64,000 bases of DNA, from the IMG/VR virus record IMGVR_UViG_3300036795_000124, positions 753 through 64,752 of that record; one strand, 5' to 3'. The translations under genes were made by a program, and so were the position numbers. The notes beneath the pieces are model-generated. The model was not told where the DNA came from. It did not search any database and saw only the letters and a program-made list of their open reading frames with translations. This document shows positions 1 through 64,000 of the stretch, one piece after another. Every line of letters begins with the position of its first letter. Position 1 is the first letter of the stretch. Source of the DNA: a virus.

Positions 1-40
1 TGCTCGCAATTCAGCAAGCCTCGTCGTCATCCCAGTCCGA

Positions 41-649
41 TTGCACGATCGGGTGCAACATTGGCGGGATATTCCCGATGATCTGCGAAGCGGTTGGCGT
101 CCCGTTTATGATCCAGAGGCGGCGGCCGTCGCTGCCGCTTTGATCGCTGAACAAAAGAAAATGGCGCCCGACGGGGCCATCGCGGAATGGCTCATGCGGC
201 TCAATGATGCCGTTGCAGCCAATTTAGAACCGGAACAGCTGGCGCGTCGCGTCAGTGTCACCGTCAACGTTCTTGGCGAAGATCTTCCAGCCTATTGCTG
301 GACAAACGAAACATTCAAGCTGGCATCACGGCGATTCAAATGGTTCCCGACGGTCGCCGAATTAAGCGATCTTTTAGAACCGATAAAAGTCGAACGTCAA
401 CAGACGATCGATCTGATTCTGCGGATGTCCCAGCGCGCGATCTCAGATCGGATCGAGGGGGGCGTCGAATCTAAAACCCCCTACCCAGTCATACCGGCAC
501 CGCCCGGGACACCGGCGCCGCATTTTGATCCAAAGACGACGTTCCGGACCGAGCCCGGCGTCGAATCTATAATCCAAAAACCTATACGCACGGTCGAGGA
601 ACAACTCGCCTCACTTGGATTCGCATCAGATGGGAAGACACCGCTATGA
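41..649 (+). CDS. Phage protein, possibly a replication accessory (helicase-loader-like)
   Basis: 202-aa ORF with a WFPTVAEL motif resembling phage helicase-loader-type proteins; ATGA overlap with the next gene; start uncertain near the window edge. Confidence 0.45.
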   Translation: MHDRVQHWRDIPDDLRSGWRPVYDPEAAAVAAALIAEQKKMAPDGAIAEWLMRLNDAVAANLEPEQLARRVSVTVNVLGEDLPAYCWTNETFKLASRRFKWFPTVAELSDLLEPIKVERQQTIDLILRMSQRAISDRIEGGVESKTPYPVIPAPPGTPAPHFDPKTTFRTEPGVESIIQKPIRTVEEQLASLGFASDGKTPL

Positions 650-1320
650 ACGCGTTCGATATCGATGATCCTGGTCTGTCGGATCAGGATAAATCTCACG
701 TCCGTTCATGGAACAACCTGCGAGCAGAGCGCATTGTGAACGGGAAATTGTCGATCGGTCTCAGCATAGAACGCAGGTGGCCCAAATCCTTCGCGTATAT
801 CTGCCGCACCGATGCTGAGGCGTATGATATCGCTCGACAACGTGGCTGGATCAATCCGGACAACAGTTCCAAGGCGCTCGACAAACGAATGCAGGACGAT
901 TGGGGATCAATCACCGAGACAGGGCTCACCGCCAAATTGATCGAAGTCGAGAAATTGCACCGTGTAGACCGGGGAGGACCGAAGATCGCGGCAGCCTGTC
1001 TGAGTTTTCTTCGCACCGCGATTGGCAGGCACGCGCCACATCTCGTTCATCTGATCCCTGATCGATTCGCCGATGCGGAGATCGAGACTCGGCGCACATC
1101 GGCGGAACAATTGGCGGCGATTGGTTCCATCGATGCCGCCCGGGAGGCGGTCGCGCGCGCAACGGCGGCATTCGAGGCGCGCCGCGGCCGGGCACCAGGG
1201 GCGCTGTCGGAGGACGCGTTGGCGTCAGCGCGTGATGGCTCGCAGGCCGTGCAGGCGGCGCGCGCGCACCAGGAGGCTGTCAGACGGCGGGACACCTGGA
1301 CGCCGCCGTGGGAGGCCTGA
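646..1320 (+). CDS. Hypothetical phage protein
   Basis: 224-aa ORF, ATGA-coupled to the upstream gene. Confidence 0.6.
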   Translation: MNAFDIDDPGLSDQDKSHVRSWNNLRAERIVNGKLSIGLSIERRWPKSFAYICRTDAEAYDIARQRGWINPDNSSKALDKRMQDDWGSITETGLTAKLIEVEKLHRVDRGGPKIAAACLSFLRTAIGRHAPHLVHLIPDRFADAEIETRRTSAEQLAAIGSIDAAREAVARATAAFEARRGRAPGALSEDALASARDGSQAVQAARAHQEAVRRRDTWTPPWEA

Positions 1321-1321
1321 G

Positions 1322-1741
1322 ATGGCGGCGTGGAATGGCCCCAAGGGGATCGAGGCCAAGCGGCGATCCGCCGTTCATCGCCACAAACGGGCAATCGCCT
1401 ATGCCGTCCGTCTGGGCGAGGGCACCGCGACAATGACATCGATCGGACGTGAGGAAGGCCTCACGCGTGACGCGATCAGCCTGATCTTGCAGCGTGCGTG
1501 TCCGCCGTTTGCCGATCCGCCTCCGCCATCGCCCCCCGAGCCGGCGTTCGCCCCCAAACCGCCCAAACCGGAGAAGCGGCCAGACTGGACACGGCCCGAT
1601 CCCGCTTTGCTGGCGCTCGCCCGCGCGGCGCGCGCCGAGATCGAGGCGGCGTGGGGTAAGTCGAAAATTGCACCGACATCCAACGACGACGACGCCTGGA
1701 CCGAGACCATGCTACGCGCATCGCACCCGGAGGTCCTGTGA
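1322..1741 (+). CDS. Hypothetical protein, possible HTH, Pro-rich linker
   Basis: ATG at 1322 directly after the previous stop; segment ATMTSIGREEGLTRDAISLIL is HTH-like. Confidence 0.5.
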   Translation: MAAWNGPKGIEAKRRSAVHRHKRAIAYAVRLGEGTATMTSIGREEGLTRDAISLILQRACPPFADPPPPSPPEPAFAPKPPKPEKRPDWTRPDPALLALARAARAEIEAAWGKSKIAPTSNDDDAWTETMLRASHPEVL

Positions 1742-2001
1742 TGCAAAAGCGATTGGCCAAAGACATCCTCGAATCACCCATCAGGCTCAGCGAGATCAAG
1801 CCCGGTGATCGCGTGCGCGGCTTTGAAGCGTGGGGCTGTGTGCCGGACAATGCCACCCGCACGGTGATGCAGGACGAATCCGGTCTCTACGTCGAGTGCA
1901 AAAGTGGCCACCACTACCTGGACGGACAGACCAGCGAGGATGGCACTCTGCTCGGCATGATGAAAATTCCCCGGAGGTCGGCGGATATGTTTGCGCCATG
2001 A
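1738..2001 (+). CDS. Hypothetical phage protein
   Basis: GTGA overlap upstream and ATGA overlap downstream. Confidence 0.55.
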   Translation: MMQKRLAKDILESPIRLSEIKPGDRVRGFEAWGCVPDNATRTVMQDESGLYVECKSGHHYLDGQTSEDGTLLGMMKIPRRSADMFAP

Positions 2002-2264
2002 AAGACAACGAGGCTCGAAACACAACGACGCCTGCCGAATCGGTCCGTGACGGCAAGCCGAATTGGCCGGTCGTCTTGCGTCTGTGGGCGAAGTGGGGCC
2101 TTTGGGGTGGCGAGCCTCCCGACAAGTCGGACTATCTGGCCATAGCGGAGGAGATAGATCGGCTGCGCGCTGAGAACAGCGCTCTCAAACGCGATCTGAT
2201 CTGCTGCGATCAAGCGCAGATCGATATAGTCAAGCGCATACAGGATGTAATCAATGGCCAGTGA
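1998..2264 (+). CDS. Hypothetical protein with short coiled coil
   Basis: ATGA overlap at 1998-2001; EEIDRLRAENSALK heptads. Confidence 0.55.
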   Translation: MKDNEARNTTTPAESVRDGKPNWPVVLRLWAKWGLWGGEPPDKSDYLAIAEEIDRLRAENSALKRDLICCDQAQIDIVKRIQDVINGQ

Positions 2265-2478
2265 TCCACAGACCACCGCTGCGACTTTCCACTACCGGCT
2301 GAACGGCGGCGCTGAGAAGCAGATCGAAGTAAACACCGGCATCTACCAGTTCGCCGCGCTGGCTATACCAGCGGTAACTGGCGAGACCAATTTGCCGATG
2401 GTGATAGAGATGATCTGGTGCCCACGCTTCATATTGCGTGTGATGTGCCGATCCTCGCCGCGCCGGAGGTCGGCATGA
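2254..2478 (+). CDS. Hypothetical phage protein
   Basis: 74-aa ORF overlapping both neighbours. Confidence 0.45.
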   Translation: MASDPQTTAATFHYRLNGGAEKQIEVNTGIYQFAALAIPAVTGETNLPMVIEMIWCPRFILRVMCRSSPRRRSA

Positions 2479-3056
2479 GCGGATCACAGGCCAACCGGAT
2501 GACCAGAACTGAGCGCACCGAGTTGTTGTCGCTCATTCGCAAGCGGGAAAAGGTGATGAAGACCATGGCGTCGGATCGCTCGGCGCAGATGCTGGCCGAG
2601 TTCGAGGCCCAGGCCGCGAAGATCTACGATTTCAACGACGACGAGATCTGGAAGGCGGCCACCGAGGAGGCGATGAAGGCGGCCAAGATCGCCCAGACCG
2701 GCATCGAGAAGCGATGCAAGGAACTTGGCATCCCGAAGGAATTCGCGCCCTCGTTGGAAGTCGCGTGGTTCGGCCGTGGCGAGAATGCGGTCAGCATGCG
2801 TCGCGCGGAATTGCGGCGGGCCGCGAAAGCCCGCATCGCCGCAATCGAGACCCAGGCGATCAGTCGCATCGAGCAGATGTCGATGGAGGCGCAATCCGAA
2901 TTGCTGTCGCACGGGCTCGATACCGACGCCGCGCAGAAATTCCTGGCCGCCGCCAAGGCTGATATGATTGCGCTGATGCCATCATTGGTGGTGATCGAGG
3001 TAGAAAAGATGATCGAGCCCACGTTCAGGCGCCGGCTGGCCACCAGCTATCATTGA
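2475..3056 (+). CDS. Hypothetical helical phage protein
   Basis: GGAGGT SD upstream and ATGA overlap at 2475. Confidence 0.7.
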   Translation: MSGSQANRMTRTERTELLSLIRKREKVMKTMASDRSAQMLAEFEAQAAKIYDFNDDEIWKAATEEAMKAAKIAQTGIEKRCKELGIPKEFAPSLEVAWFGRGENAVSMRRAELRRAAKARIAAIETQAISRIEQMSMEAQSELLSHGLDTDAAQKFLAAAKADMIALMPSLVVIEVEKMIEPTFRRRLATSYH

Positions 3057-3214
3057 TTTGCCGACCGCATCCCGAGCGCGATAGCATGGGCGCGTTCCGT
3101 GCGGAAAACGGCAAGAACCCTCTGGGGTGAGTCGATGGTGTCCTCTCGGAAAGGCCGGGGCTGGTTTGTGGCTTTTCCACGCCCCGGCCGCGAGGACTCG
3201 CGTCGCCCCCTTGG

Positions 3215-3231
3215 GTGAATCAGAATTGGTG
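3215..3231 (+). repeat. 17-bp element GTGAATCAGAATTGGTG, copy 1 of an inverted pair
   Basis: Exact reverse complement occurs at 12928-12944. Confidence 0.8.
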
Positions 3232-3240
3232 CATCCCTTG

Positions 3241-3456
3241 TCACGCTCCATCGTTGAGGATAATCGCGCGATCATTCCAGCCCAGGCGCCAGCTGAGGCC
3301 CGCCACGCTGTGATGCGGATGTGGACAGGCGTGGAATGGCGCGTCGGCAACGCGCGCCGCCCAGCCCGCCTCGTAGGCGGCAGGATCGGGCGCCGCCGTG
3401 CCGTGGATGATGGCCTCGTAGCGCACGAATTCAGCGTGATCCATCGCGCGCACCAT
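3241..3456 (-). CDS. Rmf/CrpP-fold-like small protein
   Basis: GGAGA SD; AYEAGWAAR...CPH...WRLGW pattern resembles ribosome modulation factor (GYxAG...CPY...WLxGW). Confidence 0.5.
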   Translation of the reverse strand: MVRAMDHAEFVRYEAIIHGTAAPDPAAYEAGWAARVADAPFHACPHPHHSVAGLSWRLGWNDRAIILNDGA

Positions 3457-4018
3457 CGCGTATCTCCACGCGGCGTTGATCCATCGCCTCCCGCGTAAGC
3501 ATCTCCGACGTGCGCTCAATCCATTCCCCGTCCGGGGCCGGCGGCGGTGCGATCAGCATAGCGTCCGCGCTGCCATAGCGCACGATCGCCGGCAGCCGCT
3601 TGGCCTGCAGCCAGGATCGCAGCGCGGGATCGCGGTGCGCATCCGACCGCGCCGGATCGACCCATATCTGGACGACCTGCATCTCCTTGTCGCCGTCGAC
3701 GATGATGGTGTCGAGCATGCAATCGATCAGATAGCCCATGTGGTCAGGGCGCTTCATGCCTGCCGTGGTCGGATCGAACAGCCAGCGGCACGACCAGTAC
3801 CGACGCACATCAGGCCGCTCGGCGTAGATCGAACAGCCCTTGTGATTGAGGAATTGGCACTTGGTCATTGCCGGCTTGTTCAGCGGGCGCTCGACGGGGA
3901 CGAGCGTACAGCAAGATTTGCAACTGCCGCAGGCGCGTCCCAGTACCGGTTGGCCGTAGATCGTCCAATCGTCGCCGGTCTCGGTACCGATGACGACATT
4001 AGCAAGTCGATGTTCCAT
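3431..4018 (-). CDS. YkgJ-like Cys-cluster (Zn or Fe-S) protein
   Basis: CGSCKSCC...C...CSIYAERP motif; AGAGGACACC start-associated motif before the ATG. Confidence 0.7.
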   Translation of the reverse strand: MEHRLANVVIGTETGDDWTIYGQPVLGRACGSCKSCCTLVPVERPLNKPAMTKCQFLNHKGCSIYAERPDVRRYWSCRWLFDPTTAGMKRPDHMGYLIDCMLDTIIVDGDKEMQVVQIWVDPARSDAHRDPALRSWLQAKRLPAIVRYGSADAMLIAPPPAPDGEWIERTSEMLTREAMDQRRVEIRDGARDGSR

Positions 4019-4122
4019 GTGGTGTCCTCTCAAGTCTTGTAAGGGCAGCGACGGGGGGGGGAGCGATTCCCCCTCCCCGCCACACGGGGGCCGGACTCGG
4101 GCCGCAAAGCGATATGCTTGGC

Positions 4123-4779
4123 TTAGCCCGCCGGGAGCCGGTTCCCCCGTATCAGTTTTCCCCGCCGTGCCAAGGCCAGGCCGATCATGCTCGTGCCTAG
4201 CGGCAACAAAGAAATGGGCTCAGGAATGTTGGAGCCGCCGGTTGCGAAGCCGGTTACGGCCCCTCCGTCGAAGCCAATATGCGCCGCTGCCAGGAAGCCG
4301 CTGGCATTTTCAGTCAGCACATTGTCGGCGTCGGCCCAGCTATTTCCGAGTGTAGCAATGAGGCTGACGATGATCTCGCCGGAGCGAGATGCCCACCCGT
4401 CACTGGAATTGATGGTCTGGTTGAATAAACCAAAACCATCTTCGTTGCCTGCGCCCCCATTGGCATACGTGGGTTGGATGGCGAGTGGCGCCGAGGTGCC
4501 ACTGATGAGGCCGAGACTCCACGTTCCGTTGACGTTCATCGCCACGCTACCACCGTCGAGCATGTAGTAGGTATTGCCGCCATTCGTGAATGCGCCGAAC
4601 GTGACAAGAGCGTGTGTTGGGGTCGTTAGATTTACGTCTACATGGATGTACGGCCCGATGCCACCGACGTTGTCGCGATCGAGGCTGAAGTTGAAGTAGC
4701 TGAAGTCAGCCTTCGCTTGGCTGGCTCCCAGAGTGAGGAAACCAGCCAAAGCAGTGGACAGTAGAATATTGTGTTTCAT
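4123..4779 (-). CDS. PEP-CTERM sorting-domain protein with signal peptide
   Basis: N-terminal signal ending AKA-D; C-terminal IPEP, hydrophobic segment, then RRGK. Confidence 0.85.
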   Translation of the reverse strand: MKHNILLSTALAGFLTLGASQAKADFSYFNFSLDRDNVGGIGPYIHVDVNLTTPTHALVTFGAFTNGGNTYYMLDGGSVAMNVNGTWSLGLISGTSAPLAIQPTYANGGAGNEDGFGLFNQTINSSDGWASRSGEIIVSLIATLGNSWADADNVLTENASGFLAAAHIGFDGGAVTGFATGGSNIPEPISLLPLGTSMIGLALARRGKLIRGNRLPAG

Positions 4780-4794
4780 TTGTGGAACTCCTCA

Positions 4795-5247
4795 TCAGTA
4801 GAAGCGCGCGCCGCCCTCGATGATGATGCGGCGCGCATTGCCGATCGGCATCTCGGCGAACGAGTCTTTCCAATCGAGCACATGCCGGCTCATTGGCACG
4901 AAATAACCCGTCTCTATTGCGCCGAATTCGATGATGTCGCCGATCATCGACGAACGACGGCCCCGTTCGAGATTGTGGCGGGTGATGGTGATGGGATCGA
5001 TCGGCCGGATCGATGGCGGCGGCCGCACCGACCAGCAGTCGGACGCGCCGCCGTTCTGGGTGAGTGTGCGGAATAAGGCGAGTGCGGTGTGGCTTGGCAG
5101 GATGCCGTGCATCTCGGCGACGGCCTCGTAGTGGCCCGCCTGGAATATGATGCCAGCCTGCCGCGCGCGGTTGATATTGGGTCCCGCGAAGAGCTCGTCG
5201 GGCAATCCGGTCGAATCCGCACGGATGAAGGAAAGGCGATGATACAT
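4795..5247 (-). CDS. Hypothetical protein (weak YodL-like motif)
   Basis: GAGG SD; RRSSMIGDII motif. Confidence 0.55.
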   Translation of the reverse strand: MYHRLSFIRADSTGLPDELFAGPNINRARQAGIIFQAGHYEAVAEMHGILPSHTALALFRTLTQNGGASDCWSVRPPPSIRPIDPITITRHNLERGRRSSMIGDIIEFGAIETGYFVPMSRHVLDWKDSFAEMPIGNARRIIIEGGARFY

Positions 5248-5258
5248 GGTCGTTTTCC

Positions 5259-5843
5259 TCAATTGGGATCGATGCGCTGTAGCTCGGCCTCGAAGTCCTC
5301 CAACGCGGCGCGCGCGACCGCCACCATCTCTGGCGTCGGTGCTTTCGGCAGCAGGAAATTATTAGCCATCCGACCTGTCGTCTCGCCCGCGCCATCGTTG
5401 GCGAACATATCGAGCCCGATGCCGGTTACCTGATTACGATCGTTGCGCTCGATCGGATGGCATTGCATCAAGCGGCCGAGCGGCGCGTCGTCGCGACGAT
5501 ATTCCGTCATCGCGATCACTGCCTCGATCCTGTCGGGCAGCGATCTGACGCCATCCCGGTCGGCTTTGTCGATCGTCGCCTGATCATTCCTCTCGATCGT
5601 CGCGACCCAGGCTTCGGTAAGATAGCTGAGCGACGTGGCCTCCTTGGCGATGCAGAACGTCCTGATCAGGGTGATCATGCGCGAACGTGCCCGTGCACTG
5701 GACATATTCACGCCGATGACGTGGATGATACCCGGGCAATGCACTAGGAATGTTGGTGGGAGCGAGCCCTGAGTGGTCAGGATGCGCTCGCATGTCGCAA
5801 TGTCCTTGCGCATGACCTCGCGCCATTGTTGTTCGGTGTTCAT
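5259..5843 (-). CDS. Hypothetical phage protein
   Basis: ATG follows repeat element R1. Confidence 0.7.
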   Translation of the reverse strand: MNTEQQWREVMRKDIATCERILTTQGSLPPTFLVHCPGIIHVIGVNMSSARARSRMITLIRTFCIAKEATSLSYLTEAWVATIERNDQATIDKADRDGVRSLPDRIEAVIAMTEYRRDDAPLGRLMQCHPIERNDRNQVTGIGLDMFANDGAGETTGRMANNFLLPKAPTPEMVAVARAALEDFEAELQRIDPN

Positions 5844-5924
5844 GTTTCGGTGTCCCTCTGTGATCCTGGACATCTGGCCCAGGCGAAAGGGGCCTGTGTG
5901 AATACAGGCCGCTTCCGTCGCAGG
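5844..5924 (-). repeat. Structured intergenic element R1
   Basis: stop-CCTGCGA-hairpin-CCTGG..CCAGGA-CAGAGGGACACC-ATG. Confidence 0.8.
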
Positions 5925-6407
5925 TCAGAATTTTCGCTGGCGGAAACCCGGCTTGCCGATCATGGCATCCATGATGTCGCGCCGCTGCATCCCGAAAGGG
6001 ATGCGATAGGCTGGATCGATAAAGACCCACAGGTGGTATTTGTTGCTGGTATCGTTGAGTCGCGATTCCGCCGGATAAATCTCAAGTCCCTCGCATTCGG
6101 GGCCGACGAGCTCGTTCTTGATTCATTGGAAATGCCGCCAATCGCGGAAGATCGGGCGACCGTCGCGGCGGCGGATGTTCAAGTGTTTGGCCGAGACGTT
6201 GCCGTCGCGGTCATAGACCGGCCGCACCTGGACCTGATACAGATCATTGATCCAGTACTCGCAATCATGAGTCTCCGCTTCCAACGCGAGACGAACATCG
6301 TCCCGGCTTTGCCCTGGAATATGCGCCAGCGTTGCATCGATATCTGCGTCGATGACGGGCGTGACCGTCGCCCGCTGCAACGGCCGCCAATGCTTCTGCG
6401 ACGACAT
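5925..6407 (-). pseudogene. Conserved phage protein interrupted by an in-frame TGA at 6123-6125
   Basis: RDWRHFQ*IKNELVGPECEGLEIYPAESRL continues in frame to the stop at 5925, immediately before R1. Confidence 0.7.
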
Positions 6408-6835
6408 CAGGCGTCATCCTTCGGAGCGGATGACGCGATGAATTCGTCCCATAGGGCGGCGGGTTCTCCGTTGATGGCAACGGCCGGTCTGGTTTGCGCG
6501 TTGGCCCATGCGACGAATTGCTCGCGCGTGACCCACTCGATTGTGCGCCGCAGATCATCGATGGTCTGGCCCGGCGGATCGCTGTCGGTCTCATTGTCAG
6601 GCCCGACCACGAGACCCTTGCCGGGGAGCGGCTGGCCATCGAGCCGGGTGCGGACGCGAAAGAAATGCCGCTGCGGCTTGAGCAGGCCGTTGTCATCGAC
6701 GAACAGGACGTCGCCGTTGGGCCAGGAATGGCCGTGGCAGATCAGGTCGCCGTCGATGATCTTAGAAATGTTGGCGTAGTTGTACGTGGTCTCCGAGATG
6801 GTACGGCTCTCGGGATCGATCAGATAGCCTTTCAT
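6407..6835 (-). CDS. DUF3846-like protein
   Basis: YLIDP...DVLFVDDNGLL...GKGLVVG motif; follows R2. Confidence 0.6.
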   Translation of the reverse strand: MKGYLIDPESRTISETTYNYANISKIIDGDLICHGHSWPNGDVLFVDDNGLLKPQRHFFRVRTRLDGQPLPGKGLVVGPDNETDSDPPGQTIDDLRRTIEWVTREQFVAWANAQTRPAVAINGEPAALWDEFIASSAPKDDA

Positions 6836-6918
6836 GATTGGTGTCCCTCTGTGATCCTGGCCCTTGACTGGCCCAGGCCGATGCAGCGTTTCACGTGAAA
6901 CGCTGCATCTGTCGCGGG
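6836..6918 (-). repeat. Structured intergenic element R2
   Basis: Contains a perfect 30-bp palindrome (6880-6909) as the P1 stem. Confidence 0.85.
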
Positions 6919-7119
6919 TCAGGCGCGTCGTTTGTTTTTCTTTCTGATAGGAGGTTTCAGCCGAGCCCGGACTGAATCTACTGGCAGCATCTTGCCATAG
7001 GTCCTGCCCGGGATGCCGGTACGCAAAGCGGCACGTCCGGCTTCGGTGATGACGTAGCGATTCCCTTCAAGGGCGACCCATCCAGCGTCGATCATTTTCT
7101 CTAATTCTGTCTTGTTCAT
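6919..7119 (-). CDS. Small basic protein, winged-helix-like
   Basis: GWVALEGNRYVITEAGRAAL wing-like motif. Confidence 0.5.
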   Translation of the reverse strand: MNKTELEKMIDAGWVALEGNRYVITEAGRAALRTGIPGRTYGKMLPVDSVRARLKPPIRKKNKRRA

Positions 7120-7123
7120 ATCA

Positions 7124-7345
7124 TCACCATCGCCAATTCTCGGGTATATCCTGATAATAGCGATCGGCCGTCGCCTCATGGCGCGCTGCATCGACGATTT
7201 CGCCCATGGCCCGCAATCGCATCGCTTTACTCTTCGATGTTGCATAGGCTGCCAGGAAAACCAGATTCGCGGCAGTCTCGGCGAGTTCGTCGGCGCTCAT
7301 CGCATCGAGATTGAGCTCGCCCAGGTCGTAGGGGAACTTGCTCAT
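7124..7345 (-). CDS. Hypothetical protein
   Basis: ATGA-coupled ORF. Confidence 0.55.
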   Translation of the reverse strand: MSKFPYDLGELNLDAMSADELAETAANLVFLAAYATSKSKAMRLRAMGEIVDAARHEATADRYYQDIPENWRW

Positions 7346-7554
7346 AGCGCGAGCACCAATTCTTCCGCGCCGAACACTTGATCGGCGCCGCACGACTCAC
7401 AGCGATAATTGCGCGCATCGGGATCGACGCCCATCGCTTCTTCGCCGCACACGATACAGAACCCCGGATTGTCGAGGGTCGTGTTGTAACGTTCGACGGC
7501 TGCGAGGATGACGTCGTCGGTCAGGCTCGCGTGCCAAAGCTTACGATCGATCAT
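7342..7554 (-). CDS. Zn-ribbon protein
   Basis: CxxC...CxxC. Confidence 0.65.
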   Translation of the reverse strand: MIDRKLWHASLTDDVILAAVERYNTTLDNPGFCIVCGEEAMGVDPDARNYRCESCGADQVFGAEELVLAL

Positions 7555-7747
7555 GGCGATGGTCCCTCCGTTCGGGTGGCGTTGTGCCGACGACGAGGTC
7601 GATGAACGCGCCGGCAAAGGTGAAGCAAACGAGGATCAAGCCGGCCGCCTGGGCGCACACGTCGAGCACGCCCATGACGATGGCCGGGATCACCAGGAGC
7701 GCGGCGATGATCGCGGCGACGATGATGAAGAACGGCAACTCGGTCAT
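7541..7747 (-). CDS. Small membrane protein
   Basis: Two hydrophobic segments; ATGA overlap. Confidence 0.55.
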   Translation of the reverse strand: MTELPFFIIVAAIIAALLVIPAIVMGVLDVCAQAAGLILVCFTFAGAFIDLVVGTTPPERRDHRHDRS

Positions 7748-8223
7748 GTCGGCGCCTCGCCGTGATGCGGGCAACCGTCGAGCACAGGATCATCCGACGC
7801 CACACCATTGGCCTCGGCCATGGCTCGGTAGTTTTCATGCAGCTCGTGGCCGCCGTCGCTGACCTTGGATGGATCGAACTTGCCAAAGGCTACCGCCAGA
7901 CGCCAGCCGATCGCATCAGGAGAGCGCAGGATGTAGCCGGCGCATGTGGCGGGTTTTTCTGTGCCCGACGAATGGCAAGCGAAGCCATGGGTCGCTATGT
8001 CGAATTGTTCGATCGAAATCATGGAGCTGCCATAGCCGGTCGCAGCGGAGTGTCGGAATGCCTCGGCGGGGAACTCGCCCACGGCATCTTTGCGCCAGGG
8101 GCACGTATCGCAGGGACGACGCCGGTAGGAGCCGCCACCGCCCGTCAGGGTGTGCACAGCATGGTCAGGCCCCGCGAACCGCGTAGCGGTTATCTGGGGG
8201 CGCCTCTTTTGTGGTTTTTGCAT
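7744..8223 (-). CDS. Cys-rich phage protein (DUF6283-like)
   Basis: PCDTCPWRKD...FACH...CAG motif; follows R3. Confidence 0.65.
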   Translation of the reverse strand: MQKPQKRRPQITATRFAGPDHAVHTLTGGGGSYRRRPCDTCPWRKDAVGEFPAEAFRHSAATGYGSSMISIEQFDIATHGFACHSSGTEKPATCAGYILRSPDAIGWRLAVAFGKFDPSKVSDGGHELHENYRAMAEANGVASDDPVLDGCPHHGEAPT

Positions 8224-8295
8224 TGTGGTGTCCTCTGTTGAATTCCTGGGGTCTGGTCCAGGGAGAAGCACGGCGGACCGTGCTTCCCTCGCGGA
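8224..8295 (-). repeat. Structured intergenic element R3
   Basis: TCCGCGA-GGGAAGCACGG..CCGTGCTTCTC-CCTGG..CCAGGA-CAGAGGACACC. Confidence 0.85.
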
Positions 8296-9303
8296 TCAGA
8301 CGATGCGCCAGCGATCGTTGCCGGCGGAGACGATTTTCGATCCCGACACCTTGGCAAGACGATTGATATGGCGTTGCGCGATCGGCCAGCCGGTCGCGTC
8401 CGTCAATTCCTTCTTGCTGGCGCCGTCCTTGCGCTTGAGCAATTCAATCGCTGTCGCCTGTTTGCCGATGCCACGCGGACGCGATGCTCCCGCGACGCGT
8501 GCGGCACGTGGCGGTCGTTGTCCGCCGAGACGCGGATCGATCGTACGAACGATCTTCCCGGTCTTGTCGATGATCTCGACCGTCATATCGATCTTGCGGG
8601 CGATGTTCTGCGCGATTTCGCCGAGCTTGAATTGCGGCCCGATCGGGATGCGGAACACGTATGGCCCCCCCTCCGTCGGAAGGGCTGAAAGATCGTTCTG
8701 CGGTCCTGGCGGCTCCTGGGGTTCCGCAGGCGGGGGCGACGACGCGGGGGGGGCATTCCCTCCGTTCGTCTTCCCCGCCCCCTGGACCCCCTTGCCCTTC
8801 GCGTCCTGAGGGGCTTTCGCCGGTTCCCCCGGGGGCTTGGGCAAGGAATGATCATAGGGAACGGGAACGCCCGCCCCATTGCCGGCGGGGATGGCGAAGA
8901 TGGTCGCGCGTCGTCCGTGCTTGCCGTGCGTCGCGTTCATCGCCTGGGCCTTGCCGACCGCCTCGTCCAGGCTTGCCGCCGTCTCGTCGAATCGCTTGGT
9001 CGGGCTGGCGCGGAAATGGATCGAAAAACTCGCCGCGCTGGCGATCTTGGTCTGTGCATCGGCGTCCGCCGGGTGCATTTTCTTGCCGCCGGTCGCGGCG
9101 GATTTGTCCGCCTGCTTGGGCGGGACCTCGCCAGCATCGCCGTCTTCCAGCGGCATGATCTGCCACGATCCCTCCTTGTACATACGAACTTCGTAATCGG
9201 CCCCGCGCGCCTTGAAACCGTTGCGCTTCAATTCGGCTATGGCGGCCTCTTTGGTCGGCCAGCTCATTTGTCTGAGTTGAGCCAGCGTCGTGAATTGTGT
9301 CAT
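8296..9303 (-). CDS. Multidomain protein with C-terminal DUF3489-like winged helix
   Basis: KQATAIELLKRKDGASKKELTDATGW motif; long Pro/Gly linker. Confidence 0.65.
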   Translation of the reverse strand: MTQFTTLAQLRQMSWPTKEAAIAELKRNGFKARGADYEVRMYKEGSWQIMPLEDGDAGEVPPKQADKSAATGGKKMHPADADAQTKIASAASFSIHFRASPTKRFDETAASLDEAVGKAQAMNATHGKHGRRATIFAIPAGNGAGVPVPYDHSLPKPPGEPAKAPQDAKGKGVQGAGKTNGGNAPPASSPPPAEPQEPPGPQNDLSALPTEGGPYVFRIPIGPQFKLGEIAQNIARKIDMTVEIIDKTGKIVRTIDPRLGGQRPPRAARVAGASRPRGIGKQATAIELLKRKDGASKKELTDATGWPIAQRHINRLAKVSGSKIVSAGNDRWRIV

Positions 9304-9413
9304 GAGTTTCTGGTGTCCCTCTGTATCCTGACATCGTCCATCGATCCCAGGCCGGGGCACCAACGCGCAGACCCAAGGGGAGGTCGGCGCGCGGCGCTCC
9401 GGTACGGGGTCGC
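9304..9413 (-). repeat. Structured intergenic element R4
   Basis: CCCGTA-P1-CCTGGG..TCAGGA-CAGAGGGACACC. Confidence 0.8.
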
Positions 9414-10544
9414 TCAGGCCGCGAGCAATTGCGCCCTGGTCGGATCGCCCTCGGCGTTGGAAATCGCTTTCCATTGCGAGGCCGGCAGATCGATCACGTG
9501 CCCGCCGATCCGCTCGAATTCGGTCGCGCGGTCGTAGCCCGGCAAATCTTCCGCCGTGCGGGTGATCGCATTGAACAAGCCGTAGCGGGTCAATGAACCG
9601 CCCTCGATCAGATGCCGCAGCACGCCGCCGCGCTCATCCTCGGTCATGCCGAACCGCTTGGAGGCGAATTCGACCACCTTGACCGGATCGCCCTCGATCT
9701 TCTGCTGGGTGGTATCGGTGATTTTGGCGATGCGTGCGTCGAAACGGGCCTCGTCGAACGCGCCTTTGCAGACGTCGCGGATTTGTCCCCATAGCGCCTT
9801 GTCGGTAAGCCGGCGCGTCTCGTCGGACAGCAATTCCGCGATACCCTCGCCAGCCACCAGATCATGCCGCGCGCCGACGTGACGACGCTTCATGCTGTCG
9901 GAGGCGAACACCGCGAGATTGGTGCACGCCTTGGTCCAGATCGCGGTCTCGATCGACAGCGCGCCGGAACCGACCTCGGAATTCGAGATCACCATCGCCG
10001 GCACGCAGGTATCGAAGATGTTGTGCGATCCGTCGCCCATGCGCGCGCCCATCGGGATGTCCCGGTTGATGCGTTTGTCGACCACCTTGAGATAGAGCCG
10101 GCGCTCGGTGATCTCGCATGATATGACCTCGACCTTGAGATCAACGAGCACCGGCAGCACCGCCTCGGCGAGATCGACGTTTTCCAACGGCCGATAGGCG
10201 TCGGAGAGAAACGCCCGCGTGCGGTTGTCCAGGGTGCGGATCAATCTTGTGCCGGGCGTCTGTTCGATCCAGGTGTTGACGTTCTGCGCCAGCAAGTGCG
10301 GCGCCTCGGCCCGCATCCGATCATAGTATTTCGACGGGATGCCGACGTAATTGCCGATCTGATCATGCGCCAGATCGTTGACGCCGAATTCCTCGGTGCC
10401 CACCGACAATTCGATCGGCGCCTTGGGATCGGACGGGTCGGCCAGCATGACGATATCCTTGGTCGATGCCACCAGATCGCGCTTGGCGCCCTGCTGGCGT
10501 TCGATCTCGGCCGCAAGCTGGCTGAGGGTTTTTCCTGTTTTCAT
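9414..10544 (-). CDS. DUF932/DUF945-family phage/plasmid protein
   Basis: MKTGKTLSQLAAEIERQ...RAFLSDAYRPLEN...TRYGLFNAITRTA pattern. Confidence 0.75.
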   Translation of the reverse strand: MKTGKTLSQLAAEIERQQGAKRDLVASTKDIVMLADPSDPKAPIELSVGTEEFGVNDLAHDQIGNYVGIPSKYYDRMRAEAPHLLAQNVNTWIEQTPGTRLIRTLDNRTRAFLSDAYRPLENVDLAEAVLPVLVDLKVEVISCEITERRLYLKVVDKRINRDIPMGARMGDGSHNIFDTCVPAMVISNSEVGSGALSIETAIWTKACTNLAVFASDSMKRRHVGARHDLVAGEGIAELLSDETRRLTDKALWGQIRDVCKGAFDEARFDARIAKITDTTQQKIEGDPVKVVEFASKRFGMTEDERGGVLRHLIEGGSLTRYGLFNAITRTAEDLPGYDRATEFERIGGHVIDLPASQWKAISNAEGDPTRAQLLAA

Positions 10545-10624
10545 TGGTAGGGTGTCCTCTGTATCCTGATCATCATTGATCAGGCCGAGGCGTCGTCCCG
10601 TTTGGGGACGGCGCTTCGGTACGA
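10545..10624 (-). repeat. Structured intergenic element R5
   Basis: P2 is the perfect stem CCTGATCA/TGATCAGG. Confidence 0.85.
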
Positions 10625-10750
10625 TCAACGGTCGCACCGTCTGTCGTAGTGATTACGTTCGTGGCGTATGCGTATGGAATATCCGACGATCGCCCCGATA
10701 CAAAACAGCGCCAAGACGCTGATGATCGTCAGGACTAATGTCCAATCCAT
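10625..10750 (-). CDS. 41-aa single-TM protein (absent from the ORF track)
   Basis: AAGGAGGG SD; MDWTLVLTIISVLALFCIGAIVGYSIRIRHERNHYDRRCDR. Confidence 0.6.
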   Translation of the reverse strand: MDWTLVLTIISVLALFCIGAIVGYSIRIRHERNHYDRRCDR

Positions 10751-10764
10751 TTTTTTCCCTCCTT

Positions 10765-10959
10765 TTAGACCAGTTCATCCGGTTCTTCGGTTAGCGGTGG
10801 CGTGAGTTCATCCGCCCAAGCGTGGATTTCCTCGACCATGACCTGGCAGAGCAATCGCTCCCTTGGCGAGAGCGTAACGCCATCGAGCAGGTCCTGATAA
10901 TGATCCAGCGCCTGATGGATGATCGCCAATCGGAGCAGCAATTGCGCGCCGATTGTCAT
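10765..10959 (-). CDS. Hypothetical protein
   Basis: ATGA-coupled ORF. Confidence 0.55.
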   Translation of the reverse strand: MTIGAQLLLRLAIIHQALDHYQDLLDGVTLSPRERLLCQVMVEEIHAWADELTPPLTEEPDELV

Positions 10960-11141
10960 GTCGATTTGTCCAGTTGGAGCATAGGCACCGCCGCGAACAA
11001 GGTGGCTGGCCGATCGCAGCGAATGACGAATCGATCGGGGCCGGTTCGCACGACGATCAGTTTGGGATCGGGCTTGTTGGTCAGGGCATCGAGCGCCTTG
11101 TCGCGATCGCTGCCGGGGATGACGGTGATGCGCGTGAGCAT
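10956..11141 (-). CDS. Hypothetical protein
   Basis: TGATG overlap at 11141. Confidence 0.5.
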   Translation of the reverse strand: MLTRITVIPGSDRDKALDALTNKPDPKLIVVRTGPDRFVIRCDRPATLFAAVPMLQLDKST

Positions 11142-11272
11142 CAGAGACACAGCAGCGGCAGGCGGAAATCGCTGAAAAGCATCAGCCCGGCGAAGATGAG
11201 CATCGCCCCGATGACCGCATCAAGCGTGGGCGCCAGAACGCCGGTGAGGGCGTCCGTTATTGCGAATTTCAT
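11141..11272 (-). CDS. Small membrane protein
   Basis: Follows R6; hydrophobic. Confidence 0.55.
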   Translation of the reverse strand: MKFAITDALTGVLAPTLDAVIGAMLIFAGLMLFSDFRLPLLCL

Positions 11273-11348
11273 GGTTGGTGTCCTCTGTTTTCCTGAGTCG
11301 GTACTGGCCCAGGCAAATGCGGCCCGATGGGGCCGCATCTGTCGCGGG
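11273..11348 (-). repeat. Structured intergenic element R6
   Basis: CCCGCGA-CAGATGCGGCCC..GGGCCGCATTTG-CCTGGG..TCAGGA-CAGAGGACACC. Confidence 0.85.
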
Positions 11349-11504
11349 TCAGCGTTGATGGCCGTTGGGAAGCACGCGGCCACGTTCATCGATAATCTGG
11401 TGATAGAGTCTGCTGTCCTCTGAGATCGCGATGGCGACGATAAATCCGAGCGCGAATATGATGAGAACGCCCAGACCAGCGGCGATCACCAGCCAACGCT
11501 TCAT
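11349..11504 (-). CDS. 51-aa single-TM protein (absent from the ORF track)
   Basis: ATGA overlap; MKRWLVIAAGLGVLIIFALGFIVAIAIS... Confidence 0.6.
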   Translation of the reverse strand: MKRWLVIAAGLGVLIIFALGFIVAIAISEDSRLYHQIIDERGRVLPNGHQR

Positions 11505-11995
11505 CGACTCGCGCCGTCGCGTCTGATCTTGCGAGGATTGCGGGCGGTGACGATGGTGGGAATGCTGGCGAGCGGTCCCAGGCGATTGGCCCGGCCGACC
11601 TCGGCATCGATCTCAGCCTGTGAAGGGCCGCTCTCGATGATCTGGTAGCGCGATGCTGAGCGTGAACCACGCGGCTCCTTGCTCAGAATGTCGCGCATCT
11701 CCTCGGCGACGGCCTCGCGGTCGTAATCGCCGAATGCGATCTGCCATATCCCGTCCTCGCCGCGTTCCAGCAGCGTGAAGTACTGGCGCGGCTTGCGATT
11801 GGGGACGACCAGCGCATCGCTGAGCACATCGCGCAGCTCGGCGAGCGTCGCGATAGCGCCCTCGGCGAACTGACGATCGTGGACGGTATGCGCCCGTCCG
11901 CGCTTGGCGCCGGCCGCAAGCAATCTGGCGTCGATCAGTTTGATGACCTCGGCCATAGCGTCGACCACGGTCGTGGCTTTGATGATCTGTTTCAT
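11501..11995 (-). CDS. Hypothetical phage protein
   Basis: Follows R7. Confidence 0.7.
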   Translation of the reverse strand: MKQIIKATTVVDAMAEVIKLIDARLLAAGAKRGRAHTVHDRQFAEGAIATLAELRDVLSDALVVPNRKPRQYFTLLERGEDGIWQIAFGDYDREAVAEEMRDILSKEPRGSRSASRYQIIESGPSQAEIDAEVGRANRLGPLASIPTIVTARNPRKIRRDGASR

Positions 11996-12076
11996 GGTTG
12001 GTGTCCTCTGTTTGGTCCTGGCTGATCCAGGGAGATGCAGCGCCCCTTTGTGGACTGGGGCTGCATCCCTCGCGGA
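11996..12076 (-). repeat. Structured intergenic element R7
   Basis: TCCGCGA-GGGATGCAGC..GCTGCATCTC-CCTGG..CCAGGA-CAGAGGACACC. Confidence 0.85.
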
Positions 12077-12391
12077 TCAGGCGCCGGTGCAGGCCTCGTA
12101 GTATTCCGACGTTGGCGCGGGTGATGGTGTCCGAAATGTCTCGTAGGCACGTTGCATAGCCGCATCGCGAGCCGTCTCGTGTTCCGCGAGTTTAGCTGCG
12201 TAATAAGAGTCCGAAATCGCGTACGGTTCAGCGATTTCTCCCAAGGGCGTGCCGGTGCTGTTGTGGACAAAACGCGTGTAGGTGACGGCGCCATTATGCA
12301 ATTGATCCAATTGCCATACGGCCTCGTTGTAGACGTGCCAGGCGTGGGCTATCATCGCGTTGTATTTTACGTCGTCCGATGATGATTCCAT
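12077..12391 (-). CDS. Hypothetical protein
   Basis: Follows R8. Confidence 0.6.
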   Translation of the reverse strand: MESSSDDVKYNAMIAHAWHVYNEAVWQLDQLHNGAVTYTRFVHNSTGTPLGEIAEPYAISDSYYAAKLAEHETARDAAMQRAYETFRTPSPAPTSEYYEACTGA

Positions 12392-12486
12392 TGTTCGGTG
12401 TCCTCTGTTGTCCTGGTCGATCCCAGGCCGATGCAGGCACGAACGATCCGGAGATCGCCCGTCCTGCATCGGTACGGGATAGGGAA
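12392..12486 (-). repeat. Structured intergenic element R8
   Basis: CCCGTA-CCGATGCAGG..CCTGCATCGG-CCTGGG..CCAGGA-CAGAGGACACC. Confidence 0.85.
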
Positions 12487-12798
12487 TTACGCGGCGGTTT
12501 TCTTGTTCGTGTTGCTGTTGGCCGGTTTCTTCGCGACGGGCTTCTTCGCCCTCGCGATCTTCGGCTCGAAGCGATAGCGCTTCAATCCATCGTCGGTCTT
12601 GCTGCCGTCGATGATGATGAGCTTGAAACCGAAGCGATCGGCGATGCGCTGCAACGACCACGAATTATGCGGCGTGACGCCGCCGGCCTTCTCCAGCAAT
12701 TTCGCGGCGGTCAATCCGTTCTTCGCCTGCAACGCGATGCAAACGATGGCGGTCTGGCCGCGCGGTTCGCGATCGGTCGTGCTGGTGATCTGTGCCAT
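12487..12798 (-). CDS. Small basic DNA-binding-like protein (DUF3489-like), first gene of the leftward operon
   Basis: wHTH-like core ending DDGLKRYRF, Lys-rich tail. Confidence 0.55.
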   Translation of the reverse strand: MAQITSTTDREPRGQTAIVCIALQAKNGLTAAKLLEKAGGVTPHNSWSLQRIADRFGFKLIIIDGSKTDDGLKRYRFEPKIARAKKPVAKKPANSNTNKKTAA

Positions 12799-12814
12799 TG
12801 TTTTGGTGTCCTCT

Positions 12815-12862
12815 GGTTTCGCCCATACCGGGGCTCATCGGGTCGGCTGATTGCCGACGACC
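12815..12862 (-). ncRNA. Candidate type III hammerhead ribozyme
   Basis: GGUC/GUCGGC-AAUCA-GCCGAC-CCGAUGA-GCCC-CGGUAU-GGGC-GAAA-CC; core intact except U4C; stem III only 3 bp. Confidence 0.65.
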
Positions 12863-12927
12863 GCGTTGCAACGGCATTCTGTGATGAATGCTGCCGCAAC
12901 GCTGTTTTGGATTAACAGAGGAGGACA

Positions 12928-12944
12928 CACCAATTCTGATTCAC
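12928..12944 (-). repeat. 17-bp element, copy 2, in the putative leftward promoter
   Basis: Exact inverse of 3215-3231; lies 2 nt downstream of a TTGACA on the minus strand. Confidence 0.8.
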
Positions 12945-13526
12945 GATGTCAAAGACTTCGCAACGACTCCGAACATCCCGCAACGCATGCAAGGAAGACG
13001 TTTTCGCTGGAATTGATCGGCCTTGCAGGCAGTGCCATGGTGGCACGAGCGATCGATTCAATGCGGAACATCTGTAGCTGCATCAGCGGCGTCATCACGA
13101 CGGCGGCGGATGGCATGAGAGGCGGAATGGCGGATGTGATTGTCGAACAGCGGCGGGAGGCGGCAATGATCGGAATGCGTGACGCAGTGTTTGCATCCTG
13201 CCTCGTTGGCAGATCGGCAGATCGTGGGGATGCGGCCCGTGGGCCAATACGGCGATCGATCGATCGCTACGCGGGAACATTGCCATGTCCCTGCACACGC
13301 GCGGTGGAACGCGTCATGTGCGTCAGATGAAATTGAGAAAGAACATGGATATCAACGTGTTATCCCGATATCCGACACACATCGTAACGGCGTGGCACCC
13401 CGGCGCAAGTCGGCAATTCCGCTTGGGTAATCAACAGCTTACAGGGCCTCGCTGCGCATCCGTGGCGATCTCCGCGCGATTCCGCGTCAATTCCGTTTCA
13501 CACAGCGAAACCCCCGGAGGACGCGC

Positions 13527-14126
13527 ATGAATGACGCATCTACGCCCCCCGCCGCCGCGCTGCAGATCGTCTATCGTCCCCTCAAAGAACTCGAACCGTA
13601 CGCCAGAAATGCCAGACGACACACCGCGCGTCAGATCGGCAAATTGCGGTCATCGCTGGCGCGCTTCGGATGGACCAACCCCATGTTGATCGCTGGTCGG
13701 GAAATGATCGCCGGTCACGGCAGGCTGGCGGCGGCGTTGGAGATGGCGGCGGCAGGCCAGGCGGTGGCGGGCAATCCCGATCCGTGGACCGGACCCACGG
13801 TCGATCTGTCGCATCTATCGACGGGCGACCGCTCGGCCTATCGATTGGCCGACAATCGCATCGCGCTCGACGCCGGCTGGGACAACGAATTGCTGCGCCT
13901 GGAAATGGCCGATCTGCAAGCCATGGGCGTTGATCTCTCGTTGACCGGCTTCGCCAATATCGAAATCGGCACCATCCTCGGCGCGGCCACGCCATCGTCC
14001 CGCGGTCTGGCCAACACCGGGTTGCAATATCAGATCGTCATCGAATGCAAGGACGAAAAGCAACAGGCCGAACTCCTCGCCCAATGGCGGGCGGAAGGAT
14101 ATCCATGCAAACCGCTGATCCTCTGA
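13527..14126 (+). CDS. ParB/Srx N-terminal-domain protein
   Basis: PYARNAR...FGWTNP...IAGHGR...YRLADNRIA motifs; GGAGG SD. Confidence 0.85.
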   Translation: MNDASTPPAAALQIVYRPLKELEPYARNARRHTARQIGKLRSSLARFGWTNPMLIAGREMIAGHGRLAAALEMAAAGQAVAGNPDPWTGPTVDLSHLSTGDRSAYRLADNRIALDAGWDNELLRLEMADLQAMGVDLSLTGFANIEIGTILGAATPSSRGLANTGLQYQIVIECKDEKQQAELLAQWRAEGYPCKPLIL

Positions 14127-14127
14127 C

Positions 14128-15240
14128 ATGCCGACGATAGATCTCGCGGTCGAGACCGCGATCAGCCAATCGATCCGCGCCGCCCAGGTGTCATCGATGT
14201 TCGACGTGCCGCCGGCGCCCGTCCAACGCCTGGAATGGCACGGCGACATGCCGTTGGATGAACGTCCCTGGCATGTGGGCCTGATCGTCGGTCCCTCCGG
14301 GTCCGGCAAATCGACCATCCTCAATGGCGTGTTTGGCGCGCCGGCGATCTTCGATTGGCCCGGGGTGTCGGTGATCGATGATTTCGATGCCACGGTCAGC
14401 GTGGAAGACGTGGCCCAGATATGCCAGGCGGTGGGCTTCAACACGATCCCTGCATGGCTGCGTCCGCATGCGGTGCTGTCCAACGGCGAGAAATTCCGCG
14501 TCGATCTGGCGCGGCGCCTGCTCGAGGGCGGGCCCCTGGTGACCTGCGACGAATTCACCTCGGTGGTGGATCGTCAGGTGGCCCGGATCGGCGCCCACGC
14601 GGTGCAGAAGCACATCCGGCGGCATGACCGGCAATTCGTGGCAGCTGCCTGCCATTACGACCTGGAAGATTGGTTGCAGCCGGACTGGGTGTTCGAGCCT
14701 GCCACCATGGTTTTCAGATGGAGGTCGGTTCAACGACGACCGGAACTCATTTGTGGTGTCCATCGGGCTCCGCGGTCTGCTTGGGCCGCCTTCGCTCGTT
14801 TTCACTATCTGACGGCTGACATCCATCAGAACGCCAAAATCTATGTCCTCACTGTCGAGGGCGAACCGGCGGCGTGCTGCGGCGTGATATTCCGCCCTCA
14901 TGCCAGGGTGCGCGACATTTATGGCATGTCCCGGCTCGTCACCCTCCCCGATTATCAGGGCATCGGTCTAGCCTTCGCCTTGGCCGATCGCGTGGCGTCA
15001 GCCTATCGGGCCATGGGGCGACGGTACCACGCCTATCCCGCGCATCCCTCGTTGATCCGTTCGTTCAATCGTTCCGAGGTGTGGCAGATGGAACGCGCCC
15101 CCGGAATGCAAAACAGCACGCGCGACGGCGGCCACGTGTCGGTGGGAGGTCTCTCGTTTGGCGGCAGGCCTTCGGCTTGTTTCTCATATTGCGGGGCCGC
15201 TATGGAGGATCGCGACGCAGCGGAGAGGCTGGTGGCGTGA
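14128..15240 (+). CDS. ABC-type ATPase fused to a GNAT acetyltransferase (putative DNA modification)
   Basis: Walker A GPSGSGKS, LSNGEK signature, DEFTS Walker B; C-terminal SRLVTLPDYQGIG GNAT motif. Confidence 0.85.
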   Translation: MPTIDLAVETAISQSIRAAQVSSMFDVPPAPVQRLEWHGDMPLDERPWHVGLIVGPSGSGKSTILNGVFGAPAIFDWPGVSVIDDFDATVSVEDVAQICQAVGFNTIPAWLRPHAVLSNGEKFRVDLARRLLEGGPLVTCDEFTSVVDRQVARIGAHAVQKHIRRHDRQFVAAACHYDLEDWLQPDWVFEPATMVFRWRSVQRRPELICGVHRAPRSAWAAFARFHYLTADIHQNAKIYVLTVEGEPAACCGVIFRPHARVRDIYGMSRLVTLPDYQGIGLAFALADRVASAYRAMGRRYHAYPAHPSLIRSFNRSEVWQMERAPGMQNSTRDGGHVSVGGLSFGGRPSACFSYCGAAMEDRDAAERLVA

Positions 15241-15611
15241 ACCGCTGGGCGATCTCGATCCGGCAACCCTTCGCCTGGCTGATCATCGCCGGTCACAAGG
15301 ATGTCGAGAACCGACCTTGGGGCACCGTGCACCGCGGCCCCATCCTGATCCACGCCGGCGCCAGCTTCTGTGACGGGTTCACCCCGTCCAACGCTCTACG
15401 GAACTGGCCGGACGTCCAACCGCCGGACGAATGGCTGCTGGGCGGCATCATCGGCGAGGCCGAACTCGTAGACGTGGTGACGGAGCATCCCTCTCGTTGG
15501 TTCAACGGTCCGCGCGGCCTGATGTTGCGCAACCCCCGCAGCCTGCCGTACCAGGAATGCTATGGTCGTCCCGGCGTGTTCAAGGTCGATTATCGCCAGA
15601 AAGATGGATGA
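15237..15611 (+). CDS. ASCH domain protein
   Basis: AISIRQPFAWLIIAGHKDVENR...RGPILIHA motif; GTGA overlap. Confidence 0.85.
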   Translation: MNRWAISIRQPFAWLIIAGHKDVENRPWGTVHRGPILIHAGASFCDGFTPSNALRNWPDVQPPDEWLLGGIIGEAELVDVVTEHPSRWFNGPRGLMLRNPRSLPYQECYGRPGVFKVDYRQKDG

Positions 15612-15790
15612 ACGAGATGCATCCTATGATCACGGACGACGATGAGACGATCCTGCAGCAAAGGGTTGATGCCATCGTGCGGGGGGTTGTCGGTCAGCCG
15701 ATCAGCGACGAACTGATCAGGCAAATGTCCGCAAAGCTGGGCGCCGATCCCGTCATCAAACAGCTGATCGCCGAGATTGACGATGAATGA
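15608..15790 (+). CDS. Hypothetical protein
   Basis: ATGA overlap. Confidence 0.45.
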   Translation: MNEMHPMITDDDETILQQRVDAIVRGVVGQPISDELIRQMSAKLGADPVIKQLIAEIDDE

Positions 15791-15850
15791 CGTGCAGATC
15801 AAAGGACGGCGGATGGCCGAAATCCAGGATTATTGAGAAGTCGCACGGAG

Positions 15851-16342
15851 ATGCCCGACGCGATTCCCAATCAACCGCCGTACAATCCGAAAGCGCTGTT
15901 CGTCCCGACCACGGAGCAACGCTGGCTGGTCCAGGTGCTTCACGCCCACGGCATTCCGCTCGCGGCGATCGCGCGCAATGTTCACGATGACGGCCGGCAT
16001 ATCGACGTCAAGACGCTCAAGCGCGCGTTCAAGGAAGAATTGTCGACCGCGAAATTGCAGGTCAAGGCAGCCATCATCGCGTCGCTGGTGCGATCGGCGA
16101 CGCAGGGCAATGTGATGGCCCAGCGCTACTGGTTGTTGACCCATGGCGGTCCTGAATGGAAAAATCCGTGGAATGATCGCGACGCTGCGGCGCCGATCGC
16201 CGCGAACGAGACCGGGACCACGATCATCATCAAAGGCGGCCTGCCGCCGATCGATTATTCCGCGCCGACCCTCGAACACGAGGATATTGTGCCGCGATCT
16301 ACCAACGGCAGCGGCGGTAATGGTCGAGATCATTCGGATTGA
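15851..16342 (+). CDS. terS: Terminase small subunit (HTH type)
   Basis: Position before terL; HTH then GNVMAQRYWL motif. Confidence 0.75.
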   Translation: MPDAIPNQPPYNPKALFVPTTEQRWLVQVLHAHGIPLAAIARNVHDDGRHIDVKTLKRAFKEELSTAKLQVKAAIIASLVRSATQGNVMAQRYWLLTHGGPEWKNPWNDRDAAAPIAANETGTTIIIKGGLPPIDYSAPTLEHEDIVPRSTNGSGGNGRDHSD

Positions 16343-17663
16343 GGATTACCGTGAGAAGCGGAAATCCCAACGAGGCATAGGCGACAACGGCGGGCCCACT
16401 CTCGAAATCGAACTGCCGACGCTGCATCCGGATCAGATCAAGGCGTATCAGATGCCCGCCCGTTTCAAGGCGGTGCGTTGCGGCCGACGATGGGGCAAAA
16501 CGAAATTCGGCGAGACGGTGGCATGTGATGCCGCCATTCGTAGTCAGTACATCGGGTGGTTCTCGCCCGAGTACAAATTCCAATCGGAGGCCTACGCCGA
16601 CATCGTGGGCATGTTGGCGCCGGTGCTGTGGTCGTCATCGAAAATGGACGGCGTGGTACGCACCACGACGAAGGGACGCCTCGATTTCTGGTCGCTGGAC
16701 AATCCGAATGCCGGCCGCTCGCGGCGTTACCACGGGGTGGTAATCGATGAGGCGGCGTTCGCCAAGGGCAATATGACGGATATTTGGCGCAAGGCGATCC
16801 GCCCCACGCTGGTTGATTTTCGCGGCTGGGCTCTGGTGCTGAGCAATACCAACGGCATGGATGCGACCAATTGGTTCTACCAGATTTGCAATGACGCCGA
16901 TCTCGGGTTCAAGGAATACCACGCGCCGACCTCGGCCAACCCCTACATGCCGCCCGATGAATTGGCCGAGATCGAGACCAAGACGCATCCGCTGGTCTAT
17001 CAGCAGGAATACCTCTCGGAATTCGTCGACTGGTCGGGCGCAGCATTCTTCGCCCAGCCATCATTCCTCGACGGCAATTCGCGGCCCTATCAATTCCCCC
17101 GGGTCTGCGATGCGGTGTTCGCGACCATCGATACCGCCGACAAGAACAAGAAACAGCATGACGGCACGGCGGTGATCTATTGGGCGCGCTCACAATTCTC
17201 GGGCATTCCGCTGATGATGCTCGATTACAATCTGATCCAGATCGAAGGCGCCATGCTGGAAAATTGGCTGCCGTCGGTATTCGATCGATTGAATGAACTC
17301 GCCAAACTGTGCGGCGCGCGGCGCGGCAGCCTGGGCGCATGGATCGAGGACAAGCATTCCGGGACGATCCTGTTGCAGCAGGCCAGGAACCGACGTTGGG
17401 CGGCCACGCCGATCGATCCGAAATTGACCAACCTGGGCAAGGACGCCCGCGCGCTGAACGTCTCAGGCTATGTGCACCGGGGCTCGGTCAAGATCTCCGA
17501 ATGGGCCTACAAGCAGCACACGACCTATAAGGGGGTGACGCGCAATCATCTGCTGGGCCAGATCGTGGGCTATAGAATGGGCGTCGATCAAGGTGAAGAT
17601 GATATTTTGGATTGTTTTTGTTATGGAATAGCATTGGCTCTCGGAGATAATAGAGGTCTTTAG
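16320..17663 (+). CDS. terL: Terminase large subunit
   Basis: CGRRWGKT Walker A, VVIDEAAF Walker B, TIDTA...HDGTA nuclease acidic residues, C-terminal DDILD. Confidence 0.95.
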   Translation: MVEIIRIEDYREKRKSQRGIGDNGGPTLEIELPTLHPDQIKAYQMPARFKAVRCGRRWGKTKFGETVACDAAIRSQYIGWFSPEYKFQSEAYADIVGMLAPVLWSSSKMDGVVRTTTKGRLDFWSLDNPNAGRSRRYHGVVIDEAAFAKGNMTDIWRKAIRPTLVDFRGWALVLSNTNGMDATNWFYQICNDADLGFKEYHAPTSANPYMPPDELAEIETKTHPLVYQQEYLSEFVDWSGAAFFAQPSFLDGNSRPYQFPRVCDAVFATIDTADKNKKQHDGTAVIYWARSQFSGIPLMMLDYNLIQIEGAMLENWLPSVFDRLNELAKLCGARRGSLGAWIEDKHSGTILLQQARNRRWAATPIDPKLTNLGKDARALNVSGYVHRGSVKISEWAYKQHTTYKGVTRNHLLGQIVGYRMGVDQGEDDILDCFCYGIALALGDNRGL

Positions 17664-17706
17664 ACCAACAACATTCGGAGGCCGGTTGGTCCGATGGTTT
17701 CGTTGG

Positions 17707-17904
17707 TCATGGCTGTGGCTCACAACCGAGGTGATACGGGCCTTTGTTGCCGACGAACTTCATGTGCGTCGCCGGCGCCTCGTCGCGCCGGAAACCCATA
17801 GGCAGGATATCGCATCCGCACCCCGCGCACACGGGAGGCTTTGATGTGCCGATCATCCAATTCACGGTCGGCATCGGTGCGGTTGAGGATTTACCGCCTG
17901 ACAT
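17707..17904 (-). CDS. Small hypothetical protein with CxxC
   Basis: Short ORF coupled to its neighbour. Confidence 0.4.
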   Translation of the reverse strand: MSGGKSSTAPMPTVNWMIGTSKPPVCAGCGCDILPMGFRRDEAPATHMKFVGNKGPYHLGCEPQP

Positions 17905-18166
17905 TGCCACGCTCCTTCACGGTCTGCGCTAATCCATGCAGCGACCAGCCATTGAGCCAACCTTCACTGCACCGATGCGTGCCGGCATCAGGCAAGCTGC
18001 GAAGGAAGGCATCGATCGCATCACCGGCCTGTTTCATCGTGCCGCCCATGCGTAAGGCCACAGCGGTCAACGCGAAATCGATTGCTTCAACCTCGGTCGT
18101 TGGGGATTTACTCTCGCTCATTTCAACCGCCTCCAGTAGAACCGCCATTTCCCGGTTTCTGATCAT
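17891..18166 (-). CDS. Hypothetical protein
   Basis: ATGA overlap. Confidence 0.5.
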   Translation of the reverse strand: MIRNREMAVLLEAVEMSESKSPTTEVEAIDFALTAVALRMGGTMKQAGDAIDAFLRSLPDAGTHRCSEGWLNGWSLHGLAQTVKERGNVRR

Positions 18167-18396
18167 CGCCTGATCGCATCCCATCGTTGGGCGCACAACG
18201 TGAGCGCGGCCTCGGTGCCGATGCGCGCGGCGTGCTCGGCGGCGTCATGGGCGCGGAGCTGATCGGGGCGCACCAGAGTGGGCAGCGGCGGTGGTCCTGG
18301 CTGGGCGTGCGAACAAGGCTCGGGCGCCCCGCCTGGCATGGACGCCGGGGTGCAGCCGGTCAGCAAGCCGAGCATGAGCAACCGTCTCACGGGCAT
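18163..18396 (-). CDS. Pro-rich lipoprotein (o-spanin-like)
   Basis: Lipobox LLTG-C, Pro-rich mature part. Confidence 0.55.
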   Translation of the reverse strand: MPVRRLLMLGLLTGCTPASMPGGAPEPCSHAQPGPPPLPTLVRPDQLRAHDAAEHAARIGTEAALTLCAQRWDAIRR

Positions 18397-18908
18397 TGGA
18401 TCGGCCTTCTGCCGCTGGCACCAACCACGCCGACCAGACGGGCGCATACGGTGGCGATCTGTAGCTGTCGCTGGTTGACCTCGGCGAGCAGGTTGCGATC
18501 GGTGGTATCAAGCCGGCCATCGAGCGCGCCCAGATGCGTGCCGAATTTCTCGATGACCTCAGAGGTCACGATATAGGGCGAGATCAGCGTCTCGAGCTTG
18601 AGGACGCGCTCGCGCAATCCGGCGCGTTCAGCGGCGCCGGCCTCATCGATCTTGGCCAGCGCATCAACCCGCGAGGTCAGCGCGTCCTGCTTTCCCTCGA
18701 CCTGGACATAAGACCGTTGCATTGAGGCGTACGTGGTTTGTGTCGTCCACAAGCCCCAGCCGATCGCGCCCAGCGCGCCAGCCGGGATGCCGACCACCCA
18801 GCCGATGAAGAACGCGACGGTTTGCAGATTTTGGAGGCCTTGCCACATACGCGACCAGCGACCGTTGTTGTTTTCGCGCGGCGGCTTGTCGTCCTGGCTC
18901 AGCGGCAT
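18387..18908 (-). CDS. Single-TM coiled-coil membrane protein (i-spanin-like)
   Basis: N-terminal TM then coiled coil; overlaps the lipoprotein gene. Confidence 0.5.
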   Translation of the reverse strand: MPLSQDDKPPRENNNGRWSRMWQGLQNLQTVAFFIGWVVGIPAGALGAIGWGLWTTQTTYASMQRSYVQVEGKQDALTSRVDALAKIDEAGAAERAGLRERVLKLETLISPYIVTSEVIEKFGTHLGALDGRLDTTDRNLLAEVNQRQLQIATVCARLVGVVGASGRRPIQCP

Positions 18909-18909
18909 G

Positions 18910-19194
18910 TCATTTTCCCATCAACCCACGGGCCAGTGCGCCGATCAGCGCGGGGCCTTGCGATATAAGAAGCGCGGTCACAATCGCGCCGAAGATCGTC
19001 GTGGCGATTCCGATCAGCCATTTGCTACGGCTTTCACGGCGATCCAGCAAATCACATAGCCTGCGATAATTCTTGGCGAATTCCCTCGCCGCCTCGGGAT
19101 CGGATGGATCAATACCGACAACAATTAGCGCGCGCTCGATTTCTTCGAGCCGAGAGGCGAACCGGCTTATACGCGTCGCTGGTTCATTTGCCAT
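18910..19194 (-). CDS. Small protein with C-terminal TM (holin/XhlA-like)
   Basis: Charged helix then KWLIGIATTIFGAIVTALLI TM. Confidence 0.45.
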   Translation of the reverse strand: MANEPATRISRFASRLEEIERALIVVGIDPSDPEAAREFAKNYRRLCDLLDRRESRSKWLIGIATTIFGAIVTALLISQGPALIGALARGLMGK

Positions 19195-19231
19195 TGTCCG
19201 TCCAGTCGTCCCGGTCGTTCCGAAAGCAGTC

Positions 19232-19291
19232 TTTGACGGCACAATGCTATGGCGGGCAGAGAATTGTCCAATTAACGCCGGTTTGACGGCA
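19232..19291 (+). promoter_or_regulatory. Tandem TTTGACGGCA boxes in a divergent intergenic region
   Basis: Two exact 10-mers at 19232 and 19282, each containing a TTGACG -35-like hexamer. Confidence 0.45.
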
Positions 19292-19349
19292 ATCTGGCTG
19301 CGAGGGAAGATTCCCCCGTGGCATGCCCGCCACGTGGAGGACACTAGCT

Positions 19350-19718
19350 GTGACAATCGATGTTCTGATTACGCGCGTCGTCAACGCGCACAATTCAACG
19401 GTTTACGCCCTCATGCACGCCGACGAGCGCTATATTGCAAATCACGATGAATTCCGCGACACGGTCACCGCCCTACGGCAATTCGCCGCCAAGATGCGAT
19501 CTCGCGTTGGCGTGCTGGAAGAGCTCGTGGAGCGACGGAAAACCGCCACTGACGAACGTGACAAACAGACTCCGGATTTCGTGGTCGAGGATGGGCTGCG
19601 TTGGCGCCCCACGGCGGATTATCGCCTCGTGCACAATCTTGACGGCTATTGCATAGAGCGCCTGTGGATCTGCTGTGATGATCCCGCCAAGGCCGGGCAG
19701 TGGAGACGTGTGCCGTGA
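19350..19718 (+). CDS. Hypothetical protein
   Basis: GGAGG SD before GTG. Confidence 0.6.
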   Translation: MTIDVLITRVVNAHNSTVYALMHADERYIANHDEFRDTVTALRQFAAKMRSRVGVLEELVERRKTATDERDKQTPDFVVEDGLRWRPTADYRLVHNLDGYCIERLWICCDDPAKAGQWRRVP

Positions 19719-20107
19719 GCGCGCTGATTATCGGGGACGCCCAAAGGCAGCAAATCGCCAAGCTTCGTGCGCTGGCGGCCGACAATGTGATGGACCCGGC
19801 GGCAATGGTGAACGTCGCCCAAAAGGACATGGCCGCCTATCGCCAGATGATGAGGACGCTCAGCCTTGAAATTCCGCACGGCTACATCGTCACCTATTCG
19901 CACGAGCGCCAGCCGTTCGGTCTCGCGCGGCACATCAGCATCAGCGTCGGTCGGCCGCACAAGATGCCGCACCCGGCGGCGGTCGACATGATCCTCGACG
20001 CATTCGCCCTACACCGGGCCGCGCGAAACACCGGAGGCAGCATAGATGGCGACGAACGGCAAAGAACGGTTCTGTTGGTACTGCGGCGACAGCCTTGGAT
20101 TCGTTGA
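19715..20107 (+). CDS. Hypothetical phage protein
   Basis: GTGA overlap; RHISISV motif; 3' end overlaps the next gene by 62 nt. Confidence 0.5.
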   Translation: MSALIIGDAQRQQIAKLRALAADNVMDPAAMVNVAQKDMAAYRQMMRTLSLEIPHGYIVTYSHERQPFGLARHISISVGRPHKMPHPAAVDMILDAFALHRAARNTGGSIDGDERQRTVLLVLRRQPWIR

Positions 20108-20237
20108 AAATCGCTACTACGACAAGCACGATACATGCGGCAAGTCTGAGTGCCAGCGTGAGGCACAAGCCATGTATCGAGAGGAGCGCGAGGAGGCACA
20201 CCGCGAGGTAGATGAACGCTTTGATGGTGGCTGGTGA
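20046..20237 (+). CDS. Small Cys-cluster protein
   Basis: CWYC...CGKSEC; GGAGG SD. Confidence 0.6.
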   Translation: MATNGKERFCWYCGDSLGFVENRYYDKHDTCGKSECQREAQAMYREEREEAHREVDERFDGGW

Positions 20238-20514
20238 TGCCGCGAGCCAAGAAAGCCGCTGCGCCTGCCGAAGTGCCAGAGGCTCGGGGTATCGGCGACA
20301 ACAAGCCGCCCTCAGTCGCCTCCCTCGAATTCACGTCAGAGCACCGTCGGCTGACGAACGCGGCGATCTCCGAGTTTCGGATGAATCAGGACGATTCGAC
20401 GGCGCTGGCCACCGAATCGGTCGATCAGCTTGGCATGACGACCGCGCCGACGACGTCGCAGCTATTGGAGAGTATCAACCTATTTTGGTTCGCGTTTCTG
20501 ACATCGTGCCATGA
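20234..20514 (+). CDS. Hypothetical protein, frame ambiguous (possible frameshift)
   Basis: The start couples to upstream in one frame while the stop at 20514 couples to downstream in another. Confidence 0.3.
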
Positions 20515-20777
20515 TCCGCATCAACGGCCTCCGGATCGTCACCAGCGACCTGCTGACAGAGACCATCCCCTACTCCCGTTCGCCCGCGCGTGCGCGCCGC
20601 AGGGCGGCGATGGGGCATCGACAGTATTATGCCACACGGCCCCAGGACAAGGCGGTGCAGATGCCTGACGGCACGATAGTGATGCACCCAGAACTGTTGC
20701 GCGTGATCAAGAGATTGATCGCCGAACGGGAGGCGGCGAAGGCGGTCAATCATTCGGTGTACGTCCATGCCATATGA
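20511..20777 (+). CDS. Hypothetical protein
   Basis: ATGA overlap. Confidence 0.55.
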   Translation: MIRINGLRIVTSDLLTETIPYSRSPARARRRAAMGHRQYYATRPQDKAVQMPDGTIVMHPELLRVIKRLIAEREAAKAVNHSVYVHAI

Positions 20778-20997
20778 CGAATTCATCGAATTCCCAGACG
20801 GGACGCGTGCGTTCGTCCGGTTCAGCGGCCGGCGGCCGAGGGCCAAGCCGTGCAAGTGCGGCGCGCCATCGACGTTGCAATGCGATTATCCAACGCTGGT
20901 CGGCACCTGCGACGCCTATCTATGCCAGCGTTGCGCGGTGCGCATCGGGCCTAATCGCGATTATTGCCCTGATCATCCGAGAGGGCACCAACCATGA
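20767..20997 (+). CDS. Cys-rich Zn-finger-like protein
   Basis: CKC...CD...CD..LC..C...C..H. Confidence 0.6.
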   Translation: MPYDEFIEFPDGTRAFVRFSGRRPRAKPCKCGAPSTLQCDYPTLVGTCDAYLCQRCAVRIGPNRDYCPDHPRGHQP

Positions 20998-21137
20998 TCG
21001 ACGCTGACGCGCTCGGGCGCTCGGCATGCGCCATTCTGGTGATCACCGCGCTCGGCTTGCTCTGGCCGCTGCGCTCCATCTGGGCGTTTCCGCTGGCGAT
21101 CATCCTGTTGGGCGTGATCACGGTGATGGTATTGTGA
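20994..21137 (+). CDS. 47-aa membrane protein (absent from the ORF track)
   Basis: ATGA/GTGA overlaps; two hydrophobic segments. Confidence 0.5.
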   Translation: MIDADALGRSACAILVITALGLLWPLRSIWAFPLAIILLGVITVMVL

Positions 21138-21313
21138 GTCCCGAGGAAGTCCTGGAATGGATCGAAAAATCGTGGCTCGACGGCTACGATATGGCCCAGG
21201 CCATGCTACTCGAAATCGCCAGCGTCACCGACAATCCGGATATCGCTGTGCATTTCCGGCTGGCGGCGATGATGCTGGCCAACGTCAAACCAAAGGATGG
21301 ATTGCGCAAGTGA
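21134..21313 (+). CDS. Hypothetical protein
   Basis: GTGA overlaps on both sides. Confidence 0.5.
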   Translation: MSPEEVLEWIEKSWLDGYDMAQAMLLEIASVTDNPDIAVHFRLAAMMLANVKPKDGLRK

Positions 21314-21591
21314 ACGATGCGCGTCATCTCGCGTGGATCAGACAGCAGGAATGCTGTGTGCCAGGATGCGAACGCCGCGCGCCCCACGACGTGATCGAGG
21401 CCGCGCACATCCGGAGATCGTTCAACAGCGGCACCGGAATGAAGCCGGCGGACCGATTTTGCGTCCCATTGTGCTTCGATCATCACAAGGAATCGCACCG
21501 GGGCGAGCGGACGTTCGAGCGGAAATACGGCATCGATCTGCTGGCGCTGGCCGCGCAATATGATCTCGGATCAGGGAGCGACTTGATATGA
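21310..21591 (+). CDS. DUF968-like HNH-fold protein
   Basis: HLAWIRQQECCVPGC...AAH...GTGMKP.D...VPLC..HH..H. Confidence 0.75.
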   Translation: MNDARHLAWIRQQECCVPGCERRAPHDVIEAAHIRRSFNSGTGMKPADRFCVPLCFDHHKESHRGERTFERKYGIDLLALAAQYDLGSGSDLI

Positions 21592-21857
21592 GCACCAAGC
21601 AGATCGGCCGTCTTGCGTTGCGCGAGGAAGGCGATAATTGGGTCGCCTACTACGCCATGCCGGATACCATGAAGGACGCCATCTTGCTGGGATCGATCCG
21701 CACGGCAATTGTCGGCGAGGAGAAGCACAAGCAGGCGTTTATGGCGCTGATGCGCGAGATCGTTAGCGATATCATCGAAGAGACGATGGGCGTTCGCCCT
21801 ATATGGCCTGACCCACCAATGCGAGCCCCCGAGCATGAACGTGCCGGGCGCGCGTGA
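21588..21857 (+). CDS. Hypothetical phage protein
   Basis: ATGA overlap. Confidence 0.6.
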   Translation: MSTKQIGRLALREEGDNWVAYYAMPDTMKDAILLGSIRTAIVGEEKHKQAFMALMREIVSDIIEETMGVRPIWPDPPMRAPEHERAGRA

Positions 21858-22044
21858 TGCCAAAGGACGTGCCCGCCAAATCATTTCGAACGATCCCAGG
21901 GCGGTCACCCAGACGGTGTTCGTGCGCCTGTCGCCTGGTACCGCCGCGTTGTTGCGCGCCTATGCGGCGCTGCGTGGCCAGAGCGTGGATGAGGCGGCGC
22001 GTGACATCATCGCCCGGGCGTTGATCAAAGGAGAACCAGCATGA
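21835..22044 (+). CDS. Ribbon-helix-helix (Arc-like) DNA-binding protein
   Basis: VFVRLSPGTAALLRAYAALRGQSVDEAARDII pattern; start uncertain. Confidence 0.55.
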   Translation: MNVPGARDAKGRARQIISNDPRAVTQTVFVRLSPGTAALLRAYAALRGQSVDEAARDIIARALIKGEPA

Positions 22045-22310
22045 CCGACGATTTCGAGGTCAAGACGCCAGATATTATCAACCCGTTGCTGACCAATGCC
22101 GTGATCTGCAAGGTTCTCGGCTACGATCCGCACAAGGTCTCACGCATCGTGATCGAACTTGAGGGAATGAAAATGCCGACGATCACCGTGCATCATTTTT
22201 TAAGCAGCAAGGATTCTAAGGAACTCGCCGCGATCATTGACCGCTACAATTTGGTGCCGAAAGCTGTGTCTACACATGAATTGGAAGAACGTCGAAAGGG
22301 CAAGCCATGA
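22041..22310 (+). CDS. Hypothetical protein
   Basis: AAGGAG SD; ATGA overlap. Confidence 0.6.
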   Translation: MTDDFEVKTPDIINPLLTNAVICKVLGYDPHKVSRIVIELEGMKMPTITVHHFLSSKDSKELAAIIDRYNLVPKAVSTHELEERRKGKP

Positions 22311-22561
22311 CAGAAGATCCCCGCTTTCTCCCGGTCGATGGCAAACGGGTGACGCACCATCCGGGCGAGCGCTGCCGGGCGTGCAATTGCCCGGTCAATA
22401 TCTCCGATCTCGCCACGCCCCAGGCCAAAGGACGGGATGAGGCGTTCTATTGGTGCTTGTGGTGCACCAATGTCGCGTGCGTCAACAATGCTGGCGAATG
22501 TTGGTCCAACACGGCGCCGGTCTGGACGACGTTCCTGCCCGCCTCCGCCCTGGGCAACTGA
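22307..22561 (+). CDS. Cys-rich hypothetical protein
   Basis: CxxC pairs; ATGA overlap. Confidence 0.55.
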   Translation: MTEDPRFLPVDGKRVTHHPGERCRACNCPVNISDLATPQAKGRDEAFYWCLWCTNVACVNNAGECWSNTAPVWTTFLPASALGN

Positions 22562-22607
22562 CCGGCCAAGGTTCATTGTCAGGCGATACCCAATCGGGAG
22601 ACACGCC

Positions 22608-23972
22608 ATGCCATCGATCATCGTCACCTATCCGCCGACCGCCGATGATCTCGCCCTATTGGCTAAATTAGGAATCGGCGGTGCGAGTACTGGCACCGGC
22701 GGCAACACGGACTTTTTCCCCACCGATCCGACGACCGCGCCGTTCCCGAGCCCCGAGAATAGTCAGGTCATCAACACCGCTGGTGTGATCGGCGGCCGGC
22801 CCTACCTGAAGGACAGCGACGGGACAATCCACACGTTGAAGGTGATCAGCGGTGTGGTGAATTGGATGAAAGGCAACAACGCCTGGGCGGGCGATCCCAG
22901 CCTCGGACAGATCAATCAATTGCTTGTTCGCCAGGGCAAGGTGTTCTGCCAAGACGGTGTGATCTGGAAGGATTGGACCCCGGTCTCTGTCTACAACACG
23001 ACGCTCCCGCCGGCCTGGACGACAAGCGGAGGCGGTTCGACCACGCCCAATTTGCCGGCCCTTCCCGCCTTGCCGACGCCATCAGCGGTGGCGCCGGGAT
23101 CATCGGGCAAAATCATCAACTGCGGCTCAGGCCAGACGCTTGCCACGCTCTCGGCCGCCATCCCGACCGCCAAGGCCGGCGATACGGTCAAGCTCGCTGC
23201 CGGCACCTACACCGACACGCCGCCTGCCTGGACGGTGCCGCTGCTGGTCGATCTCGGCGGGGCGACATTCAATGCCACCGGCAAAACGGCGTCCCTGGCG
23301 CGCGGCAAGGGACTGCTGGTGCCATCCGCCGATTCGATCATCCAGAACGGCACGATCACGGGAGTCGCGATGGACCAAGGAAGCGGGCAGCTGACCAGCG
23401 GAGTCAGGCCTGACGATGGGTGTGGGTATTTGACATTGAAGAACCTGCAGCTGCACGGCAACCAGTGCGCCGTCGGCGAGGGCGGCATCAGCGTCGCGAT
23501 CGAGCTGGACAACTGCAACATTTCCAACAACGGGCTGAAGGTGAATTCCGGCTCGCTGACGCACGACCTCTACGTCAGCTGCCGGCGGCTTACCCTGGTG
23601 AACGTCATTGCCAACGGCGCGGTCGAGGGCCATGCCATCAAATACCGCGGCCCGGAACTGATCGTTACCGGTGGCACGTTCGCATCAGCGCCTGGAAAGC
23701 CGTTCGATATGCCGGATGGCTCGACTGTGCCGTTCAAGATCACCAACGCCGCCCTCATCAAGGGAGCCACCGATCCTGATCACGGCGTGCTGGCCTACGG
23801 GGAGGAAAGCGGGGCCAACGGTCTGATCGGCGGCTCGATTACCGGCGGTTCGATCGTGGCGGCCTGTCCGAACCCCTCGATTATCACGATGGGCGGCACG
23901 ATCACGGTGACCGCGACCATCACGGGCGGCAAGATCACTGCCAGCGGGGGTGGCACTGTCACAGGCATTTAG
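22608..23972 (+). CDS. Right-handed beta-helix (pectin-lyase-like) protein
   Basis: TLSAAIPTAKAGDTVKLAAGTY cap followed by beta-helix repeats; GGGAG SD. Confidence 0.75.
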   Translation: MPSIIVTYPPTADDLALLAKLGIGGASTGTGGNTDFFPTDPTTAPFPSPENSQVINTAGVIGGRPYLKDSDGTIHTLKVISGVVNWMKGNNAWAGDPSLGQINQLLVRQGKVFCQDGVIWKDWTPVSVYNTTLPPAWTTSGGGSTTPNLPALPALPTPSAVAPGSSGKIINCGSGQTLATLSAAIPTAKAGDTVKLAAGTYTDTPPAWTVPLLVDLGGATFNATGKTASLARGKGLLVPSADSIIQNGTITGVAMDQGSGQLTSGVRPDDGCGYLTLKNLQLHGNQCAVGEGGISVAIELDNCNISNNGLKVNSGSLTHDLYVSCRRLTLVNVIANGAVEGHAIKYRGPELIVTGGTFASAPGKPFDMPDGSTVPFKITNAALIKGATDPDHGVLAYGEESGANGLIGGSITGGSIVAACPNPSIITMGGTITVTATITGGKITASGGGTVTGI

Positions 23973-25392
23973 AAAGACCCCAATTTTCCGGACGACGGTG
24001 ACGCTTGGGCTTTTGGTTGCCGTTGTTTGGGCGACGATCGGACTTGCCCACGCCACGGACACGACGATCACACTGCAGCCCGGCGACACGGTGCGGATCA
24101 TCGCCCCGCCGCCGGCGTTGCCCGCGCCTTCAACCGGCATGCAGGCAGCGCGCATCGCGGACCTGATGAACGTTCTCTCGGTGGTCGCGTTTCCGATCAC
24201 CGACCAGAACAATGATCCGTGGGGATCATGGCCAGCCGATTACTCGGCGGCGACAACCGTTGCGGCGCTCGATTATCTGACCGCTGGGTCCGGACTGCCG
24301 ATCAATTTGCGCGTCTACCACTATGCGGGCCGCGAGACTGTAACGGCACCGTGGCTGCGACAGGTGCACGCGGCGACCGGGGCACGGGTCTCCGTGGCAG
24401 TGGGCGGCGGCGGTGGCATGGCCGACGTGCCGTCCATGCTGGCGCTGGCCGCCGATCCCGCCACCGGCATCGCCTGGGCGGAGGGGATCAACGAGCCCAA
24501 CAACATTGGACCGGTGCCGGCCGCAACGACGATCGCGGTCCAGCAAGCGATCAAGGCAGGGCTTCCGGGCGGCGTCGTCAACGTGGGGCCGTCGATCGTG
24601 TTCGGGCTACCGTTCCCGGCCGGCTATATCTCGCCGCCCTATTTCAGCACCACGGACCTCGCGACGATCAATGGCCTGATCGGGCATGCGAACGGCCATT
24701 TCTATCCACCCACCCTGCCAGACCTCAACGACGGTTCCGGTATGGGTGCATTCGACGACGTGGTGAGCGGCCTTGGGATCGCCTATCAGCGCAAGCCGAT
24801 CGACCTGACCGAGTGGCATCCGACACTGTTCAACGCGAACGGGCAGACCGCCAACGACAAACTGGCGGCGTATTATGGATTGCAATTCCTGGTGCGCGCC
24901 TGGCAACTCGGCGTCGAGCAGGCCTCTTGGTTTGCCTTGTTCGATTTCGGCACCATCTACCGCTGCGGTCTGTTTCCGACCAACGCAACCAACCCACGCG
25001 CGGCCGCCATCGCCCTGCGCGCACTGTACGTCCTCACGGGGGATCATGGGGTGACGAAATCGACGTTCGCGCCCGGTCGGCTGCCGGTTGCCATCTCCGG
25101 TCAGCAACCGGCGATCGCCGGCAGTCCGCGCACCGGCGGCAATCTCGCGGTGTTCGAGGCGAGCGACGGGCGGTACTTCATCCTGTTCTGGGACGCGGCG
25201 GTCGTTCCTGGGGGGGCCGCGTCGCCCTGGACGTTCAGTTTCGCCGGGACGCCGCCGGTCTCGGTGAAGGAGTACAACCTACAGGGCGTGGCGACCGACA
25301 CGACACCGATCCAGACGGTCATAGCGCCGGCAACAGCGCGCGTCATCTCGCAAATGCCGGCGGCGTTCCATCTCATGGTGGTACAGCCGTAG
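23950..25392 (+). CDS. Secreted clan GH-A glycoside-hydrolase-like protein
   Basis: Signal peptide ending AHA; GINEP acid/base motif and LTEW nucleophile motif. Confidence 0.65.
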   Translation: MALSQAFRKTPIFRTTVTLGLLVAVVWATIGLAHATDTTITLQPGDTVRIIAPPPALPAPSTGMQAARIADLMNVLSVVAFPITDQNNDPWGSWPADYSAATTVAALDYLTAGSGLPINLRVYHYAGRETVTAPWLRQVHAATGARVSVAVGGGGGMADVPSMLALAADPATGIAWAEGINEPNNIGPVPAATTIAVQQAIKAGLPGGVVNVGPSIVFGLPFPAGYISPPYFSTTDLATINGLIGHANGHFYPPTLPDLNDGSGMGAFDDVVSGLGIAYQRKPIDLTEWHPTLFNANGQTANDKLAAYYGLQFLVRAWQLGVEQASWFALFDFGTIYRCGLFPTNATNPRAAAIALRALYVLTGDHGVTKSTFAPGRLPVAISGQQPAIAGSPRTGGNLAVFEASDGRYFILFWDAAVVPGGAASPWTFSFAGTPPVSVKEYNLQGVATDTTPIQTVIAPATARVISQMPAAFHLMVVQP

Positions 25393-25441
25393 CGAGGCGC
25401 AGCTAATTCGGACATGATCCGCCAGGAAAGGCGGAGTCCCC

Positions 25442-26980
25442 ATGTCCGGCACCCAGATCGACAACAGCACGCCCCCGTCCGCTCTTAGCATCAACGGCGC
25501 CCCGCTGGGCACGCCGCTGACCCAATTGCTGCTGGCCGACAGCATCGAGCCCGGCGCTGAGCTCTCCTACCAGCTGTGCAAGATCATTCTGACCTACCAT
25601 CCGCTGGGCGCGAAGATCGTCGACGCGCCCACCAATCTTGCGCAATCCAAGGAACGCGAAATCAAGGTCCCAGGCCATCCCGATCGCGTCGCCAAGGCCT
25701 TCATTAAGGAATGGCAGGCGATGCACACCGACATGATCATCCACGAGGCCAAGCGGATTTCCCGCGCCTACGGCCTGTCGGCGGTGGTGATGGGCGCCAA
25801 GGGCGTGGATTCGGACAAGGCCATCGATCCCGAGAAATACGCCACGCTGGAACTCTATTTCAACGTGCTCGATCCGCTGAACGTCTCCGGCTCGCCTCTG
25901 GTCAGCCAGGACCCCAACGCGTCGAATTTCCTCAAGGTCACCGCCATCACCGCCCAGGCCCAGACCTATCATCGATCCCGCGTTTGCGTGACGATGAATG
26001 AGCGGCCAATCTACATCCAATATACCCAATCGGCGTTCGGCTTCGTCGGCCGCTCGGTCTATCAGCGCGCGCTGTATCCGCTGAAATCCTTCGTCACCTC
26101 GATGAAGACCGACGACATGATCAGCCGCAAGGCTGGTCTCCTGATCGCCAAGATGGAGCAGGCTGGCTCGTTCATCGATCGCACCATGCAATCGCTGTTC
26201 GGCGCCAAGCGCGCGCTGCTGAAATCCGGCGAGACCGACAATGTGCTGGGCATCGGCATTACCGAGGACATCACGTCGCTCAATTTGCAGAACATCGATG
26301 GCGCGGGGAAATTCGCCCGCGACAACATCCTCAAGAACATCGCGACGGCGGTCGATTTCCCGGCGAAGATCCTCGACAACGAGACTTTGGTCGAGGGCTT
26401 CGGTGAGGGCACCGAGGATGCCAAGCAGATCGCCCGCTTCATCGACCGCTACCGCGAGGAATTGCGCCCGCTCTACGATTTCTTCGATTTGATCGTGCAG
26501 TACCGGGCGTGGAACCCGGAATTCTTCGCCAGCATGCAAAAGGAATTCCCCGATCATTACGGCAGACTGAATTACAAGCAGGCGATGACGGTCTGGCAGA
26601 ATACCTTCGAGGCTGTTTGGCCGTCATTGCTGCAAGAACCCGACAGCGAGCGGGTCAAGACTGACGACACCAAGCTGCGTGCGATCGTGGCCGTGGTGGC
26701 CGCCCTGATGCCATTCCTCGATCCCGACGACCAGGCTTTGGTCATCCAATGGGCGCAGGACAACATCAACGATACCGCGATGTTATTCTCGGCGATGCTC
26801 AATCTCGACATTGAGGCGATCAAGCAATTCGCCCAGGACAAGATCGATCAGACGGAGGAAAGCCGACAGGCCGGGCTCATGGGCGGACAGGGCGGCGAGG
26901 ATGGCGAGGCCGGCAACGGAGGTGAGGCCGCCCCCAAACCGCCCAAACCGCCGTCGTTCGGACTGAAGGCCGCTGCGTGA
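25442..26980 (+). CDS. Portal protein (DUF1073 family)
   Basis: 512 aa, first gene of the head module; SYQLCKIILTYHPLGAKIVD motif. Confidence 0.85.
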   Translation: MSGTQIDNSTPPSALSINGAPLGTPLTQLLLADSIEPGAELSYQLCKIILTYHPLGAKIVDAPTNLAQSKEREIKVPGHPDRVAKAFIKEWQAMHTDMIIHEAKRISRAYGLSAVVMGAKGVDSDKAIDPEKYATLELYFNVLDPLNVSGSPLVSQDPNASNFLKVTAITAQAQTYHRSRVCVTMNERPIYIQYTQSAFGFVGRSVYQRALYPLKSFVTSMKTDDMISRKAGLLIAKMEQAGSFIDRTMQSLFGAKRALLKSGETDNVLGIGITEDITSLNLQNIDGAGKFARDNILKNIATAVDFPAKILDNETLVEGFGEGTEDAKQIARFIDRYREELRPLYDFFDLIVQYRAWNPEFFASMQKEFPDHYGRLNYKQAMTVWQNTFEAVWPSLLQEPDSERVKTDDTKLRAIVAVVAALMPFLDPDDQALVIQWAQDNINDTAMLFSAMLNLDIEAIKQFAQDKIDQTEESRQAGLMGGQGGEDGEAGNGGEAAPKPPKPPSFGLKAAA

Positions 26981-26981
26981 G

Positions 26982-28688
26982 GTGGCAAGCTTCTATCAGA
27001 CCATCACCGATGCGGTCGCCGACATCGCCGAGTACGGTTATGAATCCGAAGAAAGATTGACCTATTGGCTTGAGCAAATCCGCGCCGCCGCCCAGGCCGA
27101 TCTGACGCCCGAGGCGGAGCTCACCGCACAATTGCAACGGGTGCTTGGTAAATCTTACGCCTCGCTGGTCGAGAAGGGCGGCATCCTGCGCCGGCATGAG
27201 GGCGTGGAGCGTTGGAAGGTCGATCGACTGGCGCCTGAGCTGCGCGCCGAACTCGATCGGCGCATCATGGCGTCCGCCGACCTGATCAAGTTGAACCGCG
27301 AGCAGGCGATCGCCGATATGTTGCGGCGGTTCCAGGGATGGGCGACCTCGATCCCGGCCGGCGGCAGCGAGGCGGTCGACAAGCGCGAGATCAAGGGGCA
27401 TATCCGCAAGGAGCTCGCCGGCCTGCCATTCCGTGAGCGGCGCGTGTTGATCGACCAGGGCCACAAGCTGAACGCTTCGCTCGCTGACATCATTGCCACG
27501 AATTCGGATGCGATCGCCGCCATCTGGCATTCGAACTGGCGGCAGGTGAATTACAATTATCGTCGGGATCACAAGGAACGCGACGGCCTGTTCTATGCGA
27601 TCCGGGGCAATTGGGCGATCGAGCGCGGCTTCATGAAGCCAGGCCCTAATGGCTACACCGATCAGATCACCATGGTGGGCGAAGAGGTTTTCTGTAGATG
27701 CCTCGCCCCCTCAACCCGGATTTTCCATGCGCGCGATATCGAGATCATCAGCCGGAGAGACTATCACGGACCAGTCTACGAGATCATATCCGCCGCGATG
27801 CCTGAATTGCCTCTTGTGCTTACACCGAACCATCCAGTTCTGACCAGCCGTGGCTGGGGTGCGGCACAAGAACTCAATGTCGGTGACGATTTGATCGAGT
27901 TTTGCCAGGAGAACATCGCGTCTGGTATGGGGATAGATCACAAAAATGACCGCGCGCCCATGATCTCGGATATATTCGAGTCGGCTGCGAAAACGTGGGG
28001 CGTCCGGTCGATAGGAGATAGTCGTTTGCAATTCCACGGCGATGGAAGTGCCAATGGCAACGTCGAGATTATACGGACCGCACGGGGATTGAGCCTCGGC
28101 ATCGATTCCTTTGGCGATCATGGCGCTGATCAATTCTCGCTCGCCGAACCCGATATGAGAGGTCTTCGATCGCGCCCTGTTTATTCGGTGCTGGAGAGAT
28201 TGCTGGCGGCCACGCATACTCCCTCTCGGGATTTGGCTTATTCGTTGCTGGCGTTCTTCTTCGGTCAAATTGTGCCAATGCGCTTTCTGACCGCGACTAA
28301 TTTTGGCGCCTATAATAGCGCGTTCGGTCTCGCTCCGACCGGCTTGTTTGAGAACCGCGGCATCGGCGTGCGATCTGATATCTATTCCGGCCTCTCGCAG
28401 GCGGCGACGGATTGTCGCATCGGAGACATCGAATTGCTGTGCCAGGGTCATCGAATCCCGACCGCCAAGATACGCGCTGCGAAGATACTCAGCATCAAGC
28501 GGCAGGCGTTTTCGGGACATGTTTACAACCTCCAGACCAAGGACGAATGGTATACCGCCCATCGTATAATATCGCATAATTGCTATTACACCTACAGATA
28601 CAACCTGACCGACCTCCCCGAGGACATGATCACCGCCAAGGGTCGGGCCGCGATCGCGGAGACGCGCGATATGATGATGGCGTTCTGA
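26982..28688 (+). CDS. Head morphogenesis protein (Mu gpF / SPP1 gp7-like) containing an intein
   Basis: VLIDQGHKL...WHS...R..HKERDG...EEVFCR|C motifs; spliced product 274 aa. Confidence 0.85.
   Translation: MASFYQTITDAVADIAEYGYESEERLTYWLEQIRAAAQADLTPEAELTAQLQRVLGKSYASLVEKGGILRRHEGVERWKVDRLAPELRAELDRRIMASADLIKLNREQAIADMLRRFQGWATSIPAGGSEAVDKREIKGHIRKELAGLPFRERRVLIDQGHKLNASLADIIATNSDAIAAIWHSNWRQVNYNYRRDHKERDGLFYAIRGNWAIERGFMKPGPNGYTDQITMVGEEVFCRCLAPSTRIFHARDIEIISRRDYHGPVYEIISAAMPELPLVLTPNHPVLTSRGWGAAQELNVGDDLIEFCQENIASGMGIDHKNDRAPMISDIFESAAKTWGVRSIGDSRLQFHGDGSANGNVEIIRTARGLSLGIDSFGDHGADQFSLAEPDMRGLRSRPVYSVLERLLAATHTPSRDLAYSLLAFFFGQIVPMRFLTATNFGAYNSAFGLAPTGLFENRGIGVRSDIYSGLSQAATDCRIGDIELLCQGHRIPTAKIRAAKILSIKRQAFSGHVYNLQTKDEWYTAHRIISHNCYYTYRYNLTDLPEDMITAKGRAAIAETRDMMMAF
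27699..28580 (+). mobile_element. Intein (294 aa, Hint)
   Basis: Cys1-Leu start, block B LTPNHPVLT, block F VYNLQT, terminal His-Asn, Cys at +1; interrupts the FCRC motif. Confidence 0.92.
27711..28520 (-). CDS. Antisense nested gene: HTH plus Vsr/DUF559-like PD-(D/E)XK endonuclease (269 aa)
   Basis: GGAGGT SD; N-terminal HTH (TLAQQFDVSDATIRRRL); ERELISAM..G....Q..CGPYNLDVAI..SIAVEL motif. Confidence 0.8.
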   Translation of the reverse strand: MSRKRLPLDAEYLRSAYLGGRDSMTLAQQFDVSDATIRRRLREAGIDIRSHADAAVLKQAGRSETERAIIGAKISRGQKAHWHNLTEEERQQRISQIPRGSMRGRQQSLQHRINRARSKTSHIGFGERELISAMIAKGIDAEAQSPCGPYNLDVAIGTSIAVELQTTISYRPDAPRFRSRLEYIRDHGRAVIFVIYPHTRRDVLLAKLDQIVTDIEFLCRTPATAGQNWMVRCKHKRQFRHRGGYDLVDWSVIVSPADDLDIARMENPG

Positions 28689-28689
28689 G

Positions 28690-29865
28690 ATGTTCTTCCA
28701 CGATGGCACGCGCTGGAAATTCGCCGTGGGCGATGCCGCGCGCGCCGATGCGGAATTCAAGGAAAGCGATCATCCGCGCGACGAAGACGGCAAGTTTGGT
28801 TCAGGGGGCGGCGATGGATCGACCGGCGGCCGGTCCGATGCGATCGACCTGCCGCGCGGCGCTGGGCTGCTGATCATCCATCATTCCCCCACGATGGGTA
28901 GTCAGCGCGTCTTGTTCGTCCGCCATGGCGAGCGCGGCACCTGGGAATTCCCCGGCGGCACCATCGAGCTCGGCGAGACCGCCGAGGATGCCGTCATGCG
29001 TGAGGTCCGCGAGGAGATTGGCGTGACCCCCCACGGCAAGGTCTCGCTGCTGATGCGCGATCGCCTCGGCGGGATCGATTATACCACCTTCATCGCCAAC
29101 ACCTCGGCGATGATCGCGCCCTCGTTGTCCGATGAATTGTCCGACTGGCAATGGTCAGACCCGCATCATCCGCCTGAGCCGCTGCATCCCGGCGTGCGAC
29201 TGGCGCTCGACCGGCTCCGGATGAACGAGCTCGATCTCGCGCGCGCCATTGCCTCAGGCCAATACTCGAGCCCGCAGGTCTACGAGAACATCTGGCTATT
29301 CGCGATCCGCATCACCGGCACCGGGATCAGCTATCGACCTGAACTCAAGGAGTATGTCTGGCGCGAACCTGGCATCTATCTGAACTCGAATTTCCTGGAA
29401 CGCTGCAATGGCCTGTCGGTGATTTGGAAGCATCCGCCCGGCGAGTCATTGGACACCGAGCAATATCGCGAGCGGATCATCGGCGCGATCATGCTGGCCT
29501 ACATCAAAGGCGACGAGGTTTGGGGTATCGCCAAGATCGCCGACCAGGACGCTGCACAATTGATGCTTGATCTCGATCTGTCGACCTCGCCGGCGGTCCT
29601 GTTCCGCGATGCCGGCGTCAACGAGGTGCGCAAGATCGAGGGCGGCAAACGGCTATTGATCGAGGGTGATCCATCGCTGTTAGACCATGTCGCGATCTGC
29701 CAGCTTGGCGTCTGGGATAAGGGCGGTGAGCCCACCGGCATTGCCAAGGGCGAGCCCGAGATGGCCGAAAGCCGTGCCGACTCGATCGACTCGGATCAGA
29801 TCGCCGATATGCTGGACGCCACGGCCTATCTGATAGACGGCATGCGCAAGCGATTTGGCGCATGA
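28690..29865 (+). CDS. NUDIX hydrolase fused to a DUF2213 (prohead protease-like) domain
   Basis: Nudix box GGTIELGETAEDAVMREVREEIG; C-terminal HP...LDHVAIC..GVWDKG. Confidence 0.85.
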   Translation: MFFHDGTRWKFAVGDAARADAEFKESDHPRDEDGKFGSGGGDGSTGGRSDAIDLPRGAGLLIIHHSPTMGSQRVLFVRHGERGTWEFPGGTIELGETAEDAVMREVREEIGVTPHGKVSLLMRDRLGGIDYTTFIANTSAMIAPSLSDELSDWQWSDPHHPPEPLHPGVRLALDRLRMNELDLARAIASGQYSSPQVYENIWLFAIRITGTGISYRPELKEYVWREPGIYLNSNFLERCNGLSVIWKHPPGESLDTEQYRERIIGAIMLAYIKGDEVWGIAKIADQDAAQLMLDLDLSTSPAVLFRDAGVNEVRKIEGGKRLLIEGDPSLLDHVAICQLGVWDKGGEPTGIAKGEPEMAESRADSIDSDQIADMLDATAYLIDGMRKRFGA

Positions 29866-29960
29866 TTGACCGCCTGAATCATCATTCCATTGTCAGGTGG
29901 CAGGGTTTTAGGCACTAATGCCCCGATTCGTCCGGAGCCTTCCGATTAGGAGACGCGGCC

Positions 29961-30875
29961 ATGGCTGGTGAAAAGACCGAACCGACCACCGAGGAAAAGG
30001 TCGCGGCGCTGCACGATTCCGTCAGTGATCTGCACAAGAAATTCGATGCTTTCATGTCGAAGCACGCGAAAAAGGACGATGACGACGACGATCGGAAGGA
30101 CGCCAAGAAGGACAACGAGGAGGAGGACGAGGGCGATCACGACAAGGATGGCGAGCCCAAGAAGGACGCCAAGAAGGATGATGACGACGACGACGACGAT
30201 CGCCGTAAGGATGCCAAGAAGGATGCCGAGGGCAAGGATATCGAGGAGTGGGCCAAGGAAGAAAAAAAGGAGCCCGAGCACAAGGACGCCAAGAAGGACG
30301 ACAAGAAAGACGCCGACCCGGATGCCGCCCCCGAGGAAAAGGGTGAGCCCAAGGCGATGGCATCGGATGACGATCGCCGCAAGGATGACGACGATCACGG
30401 CCGCAAGGACTCCGTTGAATTTCGCCGCCGGCTCGACCGGCTTGAGCGCTCGCGCGTGCGCAGCGACGCGGAGTTGAACGCCCTGGCTGACGCCCAGCAG
30501 GAGTGGGATCGCGTCGCCCAGCAGTTCGGCGAGCGCGCGCACCGACCGCTCGATGGCGAGACGCTGAATACCTTCAATCGCCGCCACGTCGTGCGTTTCC
30601 AAAAGCATTCTCCGCGCTGGAAGGATATGGACTTCTCCCAATTGCCGGCCTCGGTGATGCAGGTCGCCATGCCGGACGTGCGCGCCGACAGCATCGAGGC
30701 GGCGAAACGCGGCCTGATCGGTCAGCCTGAATTGCGCGAGATCGTCCGCTACGATCGCACCGGGCGGAAGATCAGCGAATTCATTGGCGACATCGCTGTC
30801 ACGCTGGCCCCGTTCAGATTGCCGTCGATGCGGGTCAAGGGTGGGCGGATCAACACGCGGCCCAACGAGTACTGA
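29961..30875 (+). CDS. Capsid scaffolding protein
   Basis: Position; highly charged KDAKKD repeats; AGGAG SD. Confidence 0.75.
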   Translation: MAGEKTEPTTEEKVAALHDSVSDLHKKFDAFMSKHAKKDDDDDDRKDAKKDNEEEDEGDHDKDGEPKKDAKKDDDDDDDDRRKDAKKDAEGKDIEEWAKEEKKEPEHKDAKKDDKKDADPDAAPEEKGEPKAMASDDDRRKDDDDHGRKDSVEFRRRLDRLERSRVRSDAELNALADAQQEWDRVAQQFGERAHRPLDGETLNTFNRRHVVRFQKHSPRWKDMDFSQLPASVMQVAMPDVRADSIEAAKRGLIGQPELREIVRYDRTGRKISEFIGDIAVTLAPFRLPSMRVKGGRINTRPNEY

Positions 30876-30903
30876 GGCCCGCCCCTGACAGGAGATCAAG
30901 CCC

Positions 30904-31788
30904 ATGCCCTCGAACATCTCTTTCAACCCGCTGCTCACCACGGTCGCGCCGGGCTCGTTCAACATCCAATCGGACGGCTTCATCCAGGGCACCATGATGG
31001 ATGATCCGGCGGTGCGCTTTGCCTTGGCTGGCGGCGTATTGGCCACCACGGAGACGCTGCCGATGTGGGGCGGCGTCGCGATCTACGAGGACATCCCGGG
31101 TGCTGCGGGCTCGCCCAACTCAATCCTGGGCGCGATCGTGGGCCGGGCTGCGTCGAATGCGGCGATCGCCGGCTTCTCGGTCTTCAATCAGGCCTCCAAC
31201 TGGATCACCAGCCCGCAATCGCAGGCGCCCTCGGCCGCCGCCGGCATGACGGTCCCCTATTTCCGGCTAGGGTCCGGCGCGCGCATCGCCGTCCAATGCG
31301 ATCCATCGCTCGCCGCCGCGCTGCAGGGCGGTGCCACCAACCAACAGGTCAGCTGGGACATCAACAATCAGCTGCTCCAGCCGTACGAGACCACCGCGAC
31401 GTACTCGATCACCTCGATCACCTGGGCGTCGACCAATGGCGGCCAGGGCACCGTGGTCGCGGCCGTGGCCACGCCTGTGGCTGGCGTCGGCGATCGGATC
31501 AACATCTCCGGGGCCACCAACACCGGAACCGGTGGCGCAGCAGCGGTCAACGGCAATTTCACCGTGACCCAGTTCACCGACAACCAGCATTTCGTGATCG
31601 GCATGCCGGCCGCCGCCGGCGTGATCGCGACCATCGCCGGGACCATCCTGGCGAATTACGGCATCGGCGCGCTGGCCGTGAAGGTGCTCGATTTCCAGAT
31701 CGGCAATTCGCAGGTCGTCTCCTACGATCCGGTCCAGAATTTCGTGAACTGGAATCGGTCGGGCGCTTGCGCGCTGATCCTGCTCTGA
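30904..31788 (+). CDS. Capsid decoration/cement protein with an inserted beta domain
   Basis: Position before the MCP; LPMWGGVAIYE motif. Confidence 0.7.
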   Translation: MPSNISFNPLLTTVAPGSFNIQSDGFIQGTMMDDPAVRFALAGGVLATTETLPMWGGVAIYEDIPGAAGSPNSILGAIVGRAASNAAIAGFSVFNQASNWITSPQSQAPSAAAGMTVPYFRLGSGARIAVQCDPSLAAALQGGATNQQVSWDINNQLLQPYETTATYSITSITWASTNGGQGTVVAAVATPVAGVGDRINISGATNTGTGGAAAVNGNFTVTQFTDNQHFVIGMPAAAGVIATIAGTILANYGIGALAVKVLDFQIGNSQVVSYDPVQNFVNWNRSGACALILL

Positions 31789-31814
31789 TCCCCAACTGAC
31801 AAAGGCCAGCCGTC

Positions 31815-32831
31815 ATGGCGACAATTTCCCCGTCCTGGACCCAAGTCCATCCGTCGTTTGTCGAGCCGGACATCCTGTTGCAGTATTCGCAGAAATCTGG
31901 GGCATGGGACGCGTTGGCCGAGGGCAAGCCGCGCACCAAGATTGGCTCGGAGGACCTGTACGTCTACATCAAGCGGCTCGATATCCGCACGCGGGTTCGC
32001 TCGGGCCAGTCGGCGTACAATCAGCTGCCATCGGTCGCCGTGGCGTTCAGCCAGATTTCACAACCCACCTATCTCGATCGGGTGCGCGCCGAATACGACC
32101 ACCACGATACGGCGGCTACGGGTGAATGGGGTGCATCCATCGTCGAGGTCCAACGGCTCGGCATGCGGCAGGGCTTGTTCCAGACGCTGCGCAACAAGCT
32201 GCTGTATGGCGAGAACCCTGGCGAGGGCATCGTCAATACGCCCGGCATCACCACGACCAACCTGCCGGCGGACAGCTACGGCAACCAGACCTTCGTGACC
32301 TACGACAACGGCCAGTTGGCGGTGTTCTTCCTGACGCAGGTCTCCAACCTGAAGACGCGGACGCTGCAGTTCGGCATGCCCAATCGCTACGGGCTGGTGG
32401 GGCCGCAGCGCATCCTGGGCGGCATGGCGACGCAGAACATCGTCCAACTGGTGCAGTACCAGCGCCCCGGCGCCGGCACGCAGACGACCAAGGGCGTGAT
32501 CGATGCGATCGAGGCCGAGAATGGCGACAATTTCTTCTGGGCCTACGATGATACGCTGATCGGCCAGGGCGCCAACGGCAACGATCTGGTGTTGCTGGTC
32601 ATGCCGGAGGTCCAAAAGCCCGGCGGCGATCCGTTCAATACCAACGAATTCTCCAATGTCTCGCCCGGTCTCGATGCCTGCGTGCTGCAATACATCGACA
32701 TGGCGGCGCCGCGCGAAATCCCCACACCATTGGCCGGCGGCGCGATCGACGTCTTGTCGGAATGGCGCTCGAGCTGCGGCTGGGTGATCCGTCCCGAGGC
32801 GGCTACCGCTATCAGCATCCAGTACCAATAG
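31815..32831 (+). CDS. Major capsid protein (DUF2184-like, HK97 fold)
   Basis: 338 aa, position, C-terminal GWVIRPEA motif. Confidence 0.85.
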   Translation: MATISPSWTQVHPSFVEPDILLQYSQKSGAWDALAEGKPRTKIGSEDLYVYIKRLDIRTRVRSGQSAYNQLPSVAVAFSQISQPTYLDRVRAEYDHHDTAATGEWGASIVEVQRLGMRQGLFQTLRNKLLYGENPGEGIVNTPGITTTNLPADSYGNQTFVTYDNGQLAVFFLTQVSNLKTRTLQFGMPNRYGLVGPQRILGGMATQNIVQLVQYQRPGAGTQTTKGVIDAIEAENGDNFFWAYDDTLIGQGANGNDLVLLVMPEVQKPGGDPFNTNEFSNVSPGLDACVLQYIDMAAPREIPTPLAGGAIDVLSEWRSSCGWVIRPEAATAISIQYQ

Positions 32832-32984
32832 GGGGCACGGCGTTCCGGGACGCGGGGGAGGGCGGCGCAGACCGAGACGCGGCCCGAAGTACTACACGTG
32901 TGGCCCCGAGCGTGCTGCGAACCCGGGTCGGGGCATCAATATCGCGACGCCAAAAGGGGCCGCGCACACATTGGAGCCCAGGGA

Positions 32985-33539
32985 ATGGCCCGTCTCTATA
33001 TCGCCAACTGCACCAAACAGGTTCACGAATTCTGTTATCGCGTGCCCGCCGATGATGGCGCCGCATATAGTCGCACCGTCCGCACGCAGCGGATCGACCC
33101 TGGAACTCAACAGCTCATCCATACCGAGACGGCGCTGCAAATCCTGGAAGCGATCGTCGATCAGCACGTCATCTATGGCTTGCTGCCGGCGGCCGAGGTG
33201 GTCAGGACCAAGAATTTCGTGGGGCTGTGCTTCTCGTTCGATAAGCCAGTTACCATGGAGGCCATCGCCTACGCATTGGATCGCAACGAGGGTGTGAACT
33301 TCGATCGCGCCGAGGAGCGGCGTGAGATCAATGCGATCGGCGTGGCCGATGCCCTGGAAGGAATTGGCGAGCAATTGCGCCATGATGGGCGTCGGGTGCC
33401 GCCCCTTCGCGGCGTCGATGTCGAGACGCTGGAGGATGGCGACGATCCGAAATTCGCCCACGCCATCCGGGTCGATAAGGGCGTTCCGCGCGCCGACGGC
33501 CGCGTTATCCAACCGGCCCGCCGGCCGGCACGCGCCTGA
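32985..33539 (+). CDS. Virion-associated protein
   Basis: MARLYIANCTKQ; position after the MCP. Confidence 0.65.
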   Translation: MARLYIANCTKQVHEFCYRVPADDGAAYSRTVRTQRIDPGTQQLIHTETALQILEAIVDQHVIYGLLPAAEVVRTKNFVGLCFSFDKPVTMEAIAYALDRNEGVNFDRAEERREINAIGVADALEGIGEQLRHDGRRVPPLRGVDVETLEDGDDPKFAHAIRVDKGVPRADGRVIQPARRPARA

Positions 33540-34015
33540 TGTCGGGTTTTGCCACACCGGGGCAGGCCAATCTTGCGGATTATACCGTGTTCCTGCGCAG
33601 CATCGGATTGAACGCCGCTGTGCTGCCTGATGACTCGATGTGGATACCGATCACCTTCGAGGTCGCCAAGGCCACGGTCAATCCGTTGCTGGCGCTCGGC
33701 GGATGCGGCCCCACGGTGCCAAATTTCTATGTGCTGGCGCTCTACAATCTGGGCGCCGACCGGGTGATCAATTTCGCCCCGGATCAGCCGAACCAGACCT
33801 TCTTCAGCGATCTTCGCTCATCCCTGGCGCTGAATTCGTTCGCCTCTGGCCTGGTGACCGCATCGTCGGATCAAAGCACATCGCAGACGCTTGAGACCAT
33901 CGAGGCGGCGAAGAAAATGACGATCGGCGATTTGCAGTTGGCCAAGACGCCCTATGGCAGGTTGTACCTCTCGCTCGCGCAGAAATATGGCCCGAACATC
34001 TGGGGATTGTCATGA
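33539..34015 (+). CDS. Head-tail adaptor (DUF4054-like)
   Basis: KTPYGRLYL motif. Confidence 0.75.
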   Translation: MSGFATPGQANLADYTVFLRSIGLNAAVLPDDSMWIPITFEVAKATVNPLLALGGCGPTVPNFYVLALYNLGADRVINFAPDQPNQTFFSDLRSSLALNSFASGLVTASSDQSTSQTLETIEAAKKMTIGDLQLAKTPYGRLYLSLAQKYGPNIWGLS

Positions 34016-34341
34016 GCGATCGACCCAAGACGACGCTGACCGGTGGCTCGCCCGTCACGGCCGATCATCGCGAAATCAAAGCGAACGGCCAGCAGAAGGA
34101 TTACGTCGTGCTATCCGAGGAAGAACGCGCCAAGGGGTTCGTACGCCCGGTGCGTCAGGCTTACATTCACGCGAAGTGCCACGGCAGGACGACGATGGGA
34201 TTGGCGCTCGCCGAGACCTACGCGCGCGATCCTTCGTTCTATAGCGGCACATTCTGTGCTGTGTGTGGTTCGCATTTTCCGGTCGGCGCCAACGGTGAAT
34301 TCACCTGGGACGACGGATCGGGGGAGAAGGTCGGCACGTGA
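34012..34341 (+). CDS. Small Cys/His protein inserted in the neck module
   Basis: H..C...CxxC; ATGA/GTGA overlaps. Confidence 0.65.
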   Translation: MSDRPKTTLTGGSPVTADHREIKANGQQKDYVVLSEEERAKGFVRPVRQAYIHAKCHGRTTMGLALAETYARDPSFYSGTFCAVCGSHFPVGANGEFTWDDGSGEKVGT

Positions 34342-34769
34342 CCACGCTGCTGCATCTTGGGGTGAATGACGTTCCGTATAGCATCGGCAAGGGCAAGACC
34401 ACCGGCGACGTCGCGGAAATTCTCGAGCACAAGTACCACATCATGGCGACGTTTGCGCAGATCTACGATCGTCAAATACGCGAGGCGGCGACCAAATCGA
34501 TCCAGGGCGCGGTATCGACCATGATCATACGCGGGGTTGGATCGACCAAGCGGCATCCTTTGGCGGGGGCGACCGGCGAGATCGAGCATCTGTTCAAGCA
34601 GGCGCTGTCGCAACGCGCGTTCGATGGCAAGATCACCGGCGTGCCGACCCTGGCCGCGCTGCGCGGCGTCAGCCATCGCTTCAAGCGTCCCTATGCGCGC
34701 AGGCCTGCGCGGCCCTCGTTCATCGACACAGGTTTGTACCAGAGCAGTTTCCGGGCCTGGGTCGATTGA
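34338..34769 (+). CDS. Neck/tail-completion protein
   Basis: RPSFIDTGLYQSSFRAWV motif. Confidence 0.7.
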   Translation: MTTLLHLGVNDVPYSIGKGKTTGDVAEILEHKYHIMATFAQIYDRQIREAATKSIQGAVSTMIIRGVGSTKRHPLAGATGEIEHLFKQALSQRAFDGKITGVPTLAALRGVSHRFKRPYARRPARPSFIDTGLYQSSFRAWVD

Positions 34770-34770
34770 T

Positions 34771-35757
34771 ATGGCATCCATCGACGAGCTCATGGGCAAT
34801 CCGGCGACCGGGCTCGCCGATGCGCTTGCCGCCGGTCTCATCGATCTGTCGAAGGCGCGCGAGATTACGCTGGATTATTATACCCGCATCGTCCTGCCGC
34901 TCGATGGCTTCGTCTTCTGGATCGCGAGCGGCACGGTCACCGTCAAGGGTGTGCTGCATTACACCTCCGATCGCCCGCAGGATGAGGATGGGACGCTGAC
35001 CGAATCCACCGTGGTGCTGACATGCACACAGGAGATCGTCCAGCTCAACGCCTCGAATACCCAAACCCTGGTCGTGGGTGAAATCGAGGGGCAGAAATAC
35101 GCCTTTCATCGCCACGGGTTCTTCTTCCGTGAGGCCAATGTCTGGCACTACGAGGGCACCACCATCAACGCCAATCTGTCGACGCAGCTGATCGATGATC
35201 CCTCAGCGCTCGATCCCACCCAGGTCATCGTCTCCGACAGCCTGCCGATCTGGTTGCAGATCGCCAGCTATTCGCCGATATGGCTGAACCCGCCAAATCC
35301 CATGGTCACGCTGTATCCGTCCTATCTGGTGCCCGACAACCTGCCGCCGATTTATGGCGCGGTGCACCATGAACCCGAGGCGATCCGCGCCTTGCAGGAC
35401 GCGCCGCTGCTGCGCCCGCAAATCGGCGTCACGCCCGGCACCCCGCCGGTCAATGTCGGACTGCTGCACAATCAGCTGGTGACCGAACAGGTGCGCGTGA
35501 CGCTGTATGGATGCAACAATGCGATGGCAGTGGATTTCCTCGATACCGTGCTGCGGTATTCGCTCGATACCGACAACATCGGCATCATGAACATGCCGGC
35601 GATTCGCGACGGCAAGAAAGGATGGGCGGACGGCATGTTGATCGCTCAGCAGAAGATCATCGATTTCGACATCAGTTATGTGCAAAATCGCGCCTACGCG
35701 GTCGCGACACAGCTGATCCTGTCCGCGCAGGCCAGCGTCATCGACGCCACCCCGTGA
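34771..35757 (+). CDS. Neck/tail terminator-like protein
   Basis: Position; LPLDGFVFW motif. Confidence 0.6.
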   Translation: MASIDELMGNPATGLADALAAGLIDLSKAREITLDYYTRIVLPLDGFVFWIASGTVTVKGVLHYTSDRPQDEDGTLTESTVVLTCTQEIVQLNASNTQTLVVGEIEGQKYAFHRHGFFFREANVWHYEGTTINANLSTQLIDDPSALDPTQVIVSDSLPIWLQIASYSPIWLNPPNPMVTLYPSYLVPDNLPPIYGAVHHEPEAIRALQDAPLLRPQIGVTPGTPPVNVGLLHNQLVTEQVRVTLYGCNNAMAVDFLDTVLRYSLDTDNIGIMNMPAIRDGKKGWADGMLIAQQKIIDFDISYVQNRAYAVATQLILSAQASVIDATP

Positions 35758-35780
35758 CCGTGTGTTAATCGGAGATCGCT

Positions 35781-36098
35781 ATGGCCAAAAACTTCCGCGC
35801 AGGAAATGCCAGCTCGATCGTGAATGGCGGAACGGCCGTCGCGGCGATCATCGGGCCATGCAACGGCGGCTATATCGCCAATCCCGCTAACGCGGCAGCT
35901 CAGGGAATCGGCGCGGCTGAGGCGCTCTATGTCGATCCTACGACACCACCCGGCCATGCGGACGCGAACGCGAACGGCACATGCAGCGCGATACAACCGG
36001 GCGGTGTGTGGACGCTGGCACAACCGATCGGTACTGGCCAGACGATCTGGGCAAACGCGACAACCACGAATCACGCCTTCACCGTGGTTATCAACTGA
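35781..36098 (+). CDS. Small virion-like protein
   Basis: GGAGA SD; beta-rich. Confidence 0.55.
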   Translation: MAKNFRAGNASSIVNGGTAVAAIIGPCNGGYIANPANAAAQGIGAAEALYVDPTTPPGHADANANGTCSAIQPGGVWTLAQPIGTGQTIWANATTTNHAFTVVIN

Positions 36099-37132
36099 TG
36101 CGCGGCCTCACGCGCGCTGCCACGTTTCTGCTGCTGACAGCATCTCTCGCAGCAGCGCAACCAAGCCCGAGTGGTCCCGGCACAGGCCCGAGCCCGAGCG
36201 GCGGATCGACCATCACGACCACGATTTATACGAGCACAACGAGCGGGATCGTTCTCTCTGGAACGCTCGGGCGCATCATCGTCAAGGGGCAGGGCGGTTG
36301 CGGCGGTGCCGGCGGGGGTATCACGACGCCGTTCACCGGGGCTGGCGGCGGCGGAGGCGGCGGCGGATCGAACAAGGACACCGGTTGGTTTCCGCTCTCA
36401 ATTCTCTCTGGAACCGGCACAGTTACCATCGGAACGTCATGCACGGCGGCCTCCGGCGCGGGAATCGGAGGAACCGGCGCCAACGGTTCGGTTGGAGCCA
36501 ACGCGACCTATGCACAGACGGGATTGCCGGGAGCCATAGTCTCGTTTGGCGGCGGTGGCGGTGCGGGTGCGGTTGGCGGCGCTGGCGCGACGGCGACGGG
36601 CGGCGGCGGCGGCGCCGGAACGGCCGCCGTCGGGGGAAGCTCCACGAATACCACGGGCGGAACCGCAGGGACCAACGGCGGCGTGGCTGGCGGCTCCGGC
36701 ACGTTCTCCCTTGCCAATCCTAACGCTTTTGGCGGTGGCGGCGGTGGCGGGTCCTCGACTGCCGGCGTCGCGGGGTCCGCCTCGCAGACTACAGTCGGGG
36801 CGACCGGCGGTGGTGCCGGTGGAGGCTGCAATGTGGCGACACCGGCTGCTGGCGGTCTGGCAACGGCCATGTTCACTACGCCTTCAACCGCTGGGGGAAC
36901 AACGGCTGGGGCTACAGGGAATCCCGGAAACACAGGACCTGCGTCCCTCGGTGGATGGGGCGGCTCTGGCGGCTCTGGCGGCGCCGGAGGCACGTCAGCG
37001 GGGGGCAAGGGCGGTGATGGAGGTGTGGGAGGCGGTGGTGGCGGTGGCGGTGGCTCTGGTTGCGGCGCCGCAGCGACTGGCGGCAATGGCGGCGTTGGTG
37101 GCGCTGCGCAAATCATCACCATGACGCAGTAA
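36098..37132 (+). CDS. Glycine-rich protein with predicted signal peptide
   Basis: MRGLTRAATFLLLTASLAAA-Q; GGGGGG repeats of the fibre-associated type. Confidence 0.7.
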   Translation: MRGLTRAATFLLLTASLAAAQPSPSGPGTGPSPSGGSTITTTIYTSTTSGIVLSGTLGRIIVKGQGGCGGAGGGITTPFTGAGGGGGGGGSNKDTGWFPLSILSGTGTVTIGTSCTAASGAGIGGTGANGSVGANATYAQTGLPGAIVSFGGGGGAGAVGGAGATATGGGGGAGTAAVGGSSTNTTGGTAGTNGGVAGGSGTFSLANPNAFGGGGGGGSSTAGVAGSASQTTVGATGGGAGGGCNVATPAAGGLATAMFTTPSTAGGTTAGATGNPGNTGPASLGGWGGSGGSGGAGGTSAGGKGGDGGVGGGGGGGGGSGCGAAATGGNGGVGGAAQIITMTQ

Positions 37133-37137
37133 CAGCC

Positions 37138-37785
37138 ATGGCACAGTCTAAGTTCTTCGATCTGATCAAGTGCTTCTCGACCACCGTTGGCACCGGAAAT
37201 CTAACAATCGGACCGGCGGTGCCTGGTTTCCTGAATTTTAGTACCGGCGGCGTGGTTTCCGGCGACCCTGTTCCGTACACACTCTTCGACGGGCCATCAC
37301 CGTCCACCGGTCAGATTACCGCCAGCGAGACCGGCCAGGGCACGGCCACGCTGTCCGGAAGCACATGGGCGCTAACCAGACACATCCGCAAATCCACCAA
37401 CGACAATGCAGCAATCAACTGTAGCGGCAACGAAGTAGTTGCGCTCACTTTGGCGGCGGAAGATCTGGAATTTGTCGGCAGGATCAGCGGCACGTTTGGC
37501 GCTGACGGATCGATGGTGGATCAGTTGCCGGCAGGAGCAGTGATTACAGGGGGGAGGATCACTGCTAATAATTCCACCGGGGTCACCATCTCTCTGGGGT
37601 CGTCCTCTGGCGGCGGCGATCTGTTGCAGGCGACGGCTATCGCTGGCGCACCGAACCCAGGTCAGCCTCTGCAGGGCATCAACTTCCTGACGACCATGTT
37701 CGCCTCAGATCAGACGATATTCGTCCACGCGCCAGCATGGGCAGGCGCATCCGTCACCATCACCATTTGGTTCCTGGGACCATAA
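37138..37785 (+). CDS. Fibre-associated protein
   Basis: N-terminal STTVGTGNLTIGPAVPGF motif common in phage fibre proteins. Confidence 0.6.
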   Translation: MAQSKFFDLIKCFSTTVGTGNLTIGPAVPGFLNFSTGGVVSGDPVPYTLFDGPSPSTGQITASETGQGTATLSGSTWALTRHIRKSTNDNAAINCSGNEVVALTLAAEDLEFVGRISGTFGADGSMVDQLPAGAVITGGRITANNSTGVTISLGSSSGGGDLLQATAIAGAPNPGQPLQGINFLTTMFASDQTIFVHAPAWAGASVTITIWFLGP

Positions 37786-37786
37786 G

Positions 37787-38275
37787 ATGATGAAACGCCT
37801 ATTGCTTGTGGTCTCAATCGTTGGCGTTATCGCGGCGGGTCCGCCTCCGGTCCCCACCCAGAACGGCGGGACGGGAACCGGGGCGCCATCGACGACCGGC
37901 CAGATTCCGATCAGCCAAGCTGATGGCAGTTCGACCTGGACAAGTATCGCCGGGTGCAATCTGTCTGTCGGCGGGTTCATGCTGTGCAACAGCACCGCAG
38001 GATCGGTGGTAAACCGAAGCGGCTCGATTACGGCGGGAGGCGTCGCGCAAACCGTCATGCCTCCAAATCAGAATCGCAGCGGATGCAACATCCAGGCGCT
38101 TGGCGGCAGCGACCTGTGGGTGAACATCAGCGGAACGGCATCACCGGGGACCGGATCATACGACATTCCGCCCGGCTCGGTGTTCGTCTGCACACAGCCG
38201 ACGCCGACCGGGAGCATCAGCATCTTCAGCGCGATCACCGGGACGCCGTTCACCGCGACGGAACTATCGCAATGA
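37787..38275 (+). CDS. Predicted secreted beta-sandwich protein
   Basis: Signal-like N-terminus; C-terminal domain paralogous to the next gene. Confidence 0.65.
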   Translation: MMKRLLLVVSIVGVIAAGPPPVPTQNGGTGTGAPSTTGQIPISQADGSSTWTSIAGCNLSVGGFMLCNSTAGSVVNRSGSITAGGVAQTVMPPNQNRSGCNIQALGGSDLWVNISGTASPGTGSYDIPPGSVFVCTQPTPTGSISIFSAITGTPFTATELSQ

Positions 38276-38604
38276 GTCGTCCTCTCTGCGCATTGCTGTT
38301 CCTGTTCCTGGGAACCGTCTGCGCGACTGCCGCTCAGGTCAACCGCAGCGGATCGATCATTCTAGGGGGCACGGCGCAGACGCTGGCGCCGGCGAACCTC
38401 AATAGGTTAGGATGCGTGATTCAGCCGCTTGGGACGACCGACTTCTGGATCAGCCTCACCGGCACCGCAGGTGCCGGACTTGGCTCGTACGTCGTCCCGG
38501 CCGGCTCGGTGTTCGTCTGTCCCAAGCCGGCGCCGACCGGAGCCATAACGATCTTCAGCAACAGCACCGGGCAGCCCTTTACCGCCGTGGAGCTCACCCA
38601 ATGA
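38272..38604 (+). CDS. Predicted secreted beta-sandwich protein (paralog)
   Basis: Signal ending ATA-A; VNRSGSI...PFTAVEL matches the upstream gene. Confidence 0.65.
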   Translation: MSRPLCALLFLFLGTVCATAAQVNRSGSIILGGTAQTLAPANLNRLGCVIQPLGTTDFWISLTGTAGAGLGSYVVPAGSVFVCPKPAPTGAITIFSNSTGQPFTAVELTQ

Positions 38605-39677
38605 GGCGCTTCCTTCTCACGGCCGCGGCCCTGCTTCTGCTGTCGTCTTCGGCTTTGGCTGACATCTCGTTCGCGCCACATTTCCCCTATGCCGTCGTGT
38701 TCACCGGCGGCCCTGTGGCGACGTTCGGGTCCGTCACTGGGGGCAGTGGCTACACGACTGGTACCTACACCAATGTGCCGCTCACCGGCGGCAGCGGCAC
38801 CGGGGCGCAGGCGACGATAGTGATCGCTGGCGGCGCGGTGACCACCGTCACGCTGACCAATCCCGGCGCCGCGATAACGAGCACGGGTGCCGTCGGCTAT
38901 CTCGTCATCGACGTTCTTTCGGCCGATACGGCGACGATCGGCGGCGGCGCCGGCAGCGGGTTTTCGATCCCTGTCGCGACCGTGGGCACCTACGTATGGC
39001 CGACGCCGCAATTCGGCTCCAGCCTTCTCGTGGACGAATGCGGCGGGGGAGCCGGGGGCGGCGGAGGGCAGTCGACTTCCGGCGCAGGCGGCGGCGGCGG
39101 CAGCTCCGGATCGTCCGTCTACAACTGGCCGCTTCCCTTCACCCCCGGGTCCTCGCTGACCATCGCTCCTGGACAGCCCGGTGTTGGAGGATTGGTGGAC
39201 GGCGTCGGCGGCGCTGGCGGTGCCAGTTCCGTAACGGGCGGCCTGCAGGTTCTTCCGTCGATCCCTGGCGGCGGCGGCGGGCAACCCGGCGCGGCTAACG
39301 TCGGAGGCACGGGCGGCAACGCCGGCAACGGCCAGGGCGGCGGCGGCGCGGCTGGTGCGATCGGCTCGACGTCCGCGCTCAACAATATCCACTACATGAA
39401 CGGCAATGGCGGCGGCGGTGGCGGCAGTATAGCAGGCGTCGGGGGTGCGGGAGGCGGCGGCCTGATAGGGCCGTTCAGCTCGACGGCGGCGGGCGCCGGC
39501 AATGGGGCAGGCGGCGGGGGCGCCAGGTCCGTATACGGCGACGGCGCGCATGGCGGCGACAACGGGAGCAACGACGCCAGGTCGCCGGTGACCGGCTTCT
39601 GCGGCGGCGGGGGCGGCGGGGCGGTTACTTTCCCAGGTGCGCCCGGTGCGCCGGGGATGGTCGAGCTCAGGTTCTAG
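38601..39677 (+). CDS. Glycine-rich protein with signal peptide
   Basis: MRRFLLTAAALLLLSSSALA-D; GGSGYT module; Gly-rich C-terminus. Confidence 0.7.
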   Translation: MRRFLLTAAALLLLSSSALADISFAPHFPYAVVFTGGPVATFGSVTGGSGYTTGTYTNVPLTGGSGTGAQATIVIAGGAVTTVTLTNPGAAITSTGAVGYLVIDVLSADTATIGGGAGSGFSIPVATVGTYVWPTPQFGSSLLVDECGGGAGGGGGQSTSGAGGGGGSSGSSVYNWPLPFTPGSSLTIAPGQPGVGGLVDGVGGAGGASSVTGGLQVLPSIPGGGGGQPGAANVGGTGGNAGNGQGGGGAAGAIGSTSALNNIHYMNGNGGGGGGSIAGVGGAGGGGLIGPFSSTAAGAGNGAGGGGARSVYGDGAHGGDNGSNDARSPVTGFCGGGGGGAVTFPGAPGAPGMVELRF

Positions 39678-39680
39678 ACG

Positions 39681-41465
39681 ATGCGTCGCCGGGACTTCCT
39701 GCGCGGCTCCACGGCGCTTGCCGGCATCGCCTTTCAGGGCGGCCTGCGTGGCATCCTGCCTACCTCGTTGGTGGCGATCGACGGCTTGATCTCCTACGGC
39801 CAGTCGTGGCGTGTGAATTTCTTCAACAACTTCGGTATTGTTGATCTAAACCAACTCGCGGTCCTCGCCTTCAAGACCACCAATCCGGTCTTTCCGCTTT
39901 TGCCTGTTTCGGCTGGGATATCCATCGCCGGGGTCATCAACGGCGTCGGGCAGTACGCGCCGTCCGACGTGTATACGATCGGCCGGTGCTCGGTCATAGC
40001 GCAGCAGCTCTGGCGCATCCACAGTGGCGCCACCGTTCCCCAACAGCCGATCGCAGAGTTCTGCGCGGCCTATCCGGGATCGACGTGGGGATGGGGTGGC
40101 GGCGCCGGCCTAGCGCCTGGAGCCACGTTCACCGCCTCCATCGCGTCCAACGTGATGACCGTGGCCAGCGTCGGAACCGGTCAGTACGTTTCGGACAACT
40201 CGACGCTCAGCGGCGCCGGGATACCGGCGTCCACCTTCGTCTTCAGCGGAGGCCCGCCGAGCGGATCGGGAGGAGTCGGCACGTATCAGGTTGGCGTCGG
40301 GCAGACTGTTTCCGCCCCTGTTGCGCCGGTGCCGTTCACGACAGCCGGGTCCTCGTTCAAGGGTTGGATTCTTCTTAACCTGCTTGAGGTTTCGTCCGTG
40401 ACGTCGGGCACGATCTCGATCGGCGAGACGGTCGTCGGGTCCGGCGCAAAGGCCAACAGCGTGATCATCGGTCAGAATTCCGGCACGACTGGCGGCGTCG
40501 GCGAGTATGTCCTGCAGGTTGGCACTCCGTTTACCGTCGGCAGCGAGACGATGACCACGACGGGCACGAGCTGGACGAACATGCGCACCGTTCTGTCGCA
40601 GATGGCGCCGCTGTTCCCCGCAAAGTCGTACGCTTCGATCAAGTATACCAGCGTCGGCTGGACGCAGGGCACCTCGACGGACGGAACGCTGGCGACCAAG
40701 CTCACTGATCTGGCTACGATGATCCAGGACTTCGACGCACTATCATACAGCGTTCTTGCGCCATTTCTGGACTTCTATCTGGGACTGCCTGCGGCGCCCT
40801 CTGTGGACACCACATATGGCAGTACGGGGCAGATAGCCGGATATTGGGGTACTTATCTGTTCCTGCGCGCCAATGCCCCTGGGGCTGGCGGACCATATTC
40901 CGGCCGAATATGGGCGAGTGCGCCGTCCTATCCGTGGATATTTGATGGGAGCGGCATCCACACCACTGGATATGGCATGATCCGGTGGGCCGAGTTGGAG
41001 GGCTATGCGCGTCATCTCGTGCGTGATCTTGGCGTTCAGTGGACGCCGCTCTGGCGCTCCATGACAAATCCGATCACTCGATCCGGCACCACGTTCATTG
41101 TTCCGTTCGATCGACCGACTGGTCCAGATTTCACGACTGCCCCGATGGCGTGGCAATCCGATCCGCAGGACGGGATACAGGTCTGGCCACAGTACGGCTG
41201 GCACGTGAAGCGGAGCGGCACGGAAATGCCGCTGGTCTCCGATCCGATCATCAGTGGCATGAGCGTCATTCTGGACATCGGAACGGCCGCTTTGGTCGGG
41301 GACGAGGTTAGCTATTGCTTCTATGGACCAGGCGGCACGGTTCCGCCTGGGATCATCCCCGGCGTTGGCGGCAATCTGGTGATGAATGGTCCTGCCAGCG
41401 TGATGGTGCCAGGCAAGCAACTCGGAATGTGGGCATGGCCGTTCGCTGAGAACGTAACGACATGA
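39681..41465 (+). CDS. Tat-signal protein, SGNH/sialate O-acetylesterase-like with inserted beta repeats
   Basis: RRDFL twin-arginine motif; YGQS, WTQG and GIH motifs. Confidence 0.55.
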   Translation: MRRRDFLRGSTALAGIAFQGGLRGILPTSLVAIDGLISYGQSWRVNFFNNFGIVDLNQLAVLAFKTTNPVFPLLPVSAGISIAGVINGVGQYAPSDVYTIGRCSVIAQQLWRIHSGATVPQQPIAEFCAAYPGSTWGWGGGAGLAPGATFTASIASNVMTVASVGTGQYVSDNSTLSGAGIPASTFVFSGGPPSGSGGVGTYQVGVGQTVSAPVAPVPFTTAGSSFKGWILLNLLEVSSVTSGTISIGETVVGSGAKANSVIIGQNSGTTGGVGEYVLQVGTPFTVGSETMTTTGTSWTNMRTVLSQMAPLFPAKSYASIKYTSVGWTQGTSTDGTLATKLTDLATMIQDFDALSYSVLAPFLDFYLGLPAAPSVDTTYGSTGQIAGYWGTYLFLRANAPGAGGPYSGRIWASAPSYPWIFDGSGIHTTGYGMIRWAELEGYARHLVRDLGVQWTPLWRSMTNPITRSGTTFIVPFDRPTGPDFTTAPMAWQSDPQDGIQVWPQYGWHVKRSGTEMPLVSDPIISGMSVILDIGTAALVGDEVSYCFYGPGGTVPPGIIPGVGGNLVMNGPASVMVPGKQLGMWAWPFAENVTT

Positions 41466-41473
41466 GGTGATAG

Positions 41474-41947
41474 ATGCTTCTAGGCGGTGAATCACTTGCG
41501 GCTGTGCCCCTGGCGGCGTTCCAATTCTCATCGGGACCGCAACTGAAATCGGGGGGTCGCGCCGCGCTGCTGCCGGTCGATAATGCGATCCTGAGCAACA
41601 GGCAATTTCCGACACCGCAGCCATTTCCGCTGGGCGCGATGGGATATACCGATATCGATGGCGCATGGGTCGTTGATTGTTCTGCGAACATGACACAACG
41701 CGGCACCACGATCGAAGCCATCAACGCCACCAATGTCATGGTCCAACGCGTCGATCAGAGACCGATGGGCGCGATGGACATCACGGTAAGCAATGTCGCG
41801 GTCCAGTCCGGCGGACTCAAATTCATCTTCGACGTGACCGCTCACGGTCTATCAACGCAATATTTGCTCGGCTTTCCCCTATCCCTTGCCAACGGCGATC
41901 TGATCGTTCGCTGGGGAATTCTGACCACCATTCCCCATCCTGGCTGA
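41474..41947 (+). CDS. Hypothetical virion-like protein
   Basis: GAGGTG SD; position. Confidence 0.55.
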   Translation: MLLGGESLAAVPLAAFQFSSGPQLKSGGRAALLPVDNAILSNRQFPTPQPFPLGAMGYTDIDGAWVVDCSANMTQRGTTIEAINATNVMVQRVDQRPMGAMDITVSNVAVQSGGLKFIFDVTAHGLSTQYLLGFPLSLANGDLIVRWGILTTIPHPG

Positions 41948-41988
41948 TCCAGTGTTATGATCAGCCTTAGTTCAGAGGAGTCGCGGCA

Positions 41989-42315
41989 ATGCCACAGGGT
42001 CCACTTCCGGTCTTTGACAGTTCGCTGAGCGGCAACAAAAGCGCGCTGAACATCTCGGCAGTAGGCGTCATCAAAGCCACGCCCGGGCGGATCAACCGCA
42101 TCGTGCTCACCGGCACGGTCGGTACGGGAGGTGCTCTGACGATCAATGATTGCGCGACGACAGCGGCGGCGGCGGCGGCGAATGTCGTCTTTTCGACCGC
42201 CGGCACGCTGGCGGTGGGATCGGTGATCAACCTCGATTGGCCGTGTCTGGTGGGTATTACGGTCTCCGCGTTCCCCACCGGGGGCGCCCCAAAGGTCGCG
42301 ATTTCCTTCGTCTGA
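41989..42315 (+). CDS. Small virion-like protein
   Basis: GAGGAG SD; LNISAVGVIKATPGRI motif. Confidence 0.6.
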   Translation: MPQGPLPVFDSSLSGNKSALNISAVGVIKATPGRINRIVLTGTVGTGGALTINDCATTAAAAAANVVFSTAGTLAVGSVINLDWPCLVGITVSAFPTGGAPKVAISFV

Positions 42316-42344
42316 CCGCGTTCACGCATTGAAAGGCGACCGCC

Positions 42345-43736
42345 ATGCCCGCCACGAACATTGTCCAGATCAACGTATCGTTGCAGCAGGCGCCGTTGCC
42401 CAGCATGCTGCAACAATCCGGTGCGTTTCTCAGCCAGGGTGCTACCGATCTTACACCGGGCACTTTGTCCAATCCGCTGACCCAGGCCGGCGATATCGCG
42501 ACGATCATCGCCTCGGCGCTGGCGATCACCTCGATCGCCTGGCTGAGCAGCGTGGCCACGGTGACCACCGCCGCACCGCACGGCTATACCATCTCCGATG
42601 TCGTCCAGTTGACCATCGCTGGCGCGGTTCCCGCCGCATACAACGGCACGTACCAATGCACGATTACCGGCGCATCGACCTTTACCTATCCCCTGACGCC
42701 CAATCCCGGCACCAGCCCGGCCTCCACGCCGGGCACCTATACGCCGGAGGATGTGGGTGAGCTCGTCGCGATGAACACGACCTATTTCGCGCAAGGCACA
42801 GCGCAATCCGTCCGCGTACTCGAGCTTGGCAAGGGCACGCCGGCCGAAGGTGTGGCCGCGCTGACCACGTGGCTGAACAACAATCCGAACATCCTCTATG
42901 CCGTGCTGGTACCGCGCGCCTGGGATGGCGTCTCATCGTTCCTGGCACTCATCGCGTCGTACGAAAGCACGACCTCGAAATTCTACTTCTACGTGACGAC
43001 GACCACGGGCACGTACACCGACTATACAGCGCTCATGAAAGACGTCGTCGCCATGGTCGAGGCGCCAGCCATTCCCTCGATCGAATTCTCACTGGCGGCT
43101 GGATTCTACCGGCTGCTGTCGCAGAACCCAGGACCCACCAACAAACTGCCGCCGTTCTCCTTCGCCCAGCTGTTCGGCGTCACGCCCTATCCGATGGCGG
43201 GCAACAACGCGCTACTGACCAATCTCAAGGCGGCTGGCGTCAATGTGGTGCTGACCGGCGCCGAGGGCGGGCTCACCAACACTTATCTGTACTGGGGCAC
43301 CACGATGGATGGGCGAGACATCGCCTACTGGTATTCCATCGATTGGGTGCAGATCCAATCGCAGATCGCGCTGGCGAACGAGGTTATCAACGGCTCTAAC
43401 ACGCCGCTCAACCCGCTCTACTACGACCAGCAAGGGGTCAACCGCCTGCAAAGCCGCGAGGCGCAGGTGATGACCAACGCCGTGGTCTTTGGCATGGCGA
43501 CCGGCGCCATCACGCTCACCGAATTCGACGGCACGCAATTGGCGGCGGCGCTGAATTCCAACCAGTTCACCAATCAGTTGGTAGTCAACGCGGTGCCCTT
43601 TGTCAGCTACGCGACCTCGCTGCCAGGGGATTATCGCATCGGCAAATACGGCGGCCTGGCGGTGGTCTTCATCGTCAATCGCGGATTCACGGCCATTATA
43701 CTGAATATTATTGCGACCGACTTCGTTACATTCTGA
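42345..43736 (+). CDS. Tail sheath protein (DUF3383-like)
   Basis: NIVQINVS start; YWYSIDWVQI and PLYYDQQGVNRLQ motifs. Confidence 0.85.
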   Translation: MPATNIVQINVSLQQAPLPSMLQQSGAFLSQGATDLTPGTLSNPLTQAGDIATIIASALAITSIAWLSSVATVTTAAPHGYTISDVVQLTIAGAVPAAYNGTYQCTITGASTFTYPLTPNPGTSPASTPGTYTPEDVGELVAMNTTYFAQGTAQSVRVLELGKGTPAEGVAALTTWLNNNPNILYAVLVPRAWDGVSSFLALIASYESTTSKFYFYVTTTTGTYTDYTALMKDVVAMVEAPAIPSIEFSLAAGFYRLLSQNPGPTNKLPPFSFAQLFGVTPYPMAGNNALLTNLKAAGVNVVLTGAEGGLTNTYLYWGTTMDGRDIAYWYSIDWVQIQSQIALANEVINGSNTPLNPLYYDQQGVNRLQSREAQVMTNAVVFGMATGAITLTEFDGTQLAAALNSNQFTNQLVVNAVPFVSYATSLPGDYRIGKYGGLAVVFIVNRGFTAIILNIIATDFVTF

Positions 43737-44452
43737 TGGCATATACCGAAGCAGATGCGGCAGCGCAAAAGCGCTACAGAGAACGTCACCCAGATAGGGT
43801 CAGGGCGGCTGCTGCTGCGCAATATGCCAAGAACCCGAAATATCAGTTGGAGTGGCGCAAGAGAAATCCGGAAGCCTACAAGGCGATCCTCGAACGAAAA
43901 CGCGAAAAACCCGAGACGGTAGAACGACAGAAGAGATGGGAAGCGGCCAATCCGGATAAGGTCTTGGCTCGGCAGAGACGCTATCGGGAAAAACATCGTG
44001 CCGAACTCGCGGAGAGAACGCGACTCCGACGCGAGGCTGACCCCGATCCCGACACGAGACGCGCCCGTGACGCTGCGTTGAAGCAGCAATTGCGCGTCGA
44101 ACGCCCCGACGAATGCAAAGCGCAGCGCGATGCCTGGGTTGCGAAGAACCGCGACAAGATGGTCGGCTATTGCGCGCAGCGGAATGCGCTCATCAAAGGC
44201 GCGCCAGGATCATTGTCAGACGGTCTGATCGATCTGCTGCTTGATGAACAAGGGCATCGATGCCCGTATTGCTGGCAGAGATTTGGCGACGGATTGCCAT
44301 GGACGCTTGATCACTATCTTCCGCTTCGCCGAGGTGGCGCGCATAACGACGACAACATCCAATTGGCGTGTTTCTCCTGCAACTGCCGCAAGAGCCGTAA
44401 AGACCCGACGAAATTCGTGCTACAAATAATGCACGCTGAAGGAGCGTTGTAG
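43736..44452 (+). CDS. HNH homing endonuclease
   Basis: CPYC...DHYLPLRRGGAHNDDNIQLACFSCN; Arg/Glu-rich N-terminus. Confidence 0.9.
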   Translation: MAYTEADAAAQKRYRERHPDRVRAAAAAQYAKNPKYQLEWRKRNPEAYKAILERKREKPETVERQKRWEAANPDKVLARQRRYREKHRAELAERTRLRREADPDPDTRRARDAALKQQLRVERPDECKAQRDAWVAKNRDKMVGYCAQRNALIKGAPGSLSDGLIDLLLDEQGHRCPYCWQRFGDGLPWTLDHYLPLRRGGAHNDDNIQLACFSCNCRKSRKDPTKFVLQIMHAEGAL

Positions 44453-44454
44453 CT

Positions 44455-44895
44455 ATGCCGAACCCCCTCACGCCCCAAGGAACTTTAAACCGGCTGCGTG
44501 CCTCGATCACGTGGCCCAATTTCGCCAACCTCAACATCGTCTCGGGCTATCTCGGGCGGATGGGGATCAGGCTGGCGCTGGACGGCGATTCGACGCTGTT
44601 CATCCCAGCGATGACGGGGACGGTGACCTCGCCCGAGCCTTACATGATGATCACGGCGACGGCGCATCTGTTGAAGAGCCAGCCGCTCGCGGCCGCCTAC
44701 AAGGCGCAGATGGAGCTGTCGGCGCTGCTGGGCGACGGCACCGTGCGATCGGACTCGGCGGTGCTGACGCCCTATCAGATCGTCAATTGCGCGATCCAGA
44801 GCGTGCGCGAGCTCAACTTCGCCGGCGACGACGGCGATTGGGCGGTGACCTTCCGTGGCCAGTACTATGTGAACTCCAACCTGTTCAACGGGTGA
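44455..44895 (+). CDS. Tail tube protein
   Basis: QGTLNRLRAS...VTSPEPY; follows the sheath. Confidence 0.8.
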   Translation: MPNPLTPQGTLNRLRASITWPNFANLNIVSGYLGRMGIRLALDGDSTLFIPAMTGTVTSPEPYMMITATAHLLKSQPLAAAYKAQMELSALLGDGTVRSDSAVLTPYQIVNCAIQSVRELNFAGDDGDWAVTFRGQYYVNSNLFNG

Positions 44896-44899
44896 TCTT

Positions 44900-45472
44900 T
44901 TGGCGCCCCGCATCGATGAACGGCTGAACCTGATCATCCCGATCGATCGCTACGACGGGACGACGGTCTACATTCACGCCACCCCGATCGGCCGCGAGGT
45001 CTTCCAGAAGTACTTCCTGGTGATGGCGAAGGCGTTTGCCTCGATCTGGGCCGAGGGGCTCAACAACGTCTCAGGCCCGCGCGTGGCCGCGCTGATGCTG
45101 CGCGAGATCGCGACCAACATGGGCCTGTGGGACGGCCCCGAGGGGGTCAGCCTTGGCCTGATGACCGAGATCAAGCGATTGGCCAACGTGATCGCCCCGG
45201 CCTCGGGGCGGGGCTGGGATGTCGTGCCGCTGGATCAGGCGATCCAGGCAAAAATGGTCGATGGCGACGATGTTGATGAGATCGAGGGCAACCTGGTTTT
45301 TTTTTCGCTCACCTGGCATCTCAATCGGCGGAAGGAGCGCGAGATCGTTATGGACACTGTTGCCTCACGCCTGGATGCTTCGATGTCCTCGCAGAATTTG
45401 TCGGCATTCGTCAATTCCTTGCCGACGTCGATCGCGACCGGCAATACTGGCGGGACGCCCCTGGCAGCCTGA
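44900..45472 (+). CDS. Tail assembly chaperone
   Basis: Position between tube and tape measure; TTG start. Confidence 0.7.
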   Translation: MAPRIDERLNLIIPIDRYDGTTVYIHATPIGREVFQKYFLVMAKAFASIWAEGLNNVSGPRVAALMLREIATNMGLWDGPEGVSLGLMTEIKRLANVIAPASGRGWDVVPLDQAIQAKMVDGDDVDEIEGNLVFFSLTWHLNRRKEREIVMDTVASRLDASMSSQNLSAFVNSLPTSIATGNTGGTPLAA

Positions 45473-45607
45473 TCGCGTGCATTCTCGATTGGGCGGCCGG
45501 GCCTGGATTTGAGGAATGCTTCTGGCAGCGCGAGAATGAATTCCGCTGGCGATCGGCGACCGAATTCCGCCAACGCTATCTGATCGCAGCCGCCGGGGGG
45601 GCCTGAC

Positions 45608-48280
45608 ATGCCGCTGCGATCCGTCGTCGAAATAGATGTCGCCGATCAAGGCTTCGATCGCTTCTTCGACAAATGGAAGGCGTACGACCAGCAGAAAAGG
45701 GAGGCGGCCGAGGAGGATCGCGAGCGCGCGAAAGAGGAAAAGGCGCGGCGCGAGGACGAGGCCAAGGCGGAGGAAGAGCGCAAACGCACATCCGTCGCCG
45801 GCCGCATCAAGGCGCTGTCAGAGTCGGTCCCGCGCGGGCTCAAAGCGGCGTCGACCGAATGGGAGAAAATGCAGAACGCCTCCCGCAACGTGGCGCGCTC
45901 GATGGAACAAATCGGCTCGCGCGCGCTGCACCTTGTGGGCAGCATGACCAAGCTGACCGGCCTGTTGTCGCTGGTGGGCGGGGCCGCAACCGGGTTCGGC
46001 TTTCTGGGCGCCGACGTGCTTGCCCGCACCGCCTCAGGCTGGCGTCGCAACGCGATGGGGCTCGGGGCCACGATCGGCGGCAGCCGCGCCTTCGGGTTGA
46101 ATTTCGGCCGCTTCGTTGATCCGAACTCGATGCTGTCTGGCGTCTCCCAGGCGATGCGCGATCCGCGCAATTCGGTGGCCTTGAATGCGCTCGGCGTCCG
46201 CGCGCAACCGGGCGAGGATACCGCCCTGGTCGCGGCGCGCGCCTTGGAGCGTGTTCAGGAGCTCGCCAAGCGTCAGCCGGAAAACACCCTGGGCACGCTG
46301 CTCACATCGTACAAGCTGGATCAGCTGGGACTCAATCTTCAGGACCTGCAACGATTGCGCGCCGCCGATCGCGGCGAGGTGGGCGATCAGGCGCGGCATT
46401 TCCGTCAGGATCGCGGTGCGCTCGATCTGAATCCGGCGCAGGCGCGCGGCTGGCAGGATTTCCTGACCACGCTGGATCGCGCGCGCATGGGTATCGAGAC
46501 CACCTTCATCGTGCGCCTATCGCCCTTGGCGCCGGCGCTCGGCCATCTGTCCGAGGCGTTCAACAAGGTCGTGTCCAAACTGCTGGAGCGACAGGATTTC
46601 GGCAAATGGATTGAGCAGGCGGCGGACGGGCTTGAACATTTGGCGCACTACATCTCGGGAGACGATTTCCAAAAGGATGTCGAGAAATTCGGCACCAAGA
46701 TAGGCGAAATGGCGACCGCGATCGGCCGGTTCGTCACGTGGCTCGTGGGCACCTTGGAGGATCTGCATATCGGCGATGCCGATCCGAAACAGGGCACGCC
46801 AGGGGTCGATCCAAAAGGCACGTCGATTCCGCACAGCGGCCCGATGTTCGGTAGCAATCTGTGGCAGAACCCGGACGGCACGATCGTCGATCCCGATACC
46901 GGGCGGTTCTATACCCGCAGGCCTGACGGGAATTTCGATCCCACCGACAAATACGCGCCGGGCTCATCTGGCGATAAACGGTTCGTCCAGCCACCGGAAC
47001 CGGAGCAGCCGGCGGTGCCCTACAAGGCCGGCGACATCATCCGCGACATGAACATCACCGAACCGCAATACGACGCGTTCAAGGGATCGGTCGCCAGCAT
47101 CGAGCACGCCCGCTACGATCAGATGGGCGGCGCGGGAAAACAGCACGCCGGCCGCTATCAGTTCGGCCGACGCGAGATCGAGGAGACCGCCGCGCGCCTG
47201 GGCGAGCCGGCGCCGACGACGCAACAATTCCTCAACGATCCCGCGAGGCAGGAGCGCTTCTTCGAGGCCTACACGGCGGGCCACAACGCCTATCTGTTGG
47301 CCAACAGCGCGGAGTACCGGGCGCTGTCGCCTGAGAAGCGGCTTGCCATCCTGGGATATGCGCACAACCAAGGTCCCAAAGGGGCGGCGGATTACCTGCG
47401 CACAGGTCAGGAGGGGCGCGATCTATTCGGCACATCGGGCAAGCGGTATTCCAATCTGGTCACGGCCGCGCTCGTCGAGCGCATTCCCACCCGGGACCAG
47501 CGCATCGCGGAGATCGCCAAACGCATGGCGACCGATGCATCCCAGGCCGGCGATCCCGGACGGCCGGCTCGCCAATCTACCGATGCCGGTCGGGCCACGT
47601 CGGATCAGCAGGCCGCTAATCCGGCAATCGCGCCGCCCGTTCCGCCAATCACCATCCCGATTGCGCCACCAGCGTCATCGAGACCGATAACACCAGCCCC
47701 TATGGTCTATAACCCTGGGCTTGACAGGATGGTGGGTGCCCATTCGCGTCTCGATCGCGCCCTCGTACCGCAACCCGCTGCGCGTCCGATTGGTGCGGAT
47801 AACGATCGCAGGCCGGCGCGGGATCAGCGCATCACCGACATCGCTCAGCGCATGGCGGTAGAGCCAGCGCGTCCGGCTCGCGGGCCAGCCGATCCGCAGG
47901 CGCCCCCGCGCGCATCACCAACCGATCAGCGCATCACGGAGATTGCCAAGCGCATGGCGACCGAGGTCGCGCCTGACCGGCCGGCTGACACGGCCTCACA
48001 GGCCGCACGAATCGTCAATCCGCAGATGCCAGCGCGGCCGGCTGGCGCGGATAAGGTGCACCAGGATATCGTCCAATTCGGCAAAGCATGGAAAGACCGG
48101 ATCGCCGATGCCACGCGCCCGTTCGTCGATCACCTGGGCCAAATGATGCAGGCGGCCAGACAGCCAACCGGCACCGCGCCCCCGCTGTCGACGCCGCGCG
48201 CGCCGCGTGTCGACATCCACATCCATAACGAGACCGGCGGCAACGCGGTCATGTCAGCGGCACAGGCGTCAGCGTCGTGA
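45608..48280 (+). CDS. Tape measure protein with lysozyme-like domain
   Basis: 890 aa; helical N-terminus; GRYQF...AHNQG motifs. Confidence 0.8.
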   Translation: MPLRSVVEIDVADQGFDRFFDKWKAYDQQKREAAEEDRERAKEEKARREDEAKAEEERKRTSVAGRIKALSESVPRGLKAASTEWEKMQNASRNVARSMEQIGSRALHLVGSMTKLTGLLSLVGGAATGFGFLGADVLARTASGWRRNAMGLGATIGGSRAFGLNFGRFVDPNSMLSGVSQAMRDPRNSVALNALGVRAQPGEDTALVAARALERVQELAKRQPENTLGTLLTSYKLDQLGLNLQDLQRLRAADRGEVGDQARHFRQDRGALDLNPAQARGWQDFLTTLDRARMGIETTFIVRLSPLAPALGHLSEAFNKVVSKLLERQDFGKWIEQAADGLEHLAHYISGDDFQKDVEKFGTKIGEMATAIGRFVTWLVGTLEDLHIGDADPKQGTPGVDPKGTSIPHSGPMFGSNLWQNPDGTIVDPDTGRFYTRRPDGNFDPTDKYAPGSSGDKRFVQPPEPEQPAVPYKAGDIIRDMNITEPQYDAFKGSVASIEHARYDQMGGAGKQHAGRYQFGRREIEETAARLGEPAPTTQQFLNDPARQERFFEAYTAGHNAYLLANSAEYRALSPEKRLAILGYAHNQGPKGAADYLRTGQEGRDLFGTSGKRYSNLVTAALVERIPTRDQRIAEIAKRMATDASQAGDPGRPARQSTDAGRATSDQQAANPAIAPPVPPITIPIAPPASSRPITPAPMVYNPGLDRMVGAHSRLDRALVPQPAARPIGADNDRRPARDQRITDIAQRMAVEPARPARGPADPQAPPRASPTDQRITEIAKRMATEVAPDRPADTASQAARIVNPQMPARPAGADKVHQDIVQFGKAWKDRIADATRPFVDHLGQMMQAARQPTGTAPPLSTPRAPRVDIHIHNETGGNAVMSAAQASAS

Positions 48281-49026
48281 GCGGCACATCCGCCGGCCGC
48301 GTCGCCTATCAATTCGCGTTCCAACTGTGTCCGATCTTCCTGACCGGCGGCGTCGCGAAATTCATCCCCGGCAACGTGCTGCCCATCGTGGTGCTGACCG
48401 AGGCGCTGAATACGCCGATCAGCCTGCTGACCGGCGGCGGCAATTTCAACCTGGATAGCTTCTTCGCGAATTTCGTGCCGATGCCGGGCGCCACCCTGAT
48501 CGAGAACGACATCGCCCGCTATCCATTCGCCAATCAGGCGGTGGCCGCCAACGCACTGATCGCCAAGCCGCTGCACATTTCGATGCGCATGATCTCGCCG
48601 GCCAGGAACGATTTCGGCGTATGGAGCAAGTTGGGAACCATGCTCCTGCTAAAGTCCACGCTGTCGCAGCACAATCGCTCAGGTGGGACCTATACGGTCG
48701 CGACCCCATCGGGCTTCTATACCAATTGCATCCTGCTCGACATGCGCGACATCACCGGCGGCGAGACCAAGCAACCACAAGCCGAGTGGCAATTCGATTT
48801 CGAGGCGCCGCTGCTGACCTTGGAGCAAGCCCAGGCGGCGCAAAGCAGCCTGATGAGCAAGTTCACCGACGGGAGCCAATTGGGCAATCCGTCATGGTCT
48901 GATCCAGCGAGCGCGATCGGGCAGGTCTCACCGCTATCGCCGGTACCGGCGGGCGAGCAAGCGGTCGGATCATCGGTTGTGGGCCCTGTCACCTCCGAGC
49001 CACTGGCACCGTTGCCCGGCACATGA
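48277..49026 (+). CDS. Tail/baseplate tube-initiator-like protein
   Basis: Position after the TMP. Confidence 0.65.
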   Translation: MSGTSAGRVAYQFAFQLCPIFLTGGVAKFIPGNVLPIVVLTEALNTPISLLTGGGNFNLDSFFANFVPMPGATLIENDIARYPFANQAVAANALIAKPLHISMRMISPARNDFGVWSKLGTMLLLKSTLSQHNRSGGTYTVATPSGFYTNCILLDMRDITGGETKQPQAEWQFDFEAPLLTLEQAQAAQSSLMSKFTDGSQLGNPSWSDPASAIGQVSPLSPVPAGEQAVGSSVVGPVTSEPLAPLPGT

Positions 49027-49295
49027 CCACATTCGTCCCCTTCACACCGCCGGTCCAAGGCACCTTCAGCTTTACCGCGACGCTGGACGGCAACAGTTAT
49101 CAGATGAGCGTCCCATGGCTCGCCTTCGGCAAACGCTGGTATCTGCAATGCCTGGCCCCGGGCAATGTGCCGGTCTTCTACAAGGCGCTGGTGGGCTCGC
49201 CCGATACCGGCGATATCAACCTGCTGTTCGGCTATTTCATCATCTCGAAAATGGTGTTCCGGGTCTCGACCCAGACCTTCGAGATCACGCCTTGA
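49023..49295 (+). CDS. Baseplate plug-like protein
   Basis: FTATLDGNSY...W...RWYL motif. Confidence 0.7.
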   Translation: MTTFVPFTPPVQGTFSFTATLDGNSYQMSVPWLAFGKRWYLQCLAPGNVPVFYKALVGSPDTGDINLLFGYFIISKMVFRVSTQTFEITP

Positions 49296-49311
49296 TCCTA
49301 CGGGGGCCGCT

Positions 49312-50340
49312 TTGAGGTTCTATCAGATCAAGATCACCAACCCGAAGGATGAGCCGGTGACATTCCCGTCGCTAGCGGGGAGCGGCATGCCACCAGGGGT
49401 GATCACCTCGCAATTGAAGGATGGGACGATCAATCCAGCGGCGCTCAACATCGAGATCGACCTGATCGTCTACGGCGCCGTGTCCGCCGCCGATTCGGCC
49501 TCCTATCTCCGCATCTGGGGGCTGTCGCTCAAGGAGCTCTCGTCGGCGTTCAATCTCAACGGCATGAAAATCCAGATCACCGGCGGCATGGCGAAAGGCT
49601 ATCCGCTGGCTGATCCGCAGCAACAGGGCATGCTGATCAAGGGCAACATCAATCAGGCCTTCGGCAATTGGATCGGCACGGACATGACGCTCGATATGTA
49701 CCTGCGGGCGGAGGATTTCGGTTCGCTCGAGGCGCCAGCGAATTATACCCAGACCTGGGCCAAGGGGGAACCGCTGGCGGACATGATCGCGCGCGCGCTG
49801 AAGGTGGTGGCACCCAATCTCAAACCGGAGATCACCATCTCGTCCGATCGCGTGGCCAACCAGGACAAGCCCTCGGTTTATTCGACGCTGTCGCAATTCG
49901 CCCAGATGGTCCAGAATCAGACCTATCACGCGCTGAGCCCCACCGATCAGGGCGTGATCATCGCCTCGGACGGCCAGACGATTCGGGTGTTCGAAAAGGG
50001 ATCAGGCAAAACGGACGGTGCCAAGCAGATCAAATTCCAGGACCTGTTGGGCCAGGTGACCTGGATCGAGCCAAAGGTCGTCCAGGCAAAACTGGTCATG
50101 CGCGGGGATCTTCGCATCGGCGACGTGATCACGTTTCCCGAGGGCCTGGTGGTGACGACCTCGGCCAACGCCATGTCGGCGTTCGGCGGCACCGGGAGTG
50201 CGCATCCGGCGAATTCGCTGACCATCTCGGGCACGTTCCAGATCGTCCAGATGCAGCATTGGGGTAATTTCCGCATCGCCGATGCGGCGGCGTGGAACAC
50301 CACCATCAATTGCGCCATCATGGCCGACAATCCGGCGTAA
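49312..50340 (+). CDS. Baseplate hub protein
   Basis: Position; LVMRGDLRIGDVITFP motif; TTG start inferred. Confidence 0.7.
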   Translation: MRFYQIKITNPKDEPVTFPSLAGSGMPPGVITSQLKDGTINPAALNIEIDLIVYGAVSAADSASYLRIWGLSLKELSSAFNLNGMKIQITGGMAKGYPLADPQQQGMLIKGNINQAFGNWIGTDMTLDMYLRAEDFGSLEAPANYTQTWAKGEPLADMIARALKVVAPNLKPEITISSDRVANQDKPSVYSTLSQFAQMVQNQTYHALSPTDQGVIIASDGQTIRVFEKGSGKTDGAKQIKFQDLLGQVTWIEPKVVQAKLVMRGDLRIGDVITFPEGLVVTTSANAMSAFGGTGSAHPANSLTISGTFQIVQMQHWGNFRIADAAAWNTTINCAIMADNPA

Positions 50341-50350
50341 GGGATGGCCG

Positions 50351-50977
50351 ATGGCCGCAACCAATAGCCAGAAGACACCGCACCTCCAATCGCTGAACCG
50401 CATCGCCTACAAGGGCGGCGCGAATTCGACCGCGGTACTGGGCAAGACGCTGCCGTGCAGCGTCACCAAGGTCCAAGGTTCGGTCGTGACCGTCAAATTC
50501 GAGATCAACGCCGCGCCATTTACCCTGCCGCCGGCGACCATGCCGGTGTTCGGGCCTGAATACATCCGTTATCCCATCCAGGTAGGCTGCAAGGGCATGG
50601 CGATCGCCGCCAACGCCTACCTCGGCGGGATGTCCGGCCTGGGCGTGGGGGTGGCCACCCTGGCCGAGCCCCCCAATCTGTCGGCGCTGGTGTTCCTGCC
50701 GTTCGGCAACGTCGATTTCTCGGCGGTCGATGGCAACGCGCTCGTATTGTATGGACCGGATGGCGTCGTCATCCGCGACATCGACAGCAATTGCGTGCTG
50801 ACCCTCCGCGATGACGGGATCGCGACGTTGCAGGGCAATCTGCATGTCACCGGCGCGATCATCGCTGGATTCGGCACCGGCGATCAGGTGGGATTGCAGA
50901 CGCACGGCCATCCGCAGGGCGCTGACAGCCACGGCGACAGCGAGGAGCCCACCGGCTCGCCGATACCAGGGACATAG
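50351..50977 (+). CDS. Baseplate spike (gp138/gp45-like)
   Basis: OB-fold-like N-terminus; apex LQTHGH double-His motif. Confidence 0.8.
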   Translation: MAATNSQKTPHLQSLNRIAYKGGANSTAVLGKTLPCSVTKVQGSVVTVKFEINAAPFTLPPATMPVFGPEYIRYPIQVGCKGMAIAANAYLGGMSGLGVGVATLAEPPNLSALVFLPFGNVDFSAVDGNALVLYGPDGVVIRDIDSNCVLTLRDDGIATLQGNLHVTGAIIAGFGTGDQVGLQTHGHPQGADSHGDSEEPTGSPIPGT

Positions 50978-50979
50978 CG

Positions 50980-51420
50980 ATGCGCACCTATGGCAGGATC
51001 GAGGACCCATCAGGGGTCAAGGTGTGGGTCCAGGTCGATCCCGATCCGAAGGGATTCCTTGATGCGATCTATCTGACCGCGTTGTGCCAGGTCTTCAAAC
51101 TGAACCTTGGCGAGAGCCCATTCTTCGCCGATTGGGGATTGCCGGCGCTGCAAAGCGTCATGCAGCAGATCGCACCGGATTATTATGTCGCGCTGACCCA
51201 GCAGCGCTTCGCGCCGTATTTTCTCTATCTCGGCGTCTCGCGACTACCGACGTTCCAACCGACCTACAATGTCTCGGTGATGTTTCAGAACGGCGCACAG
51301 GCGCAGATCGAACTCATACCGACCGTGCTGCAGGACGGCTTTGGACGACCAATTCTCGACGGCTACGGAAATCCGATACTCTCTGGCACCACCAGTTCCG
51401 GTAATCGAGTCCCGCAATAG
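50980..51420 (+). CDS. Baseplate wedge (gp25/gp46-like)
   Basis: MRTYGR...LNLGESPFFADWG motif. Confidence 0.7.
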   Translation: MRTYGRIEDPSGVKVWVQVDPDPKGFLDAIYLTALCQVFKLNLGESPFFADWGLPALQSVMQQIAPDYYVALTQQRFAPYFLYLGVSRLPTFQPTYNVSVMFQNGAQAQIELIPTVLQDGFGRPILDGYGNPILSGTTSSGNRVPQ

Positions 51421-51432
51421 GAGGAGCCGCCA

Positions 51433-51663
51433 ATGCCACTCGAGGAAGGATCATCGAAGGCCACGATCGGACGCAACATCGCCACGGAGATGCATCACGG
51501 GAAACCGCAGCCGCAGGCCGTCGCCATCGCTATGCGTGTTGCGGGCAAGTCCTACAAAGACGACTGCCCGCAGACCGGCTACATGGATGCCTGCCGGCGT
51601 AGCGATGCCGCCGGCATGGCCGCCCATTCACAGGCCATGCTGCGCGGCCGCATGGTGCGTTGA
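51433..51663 (+). CDS. Small conserved phage protein
   Basis: [33 protein letters not shown]; AGGAGG SD. Confidence 0.65.
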
Positions 51664-53150
51664 TGTCGCTCACGTTTTCCGCCGGCCCCAATCCGCTGAT
51701 CTTCCCCGTCGTGATGACGATCGCGGGCGTCCAGCCGCAGGCTCCGATCGCGCTCAATCAGCAATTGATCACGCTGGTGACCTTCGGGACCGATCCCACC
51801 GGTGCCCAGGTGATGCAGCCGAATCCAGGCTATACCGCCGGTCTGCCGGGCAGTTTGATCGAGGACATCTCGTCAACCGATACCGCGTCTAATGTGCTGA
51901 TGGACCAGGCCCGGGTCGAGCTCATCAATTCGATGACGCCTTATGGTTGCAACGCGTTCATTCTCAATCAGCTGGGCCAGTTGAAGGGCGTGGCCCCGGG
52001 CGAGACGACCAACATGAGCGTCCCCGTGATCTTCTCGGGCACGGTCAATTTCATCGTCCAGAGCGGCTTTCTGATCTCGGATGGCACGCATACCTATGTC
52101 ACCCAGCAAGCGGTCACTATCGGATCGGGCGGCGCCTCGCCCACGGTCACGGCGATCGCCACCCAGCCGGGCATCTGGGCGATCCCCGCCGCCTCGGTCA
52201 TCGATATCGTGACTTCGGTTGATGGCTCTATCACGCTGTCGGTGACCAACCCCTCGGACGGGTCGGGCGGGACCATCGTCGAGACCGAACAGGAATATCG
52301 CCTGCGCGTGCTGCAAGCCGAGATCGCGACATGCCAGGGCACGGCGGAATTCCTCAAGACGTTGCTGATGGAAATCCCCGGCGTAGTGCCCACCGAGGTC
52401 CGCATCCTCTCGGTGGGCGGCGGCGGGTGGCAGATCGTCTGCGGCGGATCGAATCCTGATCCATCACAGATCGCGGGGGCGATCTTCCTCGGCGTGCCCG
52501 ATCCCGGCGTGCTCCAGCCTGCCGTGCTGACTGTCGCATCGATTACCCAGGCCAATCCCGGCGTGATGACGACCAACACCAAGCATGGCTACGCGACCGG
52601 CCAGGTGGTCAGCTTTACCGGCGTGGGCGGTATGACCTCGCTGAATACCGGGACCTATCCGATCACGGTCACCGGACCGAACAGGTTCGCGCTGACCGGC
52701 CTCGATACCACCGGCTTTCCGGCATATACGACCGGCGGCGTGGTCTCGCCCAATCTCCACAATACCTCTGTGACCATCAACGATTTTCCCGACAACTATG
52801 TCATCCCGTTCATCACGCCGTTTTCCCAGACGACACTGATCGAGCTGACCTGGAATACCGCGAGCGCATTCGCCGCCGCGTCGACGTTCAATCAGCAGGC
52901 CCAGGCCGCGATTGTCGATTACATCAATTCGATCCCAACCGGGGCGCCGATCAACATCCTTGCGATGCAGGAGGCGGTGCAAGCTGCTGTTTCCAATCTG
53001 CTGCCGCTGAGTCAGCTGGTGCGCATGATCTGGGTGGTCACCATCGACGGCATCGTCACCGCCCCATTGACGGGGACCTATGAAATCCTCGGCGATCCGT
53101 TGTCCTATTTCAACACGACGTCGGCCGGGGTCACGGTGGCGCAAGGATGA
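51660..53150 (+). CDS. Baseplate J-like protein
   Basis: [13 protein letters not shown] and [10 protein letters not shown] motifs. Confidence 0.85.
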
Positions 53151-53794
53151 GCGGCGCGGTCCAGAATGGCACGCCGTTTCCGCCTTTGAGAGCAGTCACA
53201 GTTCAGGCTATTATTCCATCGTATCTATATGCCGAGTACCAGGACGACTATTGGGTTCCATATTTCGTTACCGCCTACAACATCATGTCGCAGGAGTGGC
53301 TCGATTGGATCAATCTGATCAATCTGCCGGTCTGGGCGTCGTTGGCGGGGCAATTGCTCGATTGGATCGGCGCGGGCGTCTATGGCTATCCCCGGCCGCA
53401 ACTCTCGATCACCAATAACACGTATGCCGGCGGCTACAATTCCACACCGTACAACACGATCGCCTACAACGATCAGCGGATCATCTCAACCTCGATCCTG
53501 CTCAGCGTCACCGACGATGTCTATCGCCGCTGCCTGACGTGGCATCTCTATGTAGGCGACGGCTATCAGTTCACCACCAAATGGCTGAAAAAACGCGTGC
53601 ATCGATTCATCAACGGAGACAACGGCTATCTGGCGGAAAATGACACCACCGAGGACGTGAGCATCGCCTGGTCCGGCACCACCGCGACGATCTCGCTGGT
53701 CTCCCAGCCGATCTCGATGATCTTCCAGGTCGCGGTTACCGATGGCGTGCTGCGGCTGCCTTTCCAGTATGATTTCACCATCACCCTGACATAA
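53147..53794 (+). CDS. Baseplate wedge (DUF2612-like)
   Basis: LLDWIGAGVYGYPRP...DDVYRRCL motifs. Confidence 0.75.
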   Translation: MSGAVQNGTPFPPLRAVTVQAIIPSYLYAEYQDDYWVPYFVTAYNIMSQEWLDWINLINLPVWASLAGQLLDWIGAGVYGYPRPQLSITNNTYAGGYNSTPYNTIAYNDQRIISTSILLSVTDDVYRRCLTWHLYVGDGYQFTTKWLKKRVHRFINGDNGYLAENDTTEDVSIAWSGTTATISLVSQPISMIFQVAVTDGVLRLPFQYDFTITLT

Positions 53795-53811
53795 CGACAT
53801 AGAGGCAGCCG

Positions 53812-55542
53812 ATGGCGATCTTCCTGTTCTCCGATAATGGCACTTCGACGCTGGCGGCTAATATTGGACCTTCGGCGACCTCGATCACGCTGGCACCCGG
53901 CGATGGTGCGAAATTCCCAACGCCAGCAGCAGGCCAATTATTCACCCTGACGTTGAATGACGCGGCGACGCATCTGCAATTCGAGACCACCTATTGCACG
54001 CATCGCGCCGGCGATGTGCTGACCGTCACACGCGGACAGGAGGGGACCACCGCGCAATCCTGGGTCATCGGCGATCAGGCATTCAACGGTCCCACGTCCG
54101 GGACGATGCAAAATATCTTGCAGATTCCGCACATTACCGATGGCTCCCTAAGCCCGATCGTCAACAACCTGACGGTCGGCGGCAGCGAGACCATTGGTGG
54201 CAATCTGGGCGTTGCCGGCACCGTGTCGTCTGTTGGTGTCGTCATTCCGTGGAGCGCGTCATTCCCGGGGGGTTATCCAAGGGGTGCGATTGTTCAATCC
54301 GCCACTGTGCTCGGAAGATTTTGGGTCTCCACTGCTGACAACAACACGACCAACCCAGACACCGGAGGGGCGAACTGGCTGTCAGTTATCCCCGTGGGCG
54401 CCAACCCGACCGCCACGGCTGGCCCCAATGCCATCAACGGTTCGGCCGTGACGTTCATGCGCTCGGACGCGGCTCCCGCCGTGCAGACGGCCACGACCGG
54501 GCAAAAAGGTCTGGTGGAACCTGACGGCACGACAATCACGATATCCAGCGGCGTGATATCGGCGGTCGGGGTCGGACACAACCCGACCGCCACCGCCGGC
54601 CCGACGGCAGTTAACGGTTCGGCCGTGACGTTCATGCGCTCGGACGCGGCTCCCGCGGTTCGTCTGGCAACGACCGGACAGACCGGCCTCGTGCAGCCCG
54701 ACGGCACGACGATCGGGATATCCGGAGGCGTGATATTTTCGCTTGGCCGCATACGATTGACGGCTGACCTAAACATCTTTGTTGCGACCACCGGAAGCGA
54801 CACCGCCAATACCGGACTCACGATAGGCTCACCGTTTGCCACGACACAACACGCATGGAATATCATCGTCAAAAATTATGACATGAACGGGTTCAACATT
54901 AACGTAAATGTTGCAGACGGGGTATATTCAAGTGGAGCACTTTGCTTTGGAGCTCTTGTCGGAAACGGTACCGTAAATTTTATCGGCAATGTAATAACGC
55001 CGCCTAACGTCTTAATATCAGTCACAAATCAACACTGCTTTGTCGCAGGCGCTGGCGCCAGCATAACTCTGGCAGGTTTCAAATTAGAAGCTACTGGAAC
55101 AGGGTCCGTTGGACTGGCGGCCTGCGCGTTGCTATCAAGTCAATCAACGGTAGGCATCGTAAATAACATGGAGTTCGGACATTGCGATGGATTTCATATT
55201 TACGCGTCTGCTGGAAGTAACGTTGGCATCAGCACGGCGGGTTACGAAATATCTGGAGGAGCGCAAGCCCATTTCCTTTCCGACACCGGAGCGCCAATCA
55301 GCGCCAATACGAACGTATCAATTATAATAAGCGGAACGCCTGCGTTTAGCACAGCGTTCGCCTACGCGAATCTTACTGGCGTCATCAGCATGCCGACTCC
55401 TACCATGTCATTCTTTGGTGGCTCAACAGGTCTTAGATATCTGGCAAACTTAAATGGCGTCATCGCGACAAATGGGGGAGGTCCGAACTACTTTCCTGGA
55501 ACCGTTGCTGGAACTGTCGCCGCTGGCGGGCAGTACTCTTGA
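53812..55542 (+). CDS. Tail fibre / receptor-binding protein
   Basis: N-terminal baseplate-attachment motif, 177-bp tandem duplication, beta-rich C-terminus. Confidence 0.8.
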   Translation: MAIFLFSDNGTSTLAANIGPSATSITLAPGDGAKFPTPAAGQLFTLTLNDAATHLQFETTYCTHRAGDVLTVTRGQEGTTAQSWVIGDQAFNGPTSGTMQNILQIPHITDGSLSPIVNNLTVGGSETIGGNLGVAGTVSSVGVVIPWSASFPGGYPRGAIVQSATVLGRFWVSTADNNTTNPDTGGANWLSVIPVGANPTATAGPNAINGSAVTFMRSDAAPAVQTATTGQKGLVEPDGTTITISSGVISAVGVGHNPTATAGPTAVNGSAVTFMRSDAAPAVRLATTGQTGLVQPDGTTIGISGGVIFSLGRIRLTADLNIFVATTGSDTANTGLTIGSPFATTQHAWNIIVKNYDMNGFNINVNVADGVYSSGALCFGALVGNGTVNFIGNVITPPNVLISVTNQHCFVAGAGASITLAGFKLEATGTGSVGLAACALLSSQSTVGIVNNMEFGHCDGFHIYASAGSNVGISTAGYEISGGAQAHFLSDTGAPISANTNVSIIISGTPAFSTAFAYANLTGVISMPTPTMSFFGGSTGLRYLANLNGVIATNGGGPNYFPGTVAGTVAAGGQYS

Positions 55543-55559
55543 GAGAAAGGAAAAAACCG

Positions 55560-55946
55560 ATGACCGCAGTATCGCCGTCGACGTGGCTCGCGCGCTTGTG
55601 GCAAGAGGCAGCGCAGATCTTCGACAAGTGGAGCGTCGATGGCGCCAAGGGCGAGCACGACGGACCGGCGGCGGAGCATCCCGACGTCCAAGCGGTCGCG
55701 GCCCAGCTTGCCGAGACCAAGCCCCCCGACATCACCGCCGATCAGGCGGCGATCGCAGATCATATCTCCCAGGTGGTCTTCGGCATGCAAAGCCATGCTG
55801 CGATGCTGATCAGCAAGCCCGGCGCCGACGATGCCTTTGAGGGCAAAGCGGCCGATGACCCCGGGGCCGATCCCGGCAAGGATCAGGGCGATCCAAGCAG
55901 CGACAAGATAAAGCCGAACAAAAAGCCCAAGCCGGAGAATGATTAA
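55560..55946 (+). CDS. Hypothetical protein
   Basis: AAAGGA SD; acidic. Confidence 0.6.
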   Translation: MTAVSPSTWLARLWQEAAQIFDKWSVDGAKGEHDGPAAEHPDVQAVAAQLAETKPPDITADQAAIADHISQVVFGMQSHAAMLISKPGADDAFEGKAADDPGADPGKDQGDPSSDKIKPNKKPKPEND

Positions 55947-56025
55947 CAGCGTTGGCGGAGTGGGCGGGAGTCGAACCCGACTCGACTGATCAAGCCGAGG
56001 CGCCGCGAAGGCGCGCACACCGTTA
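55944..56025 (-). ncRNA. tRNA-3'-half-like structured element
   Basis: CGGG-TTCGACT-CCCG T-arm then CCCACTCCGCCA; no D arm or anticodon arm found. Confidence 0.45.
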
Positions 56026-56027
56026 TT

Positions 56028-56225
56028 TCAGGGCCGGTGGCGTTTGCGCGGCGCGTCTTTCAGCAATTGCGCGATCGCGAGCGCGGCGATGGGCGTGATC
56101 GGCACCTTGCCGGTCGCCCACCGCCGCAATGTCGAGACATCGATCCGCAGAGTTTTGGCGAGCTGCTTGCGCCAATATTCGCCGAACAGCCGCTCACCCG
56201 CAGCGATGAGTTCTGAGGGTGTCAT
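56028..56225 (-). CDS. Cro/CI-type HTH protein
   Basis: RKQLAKTLRIDVSTLRRWATG. Confidence 0.75.
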   Translation of the reverse strand: MTPSELIAAGERLFGEYWRKQLAKTLRIDVSTLRRWATGKVPITPIAALAIAQLLKDAPRKRHRP

Positions 56226-56236
56226 CTCAGCGGCCC

Positions 56237-56840
56237 TCAATCAGCCGCCTCGTGCTCCATGACCCACCGGAGCACGTGCTCCGACATGCCATCCAGATGG
56301 ACCCACGCCCCGTAGCCCACGCCGTTCTGTGCGCTGGCCACGTTGATCGTATAGGCGCGCGGACACGCCGGGGCTGGCATTCCCCCGTTTGCCCACGTCG
56401 GCCGATGCGCCTGCTCGTCGGTGATCACGATCAGTCGGTCGTGTGGTACCTGGGCATTGATCGCGGCCACCGCCTCGAACAACCGCGTGCCGACGTGCCA
56501 TTGGCTCCTGACGATCGCATCGACGCCGGCCATGCCACGTCTTGGTGGGACCTCCACGGTCCGATCCGAGAAGCTGAACACGCGGAGCGCCTCGGCGTTG
56601 ATCATCGAGGCCAGCGTGGCCGCAGCATCCATGCGCGTCTGACCGACAGCTTGACATCCATCGAACCGGACACGTCCACCAGGACCACGGTACGGCCGCG
56701 CAGGACGGGCAGCTCGCCGATCGCCTTGACCAAGACGGCGTCAAGTACGGGCTCGAACTGAGGCGCGGCACGCGCGGCAGCGACGTAGCGGAACGGCAGC
56801 ACGCGATCAGCACCCCCCTTGCGGGCTACCCACGCGCGAT
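56237..56840 (-). pseudogene. rsr: Ro60/TROVE (Rsr) C-terminal remnant, 5'-truncated and frameshifted
   Basis: RVLPFRY, VLVDVSGSM (vWA), DRLIVITDEQ and NVASAQNGVGYG motifs; frame break near 56635-56645. Confidence 0.85.
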
Positions 56841-56926
56841 CAAGCCGGAAGATCAAACGACAGCGACACTCATTTTCAAGATGCAGTCGCCGCCTACGCT
56901 ATCCGGTACGCACGTCATTCAAGGCC

Positions 56927-57063
56927 GTGAGAGATCAGGCGAAAACGGTAACAGTACGTGCTCTACCAGACTGAGCTAACGCCCCGTATATGTGGAGCGT
57001 GATGGATTCGAACCACCGACCCCGTCCTCCTTGAAGGAAGTAACCGTCATCTACGCTACTCAC
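56927..57063 (-). ncRNA. yrlA: YrlA-type Y RNA (tRNA mimic)
   Basis: T-arm, then loop-closed acceptor-like stem, then D-arm, enclosed by a long terminal stem; directly upstream of the rsr remnant. Confidence 0.8.
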
Positions 57064-57082
57064 GCACATTCAGCGGCGCGGC

Positions 57083-57111
57083 TTATGCGCGCCCATCATG
57101 CGCGGTGTCAA
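57083..57111 (-). promoter_or_regulatory. Putative sigma70 promoter for the Y RNA
   Basis: TTGACA-N17-GCATAA on the minus strand. Confidence 0.55.
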
Positions 57112-57192
57112 GCCCCTGGGAAAAGCTTTCGCGCCGCGCGCGATGCCGTGTTATAGCCGGCTTGTCACAGCCATCCTGGAAAGGAATACGCC

Positions 57193-57297
57193 ATGAGCGG
57201 CACACAAGCGCAGGACCCCTCGCCCGAGCCACAGCCTGATCCTGCACCACAGCCCGAGCCACAGCCCAATCCGCCAGCGGACCCGCCGGCCGCATAA
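57193..57297 (+). CDS. 34-aa Pro/Gln-rich peptide (absent from the ORF track)
   Basis: AAGGA SD; MSGTQAQDPSPEPQPDPAPQPEPQPNPPADPPAA. Confidence 0.45.
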   Translation: MSGTQAQDPSPEPQPDPAPQPEPQPNPPADPPAA

Positions 57298-57371
57298 TTG
57301 TCACCGGCACGCGCATAATTCCACCGCAGGGGCGCATCCGTAAGGGGCGCCCCTTTGCTTGTGAGGCCACC

Positions 57372-57533
57372 ATGTATCTGATCTTGATCATCCTCGTGAT
57401 CTTGCTGCTGGCGGGCGGTGGTGGCTGGCATTACGGGCCGGCAATGGGATGGGGCGCGCCGCATTATCTCGGCGGCGGGCTCGCCATCGTCCTGTTGATC
57501 ATTCTCATTCTCGCCCTGTTGGGGCGCCTCTGA
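57372..57533 (+). CDS. DUF3309-like small membrane protein (absent from the ORF track)
   Basis: MYLILIILVILLLAGGGGWHYG...GGGLAIVLLIILILALLGRL. Confidence 0.7.
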   Translation: MYLILIILVILLLAGGGGWHYGPAMGWGAPHYLGGGLAIVLLIILILALLGRL

Positions 57534-57637
57534 ATGGAGCAACTGTTTCCCGAATTGATCCAGGCGATCGCGACCGCGCTCGGCGCTGTGATCACCGCTA
57601 CCGCCGCCAGCGCGCGCCCCATAATCAGGGAACATTC

Positions 57638-58063
57638 ATGAGCGAGATTAAGAGCAAGCCAATTCTCTGTCTGGATTTCGACGGCGTAATGCACAGCTAT
57701 TCGAGCGGATGGAAGGGCGCTGACGTGATCCCTGATCCGCCGGTGCCCGGTATGGTGGAGTTCCTCGAACGCGCAATGGAGTGGTTCGACATCCACGTGT
57801 TCAGCAGTCGCTCGCATCAGACCGGCGGCACGCAGGCGATGAGAGATTGGCTCCGCACGCATGTCACGCGACATTTCGACTGTGAGTTCCACACTGGCAG
57901 ACCCGCAGATTTCGACCGCGCCATGGCGATCATCGACGGGGTGACATTCGCTACCGAAAAGCCTGCGGCCTTCCTATCGATCGATGATCGCGCATTGACA
58001 TTCAATGGCGAATGGCCTGATCCAATGTCACTTCGCTTGTTCAAGCCATGGAATAAGCGATAA
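57638..58063 (+). CDS. HAD-superfamily phosphatase-like protein
   Basis: LDFDGV motif I, VFSSR, KP...SIDDRA. Confidence 0.85.
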   Translation: MSEIKSKPILCLDFDGVMHSYSSGWKGADVIPDPPVPGMVEFLERAMEWFDIHVFSSRSHQTGGTQAMRDWLRTHVTRHFDCEFHTGRPADFDRAMAIIDGVTFATEKPAAFLSIDDRALTFNGEWPDPMSLRLFKPWNKR

Positions 58064-58086
58064 TCACCATGACCAAGGAGGTTCCG

Positions 58087-58434
58087 ATGTTTTCACCCGC
58101 TCAGATCGCCACCGAAGTTGAAATGGTTGTCGGCATGCTTGAGGGCGTTGTGCCGCAACTCGGTCTATCCGCCAACACCACGACCGGAATTAGCAACGCA
58201 TTGGAGGACGTTCGGCTTGCGACCGACGCCTTCGCGAAAGCCGACAACGCCGCGACCGCCGCTCCGCTGATCGATCGCATCGGTGCAGATCTCAACGGCG
58301 TGCTGAGCACGTTGGCGTCCGCTCCGCTACCGAGCGCTGCCGTGATCCCTGTACGGATTGCGTCTATCCTGGTGCCGGTGATTATCGGCGCTGCCGATCT
58401 CCTATTTCCGCCGACGCTGCCGAAGCTGACCTGA
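58087..58434 (+). CDS. Hypothetical protein
   Basis: AAGGAGG SD. Confidence 0.6.
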   Translation: MFSPAQIATEVEMVVGMLEGVVPQLGLSANTTTGISNALEDVRLATDAFAKADNAATAAPLIDRIGADLNGVLSTLASAPLPSAAVIPVRIASILVPVIIGAADLLFPPTLPKLT

Positions 58435-58662
58435 TCAATCAAGCAAGCGAACGTCAAACGACGCCAATTCGCGCGACGCGCGGATCGATTGCAGATCGCG
58501 CTCGAATTCGATCAGCATCGTCTCGTCGGTGGTCTGCGGCTGGATCGTAGCAATCCAGGCTTTGACCGGGACGCCATTGTCCGTGGTGCCCTCCCAGATG
58601 CGGGCTCGAACCGTGCCGTCGATGGTATCGATGGTCGTGGTCGGCGTGAGGATGAGTTTCAT
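58435..58662 (-). CDS. Hypothetical protein
   Basis: ATGA-coupled. Confidence 0.55.
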   Translation of the reverse strand: MKLILTPTTTIDTIDGTVRARIWEGTTDNGVPVKAWIATIQPQTTDETMLIEFERDLQSIRASRELASFDVRLLD

Positions 58663-58838
58663 GACGATGCCTTCAGTTTGTCGATGATCGCTTGGATGAT
58701 TTCGCACTGACGATCCGCTTTGGCCTGCGACAATCGTTTGTTGGAAATCCACATCGGATAAACGCGATGCCGCAGCACGAGCTCGCGCTCGAGTTCGTTG
58801 ATCATGTCCTGGGTGGAAATCGGCAGCAGATCAGCCAT
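58659..58838 (-). CDS. Hypothetical phage protein
   Basis: GGAGG SD; ERELVLRHRVYP motif. Confidence 0.65.
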   Translation of the reverse strand: MADLLPISTQDMINELERELVLRHRVYPMWISNKRLSQAKADRQCEIIQAIIDKLKASS

Positions 58839-59076
58839 GGCCAACCTCCACGGGAAACTCGATCTTCGGTTCAAGATTAACCGAGTCCTGGAAGAATTGG
58901 ATCGCCTCCGGATCGTAGCCGGTGCCCTTGAGCAGCACCGCCGCGATCTGGCCCAGCGCGTTGAGCGCCTCCAAGGTGCGCGTGGGTGAGGTCTCGTTGG
59001 TCTCGTAATTCTGTTTGACCGCTTCGAGGATCGCGGCCCCGATCTTTTCGACGTTATCCCTGTTGATCACGAGCAT
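58831..59076 (-). CDS. Hypothetical protein
   Basis: ORF with SD. Confidence 0.55.
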   Translation of the reverse strand: MLVINRDNVEKIGAAILEAVKQNYETNETSPTRTLEALNALGQIAAVLLKGTGYDPEAIQFFQDSVNLEPKIEFPVEVGHG

Positions 59077-59272
59077 TGTCGGTATCCCCTTCGGCCGGGT
59101 TGTGCACAACCTGCCGCATATCGCCGCTGGGCATTTTGATCGCAAATGGGGGAGGACCCAGGTCGGCGAGTAAAAGCGGCGTCTTGGGCAACGAGTGCCA
59201 TACGCCATCCTCGGTGATGTGACCCCACGGCCGCCCATCATCGCATTCGTCGTGAATGCGCCCGTCGCTCAT
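59054..59272 (-). CDS. Hypothetical protein
   Basis: ATGA-coupled. Confidence 0.4.
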   Translation of the reverse strand: MSDGRIHDECDDGRPWGHITEDGVWHSLPKTPLLLADLGPPPFAIKMPSGDMRQVVHNPAEGDTDNARDQQG

Positions 59273-59538
59273 GATGCCAATCGCTCGCCTTTAGCATCTG
59301 GGTTCTTAAGCCGATCGGGATGGGCGTCGCGCCACGCTTTGACGCGATCCATCATGCGATTAACAGCCTGGATTTGATCCATGTCGCAACCGAGCTCGAT
59401 GCATTTGTTGCGATAGTCCTGCAAGATCGCTGCAAACGCGTTGTCTTTGATGAGAAAGACGATGCGCTCATCCTCCAACACCGGTGAGTGATCCTTTACC
59501 TTGTAGACTACGCCGTAGAATTTCTGATCAGCGTTCAT
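59269..59538 (-). CDS. Hypothetical phage protein
   Basis: VFLIKDNAFAAIL motif. Confidence 0.6.
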   Translation of the reverse strand: MNADQKFYGVVYKVKDHSPVLEDERIVFLIKDNAFAAILQDYRNKCIELGCDMDQIQAVNRMMDRVKAWRDAHPDRLKNPDAKGERLAS

Positions 59539-59758
59539 GAGCTTTCCCCCGATTTCTATCGGCCGCACGCCAATCGATGCCGTTTTCTTCGCAGTACCGG
59601 CGCAAAACATCGACCTCGCTGCGGAGCAGATGACCTGTTACCGGCACAAATTTGTTCACATCTTCGGGCGGCAGGCTTTCGAGCGTGCCGGCGAACAGAT
59701 CGAGATGATCGCAGATCGTCGCCAACACGTGCGCATTGCGCATACGTTCGTCGCTCAT
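59528..59758 (-). CDS. Hypothetical protein
   Basis: ATGA-coupled. Confidence 0.55.
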   Translation of the reverse strand: MSDERMRNAHVLATICDHLDLFAGTLESLPPEDVNKFVPVTGHLLRSEVDVLRRYCEENGIDWRAADRNRGKAHER

Positions 59759-60363
59759 TCCGCGCTGACCCAATTGGATTTCGGTTTCCAACTTACGCCA
59801 CGACAGATGTTTGAGACCTGTGATGAGCTAATCGTGAATTCGATCGCCAGCTTCTCCAGAGTCCAACCGTTTGTGCGTAAGAGCCGCATTCGATCGACCT
59901 GTTCCTGCGTCAGGATTGCGGCTGAATTCTCTGCTCCGCGCAGTGTTCGACCAGGACCTATAAATGATTGCCGTCCCTTTCTTACTTTGTCATCCATGTT
60001 TTCCTGATGGGTGCCTGGGAACAGGTGGAGTGGCTGAATACACGGCATAAAGTCGCAACGATGTAGAATTTGTGCGCCGTTCGGTATTGGTCCCACGAAC
60101 AATTCGTAGGAGAGGCGATGCGCCATCTTTGTGATACCACTCTTTTTTCCGTTCCTAACTGTGATCAGTCCATATCGATCGCCTTGCCTTGCGCCGATCC
60201 ATTCCCAGCAATCTCCGACGACGTCCGGGGTTCGACATTCAACGAGTCGGATCTTTGATAGCACCCGCTGGCGCAAATCGTAATCTCTCAACATTGTTCT
60301 CATGTGTTCCGCATCAAGCACCGATCCACAGCAGTTGCATGCTATAATTGGCTTAATCGGCAT
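59755..60363 (-). CDS. HNH endonuclease with C-terminal HTH
   Basis: CWEW...AHRLSY...LHRCD...CIQPLHL..GTHQEN motif. Confidence 0.9.
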   Translation of the reverse strand: MPIKPIIACNCCGSVLDAEHMRTMLRDYDLRQRVLSKIRLVECRTPDVVGDCWEWIGARQGDRYGLITVRNGKKSGITKMAHRLSYELFVGPIPNGAQILHRCDFMPCIQPLHLFPGTHQENMDDKVRKGRQSFIGPGRTLRGAENSAAILTQEQVDRMRLLRTNGWTLEKLAIEFTISSSQVSNICRGVSWKPKSNWVSAE

Positions 60364-60922
60364 TGACGTGACTCGGTCTCTGTACGTTTAAATCAGAGTA
60401 AGATTTCCATCCTTTTTCTGCAAATTCCTTGTTGTATACCTCGCCGCGTGGATGAATTGGGCTCCATGAGCGATCGCAGAACACCCGCCAGTGCTGGACG
60501 CCGGCCTCCTTGCCCTGTTGCGAGAATGGCCCCTCGTGCCAGGACAGCTTAGCCGCATCATGGCCGAGGATCGCCTGGACCCATTGATCGGCAAGCGTGG
60601 AATTGAACTGCCATAACTCGACATAACCGAAGAAGTTTTTGGCGAATTCCACACCAACAAGACGATCGACTGGCCAATTCGGCATGGGGATGCGGAACGA
60701 CAGCGAGACATGCAGGCAACGTTCGTAATCGGGATTTTTCATCCATCCAGAACTATGATGCCCGGCATCGCGGGTGAACATGATCAGACTGCCACTGTGC
60801 GCGTGGAAATGCGTGCATCGGCGGTAGTAGGCGCGCTCCTCCGGCGTGTCGTCGCGGCCGTGGGTCACGCCGTAGGACGCGGTGCGGCGGATTGCCGCGA
60901 TGACGATCTCGGGGATGTCCAT
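60353..60922 (-). CDS. Hypothetical phage protein
   Basis: 189-aa ORF. Confidence 0.65.
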   Translation of the reverse strand: MDIPEIVIAAIRRTASYGVTHGRDDTPEERAYYRRCTHFHAHSGSLIMFTRDAGHHSSGWMKNPDYERCLHVSLSFRIPMPNWPVDRLVGVEFAKNFFGYVELWQFNSTLADQWVQAILGHDAAKLSWHEGPFSQQGKEAGVQHWRVFCDRSWSPIHPRGEVYNKEFAEKGWKSYSDLNVQRPSHVNAD

Positions 60923-60923
60923 G

Positions 60924-61160
60924 TCAGTTCGCCTTGAGCGGATAGAGGACGTTGCACAATTTCTGCGCCGCCCTCGTTGATCGGAACGGCAGATTGCAGC
61001 ACGGGCAGACTTCCCTCACAGTGTTGCCGACGGCGTCTTTGATAACGAAACGACCGCCCTCAGGTGCAAGCTCGATCTCCATGCCGTCGCAACGGCGTCC
61101 AACCGTCATGCTGGTACCAACGTTGACGATAGCAAACCAGCCCGATTCCTTCTCAGCCAT
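60924..61160 (-). CDS. Small Zn-finger-like protein
   Basis: CPCC motif. Confidence 0.5.
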   Translation of the reverse strand: MAEKESGWFAIVNVGTSMTVGRRCDGMEIELAPEGGRFVIKDAVGNTVREVCPCCNLPFRSTRAAQKLCNVLYPLKAN

Positions 61161-61416
61161 GTCCTGATTCCCCGTGGATGCGCTCGCTCTCGATCGCGAT
61201 CAGCGAACGCACCATACCGATGTGCATGCTGAGCAATTCCTCGCGGCTGCGGGCGGTGTTCTTCGGATCGATCACGGCCCCATCTTTCCAGATATGGCCC
61301 GCCAGCCACGTGGCCAGCAGGTCCGCCAGCGCCGCGCCCTGGACCTGCGGCGGTTGCCCCGCCAACACGGGCCGCAGCCGCGCCACCAGCGCCTCCACCT
61401 GTTCAGGGGCCGTCAT
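61153..61416 (-). CDS. Hypothetical protein
   Basis: Coupled ORF. Confidence 0.55.
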   Translation of the reverse strand: MTAPEQVEALVARLRPVLAGQPPQVQGAALADLLATWLAGHIWKDGAVIDPKNTARSREELLSMHIGMVRSLIAIESERIHGESGHG

Positions 61417-61430
61417 AGGGCGGCCCCCCG

Positions 61431-62039
61431 CTATAGCGCCGCGTGATGCGCCGCAGCGTCCGCGACGATGCCCTTGTGGACGAGCTGCACGGCGCGGACG
61501 ATCTCCATGCCACGGAGATGCGGATCGGCGGACAGCGACATCGCCTCCCCCGTGAAATGATGCACACTTTCCGCGAGGCTAGGCCATTTCCACCGGCCGT
61601 TGCCCTGTAGGACGACGCGCACGACATCGGCGCCTTTCTGCATGGTGCAGAACCACGGTGGCATCTCGGGTGGCTCAAGTCCCGTATCGCGATAGACGCG
61701 CCGCAGCACCCGGCTATGGAACGAGGCGTTATGGGCGACGATCATATCGGCCGCACTGATCAGGCGCGACAGCAGATTGGTGATCAGCGGCAGCTTGACG
61801 CCGTGATTGTGGAGATCCGTCTGGTCGATATTGTGCAGCGCCATTCCGATCGCTGTGATGGCGGGCCAGCCGGACAGCGGTTCAACAAGGCGGCAGGCCG
61901 CATCGAGTTCGTGGTCCATGGTATCATCGGCGAGAATGGCAGCGACGCGGATCATGTGCGGCTGCGACGGCGATTGCTCGGGTTCGCGCCAATTCCAGAC
62001 GCCTGTGGTGCTTGCTGTGTCCAAATATAAGATTCTCAT
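61431..62039 (-). CDS. DnaQ-like 3'-5' exonuclease fold, catalytic motifs degenerate
   Basis: LDTASTTG, VAHNASFH, CTM and KWPSLAE motifs. Confidence 0.7.
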   Translation of the reverse strand: MRILYLDTASTTGVWNWREPEQSPSQPHMIRVAAILADDTMDHELDAACRLVEPLSGWPAITAIGMALHNIDQTDLHNHGVKLPLITNLLSRLISAADMIVAHNASFHSRVLRRVYRDTGLEPPEMPPWFCTMQKGADVVRVVLQGNGRWKWPSLAESVHHFTGEAMSLSADPHLRGMEIVRAVQLVHKGIVADAAAHHAAL

Positions 62040-62052
62040 GTCGGTGTCCTCG

Positions 62053-62247
62053 TTAGGAGATGGATTTCATGGCATCTGCGACCGCCGAAATAGGATCGCT
62101 ACCTATGCCTCTCGCTTCGTGATCTCCGCCATCGCGTTCGAGTAAGGCGTCGTACGTCAGAGCTCCGCCGAAGCACCATCCCCGATCTCGCCGCACGATA
62201 ATCGAAATCACATGCCAGTGCAGCGGCAACGCCGGCCACCCGCTCAC
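62053..62247 (-). CDS. Hypothetical protein
   Basis: GTGA overlap. Confidence 0.45.
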   Translation of the reverse strand: MSGWPALPLHWHVISIIVRRDRGWCFGGALTYDALLERDGGDHEARGIGSDPISAVADAMKSIS

Positions 62248-62459
62248 CACGTCTGAGTCCTGGCGCGTTCGCCCCAGGAGATGATGATCTTGTTCTGTAC
62301 CACCACATCCCAATAGGCTTTGGGCACCACGGCGGTCGATCGCCTGACCTTGTTCGGCACCTTGTCGCGATGGATTTGCGCCTCGAACGAACGATCCTCG
62401 TTGTAGATCAACCAGGGCGCATCTTTTGGCGCCAACGGCCGTTGGATTTTCACAAGCAT
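62244..62459 (-). CDS. Hypothetical phage protein
   Basis: GGAGGACACC before the ATG. Confidence 0.6.
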   Translation of the reverse strand: MLVKIQRPLAPKDAPWLIYNEDRSFEAQIHRDKVPNKVRRSTAVVPKAYWDVVVQNKIIISWGERARTQTW

Positions 62460-62650
62460 TGGTGTCCTCCCTCAAACATTCTCACGGAGTCCTCGTGTCG
62501 TTCCTTATCCCAGCGTGTTTCCGATTCGGTAAGCGGACGTTCCCGCATGATCTTCAGTTTGTCGTCTAATCTGGCTATCTCCATATCGACGGCACGCTCA
62601 ATACAGAGCATGCGGCATATATCGCGAGTGAAATTCGATATCCCGGTCAT
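62450..62650 (-). CDS. Hypothetical protein
   Basis: ATGA-coupled. Confidence 0.5.
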   Translation of the reverse strand: MTGISNFTRDICRMLCIERAVDMEIARLDDKLKIMRERPLTESETRWDKERHEDSVRMFEGGHQCL

Positions 62651-62868
62651 AACGCGATCTCCAACAGGATTCTCTCATAGGCGCGAACAAATGATTCACC
62701 GGGCCTGATCTCGAAGATGCGATCGGGTTGTTCCCGTTTGGTGAATTGCAACGCGACCTGCTTGAGCGATGCCGGCACCACGGCGAATCCCTCGTGATCC
62801 ATGGCGGCGAGGAATTCCAATTGCGACATGGCGCCCCGGATGGCGGCGCGATCGCGCCACGATTTCAT
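62647..62868 (-). CDS. Hypothetical protein
   Basis: ATGA-coupled. Confidence 0.5.
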   Translation of the reverse strand: MKSWRDRAAIRGAMSQLEFLAAMDHEGFAVVPASLKQVALQFTKREQPDRIFEIRPGESFVRAYERILLEIAL

Positions 62869-63456
62869 GATGCCTCTTTCCCTTGGTCCTGGGTCAATAG
62901 ACCGCGTGCATCGTCGCTCTCCCCTTCGGCCTCGGCTTCATCGGCCTCGTCATCCTCGCCGCCGAAGAATTCCCCAGGCGTCGGGTCGGATGCGAATCCC
63001 GATCCCTTGTAGCCGGGCATGTTGCCCACCATGCGCTTGCGGACCTCGCTGATCTTGCCGTGGTCGTTGATGCCGTAATCGCGCGCCAACGCCAGCAGCG
63101 CATCGCCGGAGAAGCCTTTGAGGATTTCCTCGGTATCACAGCGCGGCAGGTGATCCTCGGCGCCCACCAGCTTGGCGATGACGTTGACGATGTGGCCCGA
63201 TCCGCCGACGATCTTCGGGTGATTGCAGCGGATGACGGCCTCGACCAGAGCGATCGCTACGTCACGCAACTGCTCCGACGTCACAACATCGGACGCCAAC
63301 ACGCGGACCACATGACCGATTGATCCCCTGCCATACATCTGTTGAGAGGTTTGCACGGTGACGTTGTCAGCCGCGAATAGCAGCATCACAATGCGCAACA
63401 GGTCGTTGGGATCGGTCCAGGATCATGTACAGTTTGTCGAGATTGAAATTTGTCAT
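62865..63456 (-). pseudogene. Probable frameshifted or internally deleted gene
   Basis: Strong SD and ATG at 63456 give only 29 aa, while an overlapping 177-codon frame runs to 62865. Confidence 0.4.
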
Positions 63457-63472
63457 GTGATCTCCTCCTTAA

Positions 63473-63661
63473 TCATTCCGGCGGTTCCAATTCGTCACCA
63501 AGTACGAGGCAATCGTCGGACGCGATGTGTTGGCATTTGCCTGCCTCCAACCAGGAATAGCCGGTCCAGTGGCGCACTTGCGGTTCATCAGGATGATCCA
63601 ATCCAACGGCGATCAGCACAGTCCAGTAAAAACCAACATGTCCTATCGATGGCTTGCTCAT
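63473..63661 (-). CDS. Hypothetical protein
   Basis: ATGA-coupled. Confidence 0.55.
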   Translation of the reverse strand: MSKPSIGHVGFYWTVLIAVGLDHPDEPQVRHWTGYSWLEAGKCQHIASDDCLVLGDELEPPE

Positions 63662-63981
63662 CGCTCGACCGCCGTCTCGATGTGCAACCGCACGCGCTCG
63701 GCCAGAGCGCGGCCCTTTGCTGTTGCTGTGACGTCATGCCGGCGGGCATTCTCCGAATTGATCGCCCGCCGCATGTAGCCGCTGTCCTCCAGCACGCGCG
63801 CAAGTCGCGCTATTTGCGAAACGCTCATGTCCATTTGCAGCGCCGCGTCGGATAGCGTGATCTTGCCGTTAGTAACGATGTGGCCAAGCAGGATAAGATG
63901 CTGCGTTCGCAGCGATGCGATCTGCCGATCGCGTGCCAACAGGGCTTGCAGCACCGTCAAATCCTGGCTGTTCACGTTCAA
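63658..63981 (-). CDS. MarR-family winged-helix regulator
   Basis: LSDAALQMDMSVSQIARLARVLEDSGYMRR...TAKG; GGGAGG SD. Confidence 0.8.
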   Translation of the reverse strand: MNVNSQDLTVLQALLARDRQIASLRTQHLILLGHIVTNGKITLSDAALQMDMSVSQIARLARVLEDSGYMRRAINSENARRHDVTATAKGRALAERVRLHIETAVER

Positions 63982-64000
63982 CCTCCCACGACCGGCACAG

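Follow-up and report, generated by a model that had tools for sequence, protein, structure and literature searches.

Eight intergenic elements on the minus strand of a viral DNA window (the whole stretch analysed, 64,000 nucleotides) share a folded architecture under selection for pairing, and they probably mark where a long message is cut or insulated. The elements lie at 5841-12489 in a leftward operon, where the genes between them form translationally coupled blocks of one to five. We base the cut-or-insulated reading on sister phages, in which self-cutting RNAs (hammerhead and twister ribozymes) occur at these slots. The element is an uncatalogued folded RNA of the RAGATH type. RAGATH motifs and the ribozyme arrays of phage operons are the known systems nearest to it, and the preliminary description of this sequence did not name them.

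Architecture of the elements and selection on pairing

Each of the eight gaps was read and folded, and all eight bear out the two-hairpin layout that had been described. The common order is a stop codon, a short junction, a P1 hairpin, a P2 hairpin, a box reading ACAGAGG(G)ACACC, and an ATG. P1 is a hairpin of 9-23 bp that starts 7 nt past the stop codon, and P2, a hairpin of 5 bp, abuts P1 directly with zero linker. The preliminary description had proposed a covariance model; one built from three copies (E3, E7 and E8) recovers the remaining five elements with E values from 2e-13 to 4e-3, and with filters off it found no further comparable match in the 64 kb.

E1 (12389..12489, all element coordinates being on the minus strand) runs from the stop codon TAA (12489-12487) through P1 (12472-12428), P2 (12427-12412) and the box (12407-12397) to the ATG of gB (12391-12389); its junction is GUA, the 5' strand of its third helix, P0, is AUCCC, and covariance model R2 scores it at 65 bits. 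E2 (11993..12079) has TGA at 12079-12077, P1 at 12069-12032, P2 at 12031-12017, the box at 12010-12000 and the ATG of gC at 11995-11993, with a GCGA junction and a perfect P0 (UGAUCC::GGAUCA). Next comes E3 (11270..11351), with TGA at 11351-11349, P1 at 11341-11314, P2 at 11313-11292, the box at 11287-11277 and the ATG of gE at 11272-11270. E4 (10542..10627), which precedes gI (DUF932; ATG 10544-10542), consists of TGA 10627-10625, P1 10619-10585, P2 10584-10565 and box 10561-10551, with junction GUA and P0 UGAUC::GAUCA. The longest P1 of the eight is that of E5 (9301..9416), at 9402-9352, flanked by TGA at 9416-9414 and a GUA junction on one side and by P2 (9351-9327), the box (9323-9312) and the ATG of gJ (DUF3489; 9303-9301) on the other. 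E6 (8221..8298) has TGA 8298-8296, P1 8288-8263, P2 8262-8245, box 8237-8227 and ATG 8223-8221 (gK, DUF6283). E7 (6833..6921) has TGA 6921-6919, P1 6911-6878, P2 6877-6856, box 6851-6840 and ATG 6835-6833 (gP, DUF3846). The last, E8 (5841..5927), has TGA 5927-5925, P1 5917-5884, P2 5883-5865, box 5860-5849 and ATG 5843-5841 (gR). E3 and E7 have a common 5' half, and E7 and E8 a common 3' half.

Pairing was maintained across the copies despite sequence change. Among the eight window copies, 95.8% of cells were paired, compared with 31%-43% when partners were slid by 1-3 columns, and no shuffle reached the observed values; both sides had changed at 8 of 15 pairs, including 7 of 10 in P1. In an alignment of 60 copies from nine viral contigs, where P1 has a median length of 14 bp, 95.5% of P1 and P2 cells were paired (slid controls, 32%-46%), and compensatory change occurred at 14 of 15 pairs (10/10 in P1, 4/5 in P2). 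RNAalifold independently returned both hairpins. The shuffles, slid controls and 60-copy alignment thus uphold the earlier argument that structure is selected because P1 keeps its pairing as its sequence changes. The description of both hairpins as covarying applies to P1 within the window; P2 is invariant there and covaries in relatives only.

Some positions are also conserved in sequence. Among 30 copies, an A precedes P1 in 28 and a G precedes that A in 23, while CC after P1 and GG ending P2 were each found in 29-30. The first P1 pair is C-G in 53 of 60 copies, and the P1 base (GAWGCAGC...GCUGCWUC) and P2 stem are conserved at the sequence level.

The stop-codon helix and the ribosome-binding box

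The third helix, P0, pairs the 5' flank of the element with the 5' side of P2. Its 5' strand begins with the final sense nucleotide, continues through the stop codon and takes in 2-3 more nucleotides, forming a helix of 6-7 bp. The preliminary description had placed the stop codon correctly but as the 5' edge of the element, whereas it lies inside this conserved helix. When the flank of each copy was paired with the P2 5' region of that same copy, the duplex energy was -8.3 kcal/mol, compared with -6.2 +/- 0.26 for permuted partners (z = -7.6; 0 of 5000 permutations reached the observed value), and no other region pair tested gave a pairing signal. Variants of the helix include UGAUCC/GGAUCA, UGACCC/GGGUCA, UAACCC/GGGUUA, CGGCC/GGCCG, GAAGC/GCUUC and CGAUC/GAUCG.

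P0 and P2 draw on some of the same nucleotides and so look like alternative folds; the RNA can fold either as P0+P1, a long hairpin with an internal loop, or as P1+P2. In copies with P2 loops of 4-5 nt, P0 and P2 cannot coexist. On the sense strand, P1 and P2 contain 26 G.U compared with 11 A.C combinations, and sense and antisense folds are about equally stable. The commonest P0 variant has one position that is mismatched (A.C) as read but would pair as G.U on the other strand, so the evidence for strand is only moderate.

The box is more widespread than the hairpins. Matches to CAGAGGACACC with at most one mismatch numbered 10, compared with 0.79 expected, and none of 100 shuffles reached 10. 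Its placement within a two-hairpin cassette, as first described, holds at all eight elements, but two further genes and one orphan site have the box without the hairpin pair. The two genes are gA (box 12814-12805) and gU (about 4031-4021), and the box alone also occurs at 62470 and 62052. Its mean unpaired probability is 0.58, regardless of the state of the upstream flank.

The box of gA belongs to the operon leader (12796..12905, minus strand), which comprises a long hairpin (about 12902-12863), a hammerhead type III-like RNA (12862-12815), the box and an ATG at 12798. The core of this RNA, CCGAUGAG, has U4 changed to C and fits a relaxed hammerhead descriptor only, but it aligns with canonical type III hammerheads of three sister phages (G046, G004 and G001). 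The leader occupies slot 0 of the element series. The gap before gU (4016..4125, minus strand) carries its box, GAGAGGACACC, at 4031-4021 and an ATG at 4018, with different GC-rich hairpins 5' of the box; we rejected it as a family member, as it matched neither covariance model R1 nor R2. At the operon end (3137..3245, minus strand), a terminal hairpin (GGCCGGGGC...GCCCCGGCC) is followed by UUUCC and the orphan box (about 3147-3137), which has no start codon.

Related soil viruses and the ribozymes in equivalent slots

The family comprises at least 60 copies in nine related soil viral contigs, with a maximum of 23 per genome. All copies are on the coding strand, locked to stop and start codons. 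In 56 of 60 copies, an open frame of 40 codons or more ends in a stop codon at most 20 nt 5' of P1 (mode 10 nt), and the box follows the hairpins in 56 of 60, one copy in the relative L229 having no box. The box is nearly identical across genomes, whose capsid proteins are 76%-77% identical to that of the window where measured. The sequence was found in one soil-metagenome DNA run only, with no RNA run among those listed. Among contigs of cellular genomes, most of the distant capsid relatives are proteobacterial. Related phages keep the elements but differ widely in the genes that lie between them. The comparison across related phages suggested by the preliminary description showed whole element-bounded cassettes present in some genomes and missing from others; the gA-gJ interval, for instance, holds four cassettes in the window and none in L229.

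Sister phages carry self-cleaving ribozymes in equivalent positions. In G001 these are three twister-P1, a twister-P5 and a type III hammerhead (E 7e-9 to 3e-4), together with a hammerhead of type II; hammerheads of types II and III occur in G004, three of type II in L229 and one of type III in G046. Hammerhead calls in relatives used a strict core descriptor (0 hits in 40 shuffles), which placed canonical cores in L215, L216, L229 and L262. The gaps examined in G001 and L229 run from the stop codon through the ribozyme and the same box to the ATG. The slot 3' of the DUF3489 gene, which holds E6 in the window, has the two-hairpin element in the window, L229 and L228 and a type II hammerhead in G004; on the 5' side of the same gene, four genomes have the element, whereas G001 has a type III hammerhead. 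The geometry of the type II hammerhead parallels that of the element, with a stop-containing closing helix (UGAC::GUCA), a hairpin, the cut, a second hairpin and the box. In the window, L228 and G048, the two-hairpin element occurs alone, with no canonical ribozyme detected. Prophage hammerheads flanking single genes or short blocks have been proposed as processors of long phage transcripts (PMC3088659, PMC6765202).

The element itself belongs to no catalogued ribozyme family that we compared. Rfam 15 gave no match at the gathering score over the 64 kb, and relaxing to E up to 5 across 3000-13100 returned three chance-level miRNA or snoRNA hits, none to a ribozyme or RAGATH family. The motif is therefore unnamed, as was first proposed, in the sense of being absent from Rfam 15 (hammerhead, twister, twister-sister, pistol, hatchet, HDV-like and deposited RAGATH families). 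A hammerhead requires a CUGANGA and GAAA core, three stems and a UH cleavage site with an A15.1-U16.1 pair; the strict descriptor found this core missing from all eight elements. Twister, defined by conserved core nucleotides, P1/P2/P4 and two pseudoknots, was likewise rejected, with RF03160/RF02684 matching in G001 and not in the window. We assign the element to the RAGATH-type class in its operational sense, a conserved intergenic structured RNA near twister or hammerhead ribozymes or the genes associated with them: it shares operons with one or both in G001, G004, L229 and G046, and with the hammerhead-like leader in the window.

RAGATH motifs resemble the element as covarying intergenic RNAs beside hammerhead or twister in phage-type gene arrays, recognised by association (PMC11061315, PMC5737381). 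The element differs in having a stop-codon helix that competes with P2 and a fixed ribosome-binding box, and it matched none of the RAGATH motifs deposited in Rfam 15, to which this comparison applies. The hammerhead and twister arrays of prophages (Perreault et al. 2011, PMC3088659) share its post-stop, pre-gene positions and operon type, exchange with it at an orthologous slot, and have variable intervening genes; unlike these ribozymes, the element has neither the CUGANGA/GAAA core nor the twister core.

Possible functions and known analogues

At roughly even odds (about 0.5), we infer that the element is an RNA module at which the polycistronic leftward early or accessory mRNA is cut. Cutting would take place at or near the P1/P2 junction while the transcript is folded as P0+P1, and the likeliest enzyme would be a structure-specific RNase of the host, for example RNase III. 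The upstream fragment would then carry P1 as its 3' cap, and the downstream fragment would begin with P2, which would form once the cut is made and lead through an unpaired A/C-rich linker into a standard ribosome-binding box. The mRNA processing or stability role suggested in the preliminary description gains strong indirect support from the hammerhead and twister ribozymes that sister phages place in the same slots, in one case the orthologous one. T7-type RNase III substrates are double-stranded hairpins of roughly 20 bp or more, often with an internal loop. Here P0 (6-7 bp) and P1, with a loop of 3-4 x 3 nt between them, together reach at least 20 bp in 33 of 60 copies; in the other 27, P0+P1 is short for RNase III, a point against the cutting reading. 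We recognised no RNase gene among the window proteins tested. Ribozyme association is also a fallible guide to cutting, as RAGATH-18 proved to be a TnpB guide-RNA scaffold, and no function is known for 33 of the 36 RAGATH motifs (PMC11061315).

The T7, T4 and mycobacteriophage systems offered earlier as analogues serve as analogies only, with one consensus at chance level and no promoter of the PeSL kind. T7 early-region RNase III signals lie between early genes as an extended hairpin with an internal loop. P0, a GCGA/CCU internal loop and P1 resemble them, and the predicted product would similarly leave a 3' hairpin on the upstream mRNA, but there is no sequence relationship and the element has the alternative 5' hairpin P2. 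T4-type PeSL, said to have been described by Arbiol and colleagues in 2010, are reportedly repeated regulatory cassettes bounding small non-essential gene modules, each with a strong sigma-70-type early promoter joined to a terminator stem-loop. The element is similarly repeated and bounds modules whose content differs between related phages, but what it conserves in its 3' part is a ribosome-binding box instead of a promoter. In Cluster K mycobacteriophages, SAS are asymmetric boxes with a Shine-Dalgarno-like core, 3-8 nt before the starts of a subset of non-structural genes; about half have an imperfect inverted repeat 5' at a variable spacing, and their function is unknown (PMC3203893). SAS/ESAS share with the element a conserved box before starts and a 5' inverted repeat; they differ in sequence, and the element has two hairpins, a stop-codon helix and ribozymes in the same slots. 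The 13-bp SAS consensus GGGATAGGAGCCC gave 17 matches with at most three mismatches, compared with 20.5 expected, none at the elements.

A rather unlikely alternative to cutting is that the two strong hairpins stay in intact polycistronic mRNA as a non-cleaving insulator. Between cistrons, they would hold off 3' exonucleases and the 5'-end-dependent scanning of RNase E, and they would prevent the box from pairing with the variable coding sequence nearby, giving newly acquired genes standard expression. The largely unpaired box (0.58, whatever the flank state) fits this, as do the separability of hairpins and box (box alone at 12814, 4030, 62470 and 62052; box-less copy in L229) and the start of P1 7 nt past the stop codon. 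Given the ribosome footprint on mRNA, this is about the closest a hairpin can stand without hindering termination. However, insulation accounts neither for the maintenance of both overlapping, exclusive P0 and P2 nor for cleaving RNAs in the same and orthologous slots of sister phages.

We consider it improbable that the element is a new self-cleaving ribozyme class, or one needing P0/P2 rearrangement, that cuts near the P1/P2 junction. It was found by the logic of ribozyme association that gave twister-sister, pistol and hatchet (PMC5737381), exchanges with a hammerhead at an orthologous slot, has nearly invariant junction nucleotides, and is all that the window, L228 and G048 have to rely on. 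However, most ribozyme-associated motifs remain of unknown function (PMC11061315), the element matched no ribozyme model, few of its unpaired nucleotides are conserved, and tertiary pairing does not extend beyond P0. Where the P2 loop is 4-5 nt long, P0 and P2 exclude each other, which would leave such copies no stable pseudoknotted core.

We give little credence to the idea that a protein of phage or host acts in trans on the element, binding the P1 base, P2 stem or box to shut off or time early-gene translation, in the manner of T4 RegA and RegB on early mRNAs. Conservation of the P1 base and P2 stem in sequence, and of the box at 76%-77% capsid-protein identity, exceeds what pairing needs, and we know of no evident pairing between the ACACC part of the box and the 16S 3' tail, which we count for this reading. 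However, no candidate RNA-binding protein or RNase was identified among the proteins tested, and regulation alone leaves the P0/P2 alternative and the ribozyme exchange unexplained. Such a site is compatible with, and not exclusive of, cutting.

Least probable is a function at the DNA level, either as recombination sites or cassette boundaries (as in T4 PeSL mini-circles and integron attC) or as terminator-promoter units: persistence of elements amid changing gene content, the four gA-gJ cassettes absent from L229 and half-element sharing (E3/E7 5', E7/E8 3') favour it, but all copies keep to the coding strand between stop and start codons, G.U pairs are tolerated, spacing between conserved blocks varies, unlike in a promoter, and no element has a sigma-70-type promoter (one site in 10.6 kb, compared with 3.4 expected) or a terminator-like site coinciding with P1 or P2. 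Integron attC was rejected, as its R''/R' core sites (RYYYAAC / GTTRRRY) are absent from the eight sequences read, and neither an integrase nor a recombinase turned up among the scanned operon proteins. The cassettes present or absent between genomes fit the recombination between copies suggested in the preliminary description, which is an expected by-product of repeats of 70-110 nt.

The element family and its competing folds

The 64-kb window is part of one 70.6-kb virus record, with a G+C content of 60% and no tRNA genes. Recognised genes for the large terminase, portal, capsid, sheath and baseplate mark a tailed phage with a contractile tail, and the sole public run containing the sequence is a soil metagenome. 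The leftward operon (minus strand, 12798 down to about 3241) comprises approximately 23 small genes, the majority without known function; four encode the domains DUF932, DUF3489, DUF6283 and DUF3846. Genes abut or overlap inside blocks, and the blocks are separated by the elements considered here.

Reading the minus strand and folding every gap bore out the preliminary description of eight elements with a common architecture (E1 to E8, minus strand, 12489-5841). The elements are 78–116 nt long (n = 8) and consist, in order, of a stop codon, a short junction, a strong hairpin (P1), a second hairpin (P2, CCUGG...CCAGG) that abuts P1 directly, an A/C-rich linker, a box with the sequence ACAGAGG(G)ACACC, 3–8 nt and an ATG. 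The box has 10 matches in the window versus 0.79 expected. When the proposed covariance model check was made, a model from three copies recovered the other five (E 2e-13 to 4e-3) and, with filters off, found no comparable match elsewhere in the window. P1 was claimed to keep its pairing despite sequence change, and 7 of 10 P1 pairs are indeed altered on both sides among the eight copies, in which 95.8% of cells are paired; slid and shuffled controls were far lower. In line with the suggestion of an unnamed motif, Rfam gave no matching family, whether gathering scores were applied or E was allowed up to 5.

Near copies of the box stand outside the operon at 62461-62470 (minus strand, GGAGGACACC), 62043-62052 (minus strand, CGAGGACACC) and 20980-20989 (plus strand, AGAGGGCACC). 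Because these copies precede the ATG of genes without a hairpin pair, we interpret the box as a separate, genome-wide translation-start module.

Relatives were located via the capsid protein, the ABC-ATPase gene beside the operon and a scan for the P1/P2 pattern. The element occurs in eight further IMG/VR contigs, always in the equivalent operon and on its coding strand, with 23 copies in G048, 12 in G046, 9–11 in L228, eight in L229, three each in G002 and G004, two or three in G001 and one in G047. Contigs G003 and G005 carry zero copies. Zero copies were likewise found in 40 remoter viral records (capsid 59%–63% identical), so the family is confined to one clade. Among genome contigs, no prophage relative was closer than 62%. 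Relatives found via the DUF932 protein (47%–52% identity) held no family member, with one weak two-hairpin-like gap in contig L122 (14.6 bits), and blastn of window positions 5500-13000 against 50,697 phage records gave no match. A loose IMG/VR pattern scan (P2 3' arm plus box) returned more than 118 matches, mostly single and at chance level, and was uninformative.

In an alignment of 60 copies (E up to 1e-3), 95.5% of cells were paired, with changes on both sides in 10 of 10 P1 pairs and 4 of 5 P2 pairs, and these values were reached by no shuffle. RNAalifold independently predicted the same two helices. The covariation first described thus stands for P1 in the window, whereas P2 is invariant there and covaries in relatives (CCUCG/UGAGG, CCUUG/CAAGG, CCAGC/GCUGG, CCCGU/ACGGG and UCUGG/CCAGA). 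We consider it strongly supported that the element is a real structured RNA family, uncatalogued when compared with Rfam.

The 5' flank complements the last 2 nt of the P2 5' arm and the first 4 or 5 nt of the loop, giving a third helix, P0, usually of the form C-UGA-YCC against GGRYCAG. Its partners covary (UGAUCC/GGAUCA, UGACCC/GGGUCA, CGGCC/GGCCG, GAAGC/GCUUC, CGAUC/GAUCG), and in the variant UAACCC/GGGUUA the stop codon itself is altered. The duplex of a flank with its own P2 region had an energy of −8.3 kcal/mol versus −6.2 ± 0.26 kcal/mol for permuted partners (0 of 5000 permutations, z = −7.6). No own-partner excess was found for flank with tail, loop with loop, loop with tail, or any region with downstream coding sequence. 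By fixed-column count P0 was weaker (64% paired), which we attribute to shifts of register between copies. The stop-codon A lacks a standard partner in 44 copies and faces C in the commonest P0 variant. For 56 of 60 copies, the stop codon terminates a frame that had been open over 40 or more codons; its commonest distance to P1 is 10 nt. In many copies P0 and P2 are mutually exclusive, either because they share nucleotides or because the P2 loop of 4–5 nt would be fully filled. The RNA appears to be selected for two folds, P0 with P1 or P1 with P2.

Ribozymes and gene turnover in the same slots

An Rfam scan of the relatives' operons gave, in G001, three type-P1 twisters, one type-P5 twister and one type III hammerhead, with E of 7e-9 to 3e-4, below curated cut-offs, and intact cores. 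A strict, hand-written hammerhead descriptor, which demands three stems, a complete core (CUGANGA and GAAA), the A15.1-U16.1 pair and any base but G at the cleavage site, and which had no match in 40 shuffles, added type II hammerheads in G001, G004 and L229 (three) and type III hammerheads in G004 and G046. These five type II hammerheads have a complete canonical core and lie on the minus strand of L229 (8374-8313, 8118-8048 and 7723-7658) and L216 (2525-2460) and on the plus strand of L215 (5843-5915). All five have a pseudoknot from loop I to the 3' tail, as in Perreault et al. (PMC3088659). They went unreported in Rfam 15 scans, and for two of them a short targeted Rfam search (201 nt, E up to 10) was also empty, so Rfam-only ribozyme surveys of soil phages may undercount.

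In the gaps read in G001 and L229, every ribozyme is preceded by a stop codon and followed by the same box and an ATG. In the slot upstream of the DUF3489 gene (gJ in the window), the two-hairpin element is present in the window, L229, L228 and G004, and a type III hammerhead in G001; downstream of it, the element is present in the window, L229 and L228, and a type II hammerhead in G004. The ribozyme and element slots are orthologous. A type III hammerhead-like RNA is also found in the window's own leader (minus strand, 12862-12815); its three stems measure 6, 4 and 3 bp, and its core, CCGAUGAG, has U4 changed to C. Canonical type III hammerheads occupy the corresponding position in G046, G004 and G001, and the window RNA aligns with them column by column; it was unreported by Rfam at E up to 5.

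The two kinds of RNA are also alike in layout. Stem II of the type II hammerhead closes with UGAC::GUCA and can include the stop codon, and in that form mirrors P0. After cutting, the upstream RNA ends in stem III as a 3' hairpin, and the downstream RNA opens with stem I at its extreme 5' end, ahead of the box; the linkerless P1 and P2 of the element have an equal layout.

Two L215 twisters (plus strand, 10411-10491 and 7351-7425) have a 3' end, AAUGCAGAGGGA, that resembles the window box ACAGAGGGA, and a 5' segment, AAUGCAGC, that resembles the conserved base of P1, GAUGCAGC. This likeness may be coincidental or a vestige of shared ancestry.

Homologues in the operons of the first three relatives compared were found for 4 of 23 window operon proteins, and across all six relatives' loci for seven; the elements persist. 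The interval from gA to gJ contains four element-bounded cassettes in the window and none in L229. Additionally, E3 and E7 have a common 5' half, and E7 and E8 a common 3' half. Given this cassette turnover and these common halves, recombination between element copies probably reshuffles gene modules.

Ribozymes flanking variable phage genes were described in 2011 (PMC3088659), and conserved non-ribozyme RNAs beside such ribozymes were named RAGATH (ribozyme-associated RNA motifs) in 2015; function is unknown for 33 of 36, and RAGATH-18 is a TnpB guide scaffold (PMC11061315). The element belongs to this operational kind and, compared with the motifs deposited in Rfam, matches no family. The proposed analogy with mycobacteriophage start-associated sequences (SAS/ESAS, PMC3203893) holds for layout, a box with upstream inverted repeats, and for nothing beyond it.

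Candidate modes of action

By analogy with the ribozymes, the element behaves as an interchangeable 'punctuation mark' whose alternative versions cut RNA. Our best model, to which we assign a probability of about one half, is a putative RNase-cleaved module, with P1 then capping the upstream piece and P2 heading the downstream piece. P0 with P1, together an extended hairpin interrupted by an internal loop (GCGA/CCU), would be the substrate of a host structure-specific RNase, and cleavage would fall close to the P1/P2 junction. P1 would protect the upstream 3' end, and the freed strand would refold to form P2 at the new 5' end, before the A/C-rich single-stranded linker and the ribosome-binding box. 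We infer all four steps, which go beyond the structure itself.

This cleavage model accounts for selection on two competing helices. Only 33 of 60 copies attain 20 bp or more for P0 with P1. A non-cleaving insulator or stabiliser is a possible, if unlikely, reading. A new class of self-cleaving RNA is an improbable candidate, as conserved unpaired nucleotides are few and further tertiary pairing is absent. We give similarly little weight to a wider candidate, in which the P0/P1/P2 element would be either such a class or a module whose cleavage is gated by the termination of translation. In the gated variant, a ribosome at the stop codon would melt P0, P2 would form and the cut would follow at the P1/P2 junction; on the same reading, hammerhead and twister ribozymes would, in some soil phages, have given way to the element over the whole early operon. 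A site for a trans-acting regulator, compatible with the cleavage model, is quite improbable in its own right; no phage-encoded RNase or RNA-binding protein was recognised among 50 window proteins scanned with Pfam and PHROG. Least probable is a chiefly DNA-level recombination or promoter-terminator unit; the elements hold no sigma-70-type promoter or intrinsic terminator. As to the strand that folds, energies are similar for sense and antisense, and the G.U versus A.C counts (26 versus 11 when read as sense) give the sense strand no more than a moderate preference.

Other candidates were rejected or set aside. P1-stimulated stop-codon readthrough was rejected because the frame past the stop shows no excess of openness over the other two frames (32, 30 and 34 of 44). 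Translational coupling by SD unmasking was not supported, with a box unpaired probability of 0.58 when free and 0.57 with the flank kept single-stranded, the state imposed by a ribosome at termination. RNase P or tRNA-like mimicry (RCCA past P0) was seen in two or three copies only and was rejected. CsrA-type GGA sites were set aside, the GG of CAGGA being paired, as were analogies with HK022 put and lambda nut sites, which occur once per operon.

The role that hammerheads and twisters play in bacteria and phages has long been an open question (PMC6765202). The same is true for the function of the dozens of neighbouring RAGATH motifs. The element is a favourable test case, with at least 60 densely covarying natural variants and up to 23 copies per genome. 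Its exchange with hammerheads at orthologous gene boundaries and its stop-codon-containing helix competing with P2 are noteworthy, and its action, once known, would show what need ribozymes meet in phage early operons. In practical terms, it is a natural, portable cistron-separating part joined to a standard ribosome-binding site.

Other features of the leftward operon

Past the operon's last gene (minus strand, 3137-3245), a strong hairpin is followed by UUUCC and then by an orphan box without a start codon, which may be the operon terminator and the leftover of a lost cassette. A 22-nt inverted repeat (3215-3236 and 12923-12944, 91% complementary, core GTGAATCAGAATTGGTG) flanks the whole operon, its left arm directly past the last leftward gene and its right arm within the 5' part of the first rightward gene. 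This repeat may serve as paired operators or as a site of inversion, or it may have arisen by chance.

Between gP and E8, the gene at 5925-6407 (minus strand) has a single in-frame TGA at 6125-6123. Read through with X, it gives 160 aa with a DUF7694 match at residues 70–130, spanning the stop at codon 95, and the gene is either broken or recoded. The 218-aa protein encoded at 4126-4779 (minus strand) has a hydrophobic, signal-like N-terminal segment, and at its C terminus a PEP motif, a hydrophobic stretch and a basic cluster together resemble a PEP-CTERM sorting signal, an uncommon feature for a phage. Lastly, in the distal P1 stem of E7 (6887-6902), CGTTTCACGTGAAACG agrees with the bacterial parS consensus TGTTTCACGTGAAACA at 14 of 16 bases. 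This site is unique in the window, where 0.1 are expected at three or fewer mismatches, and a ParB-domain gene lies at 13527-14123.

Follow-up and report, generated by a model that had tools for sequence, protein, structure and literature searches.

In this work, we have analysed a 48-nucleotide RNA motif located directly before the first gene of the leftward early operon of a soil-metagenome phage. The motif is probably a genuine type III hammerhead self-cleaving RNA heading that operon and carrying a natural U4C core variant (C instead of U at core position 4); we put the probability of this reading at about 0.7. As far as comparison of sequences can tell, it is supported by homology, synteny and selection. 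The kind of element is already known and the instance is new, and its notable feature is the conserved C4 core. The window, by which we mean the whole stretch of 64,000 nucleotides that was analysed, belongs to a complete 70.6-kb IMG/VR virus record with direct terminal repeats, and the sequencing runs that contain its DNA are soil metagenomes. The features on which the argument turns, in window coordinates, are these:

12815-12862, minus strand: putative type III hammerhead, U4C core variant (sequence, descriptor match, R1 model, homologues with C4)
12840, minus strand: core position 4, with C in place of the near-universal U (the same C in L176, L180/L188, L181, L191 and L194)
12863-12902, minus strand: long hairpin adjoining the 5' side of the hammerhead (predicted fold, inverted repeat I4, leaders of sister phages)
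12805-12814, minus strand: Shine-Dalgarno (SD) motif AGAGGACACC of the first leftward gene, beginning at the base next to the hammerhead
12487-12798, minus strand: first leftward gene, 103 aa, with its ATG at 12798 and no family match
12915-12934, minus strand: 20-nt block ATTGGTGTGTCCTCCTCTGT, with the same letters in the window and in three sister leaders (alignment)
12946-13077, plus strand: small rightward ORF, 43 aa, whose start ATGTCAA is kept in sister phages

Structure of the element

Re-reading of the sequence bore out, base for base, the type III hammerhead layout that a preliminary description had proposed for minus-strand positions 12862-12815. Three base pairs, GGU/ACC, the A15.1-U16.1 pair included, make up the open stem III; its GGU occupies 12862-12860, with U16.1 at 12860, and C17 follows at 12859. 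Stem I (GUCGGC/GCCGAC, 6 bp, 12858-12853 and 12847-12842) is capped by the loop AAUCA, and stem II (GCCC/GGGC, 4 bp, 12834-12831 and 12824-12821) by the loop CGGUAU. The core strand C3 C4 G5 A6 U7 G8 A9 lies at 12841-12835, and stem II is followed by G12 A13 A14 A15.1 at 12820-12817 and by the final CC at 12816-12815. The element thus has the three helices of a type III hammerhead, with stems I and II looped and stem III formed by the 5' and 3' ends. It also has G12 A13 A14, the A15.1-U16.1 pair, the required G10.1-C11.1 pair (12834 and 12821) and a base other than G at position 17. The sole departure from the consensus C3 U4 G5 A6 N7 G8 A9, in which N7 is free, is the C at position 4; this C at 12840 is also present, with no differences, in a second assembly of the probable source sample (run X1). 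Since position 4 is C, we class the element as a core variant and not as a canonical hammerhead, though a U4C hammerhead that is active in vivo has been reported from nature (PMC3088659).

Other parts of the preliminary description stood as well. The U4C core and the short 3-bp stem III were found directly before the first leftward SD, the predicted scissile bond (12859|12858) is 60 nt before the AUG, and the long hairpin placed upstream of the hammerhead, from 12902 to 12863, is present in the predicted fold of the leader, which has z = -5.3 against shuffles. Sister phages have a hairpin of different sequence in the matching place, and also ahead of their internal hammerheads.

A descriptor of the hammerhead layout has a single match in the 64-kb window. 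Of 2000 first-order Markov shuffles of the window that were searched, 55 yielded a relaxed type III layout (position 4 being allowed to be U or C), and none yielded equally good stems. Across some 250,000 windows chance could yield a few such layouts, so comparative evidence was needed. Two other identities were rejected for the window element. The Rfam models gave no twister match in the window, and the parts of an R element (CUGAyCyGCGA, a hairpin and CCUGGryCAG) are absent at 12815-12902; this same R motif stands before other leftward SDs of the window operon.

Genomic setting

The leftward genes extend from about 12798 down to about 3400, and ahead of each stands the extended SD motif AGAGGACACC, which has nine exact minus-strand copies in the operon (2.5 matches would be expected by chance), each 3-6 nt upstream of a start codon. 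To the right of the hammerhead are genes for a ParB-like protein, an ABC-ATPase/GNAT protein and the large terminase. Relatives of the first leftward protein are encoded in L022 (61%) and L180 (51%); as a query it found none in viral_contigs or in isolated phages, and blastn of the hammerhead region against isolated phages gave no match. The small rightward ORF has no family match either; its start ATGTCAA and the upstream CTGATTCAC are conserved among sister phages, and its start region is only about 55 nt from the hammerhead.

A promoter scan of this divergent region found no promoter in either direction, and no terminator-like site was called at the hammerhead. The TTGACA at 12951-12946 of the minus strand was rejected as a -35 box, as it arises from reading the conserved rightward start ATGTCAA on the opposite strand, and as its spacing to the 20-nt block differs among sisters. 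Because the promoter scan was empty and TTGACA belongs to the start region of the rightward ORF, the word leader is used here for a position. The plus strand of the block at 12915-12934 resembles an SD for the small rightward ORF, while in the leftward RNA the block is complementary to the SD and start region (12797-12815), with which it forms about 13 bp in the predicted fold. In L188, L191 and L192 an extra hairpin lies between the SD-like block and the start of the rightward ORF. A 19-base pattern of the block had five matches in genome_contigs, which were discarded as unrelated SD-plus-ATG sites.

Curated models and a model of the phage family

The preliminary description had proposed an Infernal search with hammerhead models as a check, and the outcome was divided: the Rfam models were negative, and only a model built from phage relatives was positive. 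At the gathering thresholds, Rfam had no match in the window or in 22 related loci. The best Rfam signal was a 12-bit partial match to HH9, covering the core and stem II in a search of 301 bases, and RF00008 returned nothing at E<=10 on the whole genome, its cut-off of 48.5 bits not being reached by the window element. Canonical type III sisters, used as a control, score 37-47 bits with RF00008, which is also under 48.5, and gathering-level scans of loci that hold canonical hammerheads returned nothing. The negative Rfam result thus carries little weight, since canonical sister copies likewise fall under the cut-off; the Rfam thresholds miss this whole compact phage family, canonical members included.

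The family model, R1, is a covariance model of 15 type III hammerheads from other phage contigs, all with the canonical CUGAUGA core and with the window excluded; its source copies are recognised by RF00008 at E 1e-6 to 1e-8. R1 scores the window element at 41.7 bits (E 3.8e-10, both strands, 64 kb) and aligns to it end to end, over positions 1-53, with position 4 as the sole core mismatch. With the same model, scores range over 56-62 bits for canonical copies, 39.9-52.1 for other C4 copies and 15-31 for chance core matches that have no stem I. In the R1 alignment all six stem I pairs have changed on both sides; the set was picked with a pairing descriptor, which makes the percentage paired partly circular. 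R1 also gives a signal of 13.5 bits (E 0.13) at 12593-12632 of the plus strand, inside the first leftward gene and opposite to it, where both stems are absent, and we take this match as chance.

Relatives of the element

A search with the R-element pattern gave 39 IMG/VR loci, on which the layout descriptor was then run. Two of them, L022 and L025, have type III hammerheads built as in the window with the canonical CUGAUGA core, and that of L022, which is upstream of four R elements, is followed by the same ACAGAGGACACC SD as in the window. Position 4 was left open in a further scan, with the stem II and GAAACC segment, which gave more than 120 loci; 109 of its matches are preceded by CT, nearly all of these being well-formed type I or III hammerheads, and about twenty compact type III copies lie 0-25 nt ahead of an SD or ATG, several with a 3-bp stem III.

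The type III frame combined with the CCGATGA core was found at 13 metagenome loci. Eight have no stem I and lie in coding sequence, which is about the number expected by chance, and at the remaining five a well-formed hammerhead immediately precedes an SD and ATG. L176, L180 and L181, three of these five, share with the window C4 and the loops nAUCA and CGGUAn; relative to it, compensating changes have turned stem I into CGCGGC/GCCGCG and stem II into GCCA/UGGC. The leaders of these three and of the window are homologous, with the 20-nt block, a long hairpin that differs in sequence and ends at GGUC, the hammerhead and the SD in this order. These three were retrieved by a pattern that fixes C4, and their core identity is therefore given by construction. 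For this reason a second sample, independent of the RNA, was drawn: contigs encoding homologues of the ParB-like protein (L188-L194), fetched through ParB alone. Searches for the exact element in viral_contigs and for the subfamily pattern in genome_contigs found none. Relatives obtained through the terminase (L002-L005) and through a DUF932-like protein (L006-L010) were set aside as too distant, having neither the SD motif nor a hammerhead.

The sister phages share the divergent ParB/ABC-GNAT layout, their ParB proteins being 57-70% identical, and the ParB-like and ABC/GNAT genes diverge from a hammerhead-led operon in L022, L025, L176, L181 and L188-L194. In the sample drawn through ParB, R1 detects type III hammerheads that immediately precede the first leftward gene of L188/L189, L191, L194, L193 and L192. 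Position 4 is C in L188/L189, and also in L191 and L194, where the core reads CCGACGA; it is U in L193 and in L192 (348-398, minus strand), whose core is CUGAUGA and in which the best conserved pair of stem II is mismatched (C10.1/A11.1). The leader slot of L190 has no hammerhead and holds a twister-P1-like motif (229-293, minus strand; 27.4 bits, E 1e-3, cut-off 67.2) that contains GCCGGUCGCAAGCCCGG and has UGAA at the UAA site. Over nine leader slots (the window, L022, L025 and the ParB sample), four hold a C4 hammerhead, four a U4 hammerhead and one the twister-like motif. In L180/L188 and L181 a canonical U4 type III hammerhead is also present one gene further down. Conservation of the core in related phages, on which the preliminary description had staked its reading, was thus found: sisters keep a hammerhead in the matching slot, several of them with C4.

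The nearest relative, a 1719-nt contig from run X2 whose ParB is 89% identical, matches 12728-12852 of the window with five differences. None of the listed differences falls inside 12799-12852, and C4, stem II, GAAA and the SD look identical; this comparison reaches over two-thirds of the element from its 3' end, and GGUC and the first strand of stem I fall beyond it. The relative departs at 12852/12853, where 69 other letters take the place of the 32 nt from 12853 to 12884, with alignable sequence on both sides.

Conservation of C4

Six C4 copies were compared (the window, L176, L180/L188, L181, L191 and L194). Apart from the flanks, variation among them is confined to N7, to three pairs with compensating changes, of which stem I has two and stem II one, and to a single terminal base in each loop (the first of loop 1 and the last of loop 2). 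Comparison of the window with L194 and with the L188/L191/L181 group, the three deep lineages, gives 81-92% identity over the 48 nt of the element and 50-57%, which is about background, over the 48 nt on each side. The C4 carriers, whose ParB proteins are 57-66% identical, form no clade in a star-like tree. Variation at N7 and at paired positions, with none at the catalytic ones, is what would be expected under selection for a working hammerhead, although a purely structural role is conceivable. These comparisons indicate that the element is under purifying selection and that its slot interchanges with another ribozyme class. The presence of C4 with fixed loops across several deeply diverged phages suggests a stable sub-lineage and not a sporadic mutant, and our literature search found no description of a conserved C4 hammerhead lineage in phages.

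Hammerheads need a tertiary contact between loops 1 and 2 to cleave fast at the Mg2+ levels of the cell. Among the six C4 sequences the loop letters AUCA and CGGUA do not vary, and AUC/GGU pairs would be possible between them. The first base of loop 1 and the sixth of loop 2 (12852 and 12825 in the window) read A-U, A-U, U-A and G-C, and also G/A and U/U, and these two bases may form a tertiary pair.

Competing explanations

Several facts have to be set against the main reading. U4 is almost invariant in known hammerheads and U4C has been reported to lower activity considerably (PMC3088659), Rfam does not recognise the element, stem III has only 3 bp, no promoter was found and RNAfold prefers another structure. 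In all C4 copies this alternative lies 2.5-3.5 kcal/mol below the hammerhead fold; it pairs C16.4-G16.3-G16.2 with G5-C4-C3 (12839-12841) and bulges out the UC site, and the U4 copy of L022 has a weaker version of it. C16.4 (12863 in the window) is invariant in the six C4 copies though it has no partner in stem III. Such a structure might serve as an off-state in regulation, or it might be produced by the energy model, which takes no account of tertiary contacts.

It is conceivable, although we think it unlikely, that the element derives from a hammerhead and is catalytically crippled or very slow, its C4 form being kept for the fold and not for cleavage; it could then be a recognition site for a protein or RNase, control translation at the SD, or act as a switch in its extended stem I conformer. 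The considerable loss of in vitro activity reported for U4C (PMC3088659) speaks for this, and is countered by the natural U4C hammerhead that supports the infectivity of a viroid in vivo, as related in the same article. The alternative fold, in which C3-C4-G5 pair with the upstream C-G-G and C4 turns a G.U pair into G-C, fits a conserved structure, as do the unpartnered, invariant C16.4 and the two loops (AUCA and CGGUA), which are unusually conserved in the C4 copies. A constraint on the fold does not, however, account for the catalytic positions besides 4, all of which are kept where the flanks have diverged to background, nor for the variation of N7, the only free core position, which is a signature of selection for catalysis and not for the fold only. 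The other slots of the window are filled by R elements, which are not known ribozymes, and this too speaks for a structural role; in sister phages the leader slot itself holds canonical U4 hammerheads or the twister-like motif, which speaks against it.

That two ordinary leader hairpins (a terminator, attenuator or operator) happen to be flanked by hammerhead-like letters is hardly credible, and the comparative data already contradict it. The motif is short, large scans with a relaxed core give false positives, as seen in the 8 of 13 metagenome core-pattern matches that lack stem I, and no Rfam match is significant; yet none of the 2000 shuffles reached the observed quality, the family model gives E 4e-10, no terminator-like site was called, and at least five other phage contigs have, in the syntenic position, homologues with compensating stem changes. 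The same compensating changes are a sign of paired RNA rather than of a sequence bound by a protein, which bears on a further and very improbable explanation, namely that the conserved function is one of the DNA or of the plus strand (a promoter or operator, or the leader of the rightward ParB operon) and the hammerhead likeness is incidental. The region does look like a tight divergent control region in which no promoter could be placed either way, with the rightward ORF start about 55 nt off, and the C4 copies have no G.U pair that would mark the strand. The asymmetric core letters nonetheless fit a hammerhead on the minus strand only, and in every relative the element lies on the strand of the following gene, 0-25 nt before its SD, including the internal slots, which are far from any divergent region.

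Proposed role of cleavage

Under the hammerhead reading, stems I and II and the 3-bp stem III of the leftward transcript would fold around the core as the RNA is made, and the RNA would be cut after C17, between 12859 and 12858. The upstream RNA, with the long hairpin at its end, would be released with a 2',3'-cyclic phosphate, and the operon mRNA would be left with a 5'-OH end 43 nt before the SD and 60 nt before the AUG. The role would be one of processing or insulation, shared with the hammerheads, the twister-like motif and the R elements found at other gene junctions. As hairpin-plus-hammerhead units also precede internal genes of the sister phages, their general role is probably to sever or insulate each message from the RNA ahead of it, as synthetic RiboJ insulators do. 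We infer that cleavage of the C4 form is fast enough in the cell to be of use, and that the cut affects the stability or the translation of the mRNA; stabilisation of the mRNA 5' end by cleavage, which the preliminary description had suggested, is plausible.

A more speculative possibility, to which we give little credence, is that C4 is a selected setting, with slow or conditional cleavage timing the release of the leftward early mRNA. The sub-lineage would then be defined by C4 together with the fixed loops AUCA and CGGUA and the invariant C16.4, and the condition might be a metal, pH or the competing extended stem I fold, by analogy with the A6C variant of Bcep176. If transcription begins beyond 12946, the upstream RNA would be antisense to the translation start of the rightward ORF, and it would also carry the 20-nt block complementary to the leftward SD. 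Were this true, the ribozyme would be a regulatory part of a divergent phage switch.

Comparison with known ribozymes

Hammerheads in phage operons have been known since 2011, and to our knowledge almost none of them has been studied in its natural context. Insulators of the RiboJ type, engineered from a plant satellite RNA, are type III hammerheads placed in a 5' untranslated region, where they cut off the promoter-derived leader and leave a defined 5'-OH end; they have an added hairpin on the 3' side. The window element is likewise a type III hammerhead layout just upstream of an SD, but it is natural and its hairpin is on the 5' side. Like the RAGATH-type motifs and the R elements of the window operon, it stands immediately ahead of the ACAGAGGACACC SD of a leftward gene; a hammerhead core is present at 12815-12862 and missing from R elements.

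According to Perreault et al. 2011 (PMC3088659), the genes of prophages are often flanked by hammerheads, weak stems III are very common and rare core variants occur in nature. With the type III hammerheads of RF00008 and of prophages (PMC3088659) the window element shares the open stem III, the capped stems I and II and the GUC site, as well as C3, G5, A6, G8, A9, G12-A14, A15.1-U16.1 and G10.1-C11.1; it differs from RF00008 type III in having C4, a compact length of 48 nt, a strict 3-bp stem III and a score below every Rfam threshold. With the prophage hammerheads it has in common an intergenic position on the coding strand of a phage operon and a weak stem III, but it heads an operon and abuts the SD and does not lie between two genes.

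Two precedents make U4C a known and tolerated deviation. One is the U4C hammerhead of a viroid, which, in the account given in PMC3088659 citing Ambros and Flores 1998, "considerably decreases activity in vitro" and retains enough in vivo activity for viroid infectivity. It has the same core substitution and is also type III, but on that account it is a single variant of a plant RNA pathogen, whereas the C4 of the window is kept across deeply diverged DNA phages. The other is the natural phage core variant A6C of Burkholderia phage Bcep176 (PMC3088659), which is active and prefers Mn2+ over Mg2+ (Naghdi et al. 2020, PMC7151607). Both phage elements are intergenic and have one non-consensus core base, at position 6 in Bcep176, where activity and the preference for Mn2+ have been measured, and at position 4 in the C4 copies, which are known from their sequences.

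In this phage group one slot, before the first SD of the early operon, holds a canonical hammerhead, a conserved U4C hammerhead or a twister-like motif, and uncatalogued R elements fill such slots further down the operon. The group is thus a compact natural comparison in which the effect of cleavage at the 5' edge of a gene is directly testable. The conserved, natural U4C core also offers a system for asking whether variants of position 4 are tuned and not broken, and the C4 variant deserves a bench test, though the hammerhead kind is known.

Further hammerhead variants

Internal slots of two sister phages (L180, 3100-3165 and 4170-4243; L191, 718-753 and 1244-1280) contain type II hammerhead-like elements with an open stem II of 2 bp, composed of UC-GAAA, a long stem III hairpin, GUC, a stem I hairpin and CUGAYGA-GA. 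They score under the Rfam gathering thresholds, and R1 aligns to a part of them only.

Type III hammerheads with U4C and with unrelated stems and loops lie directly before an SD and ATG in the unrelated contigs L172 (1146-1192, minus strand) and L174 (896-943, minus strand); judged by these sequences, they are independent occurrences of the U4C core variant. Well-formed type I hammerheads with U4C are present in L106 (6516-6539, minus strand) and L163 (4769-4792, plus strand), and their close siblings have U4 (L127 for L106; L060 and L159 for L163). The sample to which L106 and L163 belong has about 3 C4 copies among roughly 110 hammerheads.

What the first reader, a model, noticed from the sequence alone, without database searches (positions are those of the whole stretch)
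56237..57111. Intact-looking Y RNA beside a decayed Ro60 gene in a phage
Seen: a 137-nt minus-strand RNA with permuted tRNA order: T-arm GGTGG-TTCGAAT-CCATC, 7-bp stem ACGCTCC/GGGGCGT closed by a loop, D-arm GCTC-AGTCTGGTA-GAGC, enclosed by a terminal stem with GACGGT/ACCGTT. It has a TTGACA-N17 promoter. Directly downstream only the C-terminal part of Ro60/TROVE remains, and it is frameshifted. Known: YrlA RNAs mimic tRNA, sit next to rsr and occur in some phages. Inference: the RNA is retained while the protein decays, so it may act alone, for example as a decoy for anticodon nucleases or a ligand for host Ro60.
Basis: partly seen in the sequence, partly recalled or inferred. Interest (0 to 1): 0.7.

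Follow-up and report, generated by a model that had tools for sequence, protein, structure and literature searches.

The report
Intact Y RNAs beside broken phage Ro60
A soil phage carries two well-preserved Y RNAs (small RNAs that normally partner the Ro60 protein, one of them shaped like a tRNA) next to a Ro60 gene that two deletions have destroyed; this looks like a freshly broken accessory cassette, and nothing here shows that the RNAs work alone.

Summary
Window 56930-57060 (-) encodes a 131-nt YrlA-class Y RNA. It has a closed acceptor stem, T and D arms, and a terminal stem with the Ro-binding-type bulge. A covariance model built from 31 phage homologues without it scores it 93.5 bits (E 9e-23). 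Homologues beside intact rsr score 74-114.

It keeps the handle but has no tRNA module.

The Ro60 gene (rsr) is dead. Codons 1-244 are absent from the whole 70.6-kb genome, and a 10-nt deletion shifts the frame after DVSGSMDVKLS. An independent assembly at 92x reproduces both lesions.

The inference "RNA kept while protein decays" is not shown. The surviving rsr codons score like intact orthologues (236 bits, median 244), so the break is recent and nothing has had time to decay. The closest phages lack the whole cassette.

The pattern does recur. One IMG/VR phage has an independent rsr deletion beside a similar Y RNA. One complete phage genome has two Y RNAs and no rsr. About a sixth of sampled phage loci lack an adjacent rsr.

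The scan has often seen phage Ro60-Y RNA pairs, but not this broken state. Verdict: new member of a known kind; the Ro-independent role stays open.

The parts
56930..57060 (-). YrlA-class Y RNA, about 131 nt. Elements: outer helix AG.AG/CUCU (57060-57056 with 56933-56930); Ro-binding-type motif AGCGUAG (57057-57051); stem P1 (57051-57043 with 56949-56941); conserved GUUACUUC (57044-57037); small hairpin (57040-57026); T arm (57017-57001); closed acceptor-like stem (57000-56979); D arm (56976-56960).
   Evidence: Leave-one-out model R2 gives 93.5 bits, E 9e-23. Rfam YrlA gives 35 bits, E 1.8e-5. Family structure by covariation: 94.3% of cells paired, 22 of 27 pairs with changes on both sides.
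56847..56904 (-). Second, 'mini' Y RNA. It has the same 5' handle (GAUAGCGUAG), a 9-bp stem GGCGGCGAC/GUCGCUGUC and a 3' tail GUUUGAUCUUCC, with an 18-nt loop in place of the tRNA-like module.
   Evidence: R2 gives 23.8 bits, E 3e-4, with all outer pairs canonical. Comparable 60-90-nt elements stand in arrays upstream of intact rsr in many relatives.
57082..57111 (-). Possible promoter: exact TTGACA (57111-57106), then a weak -10 (GCATAA at N17 or CATAAG at N18).
   Evidence: Read from the sequence. It does not pass the consensus scan. No transcript data.
56644..56829 (-). rsr (Ro60) remnant, first frame. It corresponds to residues 245-306 of a 439-aa phage Ro60: the end of the ring domain and the start of the vWA domain with the MIDAS motif DVSGSM.
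   Evidence: tblastn 77% identity. Own rsr profile positions 255-322, E 2e-23.
56240..56638 (-). rsr remnant, second frame: residues 312-439, the rest of the vWA domain, with the stop codon at 56237-56239. A 10-nt deletion that removes the conserved KSDL codons separates it from the first piece.
   Evidence: tblastn 62% identity. Profile positions 326-454, E 4e-44. The deletion is shown against nine homologues.
56028..56225 (-). Intact 65-aa helix-turn-helix gene, 12 nt after the rsr stop. It is the last gene of the cassette.
   Evidence: Pfam HTH_3, E 9e-5. Homologues directly follow intact rsr in L006, L007, L009, L011, L024, L027, L030, L033 and L035.

Best explanation
This is a recently broken Ro60-Y RNA cassette in the accessory region of a 70.6-kb tailed soil phage. 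Its original layout, seen intact in more than 70 other phage loci, was: promoter, one tRNA-mimicking YrlA-type Y RNA, one or more short stem-loop Y RNAs, rsr (Ro60), and often a small HTH gene.

Two deletions killed rsr here. One of about 750 nt runs from just after the short Y RNA to codon 244. The other is a 10-nt deletion beside the MIDAS motif. Both Y RNAs, the putative promoter and the HTH gene were left untouched.

Shown:
- The RNAs are structurally complete members of the family.
- The protein gene cannot make Ro60.
- The lesions are real in the assembled population and are recent.

Inferred: the RNAs are probably still transcribed as the leader of the remaining HTH transcript. Their intactness reflects lack of time to decay, and perhaps the need to keep the promoter for HTH, not demonstrated selection for a Ro-independent function.
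For: RNA identity and integrity:
- Leave-one-out model score of 93.5 bits, within the 74-114 bits of Y RNAs beside intact rsr.
- The outer helix is AG.AG/CUCU where the consensus is GG.GG/CCCC, so pairing is kept.
- The family structure is supported by covariation.

rsr is dead:
- Only residues 245-439 are left, in two frames.
- A 10-nt deletion is seen against nine homologues.
- There is no TROVE, vWA_Ro60 or DUF2828 match anywhere in the complete genome.

Not an artefact of one assembler: a Logan contig at 92x has 0 differences.

Recent: the remnant, read through with XX at the break, scores 236 bits on a held-out profile. Intact orthologues have median 244 and IQR 188-260, so it ranks 26 of 56. 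It has no in-frame stops.

Accessory:
- The closest phages by capsid protein (73-77% identity; four of the five records checked are 93-100% complete) have neither TROVE nor the RNA.
- Almost no gene from window 55.5-63.9 kb has a homologue in the two nearest, whose genomes were compared gene by gene; the exceptions are two weak hits.

Operon context: HTH follows rsr in nine relatives.

Turnover is general: frameshifted or truncated rsr next to Y RNAs also occurs in bacterial genomes.
Against: - Broken rsr beside a good Y RNA occurs independently in L125. That copy has an internal deletion leaving 30 N-terminal and 79 C-terminal codons, and its Y RNA is 80% identical to this one and scores 93.7 bits.
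- One complete phage genome (G012) keeps two Y RNAs with no rsr at all.
- 19 of 120 sampled phage loci have no rsr within 2 kb or more downstream. Y RNAs can therefore outlive rsr.
- The large deletion ends about 12 nt after the short Y RNA and so spares both RNAs exactly.
- There are no expression data either way.
Confidence: 0.6

Rival explanations
1. The Y RNAs are still functional and use a Ro60 (Rsr) supplied by the host cell, or bind host polynucleotide phosphorylase directly. The phage then needs only the RNAs to redirect the host RNA-decay machine, and its own rsr became dispensable.
For: - Both RNAs keep the handle (AGCGUAG bulge helix) that corresponds to the proposed Rsr-binding motif GNCGAAN0-1G (PMC4201824).
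- The same RNA signature lies beside cellular rsr in many soil bacteria, including Caulobacter, Bradyrhizobium, Streptomyces and Acidobacteriota. A host Rsr could therefore plausibly recognise it.
- The Yrl RNAs of Thermus phage phiLo bind host PNPase in EMSA even without Ro60 (PMC12135203).
- Phage Y RNAs without rsr recur: L125, complete genome G012, and several fragments.
Against: - The host is unknown, so the presence of a host rsr cannot be checked. The tRNA-shaped candidate att site gave no exact match in 185,579 species genomes.
- The recent break explains the intact RNAs without any selection.
- Y RNAs without rsr mostly score lower (65-88 bits) than rsr-linked ones.
- There are no expression or binding data.
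Confidence: 0.22
2. The tRNA-like module acts on its own as a decoy or competitor for enzymes that recognise tRNA, such as tRNA-targeting defence nucleases, independently of any Ro60.
For: - The module keeps the tRNA elbow nucleotides: T loop UUCGAAU, D loop with GG, U-A before the D stem, and a variable-loop-like GGGUC.
- In many family members the small hairpin is a 5-bp stem with a 7-nt loop that resembles an anticodon loop, for example CUGUUAA.
- YrlA RNAs are substrates of tRNA-modifying enzymes (PMC4201824).
- From my own knowledge, not checked here: phage tRNAs can neutralise tRNA-targeting defences.
Against: - In this copy the small hairpin most stably forms a 5-bp or 6-bp stem with a 5-nt or 3-nt loop, which is not an anticodon loop.
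- The acceptor is closed, with no CCA end.
- The second RNA has no tRNA module at all, yet it is equally preserved.
- No defence-related partner gene was found.
Confidence: 0.06
3. The RNA region is kept only because it carries the promoter and 5' leader that the intact downstream HTH gene still needs. The Y RNAs themselves are passengers.
For: - HTH is intact and is a conserved last gene of rsr cassettes.
- No promoter-like or terminator-like site was found between the Y RNAs and HTH.
- Both deletions spare the only TTGACA-bearing upstream region.
Against: - The promoter itself is unverified.
- A promoter requirement would not protect the 190 nt of RNA sequence from point decay over time. This rival therefore differs from the best explanation only in why the deletion end points lie where they do.
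- HTH is absent from the closest phages, so it is not essential to the lineage.
Confidence: 0.1
4. The truncation and frameshift are assembly or sequencing artefacts, and the phage really has an intact rsr.
For: The record comes from a metagenome. The only run that holds it is probably its own source.
Against: - An independent k-mer assembly at about 92x gives a 15-kb contig identical over 55900-57400, with no variant contig across the junction or the 10-nt deletion.
- The deletion is 10 nt in non-repetitive sequence, not a homopolymer slip.
- The missing 735 nt occur nowhere in the complete genome.
Confidence: 0.02

Closest known systems
YrlA (Rfam RF02553), the tRNA-mimicking Y RNA of Salmonella Typhimurium, Mycobacterium smegmatis and 22 phages including Caulobacter phage CcrColossus (Chen et al. 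2014, PMC4201824)
   Same: - Modular build: a stem formed by the 5' and 3' ends that carries the Ro-binding-type motif, plus a permuted tRNA-like domain with T arm, looped-shut acceptor stem and D arm.
- Encoded upstream of rsr on the same strand.
- The CcrColossus copies fall in the same alignment and model.
   Different: - Its rsr partner is destroyed here.
- It scores below Rfam's gathering threshold, 35 bits against 69. So do all phage copies tested beside intact rsr, at 30-52 bits.
- The handle reads AGCGUAG rather than GNCGAAG.
- Chen et al. searched only genomes annotated with a TROVE protein, so copies without rsr were outside their design.
YrlB of Salmonella and other short Y RNAs encoded in tandem with YrlA
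   Same: The 58-nt second element has the shared handle and stem but no tRNA-like domain. It stands in tandem between YrlA and rsr, as in arrays of many relatives.
   Different: It resembles YrlB only by architecture; there is no sequence model for YrlB here. The comparison with YrlB rests on Chen et al. and on my own knowledge.
Thermus phage phiLo Ro60 with Yrl1 and Yrl2 (PMC12135203)
   Same: A phage cassette with two Y-like RNAs upstream of a phage Ro60. The proposed role is capture of host PNPase.
   Different: - phiLo has an intact, structurally solved Ro60.
- Its Yrl RNAs were not described as tRNA-like (0 occurrences of the term).
- Here only the RNAs survive.
Phage Y RNAs without an adjacent rsr found here (IMG/VR records behind L125, L139 (genome G012) and L157)
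   Same: - The same RNA family, at 64-108 bits with the same model.
- L125 has an independently deleted rsr beside a Y RNA 80% identical to this one.
   Different: - G012 is a low-GC (37%) complete genome with no rsr trace at all.
- The window still holds 45% of the gene.

Membership tests
YrlA / bacterial and phage Y RNA | Match to the curated Rfam model RF02553 at its gathering score | tested here: not met
   35 bits against a gathering score of 69; E 1.8e-5 in a 1.7-kb search. Homologues beside intact rsr in Sopo, CcrColossus and Kikimora also score only 30-52 bits, so the threshold is insensitive for this clade.
YrlA / bacterial and phage Y RNA | tRNA-like domain in permuted order: T arm, acceptor-like stem closed by a loop, D arm | tested here: met
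   All three helices are fully paired, with canonical T and D loops. The helices covary across 32 sequences.
YrlA / bacterial and phage Y RNA | Long stem formed by the 5' and 3' ends that carries the conserved Ro60-binding motif (GNCGAAN0-1G) | tested here: met
   The outer helix and P1 are present, with one U-U mismatch. The motif reads AGCGUAG against a family consensus of GGCGUAG or GGUGAAG. The same A variant stands beside intact rsr in L007. Binding itself was not tested.
YrlA / bacterial and phage Y RNA | Encoded within 4 kb of a Ro60 orthologue on the same strand | tested here: inconclusive
   The rsr remnant starts about 100 nt downstream on the same strand, but it is not a functional orthologue.
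YrlA / bacterial and phage Y RNA | Scores as a member with a family model that did not include it | tested here: met
   Model R2, built from 31 phage sequences without the window, gives 93.5 bits, E 9e-23. Y RNAs beside intact rsr score 74-114 bits.
YrlA / bacterial and phage Y RNA | Expressed, bound by Ro60 and modified like tRNA | not testable with these tools
   No RNA run holds the sequence.
Ro60 / Rsr (TROVE ring plus vWA domain) | TROVE HEAT-repeat ring domain | tested here: not met
   No Pfam TROVE match in the complete genome. Positions 1-254 of the own rsr profile are absent.
Ro60 / Rsr (TROVE ring plus vWA domain) | C-terminal vWA domain with MIDAS motif in one open frame | tested here: not met
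   The sequence is present and well conserved (DVSGSM; 236 bits when read through), but a 10-nt deletion right after the motif splits it into two frames.
tRNA gene | Cloverleaf with anticodon arm and open acceptor end | tested here: not met
   ARAGORN finds no tRNA in the window. The acceptor stem is closed by a loop.

The most novel reading that the evidence does not exclude
Phage Y RNAs can work without a phage-encoded Ro60. After infection, the YrlA-type RNA and its short companion load onto the host's own Rsr and/or PNPase and redirect host RNA decay or repair. The phage rsr is then expendable and is repeatedly lost while the RNAs persist. The evidence here is this window, L125, the rsr-free complete genome G012, and roughly a sixth of sampled phage Y RNA loci.
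Probability: 0.22. Interest if true: 0.7.

Novelty: new member of a known kind. Interest (0 to 1): 0.4.

Why it matters
Ro60-Y RNA particles are known in bacteria and a few phages, but their role in infection is unknown. They have only been looked for where a Ro60 gene is annotated.

This locus, its independent twin L125 and an rsr-free complete phage genome show that phage Y RNAs also occur without a working phage Ro60. If these RNAs are active, phages would be using a small RNA alone to capture a host RNA-surveillance machine, and that can be tested directly.

If they are not active, the locus simply records how fast accessory cassettes erode. It also warns against reading 'intact next to broken' as evidence of selection.

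Tried and rejected
- **Rfam at gathering thresholds and ARAGORN:** nothing found in the window.
- **Thermodynamic folding:** the RNA is no more stable than shuffled sequence, z about -0.3 to +0.4. The structure rests on homology and covariation only.
- **Exact 24-mer of T arm plus acceptor in IMG/VR:** it hit only an unrelated phage tRNA-Tyr, L057.
- **Host identification through the tRNA-shaped element at 55956-56022 as a candidate att site:** its 25-mer is in none of 185,579 species genomes. The element is not conserved after HTH in relatives. No integrase was found among the ORFs I scanned.
- **Close relatives through a tail protein:** none found.
- **Expression:** no RNA holder is listed for this stretch. 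The single DNA holder is kept as contigs, so ends and transcript levels cannot be read.
- **Consensus promoter and terminator scan:** no site passes.
- **A second, divergent Ro-like protein in the phage (vWA_Ro60, DUF2828):** none found. The vWA_Ro60 search also failed to ring on the remnant, so it is insensitive here.
- **A partner gene beside the orphan Y RNAs of G012:** nothing telling.
- **The Annual Review on bacterial Ro60:** not held in the library.

Full report
**What is there**

The window is positions 753-64752 of a 70,601-bp IMG/VR virus record with direct terminal repeats, rated 100% complete. It has a large terminase, a portal protein, head proteins and a tail module.

- T arm GGUGG-UUCGAAU-CCAUC.
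- A 7-bp acceptor-like stem ACGCUCC/GGGGCGU closed by an 8-nt loop.
- D arm GCUC-AGUCUGGUA-GAGC.
- A terminal stem GACGGU/ACCGUU.

ARAGORN calls no tRNA. Rfam reports nothing at gathering thresholds. In a relaxed search of 1.7 kb the YrlA model matches end to end at 35 bits, E 1.8e-5, against a gathering score of 69.

**Is it a real, intact Y RNA?**

The vWA-coding DNA downstream matches Xanthomonas, Xylella, Caulobacter and Brevundimonas phage genes at 65-73%. In those phages the gene is a 439-469-aa TROVE-vWA protein, annotated as TROVE-like in CcrColossus. It is preceded by two or three sub-threshold YrlA matches of 30-52 bits. The Rfam model therefore under-scores this whole clade.

I collected 51 further loci from IMG/VR through the protein. 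In most of them a simple pattern found the permuted tRNA core upstream of the gene on the same strand, and it found the core only once in the 64-kb window.

Thirty-two sequences align into one family with conserved flanks. Read 5' to 3', the family consists of:
- a 5' GGCGUAG or GGUGAAG motif;
- a stem;
- GUUACUUC;
- a small hairpin;
- GGUC;
- the T arm;
- a closed acceptor stem;
- the D arm;
- the 3' strand of the stem;
- UCGCCUGUUCCC.

RNAalifold predicts five helices, and 22 of the 27 pairs show changes on both sides. On those pairs:
- 94.3% of cells are paired, against 69.4% after shuffling and 36-51% when the 3' partners are slid.
- The covariation score is 0.66, against 0.19 after shuffling.

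The 5' motif corresponds to the GNCGAAN0-1G motif that Chen et al. proposed as the Rsr-binding site (PMC4201824).

A covariance model built without the window sequence scores it 93.5 bits, E 9e-23, with a single U-U mismatch. Its outer helix is AG.AG/CUCU where the consensus is GG.GG/CCCC, so pairing is kept. With the same model, Y RNAs next to intact rsr in an independent IMG/VR sample score 74-114 bits. The RNA is a complete member of the family.

**A second RNA**

Between this RNA and the rsr remnant, at 56904-56847, the model finds a 58-nt element at 23.8 bits, E 3e-4. It has the same handle (GAUAGCGUAG), a 9-bp stem and the same 3' tail (GUUUGAUCUUCC), but an 18-nt loop replaces the tRNA-like domain. 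Such 60-90-nt elements are common in arrays between the YrlA-type RNA and intact rsr in relatives. It is a normal second Y RNA of the cassette, comparable in build to YrlB.

**The Ro60 gene**

Against the 439-aa Sopo protein, only residues 245-306 (56829-56644) and 312-439 (56638-56240) are found, in two frames.
- All but a few of the related loci carry the full-length gene in one frame; the exceptions are cut by a contig end.
- Aligned with nine homologues, the window lacks 10 nt right after DVSGSMDVKLS. The deletion removes the conserved KSDL codons.
- The first 244 codons are nowhere in the genome by tblastn, by Pfam TROVE, or by a 467-position profile I built from 111 phage Ro60 proteins.
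- No other Ro-like protein is encoded.

The only public run holding the stretch is a soil metagenome that is probably its source. Its independent Logan contig (15 kb, about 92x) is identical over 55900-57400. The lesions are therefore not the product of one assembler, but this is not independent data.

**How old is the damage?**

I split the orthologues in half, built a profile of the C-terminal 195 residues from one half, and scored the other half together with the window remnant read through with XX at the break.
- The remnant scores 236 bits.
- The 56 held-out intact proteins have median 244 and IQR 188-260, so the remnant ranks 26th of 56.
- Neither piece has an in-frame stop.

The surviving codons have not drifted, so the lesions are recent. 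Finding about 190 nt of RNA undamaged next to about 590 nt of equally undamaged coding remnant is therefore not evidence of differential selection.

**Context**

An intact 65-aa HTH gene starts 12 nt after the rsr stop. Homologues follow intact rsr directly in nine relatives, so it is the last gene of the cassette and probably depends on transcription from upstream.

No terminator-like site lies between the RNAs and HTH.

On the other strand, divergent from the cassette, is a gene close to the Pfam threshold for the HAD domain of 'Swiss Army Knife' RNA-repair proteins (26.7 bits against 27.5). Homologues lie near rsr in two other loci.

The closest phages by major capsid protein (73-77% identity) were checked as five records, four of them 93-100% complete. 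They have neither TROVE nor the RNA. In the two nearest, whose genomes I compared gene by gene, nearly everything between the tail fibre gene and a conserved 600-aa protein (window 55.5-63.9 kb) lacks a homologue. The cassette is an accessory insert in a variable region.

**Does the pattern recur?**

With the rsr profile they divide as follows:

| State of rsr in the locus | Loci |
|---|---|
| Full rsr adjacent | 73 |
| Adjacent rsr, cut by the end of the stored locus | 9 |
| rsr elsewhere in the locus | 9 |
| Internally deleted rsr (L125) | 1 |
| None, with 2 kb or more of downstream sequence | 19 |
| None, with less than 2 kb of downstream sequence | 9 |

*L125.* Its rsr keeps its ribosome-binding site, 30 N-terminal codons and, in another frame, the last 79 codons. 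Upstream stands a Y RNA 80% identical to the window's, scoring 93.7 bits. This is an independent deletion in a related cassette.

*Loci without rsr.* I checked whole records for fifteen of them.
- Six have TROVE elsewhere in the record.
- Eight are fragments without it.
- One, G012 (64.6 kb, terminal repeats, 100% complete, 37% GC), has two Y RNAs of 69 and 64 bits with the handle. It has no rsr by Pfam or by my profile at E up to 10.
- Y RNAs without rsr mostly score lower (65-88 bits; one fragment, L157, scores 108) than rsr-linked ones.

*Bacteria.* The same pattern is widespread beside cellular rsr in soil bacteria of several phyla. There too some rsr genes are frameshifted or reduced to a C-terminal piece.

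**Reading**

The best-supported account is a recently broken accessory Ro60-Y RNA cassette (about 0.6). The RNAs are intact because there has been no time to decay, and possibly because the promoter region is still needed for HTH.

The recurrence of rsr-less or rsr-broken phage loci keeps a more interesting reading alive (about 0.2): the RNAs act with the host's own Rsr, or directly with PNPase. Three observations favour it:
- Both RNAs keep the Ro-binding-type handle.
- Cellular rsr genes in likely host groups sit beside the same kind of RNA.
- The phage phiLo Yrl RNAs bind host PNPase without Ro60 in gel shifts (PMC12135203).

The anticodon-nuclease decoy idea has little support. The small hairpin in this copy does not form an anticodon-like loop. 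The acceptor is closed. The equally preserved second RNA has no tRNA module.

**Novelty**

Phage YrlA-type RNAs beside Ro60 have been in print since 2014, including for CcrColossus. This scan has noted many phage Ro60-Y RNA pairs before. A search of those notes for a broken Ro60 beside an intact Y RNA returned nothing.

The RNA is a new member of a known kind. The orphaned state is a modest new observation whose significance depends on experiments.

Noticed in passing
window 55956-56022 (-): A 67-nt tRNA-shaped element directly after the HTH gene. It has a 7-bp acceptor-like stem with one U-U, two hairpins (5 bp with a 5-nt loop; 7 bp with a 5-nt loop), a canonical T arm GGGUUCGACUCCC and a 3' GCCA. 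It has no D loop or anticodon loop, and ARAGORN does not call it. Its 3' 25-mer is absent from 185,579 species genomes, and the element is not conserved in relatives that have the HTH gene. It could be a decayed tRNA, an att site or another tRNA mimic.
   Followed up: partly
window 57638-58063 (+) (ORF 57449-58063): A gene divergent from the Y RNA cassette matches the HAD domain of 'Swiss Army Knife' RNA-repair proteins (Pfam PF18143, 26.7 bits against a cut-off of 27.5). Homologues lie about 0.6-0.9 kb downstream of rsr in L014 and L043, which hints at an RNA-repair neighbourhood.
   Followed up: partly
window 57372-57533 (+): A 53-aa DUF3309 small membrane protein gene sits between the Y RNA promoter region and the HAD gene.
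   Followed up: no
L125:10905-11600 (-): An independent case in another IMG/VR phage (54.8-kb record, 48% complete). It has two short Y RNAs and one YrlA-type RNA (93.7 bits), followed by an rsr reduced to 30 N-terminal codons and, in another frame, 79 C-terminal codons.
   Followed up: yes
L139:5267-5605 (-) (G012, complete 64.6-kb phage, 37% GC): Two tandem YrlA-type RNAs (69 and 64 bits) in a complete phage genome with no rsr by Pfam TROVE or by a phage Ro60 profile. The neighbouring genes give no hint of a partner (a radical SAM gene, a DnaA-type HTH gene, and unknowns).
   Followed up: partly
alignment A2, columns 34-48 (for example L001:3787-3921, L002:4053-4186, L010:1755-1884): In many family members the small hairpin after GUUACUUC is a 5-bp stem with a 7-nt loop that reads like a specific anticodon loop. 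Examples: CUGUUAA as in tRNA-Asn; others read UUCUGGA, UUGAUAA or CUUGUAA. The mimic may include an anticodon arm that varies between phages.
   Followed up: no
L309, L349, L372; L357, L361 (bacterial genome contigs): In bacterial genomes that carry the same Y RNA signature, some rsr genes are split into two frames, and some loci hold only a match to the C-terminal ~90 residues next to the RNA. These are either pseudogenes, errors in assemblies from metagenomes, or a short protein related to the Ro60 C-terminus.
   Followed up: no
window 59755-60363 (-): An HNH_3 endonuclease gene in the same variable accessory region as the cassette.
   Followed up: no
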